Of a DNA stretch of 37,897 nucleotides, positions 1-37,897 are shown piece after piece. The stretch is from a virus (taxonomy: Duplodnaviria > Caudoviricetes): IMG/VR virus record IMGVR_UViG_3300033562_001313, positions 1 to 37,897 of that record. One strand, given 5' to 3'. Position 1 is the stretch's first letter, and the number at the start of each line of letters is the position of its first letter. The notes beneath the pieces were generated by a model, which was given only the letters and a program-made list of their open reading frames with translations, was not told the DNA's origin and made no database searches. The translations under genes were made by a program, and so were the position numbers.

Positions 1-41
1 ATCGGCAACGATACCTTATTATTGGTGCTGAAAGTTCCGCC

Positions 42-126
42 ATGGCCAAACTGCCACCAAACGACCTGGTTTCCCTGCTGCTGGCCATCGGCCTCATCCT
101 TATCCTGTCGCGTGTCGCCTCGGAGG
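42..126 (+). pseudogene. Host gene 5' fragment interrupted by the phage; resembles the N-terminus of a cation:proton antiporter
   Basis: ATG at 42 reads MAKLPPNDLVSLLLAIGLILILSRVASE, a hydrophobic first TM helix, and runs into the phage TG end at 127. Confidence 0.5.
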
Positions 127-290
127 TGTAGCGCGCCGCAAGGTTTGGGACCATTTATCGAAAGGTTTGGGACCACTTTTGCAACAAAAAAAAGGCCTCC
201 TCTGGCTCGTGAGAGGAGGCCTTTTTTTGACCTTTGAGGGGCCCCATTAAATGAGGCTTAAAAACAAATGTTTTAAGTTATTTTGGGACC
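127..290. repeat. Tail-proximal phage end with putative transposase-binding sites
   Basis: AAGGTTTGGGACCA at 140-153 and 162-175 (22-bp period); a third TTTGGGACC at 282-290. Confidence 0.8.
186..228. terminator. Bidirectional intrinsic terminator
   Basis: A8-GGCCTCCTCT-loop-AGAGGAGGCC-T7. Confidence 0.85.
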
Positions 291-793
291 TCAACGACGA
301 ACGGTTCAACGACGACAGGATCAACAGTTTTGGGAGTGATCGATGAGACTGTGTCAGAACCTGTTGCGTGGGATTCGTTTCTTATAAATGAATCTGTAAC
401 AGTTGCGTTGTCACCGATAGTGGTATTTCCGGCGGCAGCTATGCCAGCCTTGGCAACGGAATTAACCGCCCAGATGGCCGCACCAAGGGGGGCTTGTTTG
501 ACACCCTCCAGGACAACCCCTTCCCACGTTAGCGGCGGCGCCTCTTTGTACTCGTCCGGCCGTATTTGGCTGATGCTCATCATTGCAAGGGCTTGTTTAA
601 AGGCAGCCGCTTCGGAAGTCTGCGCCGGTTGAGCGGCTATACTCCTGATTGCTTCAGATTGTGCAGCGATCCGTTGTGTGTCTGATTCTTTAAATGCAAT
701 TCTGGCCCCGGTATGGCTTTCGTAATTGCCTTTTCCCATGAGACCGCACCCGGACATTGCAAGAAGCAAACACAAAACCATTATATTTTTCAT
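278..793 (-). CDS. Predicted lipoprotein (accessory; possible exclusion or lysis function)
   Basis: MKNIMVLCLLLAMSG|C lipobox; RBS GGAGG; overlaps upstream gene by ATGA. Confidence 0.75.
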   Translation of the reverse strand: MKNIMVLCLLLAMSGCGLMGKGNYESHTGARIAFKESDTQRIAAQSEAIRSIAAQPAQTSEAAAFKQALAMMSISQIRPDEYKEAPPLTWEGVVLEGVKQAPLGAAIWAVNSVAKAGIAAAGNTTIGDNATVTDSFIRNESHATGSDTVSSITPKTVDPVVVEPFVVEVPK

Positions 794-1155
794 TTATCCT
801 CCAAGAGCGAATAGGTTTCACGGGCAATAGCCACAGCCTTGGTGGGGATATCTTCGTAGCCAAGGCGGTCCTGGGCGGCCAGACCGGTGAGAGCTGCTCC
901 GGCGAGCGCAAGAAGAGATGCTTCCTTGCTCGGTGTCGCTTCGGCGGCAGCTATCAGCGCGGTTTCTCCTTTGGCCCGCACGTAGTCCATGCACATTTTA
1001 TCAAAGGATTTTTTGTCAATAAATATTGCCGCCTCCGCCGGCATCGCCTTCAAATTAACCGGCCTTGAGCTGGTTTGTGTTACAGCGAGAGTCAGACCGT
1101 TCACTTCGTCGATTATGGATATAAATCCCTTGTCATTCCAGAGTATCTTTTTCAT
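790..1155 (-). CDS. Hypothetical phage protein
   Basis: 121-aa ORF in operon context, coupled to the downstream gene. Confidence 0.7.
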   Translation of the reverse strand: MKKILWNDKGFISIIDEVNGLTLAVTQTSSRPVNLKAMPAEAAIFIDKKSFDKMCMDYVRAKGETALIAAAEATPSKEASLLALAGAALTGLAAQDRLGYEDIPTKAVAIARETYSLLEDK

Positions 1156-1187
1156 TTTTTTTTTATTCCCCCATTAAATAACTTGTT

Positions 1188-1541
1188 TCACAGATACTCT
1201 CTGCGTAAAATCCTATCGTACTCAGATTGCGTTAGAGCACCGATTGCAAGCAAGTATTGCATCCCAACCTGCGGTCCCCATTCTAAATCGTCGAAATCAA
1301 TAACGGATGCACGATCAATTTTTTTCACGAGCAATTCACATACCGGGTCAGTCTTGGCAAGTGTCAGAAGCTGCACCATGTTTGCATCTCCAACGAGTTG
1401 CATGAAAGCCAATCCAGACATTTGCGTTGGTGGCTCTTGCGAAACCACTTCTGCCCTGACCAATTCTCGAATTGTTGCCCCACTCGTGAGAGTCGTTATT
1501 TTATACTCCTCACTATTTATGGTTTCAAAAGTCACGCTCAT
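1188..1541 (-). CDS. Small tail-associated protein (possible fibre chaperone)
   Basis: TAATG coupling to upstream gene; position at end of tail operon. Confidence 0.6.
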   Translation of the reverse strand: MSVTFETINSEEYKITTLTSGATIRELVRAEVVSQEPPTQMSGLAFMQLVGDANMVQLLTLAKTDPVCELLVKKIDRASVIDFDDLEWGPQVGMQYLLAIGALTQSEYDRILRREYL

Positions 1542-2002
1542 TAATGCACCTCATAATTTACGATGGCAGATACTTTATCTGTTTCTGTTATTGAAGATGA
1601 TACTTCAACAGAGAAGGAACTGTTAAAGTATACAGGAGAAGCAGGTTTTGCGTAATCGACACTGCCATTAAAATACCCACCTGCACCTACAGCATATATT
1701 CCATAGCTATCACTCCCAAATGCTGATGATACAGATTGGAATACAATTACTCCGTCAATTGTTAATTTTATGCCAACAAGCCGACTGGTCGTGTCTTCTC
1801 TATTAACTCCGGCAAAAGTAATGCAACCACTCCCTGTAACAGATAAAACAGATTTGTAAGTGTTTGCTGTCAACGCACCAGAGAGAAACTTTTTCCCTGA
1901 TGAATCAATAATAAAGACAGACGGGGTTGATCCTATTGAAAAGGCATTGATAATCTGTATTGGAGGAGATCCCCTGAAAACAAAATCTGTTAATTTACTC
2001 AT
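1541..2002 (-). CDS. Beta-rich tail/receptor-binding accessory protein
   Basis: Ser/Thr/Gly/Val-rich 153 aa, AT-rich, coupled to the fibre gene. Confidence 0.6.
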   Translation of the reverse strand: MSKLTDFVFRGSPPIQIINAFSIGSTPSVFIIDSSGKKFLSGALTANTYKSVLSVTGSGCITFAGVNREDTTSRLVGIKLTIDGVIVFQSVSSAFGSDSYGIYAVGAGGYFNGSVDYAKPASPVYFNSSFSVEVSSSITETDKVSAIVNYEVH

Positions 2003-2700
2003 TTAATTATCCTCCAACCGATAGTCGAATCGACATAAATAAGCGTTATAAAGGAGTCTATGTTGAGCACAAGATCCTCCTCAAGCCTCATTATTTTTTT
2101 ACCATTACGGCCCAATGTGCAGTTATTCGTTGCGAACGTCCCGGCATAATCACCTACGTGTACCATTTGACCGGAAACTGGATTTGCCGGCAGTGTCCCG
2201 GTGATTGCCCCTGACGTGGTGTCGACCATGTAAACGATATCGACGGCAATCTGGAAGTTTGCTGTCTTGATGTTTGCGGTCGGCGATGAGATAGTCAATT
2301 TAAACCAGTTGCCGGTCGTCGATCCTATGGGGTTATCTCCGACGACTCCAGAGCCAACACAACGATATGTCCCGCCGTCCGTGCAGACGACACATGTCGG
2401 GAAAGAATAGCTCGTTGAGCCGCTGTATGTGGTAGCGTTCGCCGCTGCCAGGGCAAGAGTTGCGGCTGATGCAGCATCCGACAAACTATCAAGAGCACTC
2501 GCGGCACTCGCGGCGGCGTCGGCGGCATCGTCTGCCACATCACTGGCCAGGCTGTTTGCCTCTCCGGCAAAGGTGTTGATATACCCGCCAAGAGCGGCGA
2601 TATACGTCAGCATTGCGGCAATATTCGTGTTAAACGTGGCCGCCGCCTGAGTGCGTAATGGGACGGTCCCGGTGTATGTGGTAATGGGGTTTATTGTCAT
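1999..2700 (-). CDS. Short tail fibre-like protein
   Basis: N-terminal PLRT..ATF anchor, Ala-rich coil, C-terminal YMVDTTSGAITGTLPANP...TFATNNCTLGRNG module typical of phage fibres. Confidence 0.7.
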   Translation of the reverse strand: MTINPITTYTGTVPLRTQAAATFNTNIAAMLTYIAALGGYINTFAGEANSLASDVADDAADAAASAASALDSLSDAASAATLALAAANATTYSGSTSYSFPTCVVCTDGGTYRCVGSGVVGDNPIGSTTGNWFKLTISSPTANIKTANFQIAVDIVYMVDTTSGAITGTLPANPVSGQMVHVGDYAGTFATNNCTLGRNGKKIMRLEEDLVLNIDSFITLIYVDSTIGWRIIK

Positions 2701-3671
2701 CAGGCTATTTCCTCAACTTGGATGGAACATGAAGAGCGAGTGGGCCCGCTCAGAACAACGGCAAAATCCGTCATAAGTCCAAAAAGTATAGTTTCTGGGT
2801 TATTTTCATGGCCGACAAAGACAGCGGGCGCGGCGCTTATCGTCGCCAGGGATTTGGCCAGTGCGTTTATCTTTGGTGTTTCGATGATGCAATCATAACT
2901 GCAGGTCCGATGGTATGGCCGGGGGTCAATCGTCGCGATACCGAAATCATCAAATTCTTTCACGGAATAATCATTGATATCGATTTTCGAGCCGTAAAGC
3001 AGGACGCCGACCGGCAAAATCTTTCCAACCACCATTTCCCCTATCCTCGCTGTTTCTCCCGTGTTTGTGGCGACAACCGTTATGGTAGCAGATGGATAAG
3101 CTGGGAGATCGGTTAAAACAACATCGCCGGTGGTTGTTGGTGGGGCAAAAAACCATTCGTAAAAATCAATTATGCCGGACAAATCCATCAAAGATGCGGA
3201 ATAACTATATACCACGCCCTCAACAGGATCAGTAACCGTGACGCTGATCGTATCGGCATCAAGATTGAGCAGGGCGAGCGAATTGAACAGTTCGCCTGGT
3301 GTGACGGTTACGGTAATGTCTGTTGCACGGTAGGTCTGCGCCCGGCTGCGGTTGCTGAACATGGCCCAGCGGTTACATGGCCCGAGATCAAGCCAGTAGG
3401 ATTTATAGCGGCCGTCGGTTGATGGAGAGGCAACCATTTTTTCCCGCCTGGTGACTGAATATGTGGCCGGTGGCTGATTGGTCGATGTTACATAGTCTTC
3501 GATTGGCGGCAACAACTGGTATTCATGGAGAGAGCCGTCGGCATGTGGCGATACCACGTACGCTGATGGAGAGTAGGTTGTGCCCATGGTCCATGTAGTA
3601 TAGGACGACGCGGCAACATTGGTTGCTGTCAGTTTGGCGACTGTAATCTTTATGGGGATTATCGCAAACAT
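2700..3671 (-). CDS. Tail tip/distal tail protein
   Basis: Immediately follows the tape measure gene; WLDLGPCNRWAMF and DYSVKEFDDFG motifs of the kind seen in sipho tail proteins. Confidence 0.65.
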   Translation of the reverse strand: MFAIIPIKITVAKLTATNVAASSYTTWTMGTTYSPSAYVVSPHADGSLHEYQLLPPIEDYVTSTNQPPATYSVTRREKMVASPSTDGRYKSYWLDLGPCNRWAMFSNRSRAQTYRATDITVTVTPGELFNSLALLNLDADTISVTVTDPVEGVVYSYSASLMDLSGIIDFYEWFFAPPTTTGDVVLTDLPAYPSATITVVATNTGETARIGEMVVGKILPVGVLLYGSKIDINDYSVKEFDDFGIATIDPRPYHRTCSYDCIIETPKINALAKSLATISAAPAVFVGHENNPETILFGLMTDFAVVLSGPTRSSCSIQVEEIA

Positions 3672-6600
3672 TATGCCCTCGCCCCCAAGCCTTCGCGGTC
3701 AAATTTAGTGAGCATTTTAGCGGTCGCCTGCGTATGTTTGGCTATGGTAAAGAGAGCACTGTTTAAAGTATCCAGAGCGTCTTTGACATCTGTTGAGCTG
3801 ACTGTCGCCCCGCCGAATTGTCCATTACGAATAGAAGCTGAGAGTATCTTCATCGTGTCGGCGTCGAGAACGCCTTCGCCGAGCTTGAGCGCTCCCCATC
3901 CGTCATCACCACGGGGAATGATAAGCCGGTTGACTATGCCACCTCTTGCCCAATTACTAGGATCTGGATCGCCTTCGCCAAAACCGACATCACCTTCGTT
4001 ACTTTCCTCGCCATCCTCGCCATCGTCATCCATGAACCCATCAAACATATCGCCGATAGCATCGGCGATATCGCCGATCATGCCGCCGATAGCATCAGCA
4101 AATCCACCGAGAGTTCCGGCACTCTCAAATCCCGTGCTGGCAAGTTCTTTTTGCATAAATGCTGCTTGTTCATGGGTCAAAGAACCATTTTCAACCATGT
4201 CCCGAATGCTTTCAAACGACCTGTCGTTAAGGGCATCGCCCAACAAATCACCTACCCAGCTACCAAGGAGTCCACCGAGTGCCCCTATTGCTCCAATAGC
4301 CATACCAGGCAAACCAAGCCCGGCAAGTCCAATCATGGTAAGTCCCTTACCAGCAGCAGAACCAAAACTTCCATAAGCTGACGGTTCTGGCGAATATGCA
4401 GACACCGCCGTATCAACCAGTGAAGATCCCATTATACCCACCATGTTTTGTGGACTTACTACCCCAGAAACCACATCATTAATGTCCACCTGCCCGGTGA
4501 GTGCTCCGATGATACCGGCAATCGATTGTCCCTGGATCTTCCCACCCATACTTGCAGCAACAGCGCCGTTGTTTTCTTCTCCCCATCCATAAGCGTCATA
4601 GTTCTCCGTCGCATCAAGCAATCCGCCCCAGTTATCGGGGCCGTTGTTGCCCATATTTGAGCGGATATCCTCGGCAACCCATGCCGGAATAACCATTTCC
4701 CCTTTCTGCAGGATAGATGGAACCTCATCGTCTTTCAGGCTCCAGATACCAGCATGGTAAATATCCCAACCCTCGAACATATTGCCGATAGCAGACACCG
4801 ACCAGTTGATAGCCATCTCGGCAACGACATCGCCCATTTTCATGAGCATGGAATCCCAGAGAGCGCCCCATGCCCCTTCAATGCCGCCGAACTCTTCTAC
4901 AAATGCCTTGCCGAGTTCGGTTTTTATGGTCTTGCTGGTTTCCGCCCATGCTTCTTCAAGTGCTGTGAGTTCGATAAAATGCTCTTGATTGGCTAGGGTC
5001 AATTCGTGCAGATGATTGGCTACAGTATCGCGTTCTTGTAGTTTGGCGGCAAGGCTGCGCTCCTGATCCTTACGGACGATTTCTTCTTCATTGAGCCTGT
5101 GCCATTCGGCAACCTCAGTTTGCAACGCCTTATCATCACCGGCTTCTTTCAGTTTGGCCTGGTATTTTGCTTCAAGGCGAGCCAGTTCGTTCGCAAGCTG
5201 AGTGTTTCCGGTGTTTTCAAAGAAGACTGCCATCTCTTCGCGGAGGGCAGTTTGTTTGGTGGTATCCTCGGCAAATTTTGCGGTCTTGATATCCTCCAAA
5301 GCAACGAAGGTGTCTTTCATTCCTTCAAGCCGTTTTTGTTCGTCGGCGGAATACATATTGCCGAACCGCCGAGCCTCGTCGAGCTTGACCTTGTAATAGG
5401 CTGTTATCTTGTCCTGTGTTGCCTTGCTAGCTCCCTCCATCTTGCGCATTTCGGCGATTTCATCGGCCAGCTTTTGGATGGAATAGTCGTAGCGTGATAG
5501 GGTAGCCTTGTTGAGTTCGTCGGTGAGTTTTGCCTCAAGCTGGGCTATCTCTTCGACGTGTTTTTTATGTGCTTCGGCCTGCTTTTTCAGGCTGTCTTCT
5601 TTCTCTTTTGCCGCTTTTTCTTCACGTTCGGTCTTTTCTTTATAGATTTTATCTTCGGCGGCGCTGATCTCTTTGGCGTTGTTTTTCTGCAGTGTGCCGT
5701 AAACTTCCCAGGCATCTTTGACCCTGGTGAGGCCTTGCTCAGTCGTCGTCAGCGATTCCTTGGCGGCCTGCCCGGCCTTCTGCCAGCTGTCGACATACCC
5801 GGTTTTGATGACTGCCGCTAAATTCTCAGTGACTTCCTGCTGGAGTTCCAGTGCGGCGATCTGCTCGTTTATGGTGGCGACTTCCCGGCGCATGGCCGCC
5901 TCACCCTCGGCGGTTATATGCCATGAGGAGGAAACCTCGTTGCGCTTGGCGATAAGATCGGCAATCTGATCCTTGATGAAGGCCGTACCATTACCAACCT
6001 CCTGCTGCCAGGCCTTCATCTCCTCTTTGCTGGCACTCAGCCAGTCAAAGATGGTTTTGTCGGAGGAGGCGGCGACGATGGCCAGGCCCTGCACCGATCT
6101 GATGATATTGCCGACGCCTTCAACAGCCATGGCCGAGCCCTGCATAATGCCGGTGAACAGGCCAAGGATAGCTGTCTTATTTTGTTCCACCTGGGCGGTG
6201 AGATCTTGAATGCCTTTGACGATGCCGCCGGTCGAGTCGCTCGCTTTATCGGCTTCGTGGACATAGGTCTGTATGACCGTCCCGAGATCGGTCCAGGCCT
6301 GGCCGATGGTGGTTTTCATCTGGGAGAATTCGCGCTGTATGGCCTCTTTCTGCGAAAGCAAAGCACGGGTAACAACCTCTGATGTGAGTTGCCCGGTATT
6401 GGCCATCTCGCGCAACTGGCCAATATTGACCCCTAGCCCATCGGCCATGGCCTTGGCCAGGCGTGGGGTCTGTTCCATGACCGAGTTGAATTCCTCGCCG
6501 CGGAGCACTCCTGACCCAAGGCCCTGGCTCAATTGCTGCAGCGCCGCCGCCGATTCGGTGGCGGAAGAGCCGGAGACGATCAGCGCTTGGTTGATGGTCT

Positions 6601-7003
6601 CGGTTACCTGCAGGGTGGAGGCCTGGGAGAAGCCCAGGGCCTCGGTGGCCCTGGCCATTCTGGTATAGAGGTCAATGGTATCTTTCTGGCTGATATGGGT
6701 GCGCAGACTGATATCGTAGAGGGATTTTTGTACGGTGTTAAGATTTTCGCTGCTGGTTGTTACCAGCTTGAGGCGTGATTCAAGCTGGGTATAGGTGTCC
6801 ATGACATCGATCACCTGCTTGCCGAGTGCCCCCAGGGCAATGGCGCCGATGGTATTACGCAGGGAACCGAAGGCCTGGTCCATGCCGGAGGCGGCTTTTT
6901 TGCCCTTGTCGCCTGCGTCGGTCAGCTCGCTGCCCAGTTTTTTAATCTGGATGGAGCCTTTATCATCGACGTCGATGCGGATATTGAGGGTGCTTGTGTT
7001 CAT
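3671..7003 (-). CDS. Tail tape measure protein
   Basis: 1110 aa; QLSQGLGSGVLRGEEFNSVMEQTP tape-measure domain, coiled coil, Gly-rich hydrophobic C-terminus. Confidence 0.93.
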   Translation of the reverse strand: MNTSTLNIRIDVDDKGSIQIKKLGSELTDAGDKGKKAASGMDQAFGSLRNTIGAIALGALGKQVIDVMDTYTQLESRLKLVTTSSENLNTVQKSLYDISLRTHISQKDTIDLYTRMARATEALGFSQASTLQVTETINQALIVSGSSATESAAALQQLSQGLGSGVLRGEEFNSVMEQTPRLAKAMADGLGVNIGQLREMANTGQLTSEVVTRALLSQKEAIQREFSQMKTTIGQAWTDLGTVIQTYVHEADKASDSTGGIVKGIQDLTAQVEQNKTAILGLFTGIMQGSAMAVEGVGNIIRSVQGLAIVAASSDKTIFDWLSASKEEMKAWQQEVGNGTAFIKDQIADLIAKRNEVSSSWHITAEGEAAMRREVATINEQIAALELQQEVTENLAAVIKTGYVDSWQKAGQAAKESLTTTEQGLTRVKDAWEVYGTLQKNNAKEISAAEDKIYKEKTEREEKAAKEKEDSLKKQAEAHKKHVEEIAQLEAKLTDELNKATLSRYDYSIQKLADEIAEMRKMEGASKATQDKITAYYKVKLDEARRFGNMYSADEQKRLEGMKDTFVALEDIKTAKFAEDTTKQTALREEMAVFFENTGNTQLANELARLEAKYQAKLKEAGDDKALQTEVAEWHRLNEEEIVRKDQERSLAAKLQERDTVANHLHELTLANQEHFIELTALEEAWAETSKTIKTELGKAFVEEFGGIEGAWGALWDSMLMKMGDVVAEMAINWSVSAIGNMFEGWDIYHAGIWSLKDDEVPSILQKGEMVIPAWVAEDIRSNMGNNGPDNWGGLLDATENYDAYGWGEENNGAVAASMGGKIQGQSIAGIIGALTGQVDINDVVSGVVSPQNMVGIMGSSLVDTAVSAYSPEPSAYGSFGSAAGKGLTMIGLAGLGLPGMAIGAIGALGGLLGSWVGDLLGDALNDRSFESIRDMVENGSLTHEQAAFMQKELASTGFESAGTLGGFADAIGGMIGDIADAIGDMFDGFMDDDGEDGEESNEGDVGFGEGDPDPSNWARGGIVNRLIIPRGDDGWGALKLGEGVLDADTMKILSASIRNGQFGGATVSSTDVKDALDTLNSALFTIAKHTQATAKMLTKFDREGLGARA

Positions 7004-7293
7004 TTTTTCGTCATCAGCGGACAGGTTTGATGGGGCTTCAATGCCTCTTTTATACGGCCTAGATCAATCCATTCTTCAAGGGTCAGATCATTTTTTTCAA
7101 ACGGGAAGCCGCCGCGCTGCAGCTCGAACAGGTTGAGCAGTTTGCAGGTGTAGGGGTGCAGCGAGTCCGGTTGCTTCTTTGGGCATTGTTTACAGGTCCA
7201 TGCTAAATTTTCCTTGCCGACCTCATCAAGGCATGCCGATTGTTCGGCGCTGGTGCATAAGCCCCTCCGGATCGCGGCAAGGTCGGCGGCTAC
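7000..7293 (-). CDS. Tail assembly chaperone T segment, reached by -1 frameshift (G-T fusion)
   Basis: Start-less open -1 frame of 97 codons (VAADLAAIRRGLC...PLMTKK*) after G GGA AAG at 7299-7293; its TGA overlaps the tape measure ATG. Confidence 0.85.
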   Translation of the reverse strand, partial: VAADLAAIRRGLCTSAEQSACLDEVGKENLAWTCKQCPKKQPDSLHPYTCKLLNLFELQRGGFPFEKNDLTLEEWIDLGRIKEALKPHQTCPLMTKK

Positions 7294-7694
7294 TTTCCCT
7301 CAATGTCCTCTGGCACCGATACCGGCCTTTCAATAAACAGCTTGATGCCGAGAGGCGTCACCAGATCCATGGCGTTGTCACGCAGCCATTGCCGCCATTC
7401 CGGATAATAGTTTGCATCTTCCTGCCGCCAGGAGAATGCGACATAACTGCCATCGTCCAGCCTCCGCTCAAAATCGCCAAGACGGAAGCCGATAATCATA
7501 TCGAAGGCAAAGTCCTGCATAATCTCGTCGGCATTGTCGGCGACGATAACTCCGGCAGAGCCCCGGCTGATAACCTTGTTTTTATACTGCAGCCGTTCCT
7601 CTGTGGTCGGTAACCGATAGTACCAGCCGATCGGGGTGTTGCTGATCGGGTCCTTTATCAACAGCGTGTTGAAATCTGAATTTCTGCGTGGCAT
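7290..7694 (-). CDS. Tail assembly chaperone (lambda gpG-like)
   Basis: Between tail tube and tape measure genes; ends ...EGK* on the GGGAAAG slippery site. Confidence 0.85.
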   Translation of the reverse strand: MPRRNSDFNTLLIKDPISNTPIGWYYRLPTTEERLQYKNKVISRGSAGVIVADNADEIMQDFAFDMIIGFRLGDFERRLDDGSYVAFSWRQEDANYYPEWRQWLRDNAMDLVTPLGIKLFIERPVSVPEDIEGK

Positions 7695-7748
7695 AGAATC
7701 ACTTTTTTATGGATGTTTTACCTGGGCGCAATTGCGCCCAAGGGTCCC

Positions 7749-9026
7749 TTACTGGGCGTATCCTGTCTGCAGATTTTTTACCCGGCAGATCACCGAGCCG
7801 TAGGTAGAATCCTCCAGGACCTGGATATTGCCGGTTTCGCCCATGACCTTGCCGTCAACCTTCGGATCAGCGGCGAGCAGGGCCAGTTTCGGGAAGATGA
7901 TTTCCACCTGATATTTATGCGGATCATCATAGAGTGCCCCCTCTGCCAGGAGTCGCAGGCCGAATTGACTGTTGTCGATGGTATGGCGCTGGAAGATGGT
8001 TTCCCGCATCTTGCGGTCGATGGTAATGGATTGCTCACGGCCCTCACGGTAGGCACCGGAGGCATAGGCGCCGTCTGATCCGGGGAAAAACTCGATCGCC
8101 AGCTTGTTGGAAAACTTCCACTCGATACTGCCGATCTCAGACGACAGGGTTCGGCCACCGCTAAAGGTGGTACCGTTCCAGGTGCCGCCCATATTGACCT
8201 GCAGCTGCGAGACGCGCAGCGGGGTTTCCTGCACCTTGGCCGGGAAGGTAAAGGCTGCAGCCTCGGTCGGGGTGTAGAGGATCTTGTAGTTGACGGCGGT
8301 GGCCGTTCCGGCCGGGGCGGTGATGGTGATGACGGCTGGAGTCGCCGAAGAAACTGCCGAATATGCCACCTCGGTCCAAACGCCTGCAGTCAGTTCAACC
8401 CGTATCCTCTGGACGTTATCCAGGCGGTCCTGGGCGGTCGAGCCCTGAACGCCGTTTGCCGCCAGGGTCAGACTGGTGATATTGCCGGCTGCCGAGACGG
8501 TTTCTTCGGTGACGTTGTCGACATAGGCGCCGGTGCCTTTGATATCGGCGGAGAGGGCAACGAAATCATCCTTTTTAAAGCTGGCGGTAAAGCCGTCGAC
8601 AAACATCGACAGGAAGCGGCGTTTGAGGATGGTCTTGCCATAGCGCTGCATGGCGGAAAAGGAGGGCACGGATCGGTCAAGATCGATGTCGCCGGCAATT
8701 GGCGTAATGGTATGCTGATAGCCGCTACCGGCGGCAGCCGGTGTCGAGACCCCGAGGGCATAAGCAAGGACAAAGGCAAAGTGCTGCGGCTGGGCTTTGG
8801 GGAACTTAAAGGCCGCCTGGGAGGTGGCGCCGTTGTCATAGATATAGTCCGGTTCTTCCAGGCCGGTGGCCTCGTCGGAGTTGTTTTGTCGGCGCATGCT
8901 GAGGGCGATGATATCGTCGAGACCGACGGCAAGCGACAGATCAAAGGTCTGTTCGGTATTGATGGCCGTCTCGCGGTTTCCGGCGGAGACGGCAAGCAGG
9001 TTATGATTGGCACGGGTACTAAGCAT
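7749..9026 (-). CDS. Major tail tube protein (non-contractile) with inserted beta domain
   Basis: 425 aa upstream of the chaperones; no sheath gene present; Ala/Thr/Val-rich insertion mid-protein. Confidence 0.75.
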   Translation of the reverse strand: MLSTRANHNLLAVSAGNRETAINTEQTFDLSLAVGLDDIIALSMRRQNNSDEATGLEEPDYIYDNGATSQAAFKFPKAQPQHFAFVLAYALGVSTPAAAGSGYQHTITPIAGDIDLDRSVPSFSAMQRYGKTILKRRFLSMFVDGFTASFKKDDFVALSADIKGTGAYVDNVTEETVSAAGNITSLTLAANGVQGSTAQDRLDNVQRIRVELTAGVWTEVAYSAVSSATPAVITITAPAGTATAVNYKILYTPTEAAAFTFPAKVQETPLRVSQLQVNMGGTWNGTTFSGGRTLSSEIGSIEWKFSNKLAIEFFPGSDGAYASGAYREGREQSITIDRKMRETIFQRHTIDNSQFGLRLLAEGALYDDPHKYQVEIIFPKLALLAADPKVDGKVMGETGNIQVLEDSTYGSVICRVKNLQTGYAQ

Positions 9027-9207
9027 TATTCACCTCCGGTGATTTACTTTTTTTGGCGACAACCGGCTCGGCTACCGGCGCAAACCTGGCGGCCTCTCCT
9101 GGGGGGATGTCGGTGTAGGTTACGCCCGGCAGGTATTCGCGGTTTTCGTAGGGCCCATCGACCACGCGAAACCGTTCCTGCCCGGTCTTTAATCTGAATT
9201 CAGCCAT
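9019..9207 (-). CDS. Small neck/tail protein
   Basis: MAEFRLKTG... start with AAGGAG RBS; position like Mu gp38. Confidence 0.6.
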   Translation of the reverse strand: MAEFRLKTGQERFRVVDGPYENREYLPGVTYTDIPPGEAARFAPVAEPVVAKKSKSPEVNNA

Positions 9208-9221
9208 TGTATTCTCCTTTT

Positions 9222-9662
9222 TTAGACGCTCGACCGTTCCAGGGTGTAAATCATGGTGCGGCTCAGCTTGACTATCCATTGATTGTTTTCGGCCCTGAAT
9301 AATTCACTCGGGCGATCCGGCCCGATCTCCACCCGCTGCACGTCCGTCAGACTGAGGTGGTTATTCCGCAAAAGTCCGGCGGCATCATCGAGCAGCTGAA
9401 AAACGCCGTCCGTACCGCACAGACAGGCCGAGCCGTCACCGGTCATCTTGACAAAACCGACCAGCTCCACCCGTGCCTTCAGCTCCAGCACCTCCCCGGC
9501 CAGCTCCTGCCGGATGGTACCCGCATCCTTTATGCCGATGCAGGGTTGCCGGGTACCGGTCGGCATATAGTTGGCATGCGGGGTGAGATAGCAGTCACTG
9601 CGGCGCTCAAGTTGCGACATGGTCTGCAAAGTGGTCTGGATGGCCGGCAACAGGGTTTTCAT
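9222..9662 (-). CDS. Tail terminator/head-tail joining protein (Mu gp37-like)
   Basis: Size and position after gp36-like gene. Confidence 0.6.
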   Translation of the reverse strand: MKTLLPAIQTTLQTMSQLERRSDCYLTPHANYMPTGTRQPCIGIKDAGTIRQELAGEVLELKARVELVGFVKMTGDGSACLCGTDGVFQLLDDAAGLLRNNHLSLTDVQRVEIGPDRPSELFRAENNQWIVKLSRTMIYTLERSSV

Positions 9663-9663
9663 C

Positions 9664-10083
9664 CTATAAGTCCCTCATGGTATCCCGGGTAAAAAGCCGT
9701 TCCGGACCGGAGACCTCGGCACTGCTGTCTTCTGTCACCGACTCGGAAATGGGCAGTGACTGTTTGCCGCTGCTGATCCGCTCAAGGGTTTTGATTGCCG
9801 CCTGGTAGCGCTCCTTACGGTTTTCCGGCACCCCCGAGTCATCAAGGGAGTAGATATTCCATATGGCGATATCGACCGCCAGACTGACAAGGAGCGGTTG
9901 CGTCTCGGCCAGCGGCAGGGAATAACGCACTGCCAGGTAGCTGTCGATCTCGACATCGGCTGTTTCAAGGGCGGCGGTGATCGTCGCGGTATCGACATTG
10001 CCGGTATCGTTTTCGTCGGTCAAGCGCACCAGTTCACTTTGGGTAATGCGCAGGTTCAGGTCGGCGGTTGTGGCGTAGCCCAT
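9664..10083 (-). CDS. Head-tail adaptor (Mu gp36, DUF1320)
   Basis: MGYATTADL...EIDSYLAVRYSLPL...RYQAAIKTLERISSG signature. Confidence 0.9.
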   Translation of the reverse strand: MGYATTADLNLRITQSELVRLTDENDTGNVDTATITAALETADVEIDSYLAVRYSLPLAETQPLLVSLAVDIAIWNIYSLDDSGVPENRKERYQAAIKTLERISSGKQSLPISESVTEDSSAEVSGPERLFTRDTMRDL

Positions 10084-10085
10084 GG

Positions 10086-10373
10086 TTATTTACCTTTTTT
10101 TTCGGCCTTCTTGCCGACCGCAATTGCGGTCGTTTTGTCGCCAACTGGCAACATTTCATCGCCCACACTTTTGTCTACAATTGTGGACATTTCACTTTCA
10201 GGCGTCTCCATCTGGTGGGCGTCCACGACATGGTTTATTACAAGCATCGGCTCGGCCCGCAACTGGGCCAGCTCAACGCCAGTGAAGGCCGTGTCCGGGT
10301 ACTCGGCCGGCCTGGCGGGATGGGCAATGCCACAACGTCTGAAGCCGTCTTTTTTGCTGGTGATGATAAGCAT
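10086..10373 (-). CDS. Mu gp35/HI1506-like protein
   Basis: ITSKKDGFRRCGIAH...LRAEPML motif directly after the capsid gene. Confidence 0.8.
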   Translation of the reverse strand: MLIITSKKDGFRRCGIAHPARPAEYPDTAFTGVELAQLRAEPMLVINHVVDAHQMETPESEMSTIVDKSVGDEMLPVGDKTTAIAVGKKAEKKGK

Positions 10374-10400
10374 GATGACTTTCCTTTTTTTTATTTTTCA

Positions 10401-10429
10401 TACTCGCCGGGCACTCCGACCCGGCGAGT
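10401..10429 (-). terminator. Hairpin after capsid gene (attenuator or mRNA stabiliser)
   Basis: ACTCGCCGGG-loop-CCCGGCGAGT inverted repeat. Confidence 0.55.
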
Positions 10430-10450
10430 CACAGTTTTAAGCCCTCAGCC

Positions 10451-11353
10451 TTATGCGCCGGTTGAACCATAGCTCAACTGCCACAGGCCATAACCGCCGG
10501 CCGCCCTGGCCTCGGCACCGAACTTGAACTTCTTGCGCATAAAGACATCATCGGCCTGCGGGTCGATCTGCTGGACAAAGACCGGCTTTTTCCGCTCCTG
10601 ATAGACAAAGGGCTTAAGCGGCCGGCTGGTGACATGGAGAAACCAGGCGGTGGAGCTGGTCAGCCGCGGATTGACAAGGACCGTTGCCGTGCCCTTATAG
10701 GGGTTGGGGCTCTGGTCGGTGAGCTTATCGTTTTCACAGATCAGCCGGGCGGTGGCCTCAAGGGCCGGCGGCACCTCAAGTACATCGGGAATGAGCGCCA
10801 GGGGCCGACCTTCATCGTCGGTGAGGGTCATGATCGCCGTGCGGCCGGTGCCGTAGCTGGCGGCTGCCGCGGCCGTGGTCGCCGCCGACAGGGCGGCAGT
10901 GCCCTTGTTGCTGACGCTGGCGCCGTTGACCACATGGTCGGTATCGTAAAAATATTGACCGTCATAGCACAGGCCGGTAAAGGCACCGTTTTTCAGATCG
11001 GCGTCGATTTCGTCCGGCAGCTGCTTGGCGGAGAAGCCGGCCTCCTGCGCCTGCAGGCCATACATGCCAATGGTATCATCCTCAACATCGTTGCGGTCGA
11101 CCTCGACGGTTGCTTCCCAGTCATCGTTGACGATGCTGTACTTGAAGGCCGACAGCGCCTTGATGGTCTTTTCATCGAGCCACTTGCGCATCTTCGGGAA
11201 GCGGCTCAGCCAGGAATAATCGTTTTGCTTCGCGCCGCTCGGGATCAGCATGGTAGTTCGCTGCCACAGTGAGGGGGCTTCGTCGAAGGCCTTGTTAAAG
11301 GTAGTCTTCAGATTGATGAAGATATTGGCGAGATTTGCCAAATTAACTATCAT
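10451..11353 (-). CDS. Major capsid protein (Mu gpT family)
   Basis: YSWLSRFPKMRKW, NDDWEATVEVDRNDVEDD, CYDGQYFYDTDH motifs. Confidence 0.93.
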   Translation of the reverse strand: MIVNLANLANIFINLKTTFNKAFDEAPSLWQRTTMLIPSGAKQNDYSWLSRFPKMRKWLDEKTIKALSAFKYSIVNDDWEATVEVDRNDVEDDTIGMYGLQAQEAGFSAKQLPDEIDADLKNGAFTGLCYDGQYFYDTDHVVNGASVSNKGTAALSAATTAAAAASYGTGRTAIMTLTDDEGRPLALIPDVLEVPPALEATARLICENDKLTDQSPNPYKGTATVLVNPRLTSSTAWFLHVTSRPLKPFVYQERKKPVFVQQIDPQADDVFMRKKFKFGAEARAAGGYGLWQLSYGSTGA

Positions 11354-11400
11354 GGGGGTTTCTCCTTATTGAAAATGCTCGTGTCTCGGTGGACAGTTTT

Positions 11401-11916
11401 TTACGCGGCGAACATGATGCCGGCAGCTTTCAGTTTGGTGAGCAGGGCGTTGAAGTCGGTTTTTATCGTTGCCACATCGGCGGCAGTCGAAGCGGCCTGG
11501 GTGGCTACCTGGTGGAAGACGGCCGGGATCTGCACCCAGACGCCATCGGAAACCACCTCAACACAGAGCCCGGCAACAATGCCGTTGGTCCCGGCGGCAT
11601 CCGCGACGGTTTCATCATCCTCGACAAAGACCCTGGTTCCGGCATCGGCCACATCCACGGCGTTCGTTGCCGAGTTTTTCAGCTTGAACAGCTGCCCGGT
11701 ATAAACATTGACGCGCAGATCGCCCGCCGAGCCGCTGGAGTTATCGATCGTCTGATCGGCGACACCGACCACACGGATACCGGCGCTGTCCGCCGCCTCT
11801 ATGGCATAGCCCGAGGTATTGAGGGCAATCATCTTGCCGCCCTCAATGGTAGTCGAGGCAGCAACCGGCAGGGATATGAGCAGGCCGGGTTTTCGTTCGG
11901 TCATTCTATCTGACAT
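11401..11916 (-). CDS. Capsid decoration/cement protein with C-terminal head-fibre-like segment
   Basis: Between protease and capsid; C-terminal AADVATIKTDFNALLTKLKAAG; AAGGAG RBS before MSDRM. Confidence 0.7.
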   Translation of the reverse strand: MSDRMTERKPGLLISLPVAASTTIEGGKMIALNTSGYAIEAADSAGIRVVGVADQTIDNSSGSAGDLRVNVYTGQLFKLKNSATNAVDVADAGTRVFVEDDETVADAAGTNGIVAGLCVEVVSDGVWVQIPAVFHQVATQAASTAADVATIKTDFNALLTKLKAAGIMFAA

Positions 11917-11955
11917 GGTATTCTCCTTCTTTGTCCCCAATTGGAGACAGTGCGA

Positions 11956-12450
11956 TTATTTGCCGTATTTGGCGATATCCTCAGCCGAGTTACCGAACAT
12001 GGCGGCAATCTGCTGCTGCTCGGCGTTTAAGGCCTTGGCCTGATCTTCATGCCCTTTGTCGCCAAGCCCCGAGTTGTCACCGATGACCGGTGCCGCGGCG
12101 ACGAAGCCTTCAAAGAGGGCGAGGCCTCCCTCCTGCCGACACTGGGCGCGATGGTAATCGACTGTTGCCGGAGTAATTTTACCGGCCTTTAAAGCCGCAG
12201 CAATGGCACTGTTAATTGCCGTTTCCAGCTGCTCCTTGCGCAGTCCGTTGATGGCCTGCTCGGCATTGGTCGCCCTGGCCAGAGCGGTGTCGTAATCGGC
12301 ACGCGGTACAAATTTTTCCAGGCTGGGGGCCTCCGCCCGGTTGGCGGCTTTTTCGACAGACCCCTTCAATTCTTTGATTTTTGCCAGGGCATCTTCCTCC
12401 GTGGCGGTCTCGCCCAGCCCCAGGGCTGCCAGTATTTTTTTCAAATCCAT
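11956..12450 (-). CDS. Internal in-frame scaffold protein (Mu gpZ-like)
   Basis: AAGGAGG RBS before internal ATG (NKEEK-MDLKKILAALGL), as in Mu I/Z. Confidence 0.65.
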   Translation of the reverse strand: MDLKKILAALGLGETATEEDALAKIKELKGSVEKAANRAEAPSLEKFVPRADYDTALARATNAEQAINGLRKEQLETAINSAIAAALKAGKITPATVDYHRAQCRQEGGLALFEGFVAAAPVIGDNSGLGDKGHEDQAKALNAEQQQIAAMFGNSAEDIAKYGK

Positions 12451-12930
12451 CTTTTCCTCCTTGTTGGTGGGGATAGTCCCCGCTTGTTGGCTGTTGAGCG
12501 CCGGAAGCCTGAGGTTCGGCTGATTGGTCAGCCCAACCGAGATGACCCCGGCGATAGTGCCGCTTGACGGCTCGTACACAATGACCGGGCTGAGGTAGCG
12601 GTAGGCCCGCCCTTCAACCTGGGTTTTGCCTTCGCTGTTCCATTCCACCCGGCCCCAGATCTCACCGGCCTCGACCAGCAATTCTCTGACCCAGCCGACC
12701 GCCGGGGCCGGTTCGCCTTTCGGCGCCTTGATTTCCGAACTGTGTTCGATATCCACAGGCAGATCGCGGCCCAACTTTTGAAAATTGAGGACTATGGAGG
12801 ACGGTTTGCTATTGTTCCAGGCTCGGCCGTCGCGGCCGATCACCAGGCCCGCCGGGATGAGCTTTACCCATTCCGGGGCCTGGCCTGGTGTCCCGGTAAT
12901 CTCCATGGTGTTAAGTGCAATCTTGTTCAT
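11956..12930 (-). CDS. Prohead protease/scaffold (Mu gpI)
   Basis: GRDGR, DIEH, PAPAVGW, YRYLSPV, GLTNQPNL motifs. Confidence 0.92.
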   Translation of the reverse strand: MNKIALNTMEITGTPGQAPEWVKLIPAGLVIGRDGRAWNNSKPSSIVLNFQKLGRDLPVDIEHSSEIKAPKGEPAPAVGWVRELLVEAGEIWGRVEWNSEGKTQVEGRAYRYLSPVIVYEPSSGTIAGVISVGLTNQPNLRLPALNSQQAGTIPTNKEEKMDLKKILAALGLGETATEEDALAKIKELKGSVEKAANRAEAPSLEKFVPRADYDTALARATNAEQAINGLRKEQLETAINSAIAAALKAGKITPATVDYHRAQCRQEGGLALFEGFVAAAPVIGDNSGLGDKGHEDQAKALNAEQQQIAAMFGNSAEDIAKYGK

Positions 12931-13295
12931 ATCGTCCCCCATTCGTCGGCAGCGTTCTTGTCATCCCAAAACAATGGCCCGGCAAAATCGCGGACGGCGG
13001 AATAATAGTGCATCGCCCGCTGCCGCCGCAGCCAGCGCAGCAAGAGGCCGGACTGCGCGTCGATGATGCGCAGCATATTGTTGAGAAAGACCCTGTCAGC
13101 CTCTTCCTTGTCGGCGATGGTTTTACCGGCTTTATACATCCAGTCGTGGATATCACAGGCTTCCTCTATCGACAGTCCATAGAGGGTGTCGGGAATAAGC
13201 CAGCCACCAAGGCCCTTTGGCCCGCAACCGTTGCAGACCTCATCTTTATTTGTGGCAAACCAATATTCGGCCGGTGCAAAGAGTTTCATATTCAT
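12927..13295 (-). CDS. Phospholipase A2-like protein
   Basis: CNGCGP and ACDIHDWMY (C-x-x-H-D-x-x-Y) followed by KEEADRVF. Confidence 0.6.
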   Translation of the reverse strand: MNMKLFAPAEYWFATNKDEVCNGCGPKGLGGWLIPDTLYGLSIEEACDIHDWMYKAGKTIADKEEADRVFLNNMLRIIDAQSGLLLRWLRRQRAMHYYSAVRDFAGPLFWDDKNAADEWGTI

Positions 13296-13744
13296 TTCCC
13301 CATGAGGATATATTCGTTCAGCTGTTCTTTGATCTCCGGCCAGTCTTCATCCTGCACCAGGAGAAAGGGCCGGGCCGGAATGGTTACCTTTTGGCCGCGT
13401 CCGGCCTGGCCGCCGAACTGGTGGATGGCGGCATAGACCTTGTCGGTACCGATCAGGACATGGTCGGCAGCCGGCTCGGCATGGATCGAGCCGAGGAGTC
13501 CGCCGCCGAAGCCCTTGGTAACCAGGATACTGCCGCCTTTCTTTGTCGCCAGGGTGGCAGGGGCCAGCTGTTGCCAACCGCTTGGCCGTCCGCCCTCCAT
13601 AAAGTTTTTTTGCACCGAGGCCGTCACCGTTTGGCCGATGATCTGCATGGCCGGCAGCAGGTTGCCGCAGCGGGCGGCGATGATATCCAGCTCATCGGCT
13701 ACCTTTTCGGCGTTTGTGGTGATGGTGATGGTTGTGCCTGCCAC
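13292..13744 (-). CDS. Virion morphogenesis protein (Mu gpG)
   Basis: GRPSGWQQLAPAT, IGTDKVYAAIHQFGG, IPARPFL motifs. Confidence 0.9.
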   Translation of the reverse strand: MAGTTITITTNAEKVADELDIIAARCGNLLPAMQIIGQTVTASVQKNFMEGGRPSGWQQLAPATLATKKGGSILVTKGFGGGLLGSIHAEPAADHVLIGTDKVYAAIHQFGGQAGRGQKVTIPARPFLLVQDEDWPEIKEQLNEYILMGK

Positions 13745-13798
13745 TTGTTTTCCTTGGCTTCTTTGTTTATACTGCTGATACGGTTATGGTGATTTGAG

Positions 13799-13847
13799 CT
13801 GCGGATTATTGCCATACAGTGAGGGGGAGGCCGCAGTATCCCCCTCA
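13799..13847 (-). ncRNA. Predicted H-type RNA pseudoknot directly after the MuF-nuclease stop
   Basis: Stem TGAGGGGGA/TCCCCCTCA; loop CTGCGG pairs with CCGCAG 15 nt downstream. Confidence 0.45.
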
Positions 13848-15089
13848 GTCCTTTTGTCCCTGGCTGTAAACCAGCTGCCCGGCTCGTTGCTTATTCAAGT
13901 ACGGTCCTTTCCCGACCGGCAACATTGTCCATGCCTCAAACATTCCGTCTTTTGCATCTGCCACCACCAACACCGCCTTTTCTTTCCCAAGACCAACAGT
14001 CTTGATTATCCGTTGTCGCAAAACCACCTTGCCCGTTCCCTTATGTTGTTCAAAGCGCAGCCACACCTCTTGTGGATCTTCCAGTACCTCCGGCAGCAAT
14101 GGCAAAAAAGGTGTGCGAGAACTGTCTATATGCTGGCCGAGTGTCTCAGCATTGACCAGCAGGTCATAGCGGAAATCCGGCGTCGCGAAGCTGAATATTT
14201 TTTCCTGCCCGCCAAGGGTGGCAACCAGAGCGGCAACTGTCTCTTCCGTTGACTTCAGTTCCGGGCCGAGCTTTGCCGCTGCCGCTGCCGGCAAGAGTTT
14301 TTCTGCCAGGCCTGCCGTTTGCCAGTTGCCCGGTGTCAGCGATGCCCAGGCATCGGCAGCCATGGACTTATATTCCGCCATGGCAGTGTCGGAGAGCTTT
14401 TTGCCCCAAGCCGCCTGACCGGGGTTATAATCCCAGCCGGGATCGATGCCCATTGGTACCTGGCTGACCTCGCCGGTTCGCTTATTGACATAGTCATAAC
14501 TGCCGTCATCCGGTGTCTCCGTGTTCAGTGTGCCTTTTAGCAGCTGATACTGGCTGTTGCTCATGGTCATGACGCCGCATTTGCAGCCCCAGCCGTTGGG
14601 CGGGTAGTGGGTATTCCACCACGGGTTGTCATGGCGGAGAACGATGCCGTACCACTGCACATGCTCCTGCCGTTTATTGGCCGAGCTTGAGGGCATATAT
14701 TGCCACCAGGGGCGGACGGCCAAGACCGCGGCTTCGGTCATGCCCTTATAGCGGCCGGCGCTGTAGGCCACGGAAAGGTTTGTGTCGTAAATGACCGCCG
14801 AGCGCCAGGCGCGATCACCTTTATAGTTCCAGCCATGGCGTGCGACCAGCTTGTCGAAGTCTTTGCGGAACTCAGCCAAGGTTGTGCCCTGGCTGATCGC
14901 CTTATCGACTGCGGCCCTGAGATCGGCGAGCAGCTCGCCCTTCATGGCACCGGCAACGACGAATGCCCGGCTGTGCATACCCTGCCACAGATCATCCCAG
15001 CGTTCAGTCGGCAGACTGACCTTATCGCGGAAAAAGCCGATGGCTTCCGAGAAGGGCAGACTGAGATATTCGGCGGATGGTGACGACAT
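13845..15089 (-). CDS. MuF minor head protein with C-terminal BECR-type (PBECR2-like) nuclease domain
   Basis: AFVVAGA, WWNTHYPPNGWGCKCGV, IDPGWDYNPG MuF motifs; C-terminal LPEVLEDPQEVW...WTMLP...YLNKQRAG extension. Confidence 0.8.
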   Translation of the reverse strand: MSSPSAEYLSLPFSEAIGFFRDKVSLPTERWDDLWQGMHSRAFVVAGAMKGELLADLRAAVDKAISQGTTLAEFRKDFDKLVARHGWNYKGDRAWRSAVIYDTNLSVAYSAGRYKGMTEAAVLAVRPWWQYMPSSSANKRQEHVQWYGIVLRHDNPWWNTHYPPNGWGCKCGVMTMSNSQYQLLKGTLNTETPDDGSYDYVNKRTGEVSQVPMGIDPGWDYNPGQAAWGKKLSDTAMAEYKSMAADAWASLTPGNWQTAGLAEKLLPAAAAAKLGPELKSTEETVAALVATLGGQEKIFSFATPDFRYDLLVNAETLGQHIDSSRTPFLPLLPEVLEDPQEVWLRFEQHKGTGKVVLRQRIIKTVGLGKEKAVLVVADAKDGMFEAWTMLPVGKGPYLNKQRAGQLVYSQGQKD

Positions 15090-15094
15090 CAGGG

Positions 15095-15204
15095 ATTACC
15101 GTTTAAAATATGTTTAAAATTTCCTGTATCGATCGCACGGGGGGCAAGCCGTACTTGCAGGCGCAAGGCATATAAAAATCGATTCTGGGGCATTCTAAGC
15201 GTTT
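15095..15204. promoter_or_regulatory. Candidate strong gyrase site (Mu SGS-like)
   Basis: Intergenic phased TTTTAAAC...TTTTAAACGG tracts in the head operon; resemblance to Mu SGS is from memory only. Confidence 0.35.
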
Positions 15205-16797
15205 TCATTTATCGGTCTCACTTTCCGCCGCCACATCGAAGCGGCCGGACAGTTCGGCAAGGACCAGGGCCCGCTGCATGAGAGCGCCCAGTTCGGCCAC
15301 CGGCATGGCGCTATACAGAGCAAGCAATCCATCGCGAAAGGCTTCGAGGCTGTCGACCTGGGCAAGCAGCTGCTCCACCGGGGCCAGCAGGGGGGCAAGG
15401 TCGGCCTCGGTCATAAGCTGGTCGGTGAGGATCTCCACCGGATGGCGGTCGCTGCCTGTCTGTTGTTCCTGGCGGTTGGCGGCCTTTGTCGTCAGAGGCT
15501 GAGTGCCATCTCCCTCTACCTCCGGGGGAACGGTTTCCGGACTTACCTTGGCCGGGCCGAGACAGTCGGCATCGTCAGCCGGATCGGGCAGGCCGAACTT
15601 ATCGCGCACCACCGACTGCTCCACCCGCAACCCGAGGGGCACCAGTTTTTCAAGGGCCGTAGTGAGCACGGCCAGATCGTCCTGTTCAATGGCACGGAGG
15701 ATCAGTTCCGGATAGTTTTCCTGAGGGCCGAAGTTGAGATCGATAAAGGGCCGGACCAGGTCGCGGTTGAGAGTCTCGGACAATTGGCCGGCGTCGTCAT
15801 CGCGGATATCGGAACGCACTTCCGACTGTGCTTCGTCTGAGCCGAGCTTGCCGGGGGTGCCGGAGGTTGTCGCCGACTGTCCGAGGATGCCGCGGCTCAC
15901 CTGGGTGTCAAGCCAATCGGCCAGCTGCATAAAGAGGCTGGCACCGCCGGAAGAAGCGGACTTTCCAGCTTCAACGAACTCGACCTGCATCGACTCGGGG
16001 ATAATTGCCGCCGCATCGCTGCCGAGGTTGGCCACCGCCATCTTGAGGATCTGCTTATCGTGCTCGCTGGCACCGGACTGATAGCGGCCGATGCGCAGCG
16101 GCATACCGAAGATCTCGGCAAAGGCCAGCCAATCCTTGACCGTGTAGTTCTTGCAGAGATAGGACCAGGCAGCAACCCTGGCGATACCGCCACGGATCGG
16201 CAGGCCGGTCTTAAGATGCGGCAGATGCACGAGAAACTTATAAGGGGCAAGTTCTATGCCCTCGGCCATATTCTCCGGATCAAGCAGGCGGATCTTGCGC
16301 CGTGACTCGCGGTCAAAGATAAAGAAGCGGGGGTCGCGCCACTCGTAGGCGGCAGGCTGCCACTTGGCGCCACGCTGCCAGATGATTTCCGAAACGGCAT
16401 AGCCCTTACCCAGGGCGTCAAGCAGATCTTTCAAGAGACCCCGAAACCCGGCACGCTTAACCAGCGCTCGAACTTCATCGGCCAGTTGCACGTCCTTTGG
16501 CTCATCGCTTGCCGCCTCGACCGTTACCGGCAGAGAGGCCACCGCCAAACGGCGCTTGCCGATCTCGCAGCGGTAATGCAGATCGCGCTCTTCCATCTCT
16601 TCGGCAAGGGTCAGGTAGTCGTTGGCATCACCGGACGCCGCGCCCTGCAGCAGGGCCGCCAACCGGTAGGGGGTCAGGCCGCCGGTGACGGCTCCGTCCC
16701 AGACGGTGCGCACGCCGGACAGGCTGGGTGCCGCAAGCTCTTTGTCCAGGACTTGGCTTTTAACCGGATTGCCGCGATAATCGTACAAGGTCACCAT
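15205..16797 (-). CDS. Portal protein (Mu gp29, DUF935)
   Basis: LAEEMEERDLH, WLAFAEIFGMPLRIGRY, ILGQSATT motifs; TAATG coupling to terL. Confidence 0.93.
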   Translation of the reverse strand: MVTLYDYRGNPVKSQVLDKELAAPSLSGVRTVWDGAVTGGLTPYRLAALLQGAASGDANDYLTLAEEMEERDLHYRCEIGKRRLAVASLPVTVEAASDEPKDVQLADEVRALVKRAGFRGLLKDLLDALGKGYAVSEIIWQRGAKWQPAAYEWRDPRFFIFDRESRRKIRLLDPENMAEGIELAPYKFLVHLPHLKTGLPIRGGIARVAAWSYLCKNYTVKDWLAFAEIFGMPLRIGRYQSGASEHDKQILKMAVANLGSDAAAIIPESMQVEFVEAGKSASSGGASLFMQLADWLDTQVSRGILGQSATTSGTPGKLGSDEAQSEVRSDIRDDDAGQLSETLNRDLVRPFIDLNFGPQENYPELILRAIEQDDLAVLTTALEKLVPLGLRVEQSVVRDKFGLPDPADDADCLGPAKVSPETVPPEVEGDGTQPLTTKAANRQEQQTGSDRHPVEILTDQLMTEADLAPLLAPVEQLLAQVDSLEAFRDGLLALYSAMPVAELGALMQRALVLAELSGRFDVAAESETDK

Positions 16798-18254
16798 TAC
16801 CAAGCCCCGCTGATAGCGCCGAAACCGGCGGTTGTTTTGACGGTGCGGAAGGCGTCATGGTCGCCATCGCCCAGAGTTTCGCGTTTTCGTGCCGACTGGT
16901 AGGCATATTCAGCCGCTCCTTCACCGGCGGCATGGATGGCTAAAGCCAGTGCCCAGAAGCGGTCGGCGTGGCCGTTTTCACTCCGTTCGGCGGTAAAGCG
17001 GATATTGCCGGCGGCGGTGGTTTCTTTCGTTACCGCCCGGAGATCGGCGCGGATCTCCGGCTTATAGGGCAGACGAAGCTTTTTATCTTCCATCTTGCCG
17101 CGTACCGGGTAGGCCAGTTCTTCCTTGACCCTGGGGGTAAAGGTGAGGCATTCGATCCGGTATTCTCCAAATTTTCTCTTGGCGTCGTCGCCCCAGCCGA
17201 TACCGAGCCCGGTATAATCCAGGCAACATCGATCAAGATTTGCCATGATCGGCCAGAGGATTGCCTCCTGATCCGGCTTGCTCATGTTCCTCAGTTCGAC
17301 AATCATCCGGGTATAGAGAACATCGCCCTGCAGCTCCAAGACCCAGAGGACCGTCAGATCCTTTTTGCGGCCGATATCGAGCCCGGCAAAGAGGCGGCCG
17401 GCGGGTTTCACCACACTGCAATCAATTTCCCATGCCTCGCCCTGGCCATATTCGCAACCGGCTATCAGGTCGTATTCGAGGAAGGCCGAGGCATCGTCTG
17501 CCGGTTGACACATATATTCCTGCTGGAACGACTCCTCGTCGGCACAGCCGGCCTTGATATAGTCGAAGTATTCCGCCTCGGTCAGGCCTTTAACCTCATG
17601 ATCGCCCGGCAGCGATTTCTGCAGCTTATAGAGAAAACCCTGGTCGAGGGCATCCTGCAGGGTAACCCGGTGCAGGCTGATCTTCTTCGGGTTGCCGTGC
17701 TCGCGGATCTCGCGGATCAGCAGGTTGAAAAAATTAGCGCTGCCGCGATGGGTGGAGATGACCTCCATATTGCCGCCCCAGGTAATACCTGGGTAAGCGA
17801 TGGCCCAGAGCTTGCGCGGATCGGGATGCAGTGCGAACTCGTCAAGGATACGGCCGCCACGCTTGCCGGCCTGGGCGTCGGGGTTGCTGCTCATGCTGTG
17901 AATGCGGCGACCGTTGGCGAAATGCAGAACATAGGCGGAGATCTTGCGTTCCTGGTCGATGACCAGTTCGCCGAGATCCTCGGCCGCTACCTGCAGCAAT
18001 TTGGAGAACATCTTGCAATCTTCAATAACCAGCCGGGCCTGGAGATCGTCGCGACTGGAGATCCACTGGTCCCACTTGGCGCCCACTGCCGCGGCGCGTT
18101 CGTCGGCGGCATATGCTGTACTCCAGGACAGGCCGATCTGCCGCGCCTTTTCCATGAGCTTCAAGCGGCTCCGGTCCAGTATCCAGCGCTCCTGATAGGG
18201 GAGAAAAACCCCGTCCGGATTGGCAGGTTTATTTTGTGCGGCCCCGTGCGTCAT
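16797..18254 (-). CDS. Terminase large subunit (Mu gp28-like)
   Basis: LPYQERW, KARQIGLSW, ILDEFA, GLDIGRKKD, HADRFWALALA. Confidence 0.95.
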   Translation of the reverse strand: MTHGAAQNKPANPDGVFLPYQERWILDRSRLKLMEKARQIGLSWSTAYAADERAAAVGAKWDQWISSRDDLQARLVIEDCKMFSKLLQVAAEDLGELVIDQERKISAYVLHFANGRRIHSMSSNPDAQAGKRGGRILDEFALHPDPRKLWAIAYPGITWGGNMEVISTHRGSANFFNLLIREIREHGNPKKISLHRVTLQDALDQGFLYKLQKSLPGDHEVKGLTEAEYFDYIKAGCADEESFQQEYMCQPADDASAFLEYDLIAGCEYGQGEAWEIDCSVVKPAGRLFAGLDIGRKKDLTVLWVLELQGDVLYTRMIVELRNMSKPDQEAILWPIMANLDRCCLDYTGLGIGWGDDAKRKFGEYRIECLTFTPRVKEELAYPVRGKMEDKKLRLPYKPEIRADLRAVTKETTAAGNIRFTAERSENGHADRFWALALAIHAAGEGAAEYAYQSARKRETLGDGDHDAFRTVKTTAGFGAISGAW

Positions 18255-18688
18255 GCGCTGATCCCGAGTATCTGACTTCTAATGGTATTGATCGTGTCTT
18301 CGGTAAGCCCGGCCTTCTTTACCTCGCGGACAACATCTTCTGCGACCCGCTGCGCCTTCTCCATCTTGTCCCAGCGCTCAAGCAGCGCCCCCATCTTCGC
18401 CAGGGCGTCCATCTTCTGCGCCGTGCGATCCTCAGCGGTGCATTCTTCCAGGTGCGCCAGCTGATCTTCAAAGAGATCACGCAGCCGCTGGATGTTGCCG
18501 CGCTTCTGGCTGCGCGCCCGGTCCCATTCGTCCATGGTTTGATGGGGGTCTTTGGTCTCGGTTTTCCAACGGGCAAGGCTCGTCACCGAGACGCCCAGCT
18601 GCTCGCCGATGGAGGTGAGGCTATAGCCGTCGGCATAGAGTCGTTGAGCCTGGCCGCCAAGAACGGCTTTGTTGCCTTTCGCCGCCAT
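18251..18688 (-). CDS. Terminase small subunit-like HTH protein
   Basis: N-terminal HTH (SLTSIGEQLGVSVTSLARWK) directly upstream of terL. Confidence 0.75.
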   Translation of the reverse strand: MAAKGNKAVLGGQAQRLYADGYSLTSIGEQLGVSVTSLARWKTETKDPHQTMDEWDRARSQKRGNIQRLRDLFEDQLAHLEECTAEDRTAQKMDALAKMGALLERWDKMEKAQRVAEDVVREVKKAGLTEDTINTIRSQILGISA

Positions 18689-18936
18689 CAGCCGATCGCC
18701 CTGTCAATTTCCCACAGCTTGCGCTGCAGGCCGAGCAACTCGCCCTGCTTAACCACCAGGTCATCCATATAGGCGGCGGCGCGGGCTATATCCATTTCCT
18801 CTATGTCGTTCAGCTCAGGCACAAGGATGGTGGAGATAGCCCGGCATAAACCCTTGGCTTCGACCTGCAGGTTGGTGCGGTCTATCTCCAGCTGGGCGCG
18901 TTTGATGCGCATCTGCCCGGTCGCATTAGTCGTCAT
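18688..18936 (-). CDS. Hypothetical coiled-coil protein
   Basis: Coupled ORF between lysis and packaging genes. Confidence 0.65.
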   Translation of the reverse strand: MTTNATGQMRIKRAQLEIDRTNLQVEAKGLCRAISTILVPELNDIEEMDIARAAAYMDDLVVKQGELLGLQRKLWEIDRAIG

Positions 18937-19279
18937 GCGGATGTCTCCTTTCTCGCAGAATGGGGCAATAGTGGTTGTTATCGATCTTTTCTATCATCCT
19001 GGTAATTGCCTGGGTTGACAGGTGGATAACCGTCTGCAGGCCATCCGCGGTTTTTTCCGAGGATTTCACCAGCAGCACGTTGTTTTCATACATGCTGACA
19101 ACCTCTTCAAAGCGCTTTTTATCGGATGACTCCCGCCGGCGGATCTCCTCCCGCAGGAGAAACAAACCTATCGTCATCAGTATCTGCGGCAAGGTCATGA
19201 CCAGCAGCAGCAGGCCAAACTGCGAGCCATTCATGGCCTTGATAAGCATGGCCACTCCGGCCCAGACGTTTTGTTCCAC
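18926..19279 (-). CDS. Membrane-anchored protein of the lysis cassette (Mu gp25-like position)
   Basis: GTG start (VEQNVW) with GGGGGAG RBS; TM helix followed by coiled coil. Confidence 0.6.
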   Translation of the reverse strand: MEQNVWAGVAMLIKAMNGSQFGLLLLVMTLPQILMTIGLFLLREEIRRRESSDKKRFEEVVSMYENNVLLVKSSEKTADGLQTVIHLSTQAITRMIEKIDNNHYCPILRERRHPHDD

Positions 19280-19491
19280 TATCTCCCCCTTTCTGCCTCG
19301 AAGAGGGTAGCACAGCCGATACAGCGGATGCAGCCCGGAAGGATCTGCCGCCGGAGTTCGGGGATAGGCTCGCCGCAATCGATGCAGGTGTTCCGCGTTT
19401 CGCCTTTATAGGCTGATATCCGTTTTTGCAGGGCAAGGGCCTGTTCGCGAAATCTGGCGTCAAGCTCCTGCGCCTGGTCGAACTGATCCAT
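19279..19491 (-). CDS. TraR/DksA C4 zinc-finger protein
   Basis: MDQFDQAQE...CIDCGEPIPELRRQILPGCIRCIGC. Confidence 0.9.
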   Translation of the reverse strand: MDQFDQAQELDARFREQALALQKRISAYKGETRNTCIDCGEPIPELRRQILPGCIRCIGCATLFEAERGR

Positions 19492-19670
19492 TATTTCCCC
19501 TGGTTTGAAAGTTGTTCAAAGCCGCTTTTATCCAGTTTATGCCCGAGGCCGACCAGGGCCAGAGCGGCAACGATCTGTTGCAGTCCGCCGATGGTGTCCC
19601 CGCCAAGGATCGTCATGATGCCAAGCCCTGCAGTGCAGAGTGCCGCAACCCATGTTTTCCAACCTTTCAT
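19491..19670 (-). CDS. Putative holin (59 aa, not in ORF track)
   Basis: MKGWKTWVAALCTAGLGIMTILGGDTIGGLQQIVAALALVGLGHKLDKSGFEQLSNQGK; two hydrophobic segments; coupled to endolysin stop; AGGAG RBS. Confidence 0.7.
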   Translation of the reverse strand: MKGWKTWVAALCTAGLGIMTILGGDTIGGLQQIVAALALVGLGHKLDKSGFEQLSNQGK

Positions 19671-20221
19671 TGGATGATCTCCTTTGTCTGTTTAATATCC
19701 TGCGGGACAGAATTCCTTTCTGTCCCCAGCTGACTAAAGAGCCGTTCAACCCTGCTGACATAGTTGATTGTTTCGTCGGCATGTCTTCCGGTGATATTCG
19801 GCAGGGAGGAGGCGATTGCCGACCAATGGTCTGCCGCCAGGCCGGACCGGCCGGCCAGATCCTGGGCCTCAAGGATATTGCCGACCCCGGCGTTATAGCT
19901 GCCGAGCATAAAGCGGACCCGCTCAAGGCCGGTCTCTTTCTTCCAGACTTCCCAGCATTGCCGGTCATAGGCGATACCAAGACGGATATTGACGTGCGGC
20001 ACCTGCGGGGTGAAATTGACGCCGACCTTTCTCGCCATCTCCGCCCCGGTACCGGGCATAAGCTGCATGACGCCAAGGGCTCCGGCGGGAGAAACCGCCA
20101 GCGGATCGAGGCCCGACTCGGCTATTGCCTGGGCCTTAAACCACTGCCAGGGCAGGATCTGATAAAAGAATTCCAGCCCGTAGATCTGGAAGTAATGGTC
20201 GTAATGATGGGAGTGTTGCAT
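19667..20221 (-). CDS. Endolysin, lytic transglycosylase (SLT)
   Basis: AESGLDPLAVSPAGALGVMQLMPGT and SYNAG motifs; GGAGG RBS before MQHSHH. Confidence 0.92.
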   Translation of the reverse strand: MQHSHHYDHYFQIYGLEFFYQILPWQWFKAQAIAESGLDPLAVSPAGALGVMQLMPGTGAEMARKVGVNFTPQVPHVNIRLGIAYDRQCWEVWKKETGLERVRFMLGSYNAGVGNILEAQDLAGRSGLAADHWSAIASSLPNITGRHADETINYVSRVERLFSQLGTERNSVPQDIKQTKEIIQ

Positions 20222-20295
20222 GTCGCCTCCATAAACACCATGCCGAACCGGCCGCGTCGATTGCTCGACTCGGCCGTACTGTGTCAATAATGGCT

Positions 20296-20338
20296 TTTAT
20301 AAAGGACTGGAGAAAGGAAGGGTAGTTGAAGCAGTTCA
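20296..20338 (-). promoter_or_regulatory. Activator (Mor/C)-dependent late promoter, lysis/morphogenesis operon
   Basis: Dyad TGAACTGCTTCA, 25 nt, then TATAAA; no canonical -35. Confidence 0.6.
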
Positions 20339-20349
20339 GTTATTGCGGG

Positions 20350-20703
20350 TCATGGTGGGGTCAGGAGGATATTAACCTTCAGCCCATTAATCTTAATACG
20401 TCGCGGCGCCACCCATGAAAACCAATAGGGCGGCGATGACTCCGAGTCAGTGGCATCGGTGTAATGTGCTGCCAGGGTGTACATGGCACCGCTGGGCGTG
20501 TCGGAGAGCGTACACTCAAAGGTATAATCTGCTTCAACTGGTATCGTGCAGGCAAGCGTTCCGTTGCGATAAAGGAGGTAGCTCTCAACAGTTTTGTCAG
20601 CGGGTGGCGTGAACTCAAAGTCCACCTCGATTGTTTTATCTGCGGCCAGACCAACGACAGGCAGCATCAATAAAACCAGCAATGCTGTGATTACGCTACG
20701 CAT
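20350..20703 (-). CDS. Secreted fibronectin-III/Ig-like small protein
   Basis: Signal peptide MRSVITALLVLLMLPVVGLA|A; SYLLYRNG...YTLAAHY..ATDSESSPP Fn3-like pattern. Confidence 0.65.
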   Translation of the reverse strand: MRSVITALLVLLMLPVVGLAADKTIEVDFEFTPPADKTVESYLLYRNGTLACTIPVEADYTFECTLSDTPSGAMYTLAAHYTDATDSESSPPYWFSWVAPRRIKINGLKVNILLTPP

Positions 20704-21793
20704 ACCCCTCCTCATTATAGATAGCCTGCAATTCCGCCGATGGGTGGCACCAGCCGGAATAGTCTATCAGGTTAAACGCCTCTTCAGAATTTTCGCCATC
20801 TTCGGAAAACATGGATATGGCCGGCAGACAATCTTTTACCCCGGTACTCAGCACGGTTTTAGCAATCTGGAACACCCACGACCTTAGACCGTGAAATGAT
20901 TTCAGCATACCCCGGCGTAGGTAGAGAAAGATTCGCACCATTGATTCCTGGACAGCATCCTCGACATCGACGTAATAAGGGACGTGGAAGCGGTCAAGCC
21001 GCGAGCGGAGAAAGGTGGAAAGGATTTTTTTTTGCTCTTCCAGCCAATCACCTATGGCATTGATATCGCCATGCCAGAATTTGAGGAAACAATCTGCCAT
21101 TGGGTGATCGCTGTTTTCCGCCATTGCAATGGCCTTTTCCAGCATATAGGATCTACCGTACCATGCCAGGTTATCGGCTCGGCAATTGCTACGGTCGCCG
21201 TCGATAAATACCTCGTTGAAGTCGCCATCGGGGTTTGGATGGAAGGCACGGAGAACCTCCATGTGGACAACAATCCGATTGCCGCCCTTATTTTTAACGG
21301 TCATTGATGGCTGTTTGGCATTTTTATTGGCCGTCTCAAAAACTGGAGTCATCAGCCTTTCGTCGCGTTTACGGATTGATTTTACCCTGCCCATATTGGA
21401 GATGAGCAAACCAAGGCAATCCTCACGGCCAATAGCTTTCCACTCTTCACCGGGCAGATCCGGCACCCGCTTAATGTCAATGGTTCCGGCAGTACGAATC
21501 CGGCTCCAGTGTTTTTTACACAAGCCTTGCCCATAGTGTGGCTTGTTACAGCCATTAATGGAGCAGCGGATGACGGTCTGATCACTCTCTCGCTTTGCCT
21601 TGTGCGCCAACTCATAGCAACTGCGGCACAACCCCTTGGCATAGTGCGGCTTGTGGCAGTAACGACATTTCTTTTCCGGCTTTTTATAGAGGGGGTCGCC
21701 GTGCTGCTGGCGGATATGCTCATGCAGGCGACAGAGGCCGTTTGCCACTTGTGGTTTATCACAGCCGATAATGGTACATTCCATCTGACTCAT
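20696..21793 (-). CDS. Zn-finger/NUMOD4/degenerate HNH protein fused to a sigma70 region-2-like domain
   Basis: Three C-x-x(xx)-C...GLC repeats; EEWKAIG..ISNMGRVKS; EVFIDGDRSNCRADNLAW; DVEDAVQESMVRIF...LRSWVFQIAKT. Confidence 0.65.
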   Translation of the reverse strand: MSQMECTIIGCDKPQVANGLCRLHEHIRQQHGDPLYKKPEKKCRYCHKPHYAKGLCRSCYELAHKAKRESDQTVIRCSINGCNKPHYGQGLCKKHWSRIRTAGTIDIKRVPDLPGEEWKAIGREDCLGLLISNMGRVKSIRKRDERLMTPVFETANKNAKQPSMTVKNKGGNRIVVHMEVLRAFHPNPDGDFNEVFIDGDRSNCRADNLAWYGRSYMLEKAIAMAENSDHPMADCFLKFWHGDINAIGDWLEEQKKILSTFLRSRLDRFHVPYYVDVEDAVQESMVRIFLYLRRGMLKSFHGLRSWVFQIAKTVLSTGVKDCLPAISMFSEDGENSEEAFNLIDYSGWCHPSAELQAIYNEEGYA

Positions 21794-22866
21794 GGCGCTG
21801 TCCTCACGTGGAACGTGTTGCCTACCTTGACGATCTTACCATCCCTCATTTTTCCCATCATTCGCCCGGTCGGCTCGGTTATGCCGGTCTCCAGGGTACC
21901 CGTGGTAAATGTCCACTGTACGCCGCTGCCGTCCGGATCTTCAACAACTGGGGCAATAACCATGCCGCCGGCCATATTCTCAGCAACATAGGTTGCTGTT
22001 ATCTTCAGGACATCGGGGTTGCTTTGGGCGGCTAGGGTGTAAGAGCCGTTATAGCCGGTCGTTCCGGTGATAGTCACCGCCTCACCGCCCTCATAGGTAT
22101 GGGCCTGGCATGGCAGGCCGACGGTGCCGTCGCCGTTGTCAATGGCTGATGCCCCGGACAATATAATGGTTTCTGTGCCAAGAAATGTCTCGGCTACATA
22201 GGTGTGGGTAATAAAAAGCTCACCGGCAACAGAGGCAGACTGCGACGGCAGGGTGGTGGTGCCGTTATAGTTGGTCGTGCCGGAAATAATGATACTGTCG
22301 CCCTCCGTAAATAAATGGGTGACTTCGCCACTGGCTGGCAATGGTAACGGAAGGGCCACTATACCACTGCCCTTATCGACAGCTGCAGCAGCTCTGAGGG
22401 TTTTCTGTAAAGCAGGTTTAAAGCCATGTCCTTCCGGCCAAACTGGCTCAGTTGCCCCGGATGTCCCGGCCCTGGTTGCCGCCATCCACCAAAAGGCCAA
22501 TGGATAATCGCTGACGGATATTTTATCACCGAGTGAATAGGCGGTCAGTGGTTGCCAGGGCGCGGCGTAAGCGGTGGCTCTGCCGGTAATTCTGGCAGTC
22601 GCTACCGTCGCCAGGTCTACGGAGGTGTTGAGCTGCCGGTCACTCGGCTTATCCCAGACCTCGGCAATAACCACATCGCGGTTCAGAATCTGTACCCCTA
22701 TGCGGTGCTTTAACGAGCCTGATCCGAAACCTTCAACAACATAGGAAGAGTCGTTGCCGCTCGACAGCCAGTCGGTGTTACCCTCCCAGGCTACGGTCAG
22801 GCTGTCTATTGCCCCGGCCAGGGTCGGCATACAAACCAGGAGGATAGCAAAAAATAATCTCTGCAT
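21790..22866 (-). CDS. Secreted beta-repeat protein with phage tail-like modules
   Basis: Signal peptide MQRLFFAILLVCMPTLAGA; AGTSGATEPVWP motif; two H..EG..I.I.GTT.YNG.(T/Y)TL repeats. Confidence 0.65.
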   Translation of the reverse strand: MQRLFFAILLVCMPTLAGAIDSLTVAWEGNTDWLSSGNDSSYVVEGFGSGSLKHRIGVQILNRDVVIAEVWDKPSDRQLNTSVDLATVATARITGRATAYAAPWQPLTAYSLGDKISVSDYPLAFWWMAATRAGTSGATEPVWPEGHGFKPALQKTLRAAAAVDKGSGIVALPLPLPASGEVTHLFTEGDSIIISGTTNYNGTTTLPSQSASVAGELFITHTYVAETFLGTETIILSGASAIDNGDGTVGLPCQAHTYEGGEAVTITGTTGYNGSYTLAAQSNPDVLKITATYVAENMAGGMVIAPVVEDPDGSGVQWTFTTGTLETGITEPTGRMMGKMRDGKIVKVGNTFHVRTAP

Positions 22867-22875
22867 GGTATCTCC

Positions 22876-24717
22876 TTACCAGGTGGCGAGCGCGGCCCGG
22901 AGCCAGGTGTTAGTGGCAACACAAACATACCAGTAACTCGTATCAAACCACCACTGCCCGGCTGTGCAGGCGGTCGTTGCTGTTGCCGGTACTACCCCTG
23001 TCGGAAGGGTTATGGTGACGTTTGCGGCCAAAACTGCCGGTGCTTTTAAAATAACCTCATTGGTGCCATTGGCCGGATCTTCTTTTAAACCGATTTCCCC
23101 TGTCTCGCCTGTCGGTGGTGGTGCGACAATAATGTCGTCCACAGACAGTGTCGTAAACTCACCAGTGGAGGGGGTAGTGCTGCCGATAGGGCCAGGTGCC
23201 GTCAGATCGACGGCGCTTGCCTCATCACGCACTTCCTGAATGGCGGCTTGGACAGTAGTCGCGGCAATTGTGCCGTTTGGAGTAAAGGCAACACCCCCGG
23301 CATTCTGATCTCCGGTGTTGGTGCCGGATAAATTACCGAGCTTTACCTTTTCGGCATCGGTTGCATAGTTATCATCGGTGCCAAGGGCAGCAGCAGCGCC
23401 AAGAGTAGCCCTCGCAGTTGCCGCATCGGTATCGTCAAGCACCGTTAGCATATAGGTAGAGGCATTGATATCGACGGCATTATCATTGGCGGTCAGTGCT
23501 GCCTGCACCGCAGAAACAAGTGATGTGCCGGTGTAGGTTGCGCCGCTCAAGGCCGGTACGGTAATCGTTCCGGTAAAGGTTGGGCTGGCGGTTGGTGCGG
23601 CTTCATCCCGCACTTCCTGAATGGCTGCTTGGACAGTGGTCGCGGCAATCGTACCGTTTGGGGTAAAGGAAACTTCTCCGGCTGTTTGATCGTCTGGGGA
23701 TGCAGGGAGATTAGTAAGCAGCGCCCCGGAAACGGCTGGTAATTGCGCCGAGGCGTTGAGCTGCACATAGTTATTCGCACTGGTGCCGATATTGCTTTCA
23801 AGCATATAGCCGATATGTGGGTCGGTTAAGCCTGCATGGGTAGATACAGCAGAACTCACCTCGGTATCCCTGGCAATTGTCGAGGCGATTTGAGCGTCGG
23901 GTACTGTACCAGTTGTTATATTTGTGCCGCTTATACCTGTACCAACTTTAGACCCAGTCAAGGAGCCATCGGCCAGATCAGTCAGATCCGCGTCAAAGGC
24001 CTGGACGTTTGTGCCAACAACAAGGCCGAGGCTTGTCGGAGTTTGATCGCCGGTGTTGGTGCCGCTGGTGTTTGCCAGCCTGGTACTCGATGTTGCGTCA
24101 AAACTGATTTTTGCCGTATTGGCAGCTATTGCATCCTGAGTAGCCGTAGATAAGCCAAGAGTCGCTGAGCCGGCAGAAGCCCCACCTGTTAAGCCAGTAC
24201 CGGCAACCACATCAGTAATATCACCTGTGCCTGCTGCCCCTATTTCATCATCACCGACAACTAAATTCCCCGATGAGTCGAATTTTAATACCTTGCCGGA
24301 GGCCTTGCCTGTGGTATCAACGTCGGTAAGGTCGTTTATCGCCGTCGCCCCGCCGGAAGCCACCAGGCCGGACAAATCAACCGTTGCGGTGTTGCCGCCA
24401 GACAGTGTCAATGTCAGCACGTTGGTTGTGCTGTTCAGGGAAAAATTCGATACCGTTTGGCTGTCGGTATTGACCAGCGAGGCAACGTTTACCGCTATGG
24501 TGGCACCACTGGCCATAAGCAGTGTCATGGTGTTGCCTGTCACCGATCCGGAGATAACTTTATGGCCATAAAGTTCGGTAAAGTTTGAGTTAAGTTTTGC
24601 TTTCTCTCCACCCCACAAAACGCCGGTGCCGCTGGAGATTGTTTGCTGTGCGGCAAAGCTTGCCGTTGTTGCGGCGAATAAAATGGCAGCTGCTAATAAC
24701 AGTTTTGTTTTAATCAT
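22876..24717 (-). CDS. Secreted fibre/adhesin-like protein (613 aa)
   Basis: Signal peptide MIKTKLLLAAAILFAATTASFA|A; tail-fibre motifs; C-terminal GQWWFDTSYWYVCVATNTWLRAALATW. Confidence 0.7.
   Translation of the reverse strand: MIKTKLLLAAAILFAATTASFAAQQTISSGTGVLWGGEKAKLNSNFTELYGHKVISGSVTGNTMTLLMASGATIAVNVASLVNTDSQTVSNFSLNSTTNVLTLTLSGGNTATVDLSGLVASGGATAINDLTDVDTTGKASGKVLKFDSSGNLVVGDDEIGAAGTGDITDVVAGTGLTGGASAGSATLGLSTATQDAIAANTAKISFDATSSTRLANTSGTNTGDQTPTSLGLVVGTNVQAFDADLTDLADGSLTGSKVGTGISGTNITTGTVPDAQIASTIARDTEVSSAVSTHAGLTDPHIGYMLESNIGTSANNYVQLNASAQLPAVSGALLTNLPASPDDQTAGEVSFTPNGTIAATTVQAAIQEVRDEAAPTASPTFTGTITVPALSGATYTGTSLVSAVQAALTANDNAVDINASTYMLTVLDDTDAATARATLGAAAALGTDDNYATDAEKVKLGNLSGTNTGDQNAGGVAFTPNGTIAATTVQAAIQEVRDEASAVDLTAPGPIGSTTPSTGEFTTLSVDDIIVAPPPTGETGEIGLKEDPANGTNEVILKAPAVLAANVTITLPTGVVPATATTACTAGQWWFDTSYWYVCVATNTWLRAALATW
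23221..23669. repeat. Intragenic duplication (FTPNGTIAATTVQAAIQEVRDEA x2)
   Basis: Near-identical ~68-bp copies at 23221-23288 and 23601-23669, differing mostly at synonymous sites. Confidence 0.85.
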
Positions 24718-24899
24718 GATAACTCCAAGGCATCGAGCATTTCTAAGCCGTCGAGCATTTCAGTAGTGGTTGGATCGACGGGCAAGCCCGACTCGTTGAG
24801 GTTGCTCGCGTTACCCCAGCCATGCAGCACGGAAAAAAGCTGCTCGATCTGCCTTATCGCCTGGGCCTGCAAGTTTATCCCGCCATTGAGATCAACCAT
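24714..24899 (-). CDS. Small acidic hypothetical protein
   Basis: Coupled ORF in the cassette. Confidence 0.55.
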   Translation of the reverse strand: MVDLNGGINLQAQAIRQIEQLFSVLHGWGNASNLNESGLPVDPTTTEMLDGLEMLDALELS

Positions 24900-24900
24900 A

Positions 24901-25257
24901 TTACGCCCCCCCGCGAATGTGCATGGAAAATGCCGCCATATCAGCGCCGCCGGTATTGGTGACGGTAACCTGTACAGCTGGGCAGAGCAGGCTGGAGTAA
25001 AGGAAAAAAGCCGGCGTTCCGGCGGTGACTGACCCGATATCGGACACCGCGCCGGGAGTCTCGCCGTCCGGCAGGCGGGTGACGGTTACTGTGCAGTCCT
25101 GATCGGCAGCGATATCAATGCCGAGGGTTTTACACATCCTGGTATTTATGTGGGATGATGCCCGCGAGGCGGCGGCCTCAAGCGGGGCCGTATCGACCAG
25201 CAACAGAGTGCTGCCTGTGCCTATGTGCCCCGTGGGCACGCCTATTTTATCGTCCAT
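24901..25257 (-). CDS. Small beta-sandwich-like hypothetical protein
   Basis: AGGAG RBS; first gene after late promoter. Confidence 0.7.
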   Translation of the reverse strand: MDDKIGVPTGHIGTGSTLLLVDTAPLEAAASRASSHINTRMCKTLGIDIAADQDCTVTVTRLPDGETPGAVSDIGSVTAGTPAFFLYSSLLCPAVQVTVTNTGGADMAAFSMHIRGGA

Positions 25258-25286
25258 GAGTTTCTCCTGTCGATGAGGTTACAAAG

Positions 25287-25327
25287 AATAAGGGGCTACC
25301 ACCAAATGCTGGTGATAGCCCCTTATT
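25287..25327 (-). terminator. 18-bp hairpin terminating the antirepressor operon and overlapping the late promoter -10
   Basis: AATAAGGGGCTATCACCA-GCATT-TGGTGGTAGCCCCTTATT then CTTT. Confidence 0.6.
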
Positions 25328-25354
25328 GAAATAAAGATTATAGGAAGTGGTTCA
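25312..25354 (-). promoter_or_regulatory. Second Mor/C-dependent late promoter, driving the secreted-protein cassette
   Basis: TGAACCACTTCC, 25 nt, TATCAC: same geometry as the promoter at 20296-20338. Confidence 0.55.
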
Positions 25355-25367
25355 GTGCTTATGCCGG

Positions 25368-25601
25368 TCAGAGTTTGGCGATGGCCGTATCGATGGTCCG
25401 TTCCAGGGCGTCCATAATGAGCATCAGCCCCATGGCGCCGCGTTCGGACAGGCCGCAGCCGCCGCCCTGCTCGGTTAGATTCGGCGCCATATCGGCAAGG
25501 AACCGAGCCACCGAGGCCGCGCCGTCAAGGATATCGGCCGGGTGGTTATTGGGCGAGAGGCGGAAGGGTGATTCCGTTGCCGGTGAGATTTCCGTTTGCA
25601 T
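25368..25601 (-). CDS. Hypothetical protein (antirepressor operon)
   Basis: 77-aa helical ORF with GGGG RBS. Confidence 0.6.
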   Translation of the reverse strand: MQTEISPATESPFRLSPNNHPADILDGAASVARFLADMAPNLTEQGGGCGLSERGAMGLMLIMDALERTIDTAIAKL

Positions 25602-25611
25602 GGCGGCCCCC

Positions 25612-25959
25612 TTATTGTACCGGGATGAGCTTACGGCTATCGACGGTCATTATCATCGGCTTCAGGCCCATCCTCCGGTCATGATCTCTCATCTCTTTTA
25701 TGACAAGGTCAATATCTTCCTTGCTCATGCCAAAGGTTTTGCGGACACTTTCGAGCGAGAAATAGCGGTTTCCCTCTTCATCAACATGGTCGGGCACCAG
25801 CTCGGGAAAGAACTTCCGCCTGGCCTCATCGAGTTTTTCCCGCAGCTCGGGAGGGGCATTTTCAAATACATAGGCCATCACATCCTTGTATTCCGATTTG
25901 GCTTTGTTCTTATGGTCACAGACAAAGGCTAAGGCCTGATCAAAAGACATGTTTTTCAT
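25612..25959 (-). CDS. Hypothetical protein with possible C-terminal HTH
   Basis: Coupled to antirepressor; RYFSLESVRKTFGMSKEDI. Confidence 0.65.
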   Translation of the reverse strand: MKNMSFDQALAFVCDHKNKAKSEYKDVMAYVFENAPPELREKLDEARRKFFPELVPDHVDEEGNRYFSLESVRKTFGMSKEDIDLVIKEMRDHDRRMGLKPMIMTVDSRKLIPVQ

Positions 25960-26564
25960 TGTTTGCCCTCCAAGCGATGCAGGCAGGAACGAACGGACTC
26001 CGGTTTTCTCCCAACCCGCAAACCTATCTCCCGAAGGCTCAGGCCCTGGCCGCGCAGCTCAAGGACTACGGCGTCTTCTTCTGCGGTAAAGTTCTTGCGC
26101 TTTGGTGGCGGCAAGGCCTTTTGTTTATAATATTTGCCTTCGGTCTCCAGCAGCTCGATCAGACGATCAACCTCAATCAAGCTCTTGCCGATCAGCATAC
26201 GGTCTGGGAGGCCTACGCCCTTGGGCCAGTAGTTCCAGAGGACTTCGTCGCATTCCTTTTGATAGACGATCAGTTTGTCCTTGATATCCGGATTGACCTT
26301 GGATGGGGAAATCCCCAAAACCCAGGCATTAAGTTTTTTAAGGGGCAGGCAGACCATTTCACGCTGTTTTCCATCTGCGGCAACCGTGGTGATAATACCA
26401 CAGTTCCATAGCTCCTGCTCTGACATTAACTTGGTGTATTGACTCTTCCAGTCTAGTCCTAAATTTTCACAAATAGGCCGGATCGGGACAAATGGTTGCC
26501 CGTCATGGTCAATGATAAAGATGGTGTCTTCGTGAAAGGTGATCGGTTCTAGTTGGTTGCTCAT
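25956..26564 (-). CDS. Antirepressor (P22 Ant N-terminal domain + C-terminal HTH)
   Basis: PFVPIRPICENLGLDWKSQYTKL, ADGKQREMVCLPL, YQKECDEVLWNYW. Confidence 0.88.
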   Translation of the reverse strand: MSNQLEPITFHEDTIFIIDHDGQPFVPIRPICENLGLDWKSQYTKLMSEQELWNCGIITTVAADGKQREMVCLPLKKLNAWVLGISPSKVNPDIKDKLIVYQKECDEVLWNYWPKGVGLPDRMLIGKSLIEVDRLIELLETEGKYYKQKALPPPKRKNFTAEEDAVVLELRGQGLSLREIGLRVGRKPESVRSCLHRLEGKQ

Positions 26565-26890
26565 GGTTTTCTCCTACGTTTGATTTGTACTGAGCTCAGA
26601 TCTGAGGCCAGTGATTCCCACCCTCTATGCGACCAAACAAAAAAAGGGCGGATCGAACGGGTTGGTCGACCGGCAGTAGGCACCGGCGAGCCTTGCGGCT
26701 CCCCGTTCGACCCGCCCAAAGGAGCAAATCGAACTTTCGGACATTTACGCCAATGAATTTCAGGCATAAAAAAACCGCCTGAAGAAAGCATTGGCGGCTG
26801 TCCGCCTACATAACGCCGGGCGACCAAACCCGTACAGCCGTTTTTTTCGGCTGCACGGGTTTGGTCGCCCGGAGTTATGTGCTTTGTCAA
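26561..26890 (-). CDS. Ash/Icd-family-like ORF overlapping the C4 RNA region (translation and start uncertain)
   Basis: GGFFMP and GEPQGSP..AGRPTR pattern typical of ORFs read across C4 elements. Confidence 0.35.
   Translation of the reverse strand: MTKHITPGDQTRAAEKNGCTGLVARRYVGGQPPMLSSGGFFMPEIHWRKCPKVRFAPLGGSNGEPQGSPVPTAGRPTRSIRPFFVWSHRGWESLASDLSSVQIKRRRKP
26646..26717 (-). ncRNA. C4 antisense RNA (P1/P7 immI / P4 CI type)
   Basis: Cloverleaf GGGCGGGTCGAACGGGGAGCCGCAAGGCTCGCCGG...CCGGTCGACCAACCCGTTCGATCCGCCC with a GCAA tetraloop; its CGACCAA is complementary to TTGGTCG targets at ~26821-26827 and ~26630-26636. Confidence 0.85.
26768..26798 (-). terminator. C4-controlled terminator
   Basis: GCCGCC...GGCGGT followed by a T run, between upstream target and C4 RNA. 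Confidence 0.6.
26808..26880. repeat. 33-bp inverted repeat over the C4 promoter and upstream target
   Basis: Arms 26808-26840 and 26848-26880 match 31/33, with a T7 loop. Confidence 0.9.
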
Positions 26891-26898
26891 TGAAAAGT

Positions 26899-26929
26899 TA
26901 AAGGGTCGCGTTTCAAACGCGACCCTTTA
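26899..26929 (-). terminator. Perfect palindrome/terminator downstream of mor and the DRR peptide gene
   Basis: TAAAGGGTCGCGTTT-C-AAACGCGACCCTTTA. Confidence 0.65.
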
Positions 26930-27156
26930 AAACAACTTTAACTGCCGATTATTCTCTACCCCCTCCGCTCCCCACTCCGCCGATCGCCAACCCGCCGATC
27001 AGCGCAGCGCCGATCGCCCTGCCGCCTGTTTTGGCCGGTACGAAGATCTATTTGGCCCCGGCCGTTTTGCCAGCGGCCGGCAACAAAAAAACTGATATCC
27101 ATATCATTGGTTCGTTCGCTCATTGTCGAAATCTCCTTTAAAACAACTTTAACTGC
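26924..27156. repeat. 22-bp direct repeat duplicating the 3' end of mor
   Basis: CCTTTAAAACAACTTTAACTGC at 26924-26945 and 27135-27156. Confidence 0.9.
26956..27123 (-). CDS. 55-aa Arg-rich (D/E)RR-repeat peptide (not in ORF track)
   Basis: MSERTNDMDISFFVAGRWQNGRGQIDLRTGQNRRQGDRRCADRRVGDRRSGERRG*; AAGGAG RBS. Confidence 0.7.
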   Translation of the reverse strand: MSERTNDMDISFFVAGRWQNGRGQIDLRTGQNRRQGDRRCADRRVGDRRSGERRG

Positions 27157-27473
27157 TTATCTTCACCCGGCTCCCGACCGAGAATATTCCATATATGCCG
27201 TGAACTCATGCCGACGGAACGGGCGATATCATCGACCCTTTCGCCGCTGTTATAACGCTCGATAATGCGCTTGTCGCGGACCTTGCGGCGTAGGTTGTCG
27301 ACATTATGGAAGTAGACGCTTGTGCCGCGAAAGGCTGACTCCAGGGCCAGGGCCAGCCGCACGCCCATTCCCGGCACCACCGACTCCAGCGCCCTGGCAA
27401 GGGATGCTAGTTCGCCCGGCAGCTCGTCTATGGTCGGCAGGAATTCATCGGGCAGTTTGGTCAGATCGTCCAT
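27138..27473 (-). CDS. Mor/C-family transcription activator
   Basis: ALESAFRGTSVYF, RDKRIIERYNSGE, C-terminal HTH. Confidence 0.88.
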   Translation of the reverse strand: MDDLTKLPDEFLPTIDELPGELASLARALESVVPGMGVRLALALESAFRGTSVYFHNVDNLRRKVRDKRIIERYNSGERVDDIARSVGMSSRHIWNILGREPGEDKQLKLF

Positions 27474-27487
27474 ATCGTCTCCCGTTG

Positions 27488-27904
27488 TTAATCAAAAGCA
27501 ACATCCATCCGGGCGCCCCAGGCCTTCAGGGCCTCAATCAACGTGTGGCATTCCGACCCGCCGCACCACTTGAGGTTATCGATACCGGTGGTCTTCTTAA
27601 CAAAGGCCTGCAGGGCGCGATCGGCGCCATTCTTCACCACTCCCGCCTTATGCAGGGTTATCCACATGGCGACGATCTTGCGCTGTTGCGGCTCGTCATA
27701 TTTGGGAGATTTCTTGCCCTTTGTCCCTCGTTTTGCCTGCCAGCCGAGGTGGCGGAAATGCTTGTAGAGATCCTGCAGCTGCCAGAGGGTCAGCTCTTTT
27801 GATGACTCGATCTTATATCTGTCTGAAAGCAGCTGGTGCTTGTCGAGGCCAAGCTCTTTGCAGGCGATATTGATCTTGGCGTAATCAGCGTTGCTCGGCG
27901 GCAT
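27488..27904 (-). CDS. GemA / Mu gp16 (DUF1018)
   Basis: AKINIACKELGL, ESSKEL, KIVAMWITL, ALQAFVKK, LIEALKAW. Confidence 0.88.
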   Translation of the reverse strand: MPPSNADYAKINIACKELGLDKHQLLSDRYKIESSKELTLWQLQDLYKHFRHLGWQAKRGTKGKKSPKYDEPQQRKIVAMWITLHKAGVVKNGADRALQAFVKKTTGIDNLKWCGGSECHTLIEALKAWGARMDVAFD

Positions 27905-28127
27905 GGGTGACCCTCTCGTTTTGCGACAATACATAGCGGGCATACCGTACCGGCTCGCCGAAGCGGTTGAGGCTTTCCACCAGGTGGGTCTCGATTTCGT
28001 GGCCTGTGCGCAGATCGTTGATGCGGGCGGCCAGTCGCAGCACCCCGTATTCCTGGATGGCTTGAATCGGATCGATCGAGCCGAAGCGGTGCAGATGGCG
28101 GAGAATCTTGTCACATTGGGTGTCCAT
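27885..28127 (-). CDS. Winged helix-turn-helix protein
   Basis: TQCDKILRHL..GSIDPIQAIQEYGVLRLAARINDLR..ARYVL; GGAGG RBS. Confidence 0.8.
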   Translation of the reverse strand: MDTQCDKILRHLHRFGSIDPIQAIQEYGVLRLAARINDLRTGHEIETHLVESLNRFGEPVRYARYVLSQNERVTHAAEQR

Positions 28128-28260
28128 GGGGTTCCTCCATAGTAGTTTGGTCATCATCGTCATCCCAAGCGCATGGCCCGTCAAACAGATATGCGGTGCA
28201 TACTGGGCAGAGGGACTCAGAGAGATCCACGTCCGGCGATCCGCAACCGGCGCAGATCAT
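28111..28260 (-). CDS. 49-aa zinc-ribbon peptide (not in ORF track)
   Basis: MICAGCG...LCPVC...WDDDDD; ATGA overlap with the upstream stop. Confidence 0.55.
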   Translation of the reverse strand: MICAGCGSPDVDLSESLCPVCTAYLFDGPCAWDDDDDQTTMEEPHGHPM

Positions 28261-28811
28261 GTCAATCGGCTTTTTTTCCATGTATCCATCTCCTCATCGG
28301 TTGGTTTATCATCGCGCAACCCCTGAATATACTGATCGAGCGGGCTGCTGATTGCTTGCGGGGTGTCCTCGCGGCCCACCGTCCGAGCCTGGCGCTGCTG
28401 GGCATAACCGGCCTTTTCCGCCCTGGCGTCGGCCTGATTGGCGAGATCGTAGGCGATGGCCTTCATATAATTATGGTTCGGCATGGGGACGGTCAGCCGA
28501 TCACGGCGCTCGACCATCTGCTCCATGGCCAGCGCCCAGATTTTCGGTGGGCAGGGACGGGCAGGGCGCTTGTCGACCTGGACATGGCCCGCGGCGACAA
28601 GAGTCTTGATGTCGGTCATCAGCCGCACCGCCTTTCGTGCCTGCAGCGCCCGGCCGGCAACCGGACGAAAGAGCGACAGGTAGAAGAAGACCACGCCTTG
28701 CACGTCTTTCGGCATCTCGGCAAGGATGGCGCAGATCTGCCGGTTATCGGCCTCGCTGAGAAACCATTCAATCGGGGCGACGGCGCCGCATGTCTGACAG
28801 ATTCCGTTCAT
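28257..28811 (-). CDS. Conserved-type Mu-like early protein with N-terminal CxxC
   Basis: MNGICQTCGA; YLSLFRP; PMPNHNYMKAI. Confidence 0.7.
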   Translation of the reverse strand: MNGICQTCGAVAPIEWFLSEADNRQICAILAEMPKDVQGVVFFYLSLFRPVAGRALQARKAVRLMTDIKTLVAAGHVQVDKRPARPCPPKIWALAMEQMVERRDRLTVPMPNHNYMKAIAYDLANQADARAEKAGYAQQRQARTVGREDTPQAISSPLDQYIQGLRDDKPTDEEMDTWKKSRLT

Positions 28812-28990
28812 CGGTTTGTCCTTTCTGCCGCCCGCTGGCGGTCGTGTTGCTGCTGGTATTTACTGCGATTCCGGCCCTCGTTATGCGGGCAAGCAGCGCA
28901 CAGCTGCTGGAACTGGGCTGCGTCGCACCAGGCGATCGAAACCTTTTCACCACGCTGGCAGGGGCAGGTTATTTCCGCTATTTCCGACAT
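28808..28990 (-). CDS. 60-aa Cys-rich protein
   Basis: MSEIAEITCPC...WC...CAAC; GGAG RBS. Confidence 0.55.
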   Translation of the reverse strand: MSEIAEITCPCQRGEKVSIAWCDAAQFQQLCAACPHNEGRNRSKYQQQHDRQRAAERTNR

Positions 28991-28991
28991 A

Positions 28992-29363
28992 TTATCTCCG
29001 TCCCTGGCGTCTCTCAGCAAACAGCTGCTGCCGTTCCCAGCTGCCGATGGGGATGGTTTCCGGTTCTCGGCGCGGCGGGCGCGGCTGCGGTCCCGGTTTC
29101 TTTCTTTCGCCACTGACTTCGCCCACCAATTGCGGCCTGGGCTGGCGTTTGGTGTTGACATCATCCAACAGGCCGGAAAAATCATGGCCATGGTTGCGGA
29201 TGCGGCTCCACAGGGTTTCCACCTTTATGTTTTTTGAGCGGGCCAGCTGGAATACCGACATCACGCCGCGATTGGTCGGCTAGAGGCGAATATGTGGCGC
29301 GCCTTTAAACCTGCTTTTGGCGATAAAGGATGGTCCGGTTATTTTTAAAGGTTCTGGTGTCAT
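28992..29363 (-). pseudogene. HTH-like gene interrupted by in-frame TAG at 29282-29280
   Basis: GAGGA RBS + ATG 29363; MTPEP...HIRL*PTNRGVMSVFQLARSKNIKVETLWSRIR continues in one frame to TAA 28992. Confidence 0.6.
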
Positions 29364-29364
29364 G

Positions 29365-29399
29365 TCTATCCTCTGTTCTCTGATATCTGTCTTCTGCGC
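29365..29399. repeat. Degenerate heptamer tandem repeat (TCTGTCT-like x5)
   Basis: tctatcc tctgttc tctgata tctgtct tctgcgc. Confidence 0.6.
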
Positions 29400-29400
29400 C

Positions 29401-29460
29401 GGCTGCTCGTCAGATCGGCGGAACCACCCGCCGATGACCCCGGACTGGCCGGGGTTTCGC
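29401..29460 (-). ncRNA. Type II hammerhead ribozyme
   Basis: GC-GAAA-CCCCGG/CCGGGG-TC^-ATCGGCGG/CCGCCGAT-CTGACGA-GC; full catalytic core; loop GGTT can pair with 3' AGCC. Confidence 0.88.
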
Positions 29461-29462
29461 GC

Positions 29463-29675
29463 TTATTCCGAATACTCGCAGTACACCTGCGAGCCCTCGC
29501 CGTTCGTTACCGACCCGGCATAATAGCCGCACAGGGTTTTCTTTTGCGTCTCGGCGTCGATACTCAGGCAATCTGCTCCCAGCGGGCAGAAGGCTGTTAT
29601 TTTACTGCAAAGAATAATGGCCTTACGCCGCACTATCTGTCTTCTGTCTTCTGTCTTCTGTCCTCTGTTCATCAC
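29463..29675 (-). CDS. Small Cys-rich protein with heptamer-repeat-encoded N-terminus
   Basis: GQKTEDRRQ from the repeats; C..C..C..C..C pattern. Confidence 0.55.
   Translation of the reverse strand: MMNRGQKTEDRRQIVRRKAIILCSKITAFCPLGADCLSIDAETQKKTLCGYYAGSVTNGEGSQVYCEYSE
29636..29670. repeat. Heptamer tandem repeat TCTGTCT x5
   Basis: tctgtct tctgtct tctgtct tctgtcc tctgttc. Confidence 0.8.
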
Positions 29676-30298
29676 ACCCCCGCTACATCAAGCGCGATCT
29701 GCTCCCAGCGGTCGCTATCCTGCACCCGCTCGTAGATGCGCACATATTCACGGCTGCCGGCCACGGTCAGACTGTCGTTGATCGCCGACATGGCCCGTTT
29801 CCAGCGGTCATCCTCAATGTTGAATTTGCGCAGGGAAAGAATGCGCTTGGTATTGACGTTGCCCTGCCGGTCGACCTGGAAGGCGTCGTTAACCAGGGCT
29901 TTGAGTTCCGGCCCGGAGGTGGCAGTCCAGTCATTGAGGCATTTGTCGATCAATTCCTTTGCCACCTGCAGCCGCTCATCAAAAACGAAATGCTCGGCAA
30001 AGGCCCGGCTTACCCGGTACCGGCCGTCAAAGCTCATCAGCGTCACATTGCCTTTATTGCCGCCGATCTCGGTTTCATACTCCGAGGCTGACAGGGCGAT
30101 AAACTGTTCGATCTCCTCAAAGGCGGCAGACTTAAAGACCTGCAGAATGGCGTTGACTTCGCGGGCCTTGGCGACCATCTTTTTCACCAACTCGTCGCGG
30201 ATGCGGTCGATGTCCTTGACCATGGCCAGCGGCACCAGCCGGCCCTGGGCATCCTCCATATAGCCTTCCGGGATCTGTTTCTTTTCAAGCTGCTGCAT
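29672..30298 (-). CDS. DUF3164 family protein (at the Gam position)
   Basis: GYMEDAQGRLVP, GGNKGNVTLMSFDG, FDERLQVAKELID, YVRIYER. Confidence 0.85.
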   Translation of the reverse strand: MQQLEKKQIPEGYMEDAQGRLVPLAMVKDIDRIRDELVKKMVAKAREVNAILQVFKSAAFEEIEQFIALSASEYETEIGGNKGNVTLMSFDGRYRVSRAFAEHFVFDERLQVAKELIDKCLNDWTATSGPELKALVNDAFQVDRQGNVNTKRILSLRKFNIEDDRWKRAMSAINDSLTVAGSREYVRIYERVQDSDRWEQIALDVAGV

Positions 30299-30659
30299 GT
30301 TGCCCTCCTTGATAACTTTGTGCTTTCGAGCCCATATAATCCCTGGCCCGCTGGATAAATGTCTCGGCGGCGAACATCGCCGTCAGTACCTGATCGTCGG
30401 ACATCTCCGCCGGATCTGCGTCCCAGCCCAGGACATCCCGCAGGGCGATGGCGTGGCTGACGGTATCGGCCCTGGTGGATAACAGCCGCCGCCCCAGGGC
30501 GACATGATCCGGGGTAACGCTGCCGATCAACGACACCATATCGCCCTTCATTTCCCGGATAATGTCCGTTTCCGTGTCCATCCCGGCCATGCTGACCGCC
30601 GGTTGAATTTCGTTCAGTTTCGTGATTATGCGCTTGGCTGCTTCGATTATATTTTGCAT
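30285..30659 (-). CDS. Hypothetical early protein
   Basis: AAGGA RBS, operon context. Confidence 0.65.
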   Translation of the reverse strand: MQNIIEAAKRIITKLNEIQPAVSMAGMDTETDIIREMKGDMVSLIGSVTPDHVALGRRLLSTRADTVSHAIALRDVLGWDADPAEMSDDQVLTAMFAAETFIQRARDYMGSKAQSYQGGQHAAA

Positions 30660-30686
30660 GGTTTTATCCTTTTTTATAAATTGCCT

Positions 30687-31016
30687 TTAAAGTTCTTTTC
30701 TATCGGTATTCAACGGGCATTTCAGGCAGGAACGATACAGCTGTACCCTGAGGGGATTCGCGGTGGTAAACGGCGTTCGCCGTTCGAGAACACACCTGGA
30801 AAAGCCGATCTCCCCGAGCACCGGGCAGACGACGATCCGCTGGCCGAAAACTTCTTCAACCCTCTGCAGCACCTTTTCCAGAGCCCCCTGATAACAGCCG
30901 CCGAGCACCTGGCTGATGGTGGCGGTTGAATAACCGAGCATCTTTGCCACCCGCGACTGGCTTCTGTGGTTGGCCACCGCATCCCGCAGCAGATCGAGCA
31001 GGCTATTCTCCGTCAT
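30687..31016 (-). CDS. HTH protein with C-terminal Cys cluster
   Basis: SQSRVAKMLGYSTATISQVL; CPVLGEI...C..C. Confidence 0.8.
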   Translation of the reverse strand: MTENSLLDLLRDAVANHRSQSRVAKMLGYSTATISQVLGGCYQGALEKVLQRVEEVFGQRIVVCPVLGEIGFSRCVLERRTPFTTANPLRVQLYRSCLKCPLNTDRKEL

Positions 31017-31593
31017 CGCTATCCTCCCCCCACATGACCTTCTTCAGGTTTTGATCCCACACCCGCTTGATCCGTTGCACCATCGGCGGCTTCGGCCCGG
31101 TGAACATATGACGAAGGAAGATGTAGCGGCCGTCTTTATCCCGGCGCAGATAACCGGCACGAAAGAGAAAGCCGCAATAATTCTCGGCACTGCTCAGCTT
31201 GACGATACAGTCCGGCGTCGAGGCGTTTACCGCCAGCTCCTTGGCGCTGAAACTTTGGATGATGTACATCGACCGCCACATATTTATCCGTCCCTGGCCC
31301 TGGGTCACCGGCTTGCCGTCCCGCGATACACGCGGGGCATCAACGCCGACATCCTTGATCAGGGTAAAGAGTCGGGCATTGTCGCCGCTTTCTTCCCGCA
31401 GATATCCGGCATTAGTAAGGCCCCGGACATAATCGAGGACGGAGGAGGCTTCAAGGGTGGTGGCCAGGTACAGATCACGCACGGTAAATTGCCGTTTGCT
31501 GCGGATCAGACCCCATATGGCTTCCCGGCTGTCAAAGCCGTTGAGCTTGTCCATCGGTTTTCGCGTTGTTCGCTTGGTCGTTTGCGTTTTCAT
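31003..31593 (-). CDS. Tandem winged-helix protein downstream of B
   Basis: REAIWGLIR..FT, YVRGLTNAGYL, NMWRSM, TGPKPP; ATGA overlap with B. Confidence 0.75.
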   Translation of the reverse strand: MKTQTTKRTTRKPMDKLNGFDSREAIWGLIRSKRQFTVRDLYLATTLEASSVLDYVRGLTNAGYLREESGDNARLFTLIKDVGVDAPRVSRDGKPVTQGQGRINMWRSMYIIQSFSAKELAVNASTPDCIVKLSSAENYCGFLFRAGYLRRDKDGRYIFLRHMFTGPKPPMVQRIKRVWDQNLKKVMWGEDSDDGE

Positions 31594-32351
31594 TGGAGAA
31601 TCCTCGCTTTCGGAGACTCTCCGGTAAAGAATTTGCGCGTTCCCCATTCGGCCAGATCGATACTTCTCAGACCAAGCCCGGCGGCATGTTCCTGCACCAG
31701 GCCGAGGTTGACGATAATCCGCCGAACCGAGCCATGGCTTGATTTATGGATCGCCTGCAGCAGATCAGCACCGATCTCCAGATCCTGCACATACAGCCTG
31801 GCCAGGTGTTGACAATCGTCAAAATCCGCCGGTTGTGCGGCAATCCAATCGAGAACCCGGCCATGGAATCGCTCCCAGCGTTGCAGCTTGTTCGGCAGCA
31901 GCTCCTCGCCGATCAGCAGGATGGCTGCCTGCGAGCCTTCATAAATATCGCGGATCATTTCCACCGCTTCACGCTTGACGATATGGTCAAACTCATCGAC
32001 TATCAGCGGCCTGCCGGAGGCGGAAAGCTGATGGCAGATCTGCTCGACCATCTCATACATGGCCTTCTGCGGAGGGATGCCCATAACCTTGAGGATTGCC
32101 AGCAGAACCGCCTTGCGCGTCCAGGTTTCCATACACTGGATATAATAGGCGTCCTGGGTATTGGCGACGTATGACGCCGCCTTTGATTTTCCCCAGCCGG
32201 AAGGCCCGTAAAAGCAGACAAAGCCCGGCAAGTGCGACGGCCGATCAACCGCCCGCAGCAGTGCTTTACTGCACATGCTGACGTTGGTCAGGGGGGCGGT
32301 TGTCGCAAACACCCCGGTTTTTTGATTGTTGCAAACTCCTTTTTGTGTCAT
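31590..32351 (-). CDS. Transposition ATPase (MuB-like AAA)
   Basis: Walker A GPSGWGKS, Walker B LIVDEFD. Confidence 0.92.
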   Translation of the reverse strand: MTQKGVCNNQKTGVFATTAPLTNVSMCSKALLRAVDRPSHLPGFVCFYGPSGWGKSKAASYVANTQDAYYIQCMETWTRKAVLLAILKVMGIPPQKAMYEMVEQICHQLSASGRPLIVDEFDHIVKREAVEMIRDIYEGSQAAILLIGEELLPNKLQRWERFHGRVLDWIAAQPADFDDCQHLARLYVQDLEIGADLLQAIHKSSHGSVRRIIVNLGLVQEHAAGLGLRSIDLAEWGTRKFFTGESPKARILQ

Positions 32352-32432
32352 ACTTTCTCCTGTTGAAGTTGATGTTGAAACTCCGGTTCTTGGCCGGAGC
32401 GAGTTGAGCCGTGGTTCGCGCCACGGCTTTTT

Positions 32433-34517
32433 TTATGCCTGGCGCTGTTGGCCAAGCGTTTCTTCCACTGATCTGAAAGCCTTAAAGCTGCTGCTGTTCC
32501 GATAGGAGGAATAGAAGAGCAGCTCCCTTTCACTCAGCCCCCGCGACGCTTTTAGCCGGGCGTCAAGCTCATGCCAGAACAGGTATTTCCCTTTATCATC
32601 CTCGGGGATCTGGATGGCGGTCGCCTGGCTCTTCATCTCCAGCAACAAGGCGTCCTTATCTGCCTTGATCGTTTCTTGCTTCTGCAGTTCAATGGCCTCG
32701 GATGCCGGTTCGAGTTCGATAAACCCTCTGGCTTCGGCCATGATCTCTTCCCGTTTGTTGTCGACCAGTTCAAGCCGCCGTTTTTCTCGCTGCTGGCGGC
32801 TGTATTCGACAAAGGGCACGGGGAAGGCATCCTTGACGTTTTTGCCGAACTGCGCCCGGCAGATCAGGCTGTGCGTCATATCCCTGACCTTCACTTCACG
32901 GCCGTCATGGACATCGTATTCGACAATAACCTCATGCCCGTGATATCCCTCAAGGCCCCTGTTATAGTAGGTATTACCGAAGATCGAGACTTCACAGCGA
33001 TTGGTCTTTCTGATCATCTGCGGCCGCTGCAGGTCCTCAAGAATTTCCGCCGGCAGGATTGAAGGACGCCAGCCCTCAAACAGATGCTGCGCCCACATCT
33101 CCAGCGGTGCCATATGGCGCTTGCGGCCGCTGTTCGGATCGGTGACCTTCGGCAGGCCACTGTGCGGACGGCGGTTATAATCATCAACCGTTTGCTGGCA
33201 AAGCTGGAGGAACTTGTCCCATGACAGCAGGTCTTTATGGGTGCAGGTTCCGGTTTTCTTCACCTCGCGGTCCATCACCAGGTAAATACTTCTCGCCTTG
33301 GAGCTGTCCATATCCTCGCCGGTGTATGTCTCCAGTTTTTTCGCGGCATTTATCCACAGGGAAACGTTTGAGCGCTCAATGAGTCCGCGCCCCTGGGCGT
33401 TGCCCGGTCTGCCGGCCTGTGCCTCTATCCCGGCTCTGGCCAGCACGCCGACAACCTCGTTGCTCACCATATGCGAAGTATTGCCGGCGCCCTGGTCAAA
33501 GTAGAGAATGGCAAAGGTTCCGCCATAGGGCTTTTCGTCTGTTACCTGGAGGGAATGGATGATTGCCCCGGAGACGGTCATGGCCGATTCCGACAGCCAG
33601 GCGCTCCAGCCGGTGCACACCCTGGTTTTCCAGTCGATAATGCCGCAGACCTCCGGATGAAATGGCCGTCCGTGTTCAGGATGGGCGACGCGGGCCTTAA
33701 AGGAATGGCCGTCGCACTGACCGATATCCAGGGGTAAGAGATTCTCCGTTGATCTGCGGACAAAACCCTTAAATTGCTTGAGAGCACCGGCTGAATGTCG
33801 GCCCCGCTGGCAATCCAAAGCATGGCGTTTCTGTTGAAAGCGGTAGACTTGCGAAAGAGAGGGCAGGGCGATCTCCGCCGGCATGATAGCCTTCATATTC
33901 TCGATTGCCGTGGCCACGGACGGCTTCTGTGGCAACTGGTAACATTTGAGGAAGTAGGGCGCCCAGACGGGTATCTCACATGAACTTGCGCCTTTTGGTG
34001 CCAACCCGACAATGCCCTTTTCCTGGACGGTTTGATACCAGCGGAGCAGAGTTGATTTTGACAGCTTCCGCCCGGCTTCGCCGCTTCTCGCATTGGCGAC
34101 CGGCACCAGTTTTTGTAGATGTTCCGGCAGTTCTTCATATTTTGCCAGGGCCACCAGCTTCTTCCACGCCCTGGTTGTGCCGAAGGTTCTTTGTAATCGT
34201 TCAAACTCGCGAAAGAGAATAACCCGAGCCTCGAAGATATCCCTCTGCCATTTTTTAAGAGCGCTTAAATCAATGCTTTCATCTTCTTCAATAACGGCCA
34301 GGACCTGCTCCGGTTGGGTCTCGGCCATGGCCAGGCGGTGCAGGTGCATCTTGGTTTTTTCCGGCAAAGTTGACAGGTGATACTCAAAGCCGCCGCCTCG
34401 CTCAGTCCGGTACCGGGCGATAAACTGCTCGTTTTTGGCTTTGTAATTTACCCCCTGGATGGTTGTCGGCATGCCGTCCAGGCCGGCAAGCTCTTTTGCT
34501 GTATACCAAGCGTTCAT
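32433..34517 (-). CDS. DDE transposase (MuA-like)
   Basis: N-terminal WYTAKELAGL Mu DNA-binding domain; CDGH, FDQGAG, GLIER catalytic triad; YNRRPHSGL. Confidence 0.95.
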   Translation of the reverse strand: MNAWYTAKELAGLDGMPTTIQGVNYKAKNEQFIARYRTERGGGFEYHLSTLPEKTKMHLHRLAMAETQPEQVLAVIEEDESIDLSALKKWQRDIFEARVILFREFERLQRTFGTTRAWKKLVALAKYEELPEHLQKLVPVANARSGEAGRKLSKSTLLRWYQTVQEKGIVGLAPKGASSCEIPVWAPYFLKCYQLPQKPSVATAIENMKAIMPAEIALPSLSQVYRFQQKRHALDCQRGRHSAGALKQFKGFVRRSTENLLPLDIGQCDGHSFKARVAHPEHGRPFHPEVCGIIDWKTRVCTGWSAWLSESAMTVSGAIIHSLQVTDEKPYGGTFAILYFDQGAGNTSHMVSNEVVGVLARAGIEAQAGRPGNAQGRGLIERSNVSLWINAAKKLETYTGEDMDSSKARSIYLVMDREVKKTGTCTHKDLLSWDKFLQLCQQTVDDYNRRPHSGLPKVTDPNSGRKRHMAPLEMWAQHLFEGWRPSILPAEILEDLQRPQMIRKTNRCEVSIFGNTYYNRGLEGYHGHEVIVEYDVHDGREVKVRDMTHSLICRAQFGKNVKDAFPVPFVEYSRQQREKRRLELVDNKREEIMAEARGFIELEPASEAIELQKQETIKADKDALLLEMKSQATAIQIPEDDKGKYLFWHELDARLKASRGLSERELLFYSSYRNSSSFKAFRSVEETLGQQRQA

Positions 34518-35245
34518 AAGGCACCGGCAAAACTCTGTGGTTCCGCGTCTGTCTCCTTAAAGTTCTCAAGGAGTAACAGCAGCCGCTCATAAACCACGGC
34601 CTTTGAGGTATGGCGCCAGTTAGCCCGCCGTTCCTTCTCAACCTGCTGCCATAAGGCGGTCCACGCCGCCGCGAATTCCTCGGATATCTGCGGCTTTTTC
34701 TCTTCGCCCTCGGTTTTTTTGGTTGCTTCCAGCCGGATGGCCTCCTTGACTGCCCGGCCGAGCTTTTCCCCGCGAATTTTACTCACGGCCTTACGCACCT
34801 TTCCGGCGGTCACTTTTCCCTTATTGATACTTGCCTGTTCAAGCACGTTGCGCCACGCCAGCACCTGGTCATCCGGGCTAAGACGCGCCAATTCCCTGGC
34901 TTGCGCCTCGTTTTTCGGCGGGACGAACTCGATTTCTGTCGATTCAAAATGTCTACAATTGTAGACATTTTCCACCGCCGAAGCGGCCGAGATAAGTTGA
35001 TACGCCCTACACCTTGCCATCTCCCAGATTTCACGGCAATAATCCTCAAAAGTCCGTCCTTCCTCTGTTCGATACAGCCGCTTTTCGTTTATCTCCGCCA
35101 GGGCGTTACCGACAACAACAAAGCCGATAAAATTCTCTTCGATGGATTTCTCAAGCACCGCCAGCCGGCTCGACTCATCCTTAGTCAGAGGCTTTTCCTC
35201 AACAATAACAACCCCGGTAGCTTGCTGTCCTTTAGTCGGTTTCAT
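34514..35245 (-). CDS. DUF3102-like DNA-binding protein
   Basis: VGNALAEINEKRLYR, TFEDYC, AYQLI, NEAQARELARL; ATGA overlap. Confidence 0.65.
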   Translation of the reverse strand: MKPTKGQQATGVVIVEEKPLTKDESSRLAVLEKSIEENFIGFVVVGNALAEINEKRLYRTEEGRTFEDYCREIWEMARCRAYQLISAASAVENVYNCRHFESTEIEFVPPKNEAQARELARLSPDDQVLAWRNVLEQASINKGKVTAGKVRKAVSKIRGEKLGRAVKEAIRLEATKKTEGEEKKPQISEEFAAAWTALWQQVEKERRANWRHTSKAVVYERLLLLLENFKETDAEPQSFAGAL

Positions 35246-35475
35246 AGTGCTTTCCTTTGCATGTCGGCGGGGAGATCGAGATATTCTTCCGGGCATCCGA
35301 TGTTGATGAGGTGCCGCAACACCAGCCGGTCACTGCGCATGCCTAGTAAAGTGTGATTAACCTGGGTCTTGTTGCGTTGCTGCAGCTCACGGACAATGTC
35401 CGCCTGGCGTATCCCGTGCAGAACCAACCATGCCATGGCGCGCCGCCTGTTACGTTTAACCGCTTGTTTTTTCAT
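35242..35475 (-). CDS. Ner/Cro-like HTH regulator
   Basis: GIRQADIVREL...VNHTLLG; position upstream of A. Confidence 0.65.
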   Translation of the reverse strand: MKKQAVKRNRRRAMAWLVLHGIRQADIVRELQQRNKTQVNHTLLGMRSDRLVLRHLINIGCPEEYLDLPADMQRKAL

Positions 35476-35891
35476 AATTCTGCCTCAAGTTTTTTCATCT
35501 TTAGCCGGGCTGATCTTGCCCGCTGATATTCCTGCGCCCATTGCAGCAAGACCTTCTCCTGTTCGCCGATCACCAGCGCCCCCACCGGCCCGGCCATCAC
35601 CTGCAGCGGCAGGATAGAGCCGCCAATCTCACAAAATACTGGGATAGCCGTGGGGGAGGGGATATGTTCCTTATCCTCAGGATTAAGCCACTTTTCAAAC
35701 GTCGCCATGGTCAAACCATTGCCGTTACCGCGCACCAGGCGCACGCCGAAACGGTCGGCAAGCAGATTCATCTGCTCAAGGTATTCAACCCTCGACAAGC
35801 CACTGCCGGTCACCACAGCGGCCATGCATTCCTTCAGTTCGCGGGTGATATTAAAACTGCCCTGTTTAAAAAGGCTAAGCTGCTTAACCAT
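35472..35891 (-). CDS. Phage regulatory protein (CII-like)
   Basis: FEKWLNPEDKEHIP...FC....PLQVMA. Confidence 0.65.
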   Translation of the reverse strand: MVKQLSLFKQGSFNITRELKECMAAVVTGSGLSRVEYLEQMNLLADRFGVRLVRGNGNGLTMATFEKWLNPEDKEHIPSPTAIPVFCEIGGSILPLQVMAGPVGALVIGEQEKVLLQWAQEYQRARSARLKMKKLEAEL

Positions 35892-35981
35892 TAATAAATC
35901 ACCTTTAAAAATCTCTCTCCCTGCGCTACCCTGTCAGGCCTTGACCAACCAACCATCAATTTCACCCAGGGAGAGAAAATC

Positions 35982-36167
35982 ATGGACAACACGAAAGACC
36001 TGCTGGAAAAAATTTTCACAGCACAAGTGCTTGAAATGGCGGCAAACACCAAATACAGAAAAAAACAGGGCGGCTTAACAAGCACGAGCGATTTCATCAC
36101 CGAGACCATCCAGGAAATTTGCAACAAACAACCGGAGATTGTGCGCTTGCTTCAACAGCAAAAGTAG
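35982..36167 (+). CDS. Small protein antisense to the early operon
   Basis: GGAG RBS; MDNTKDLLEKIFTAQVLEMA helical sequence. Confidence 0.5.
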   Translation: MDNTKDLLEKIFTAQVLEMAANTKYRKKQGGLTSTSDFITETIQEICNKQPEIVRLLQQQK

Positions 36168-36378
36168 TCCCAACGCTCGCAGTGCTGGCTATCCATCCTT
36201 CACAGTCCCGCAGTACGGCGAGCGCTTGACTTATCACCACGCCCTCAAGTGCGGCGCAAACCGCAAATATTTTTTCCTGGAACTCATTGTCGGTGAGGTA
36301 CACCAACTGATTTTTCTCTTTCGGCCGCGGTGGTGCCGGCGGTTGTCCTGGCCAACTGGTCATCTGCAATACCTCCAA
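36097..36378 (-). CDS. Hypothetical early protein
   Basis: ORF with GGAGG RBS (likely start MTSW). Confidence 0.5.
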   Translation of the reverse strand: MEVLQMTSWPGQPPAPPRPKEKNQLVYLTDNEFQEKIFAVCAALEGVVISQALAVLRDCEGWIASTASVGTTFAVEASAQSPVVCCKFPGWSR

Positions 36379-36381
36379 TTT

Positions 36382-36576
36382 TTAAGAAAAAACCCAAGAA
36401 GCCCACACCAAGAGGGCCACCTCAATTACTGTATCCCAGGCGACAATTTTTAATTCTCGCACCTTATCTTGCTCATACAAGGTGATGATCTTTCCTCCGA
36501 CGCTGAGCGCCAGCCAGACCATCATTGCGTAGCACCAAATTTTCACCGTCCGAGCCCTCCCCTCTTTACCGTCCAA
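36382..36576 (-). CDS. Small two-TM membrane protein
   Basis: Two hydrophobic segments; first gene of the early operon. Confidence 0.5.
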   Translation of the reverse strand: MDGKEGRARTVKIWCYAMMVWLALSVGGKIITLYEQDKVRELKIVAWDTVIEVALLVWASWVFS

Positions 36577-36659
36577 AACAACCTGAAAATCTCACGTTGT
36601 TTTGACTGGAATATTTTGCTATCCTGTATGATAAATATGCATACTTTAGTACAAGCATT

Positions 36660-36844
36660 AGATGCAGAATAGCGATATATCGAAGTACGGTCAAGCGATA
36701 TTTTTTACTTTCAACTTGAAAATTCAATATATCGAACAGCAAAAACTGTTATCATGTTATTATCATTACAAATACAAGACAAACCAAAAGATAAAAATTC
36801 TTTCGGTTTTACTTTCAAGTTCGTAACCTTAAGTTGAAAGAGTT
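36660..36844. promoter_or_regulatory. Divergent early/repressor control region with operator-like repeats
   Basis: CTTTCAA(C/G)TT at 36708-36717, 36812-36821 and inverted at 36831-36840; ATATATCGAA twice; AT-rich. Confidence 0.6.
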
Positions 36845-37333
36845 ATGACAGAGAATACATTCGGAAAAAGACTTCAGATTGTCGTCGACATTGTGGGGAG
36901 TGCAGCGGCTCTTTCCCGAAAAACTTCAATATCTGCTAGTTTGATACGAGGATATATCGAAGAAACAAATGACCCATCCAGAAAAAAACTAATAGCTATT
37001 GCCGAAGCGGCACAAGTTTCAACAGAATGGCTAGCCACCGGCAAAGGGCCGATGCGCCCAGGTGAAAAAGAGGAAAAGTGCGAACACGAGCCCCTTAAAC
37101 TTCATGGTAAGGGCCGTCTTTTTGAAAAAAATCCTGGGTTTGACCCGGATATTATGGGCCAGATTTATTCTCTGTTATCTGACTTTAAAGACAATAATCC
37201 TGGTGCATTAACAAAAGAAAAGGAAATAGATGTGATAACGGTAACATATAGCCTATGTCAACCGGACGTGAGAACCGAAGCAAAACTGATCTGCTCAATA
37301 GTGATGGCCGTAATCAACGGAAAACCGTCCTGA
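36845..37333 (+). CDS. Phage repressor (XRE HTH, no S24 peptidase)
   Basis: FGKRL...AALSRKTSIS...IAEAAQVSTEWLATGKGPM; divergent from the early operon. Confidence 0.85.
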   Translation: MTENTFGKRLQIVVDIVGSAAALSRKTSISASLIRGYIEETNDPSRKKLIAIAEAAQVSTEWLATGKGPMRPGEKEEKCEHEPLKLHGKGRLFEKNPGFDPDIMGQIYSLLSDFKDNNPGALTKEKEIDVITVTYSLCQPDVRTEAKLICSIVMAVINGKPS

Positions 37334-37540
37334 TTGAGAACAGACAAAATACCTGTCCCTATATATATAGGCTGATTTTCCCGTTCCCTCCCACAACAGG
37401 CAAGCCATAAAAGGATAGCAAAGAGATTGCGGACAGTAAAAAATTACGAAGAACTAATTGAAGTGATTTATGGTATCGGCGATCCAAGACATGGAGACAA
37501 AAAAATAAAACACCTCATCTCCTAAAATTCTTTTCAAAAC

Positions 37541-37713
37541 ATGTCTCAAATCAGTCGTAAAAATATTAAAATATGTCCATTTTCTCGTTACGATTGATTT
37601 GAGACCACTTTTTTCTTTCTCCCAACTTAAACCATAGAATCCACAACCAATTTATAATTATTTAACCCACATCCCCTTGGTTTTGCTGGTTTCAAAGCAA
37701 GCAGTGCCCTACA
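37541..37713. repeat. Repressor-proximal phage end with transposase-binding-type sites
   Basis: Inverted pair 37541-37560 / 37588-37607 (17/20, core TTTGAGAC); TGGTTTCAAA next to the terminal CTACA. Confidence 0.75.
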
Positions 37714-37897
37714 TTTCCAGCTACTGGCGTTTAATTGATCACTTCCATTCTCCTACCGCGGTCCTTAAAGCCACCGGAAAAGAGTTGCTTCTGGTGCAGG
37801 GTCTGCGCCGGCAAGGAGTTATCGGACCCTTTCCCCTGGCTGAAACTTTGCGGCGCGGACAACAGGAACTTGACCATCTGGCGACAATTGGTGCATG
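37714..37897 (+). pseudogene. dprA: Host dprA-like gene fragment interrupted near its 5' end
   Basis: SSYWRLIDHFHSPTAVLKATGKELLLVQGL...QQELDHL resembles the DprA N-terminal SAM-like domain. Confidence 0.55.

What the first reader, a model, noticed from the sequence alone, without database searches (positions are those of the whole stretch)
20696..21793. Apparently dead HNH homing endonuclease fused to a sigma-factor region 2
Seen: three Cys/His Zn-finger repeats, a NUMOD4-like segment, and an HNH-like motif reading EVFIDGDRSNCRADNLAW. A C-terminal helical part reads DVEDAVQESMVRIF...LRSWVFQIAKT. Known: active NUMOD4-HNH enzymes read V(N/D)HIDG.K.NN...NLEW, so the catalytic His is here Phe. 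ECF sigma region 2 reads DAEDxxQExF...F.xWLxxIARN. No sigma region-4 HTH is evident. Inference: a homing endonuclease was domesticated so that its DNA-recognition modules replace sigma-4 and direct RNA polymerase via sigma-2, or act as an RNAP decoy. It sits just upstream of the lysis operon.
Basis: partly seen in the sequence, partly recalled or inferred. Interest (0 to 1): 0.85.

Follow-up and report, generated by a model that had tools for sequence, protein, structure and literature searches.

The report
Sigma factor built on dead nuclease
A phage protein family joins a DNA-cutting enzyme fold that has lost its catalytic residues to the polymerase-binding half of a bacterial sigma factor, and likely uses the dead nuclease to place RNA polymerase at chosen promoters, a design not found in the databases or papers searched.

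Summary
ORF 20696-21793 (minus strand, 365 aa) lies in a near-complete Mu-like phage. It has three Cys/His fingers, an I-HmuI-like NUMOD4-HNH domain (Z 13.0), an ECF-type sigma-2 (profile E 7e-8 to SigW; Z about 10), a sigma-3.2-like acidic linker, and no sigma-4. It belongs to a family of 74 aligned proteins. His75 survives in 3 of 74 and metal-binding Asn96 in 1 of 74, against 79 and 73 of 81 ordinary HNH controls; none keeps both. Both halves are under purifying selection (dN/dS 0-0.19). A model docks the sigma-2.2 helix on the host beta-prime clamp helices (0.64, controls 0.00), which may only reflect likeness to solved complexes. The gene is accessory. It rides in a module of signal-peptide, FN3-like genes across unrelated phage backbones. 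A related prophage lacks the module but keeps the same Mor/C-type promoter before the lysin, so this is not the lysis or late sigma. Best reading (0.55): a DNA-tethered minimal sigma factor. Main rival (0.25): a polymerase decoy or roadblock. No target promoter, DNA binding or transcription was shown.

The parts
20696..21793 (-). Whole gene: Zn fingers - NUMOD4 - dead HNH - sigma-2 - sigma-3.2-like linker (365 aa, P0001)
21509..21778 (-). Three Cys/His finger repeats (residues 6-24, 43-59, 77-95); 0-3 copies per family member by pattern
   Evidence: PHROG HNH-family matches; zinc binding inferred
21332..21460 (-). NUMOD4 motif (residues 112-154)
   Evidence: Pfam E 0.001; 65 of 74 members at E<=0.1
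21155..21280 (-). HNH (beta-beta-alpha-metal) fold with V195/F196/C204 at I-HmuI D74/H75/N83; M217 (N96 position) lies in the next helix
   Evidence: I-HmuI Z 13.0, rmsd 2.2, 88 aligned over 116-213
21113..21154 (-). Predicted helix (214-227) joining the dead HNH directly to sigma-2
   Evidence: model
20816..21112 (-). ECF-type sigma-2 domain (228-326); region 2.2 D279/Q282/E283, W306
20699..20815 (-). Sigma-3.2-like linker: acidic middle and a tail helix; the protein ends where sigma-4 would begin
   Evidence: alignments to M. tuberculosis SigH and AlgU; net negative at 327-345 in 71 of 74
21790..22866 (-). Upstream module gene (358 aa): signal-peptide-like start, all-beta model; stop overlaps the start of this gene
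20350..20715 (-). Downstream module gene (121 aa): signal-peptide-like start, FN3-like
   Evidence: (E 0.005 to 2w1n_A)
22876..25257 (-). Further module genes (118, 61, 613 aa), absent at this site in relative G300
25312..25356 (-). Late-promoter-like copy before the module (16-bp dyad, 23 nt, TAT element)
   Evidence: geometry matches Mu C promoters (PMC2582627)
20296..20340 (-). Second copy of that promoter-like element, before the SLT lysin (19667-20287)
27138..27473 (-). Mor/C-family late activator, the likely reader of those two promoter copies (context)
   Evidence: PHROG E 7e-13

Best explanation
This is likely a single-chain, DNA-tethered minimal sigma factor: its Zn fingers and catalytically dead NUMOD4-HNH domain would bind a specific site, and its sigma-2 is predicted to bind the beta-prime clamp helices of host core RNA polymerase and would open the -10 region. 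The acidic linker would enter the active cleft as ECF linkers do. Shown: architecture, loss of catalytic residues, sigma-2 homology, absence of sigma-4, purifying selection, and linkage to a portable module. Predicted: core binding. Inferred: DNA binding, promoter melting, and target. The most likely target (weakly inferred) is a promoter serving its own module of secreted-type genes, which would let the module work in unrelated phage backbones. It is not the general late or lysis activator.
For: Catalytic loss: H75 in 3/74, N96 in 1/74, D/N74 in 0/74, N83 in 0/74, against 79, 73, 75 and 77 of 81 parsed ordinary NUMOD4-HNH ORFs (97 distinct, 16 not parsed). dN/dS in the 4 of 16 pairs with low synonymous divergence was 0.04-0.19 for the dead HNH and 0-0.14 for sigma-2. 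Sigma-2: SigW E 7.2e-8, AlgU 2.3e-6, SigH 3.2e-6; ShbA Z 10.2 (rmsd 8.5, 111 aligned) and SigW Z 9.9 (rmsd 3.9, 93 aligned). Core-binding positions: D279 D/E 56/74, Q282 Q 56/74, E283 E/D 49/74. Complex model: 0.64 against best control 0.00; the mark was reached by 116 of 157 solved and 2 of 215 mismatched pairs; runs agree in at least 45% of contacts, partner pLDDT at least 63; the interface is residues 244-255 and 274-290; a pass here can come from likeness to solved sigma-core complexes. DNA-side features a pure decoy would not need: W306 (sigmaE W73) aromatic in 74/74, L297 (F64) hydrophobic in at least 70/74, linker acidic in 71/74. PMC6648896 (passages): F64, W73 and N80 aid open-complex formation; the linker is essential for transcription, while its own contacts add little to core affinity; linker deletion weakens core binding about 20-fold. 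A sigma-4-less form would thus be a poor competitor and would need a DNA tether (inference). The N-terminal modules vary (0-3 fingers; tandem dead HNH in P0044, P0045, P0092), as expected of a specificity module.
Against: No DNA binding, holoenzyme or transcript was measured. No target motif emerged from 16 family-bearing sequence sets. The N80-equivalent is Asn in only 28/74 and Thr in P0001. W306 and I310 may be kept for folding alone. The dead HNH region of P0001 has net charge only +1, though it is positive in 59/74 members and the fingers carry +13. The relative placement of domains is uncertain (pTM 0.59). The gene sits inside a late operon behind a Mor/C-type promoter, overlapping its neighbours, which is unusual for an activator and leaves its own module with another promoter in Mu-like phages. 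The PSAE tail is gapped in about 32 of 74 members, and its last codons overlap the next gene's ribosome-binding site. No genomic context was obtained for the 30-member distant clade.
Confidence: 0.55

Rival explanations
1. Decoy or roadblock: the protein binds DNA and grips the beta-prime clamp helices to block sigma-70 (or NusG) at chosen sites, or sequesters core late in infection, without starting transcripts.
For: Core-binding residues are conserved and the interface is predicted. There is no sigma-4. Late-operon placement fits a shut-down role. The N80 position is variable.
Against: It keeps W306, the F64-type hydrophobic residue and an acidic sigma-3.2-like linker, which serve initiation rather than core affinity. 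A sigma-4-less sigma-2 should compete poorly with sigma-70 (inference from PMC6648896).
Confidence: 0.25
2. A -10-only sigma like T4 gp55, with the dead HNH kept as a scaffold or non-specific DNA clamp rather than as the specificity module (as proposed for the LAGLIDADG domain of WhiA).
For: gp55 initiates basal transcription with a sigma-2 homology domain alone (PMC7892883). WhiA's nuclease fold may have given up DNA binding (PMC3384342). The dead HNH of P0001 has a low net charge.
Against: The NUMOD4 motif is kept in 65/74. Variable finger arrays and tandem dead HNHs point to sequence reading.
Confidence: 0.12
3. Dedicated late or lysis sigma factor of the phage (implied by the first reader).
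For: An endolysin follows within about 3 kb in the window, L002, L003, L006, L007, L020, L049, L050 and L053.
Against: The phage encodes a Mor/C activator. Relative G300 has the same promoter directly before its lysin with no module. 0 of 12 other Mor-downstream regions carry the gene. Terminase is the next gene in L005 and the second in L004.
Confidence: 0.04
4. Still an active, mobile homing endonuclease with altered chemistry (for example a Tyr base, as in PacI).
For: Tyr at the His position in 13/74 and His in 3/74. PacI uses Tyr (PMC3384342). The distribution is patchy (3 of 401 genomes).
Against: 56/74 have Phe, and no member with His or Tyr also keeps Asn96. No site lacking only this gene was seen: all 7 upstream-gene loci with flanking DNA carry it (the query was built from linked copies).
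Confidence: 0.03
5. A decaying chance fusion or an assembly artefact.
For: Single-sequence Pfam scores are below cut-off.
Against: 74 aligned members share the architecture, many at 21-35% identity. dN/dS is far below 1. A second viral contig encodes the identical protein.
Confidence: 0.01

Closest known systems
I-HmuI-type NUMOD4-HNH homing endonucleases
   Same: Fold of residues 116-213 (Z 13.0, rmsd 2.2); NUMOD4 motif; Cys/His fingers shared with phage HNH families.
   Different: D74, H75, N83 and N96 positions are lost; the C-terminal DNA-binding part is replaced by sigma-2; it moves as part of a multi-gene module.
ECF (group 4) sigma-70 factors (SigW, AlgU/RpoE, SigH, ShbA)
   Same: Sigma-2 sequence and fold, region-2.2 core-binding residues, W73-equivalent, sigma-2/4 linker with tail helix.
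   Different: No sigma-4 in 74 of 74; a 110-220-aa nuclease-derived N-terminal part; no anti-sigma recognised nearby. The ECF survey PMC7826278 has no occurrence of 'HNH' or 'nuclease' in its main text.
T4 gp55 (with gp33 and gp45)
   Same: Phage sigma-2-only factor that binds the clamp helices with no -35 reader (PMC7892883).
   Different: gp55 uses separate co-activators and the sliding clamp and is the essential late sigma. Only a fold-level match here (Z 7.5, 4% identity). This family carries its upstream DNA module in the same chain and is accessory.
dCas12f-sigmaE RNA-guided transcription
   Same: A nuclease-dead protein supplants -35 recognition and positions sigma-RNAP (PMC12259091 abstract).
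   Different: That system is two proteins plus a guide RNA with a separate ECF sigma. This is one chain, presumably protein-guided, from a homing endonuclease.
WhiA/DUF199 and SMAD MH1
   Same: Homing-endonuclease folds that lost catalysis and became regulators (PMC3384342).
   Different: They come from LAGLIDADG or His-Cys box folds, and neither is described there as fused to a sigma domain.

Membership tests
I-HmuI-type HNH homing endonuclease | NUMOD4 plus beta-beta-alpha-metal fold | tested here: met
I-HmuI-type HNH homing endonuclease | General-base His (H75) | tested here: not met
   Phe196; His in 3/74 against 79/81 controls
I-HmuI-type HNH homing endonuclease | Metal-binding Asn at the helix start (N96 by my count on the alignment) and D/N before the His | tested here: not met
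   Met217 and Val195; 1/74 and 0/74 against 73/81 and 75/81. The role of D74 is recalled.
I-HmuI-type HNH homing endonuclease | Moves alone into empty alleles | tested here: inconclusive
   Only absence of the whole module was seen
I-HmuI-type HNH homing endonuclease | DNA nicking or cleavage | not testable with these tools
   needs an assay
ECF (group 4) sigma factor | Sigma-2 domain | tested here: met
   Sigma70_r2 in 40/74 at E<=0.1
ECF (group 4) sigma factor | Sigma-4 domain | tested here: not met
   No sigma-4 family hit in 74; 96 of 98 stored proteins with this sigma-2 end within 56 residues of it; no separate sigma-4 over cut-off in 4 and 5 phage records
ECF (group 4) sigma factor | Sigma-3.2-like linker after sigma-2 | tested here: met
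   alignment to SigH and AlgU linkers, helix-coil-helix model, acidic in 71/74; cleft entry itself untested
ECF (group 4) sigma factor | Binds core RNAP clamp helices | tested here: inconclusive
   Model supports it, 0.64 against 0.00; may be likeness to solved complexes
ECF (group 4) sigma factor | -10 melting residues (sigmaE F64, W73, N80) | tested here: inconclusive
   W aromatic 74/74, F64 position hydrophobic, N80 position Asn 28/74
ECF (group 4) sigma factor | Directs promoter-specific initiation | not testable with these tools
   needs in vitro transcription
T4 gp55-type sigma | Sigma-2 without sigma-4 | tested here: met
T4 gp55-type sigma | Essential late sigma working with gp33 and a sliding clamp | tested here: not met
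   Accessory; absent from related Mu-like prophage regions; no gp33 among window genes scanned
dCas12f-sigmaE system | Cas12f-derived protein with guide RNA, separate from the sigma | tested here: not met
   The dead nuclease is HNH and is fused in one chain; an associated RNA was not searched for

The most novel reading that the evidence does not exclude
A new class of sigma factor: one polypeptide in which a domesticated homing endonuclease, with swappable finger and tandem-HNH modules, reads a long upstream DNA site and an attached sigma-2 plus finger starts transcription without any -35 element or sigma-4. It would give a portable phage gene module its own orthogonal transcription and be a natural scaffold for protein-programmed sigma factors.
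Probability: 0.45. Interest if true: 0.88.

Novelty: new variant of a known kind. Interest (0 to 1): 0.74.

Why it matters
Sigma factors are defined by sigma-2 plus sigma-4. The known exceptions (T4 gp55, dCas12f-sigmaE) borrow upstream recognition from separate partners. A family that fuses a dead homing endonuclease to sigma-2 would be a third, single-chain solution and a new route from selfish nuclease to transcription machinery. It allows a direct test of whether any DNA-binding domain placed N-terminal to sigma-2 can replace the -35 contact. Even as a decoy it would be an undescribed phage RNA polymerase regulator. The family falls below Pfam and NCBIfam cut-offs, so annotation pipelines call it hypothetical.

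Tried and rejected
Single-sequence PDB search found nothing useful. INPHARED phages: 4 records matched, none over more than 42% of the query. ESM Atlas listed unnamed viral clusters at 0.91-0.93 with few shared features, which I could not inspect, so they are a lead only. Context for the distant clade failed: two single-protein scans found nothing, and two alignment scans returned only ordinary HNH genes (no sigma-2 hit in those 99 loci), which I then used as controls. A search for shorter relatives of the sigma part found 2 likely fragments and no sigma-4-bearing parent; longer fused forms (over 847 aa) were not searched. Separate sigma-4 partner: only weak HTH hits below cut-off. Gapped 8-mer search of intergenic DNA in 16 sets against 80 controls gave only ribosome-binding and GC-bias words. 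I first suspected that the dyad-plus-TAT elements bracketing the module were targets because they lack a -7 T, and rejected this because G300 has the element without the gene. The sigma-70 promoter scan was at chance level (5 against 7.0). Sequencing runs: no RNA holder listed. The fold of the upstream module protein gave best Z 8.0 with no family assigned. Earlier scan findings: none in 3 look-ups. Literature searches for the architecture listed no paper describing it; most listed papers were seen as listings only.

Full report
SETTING. The window is a whole virus record (37,897 bases, 99% complete by CheckV). It has a Mu-like layout: repressor, transposase A and B, Mor/C activator, anti-repressor, SLT endolysin, terminase, portal and head genes. 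The ORF at 20696-21793 is intact on the minus strand. Close relatives lie in genomes titled Desulfocapsaceae, Desulfobulbaceae and Desulfobulbus, plus one titled Moraniibacteriota. A Desulfobulbales host for this phage is inferred.

ANATOMY. The model (28-row alignment, mean pLDDT 85, pTM 0.59) shows three small finger units, a beta-rich NUMOD4-HNH domain, a helix at 214-227, a helical domain at 233-325, a low-confidence loop and a last helix at 353-364. The best structural match is I-HmuI (Z 13.0, rmsd 2.2, 88 aligned, 116-213). Ranks 2-24 are all sigma factors or sigma-containing complexes over about 228-330 (ShbA Z 10.2, SigW 9.9, sigmaE region 2 9.1); the first non-sigma chain scores 6.4. 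These Z values are modest for a helical domain, but sequence agrees: the 74-member profile hits I-HmuI (2.3e-14), SigW (7.2e-8), AlgU (2.3e-6) and M. tuberculosis SigH (3.2e-6), and the AlgU and SigH alignments run through the sigma-2/4 linker to the point where sigma-4 starts.

FAMILY. The word-index search gave 28 full or near-full relatives including the query. I picked 46 more from the best 150 profile hits because their match extended into the sigma part; the other hits were mostly finger or HNH repeats. Pfam sees NUMOD4 in 65, HNH_3 in 49, Sigma70_r2 in 40 and sigma-4 in 0 of 74 at E<=0.1. The tree splits a 44-member and a 30-member group (support 97/98). N-terminal parts vary: 0-3 fingers by pattern (21, 30, 14, 9 members; some are contig-cut), tandem dead HNHs in P0044, P0045 and P0092, and in P0104 and P0107 a segment that looks AP2-like by eye (recalled; no Pfam hit).

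DEAD NUCLEASE. Numbering the I-HmuI chain printed puts D74, H75, N83 and N96 on V195, F196, C204 and M217. PMC3384342 (passages) names H75 as the base and an Asn at the helix start as metal ligand, and notes that PacI uses Tyr; the role of D74 is recalled. In the family the H75 column is F 56, Y 13, H 3, S 1, A 1; D/N74 0/74; N83 0/74; N96 1/74; His or Tyr together with N96 0/74. In ordinary NUMOD4-HNH ORFs from 99 control loci, 81 of 97 distinct ORFs could be parsed: H 79, D/N 75, N83 77, N96 73. The structural NLxW is kept (N208 in 74/74). Of 16 gene pairs, 4 had pS under 0.5 in all regions; their dN/dS was 0.16, 0.19, 0.08, 0.04 for NUMOD4-HNH and 0.06, 0.14, 0.00, 0.03 for sigma-2; the rest were near saturation with pN at or below 0.32 in these two regions. 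The fold is being kept without its chemistry.

SIGMA FUNCTION. Region-2.2 positions are conserved (D279, Q282, E283). Folded with the beta-prime clamp region from a Desulfobulbaceae genome that carries a family member, residues 214-365 scored 0.64 against a best control of 0.00; the mark was reached by 116 of 157 solved and 2 of 215 mismatched pairs, counts that hold only roughly with my own alignments; runs agreed in at least 45% of contacts and partner pLDDT was at least 63. The contacts (244-255 and 274-290 on the coiled coil) are the textbook ones (recalled; PMC7892883 passages describe the same site for gp55), so the pass shows likeness, not binding. On the DNA side, the AlgU alignment maps L297, W306 and T313 to sigmaE F64, W73 and N80 (one-residue offset inferred). 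W306 is aromatic in 74/74, L297 hydrophobic in at least 70/74, but N80 is Asn in only 28/74. Residues 327-345 are net negative in 71/74. PMC6648896 (passages) reports that the ECF linker enters the active cleft, is essential for transcription, and that its deletion cuts core affinity about 20-fold by untying sigma-2 from sigma-4. I infer that a sigma-4-less protein that keeps the linker is built to initiate and needs a DNA tether. Because the HNH is N-terminal to sigma-2, it cannot simply sit where sigma-4 does; its position on DNA is unknown.

CONTEXT. The gene overlaps or abuts its neighbours. An FN3-like gene with a signal-peptide-like start lies within one gene of it in 19 of 24 loci (13 of these were used to build the profile; the other 5 loci are cut on at least one side). 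A 360-aa gene family of similar type precedes it in many. Backbones differ: Mu-like, terminase-adjacent without Mu genes in view (L002-L005), and integrase-flanked (L020, L051). Signal peptides were judged by eye. An endolysin follows within about 3 kb in 9 loci, but not in L004 or L005. In the window the 4.9-kb module (25257-20350) is bracketed by two copies of a 16-bp dyad, 23 nt, TAT element. This matches Mu late promoters, where C binds a 16-bp dyad centred at -43.5 (PMC2582627, passages) and works with sigma-70 (PMC12867686, abstract and passages). G005 and G791 have their own element duplicated around the module. Relative G300 has Mor, anti-repressor, the same small gene, one copy of the element and then the lysin, with no module. 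In 401 Desulfobulbales genomes, 45 have a Mor/C-like match and 3 have this gene, 2 of them among the 45; 1 of 401 in a phylum-wide sample, the seed genome itself. Many are incomplete, so this means not found in those searched. The gene is accessory and is not the lysis switch.

MECHANISM AND RIVALS. Best (0.55): a DNA-tethered minimal sigma, most likely serving its own portable module. Rivals: decoy or roadblock (0.25), gp55-like -10-only sigma with a scaffold HNH (0.12), late or lysis sigma (0.04), active nuclease (0.03), artefact (0.01). The target is the weakest link; my motif search found none.

KNOWN KINDS. It works like gp55 and dCas12f-sigmaE (PMC12259091, abstract; PMC13472631, listing only) and parallels WhiA and SMAD domestication, but fails membership of ECF sigmas (no sigma-4) and of HNH homing endonucleases (no catalytic residues). 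SigI is another variant sigma (PMC10575876, abstract). A survey of sigma domains in about 350,000 phage proteomes reports sigma-2-only proteins but has no occurrence of HNH, NUMOD or nuclease in its main text (bioRxiv 10.64898/2026.10.08.757525; parts 1-2 of 3 read and whole text term-searched; supplement closed); it used Pfam trusted cut-offs, and P0001 scores 12.2 bits against a 24-bit gathering cut-off. The ECF reclassification notes that phage sigmas were missed and can carry alternative domains (PMC7826278, passages). Six searches of the held library listed no description of this fusion; subscription papers are not covered.

VERDICT. A real, conserved, apparently undescribed architecture under selection, with function inferred. 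New variant of a known kind; interest 0.74.

Noticed in passing
window 20350-25257; L002, L006, L007, L009, L010, L020, L049-L054: A portable phage module of genes with signal-peptide-like starts, all-beta or FN3-like bodies and basic C-terminal tails, shared by unrelated phage backbones; no Pfam family. Secreted proteins in a late phage operon are unexplained.
   Followed up: partly
window 25312-25356 and 20296-20340; G005 15638/21670; G791 11354/16540; L013 about 2395: Mor/C-type late promoter duplicated on both sides of the module; the predicted -10 hexamers mostly lack the usual T at -7, also in G300, which has no module.
   Followed up: partly
window 25292-25332: A perfect 18-bp inverted repeat overlaps the predicted -10 of the upstream promoter copy; terminator or operator.
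   Followed up: no
window 26808-26880: 33-nt arms, 94% complementary, 7-nt loop, at the start of the 109-aa ORF before the anti-repressor; a second hairpin at 26898-26930.
   Followed up: no
window 23219-23310 and 23600-23691: 92-nt direct repeat (85%) inside the 613-aa module gene, giving a repeated protein segment.
   Followed up: no
ESM Atlas rows 1-3 and 5: Unnamed viral clusters of 228-242 aa (50-180 members) resemble residues 105-365 by language-model features; possibly a larger family, possibly only NUMOD4-HNH likeness.
   Followed up: no
P0044, P0045, P0092, P0104, P0107: Members with tandem dead HNH domains or an AP2-looking N-terminal segment (by eye) before sigma-2.
   Followed up: partly
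L012 50-808: A close member at a contig edge in a genome titled Moraniibacteriota, followed by sugar-modification genes; possibly misbinned.
   Followed up: no
L034 and L041 (about 10001): Two control HNH ORFs also lack the His and Asn (Tyr or Phe at the base position) but show no sigma-2 hit.
   Followed up: no
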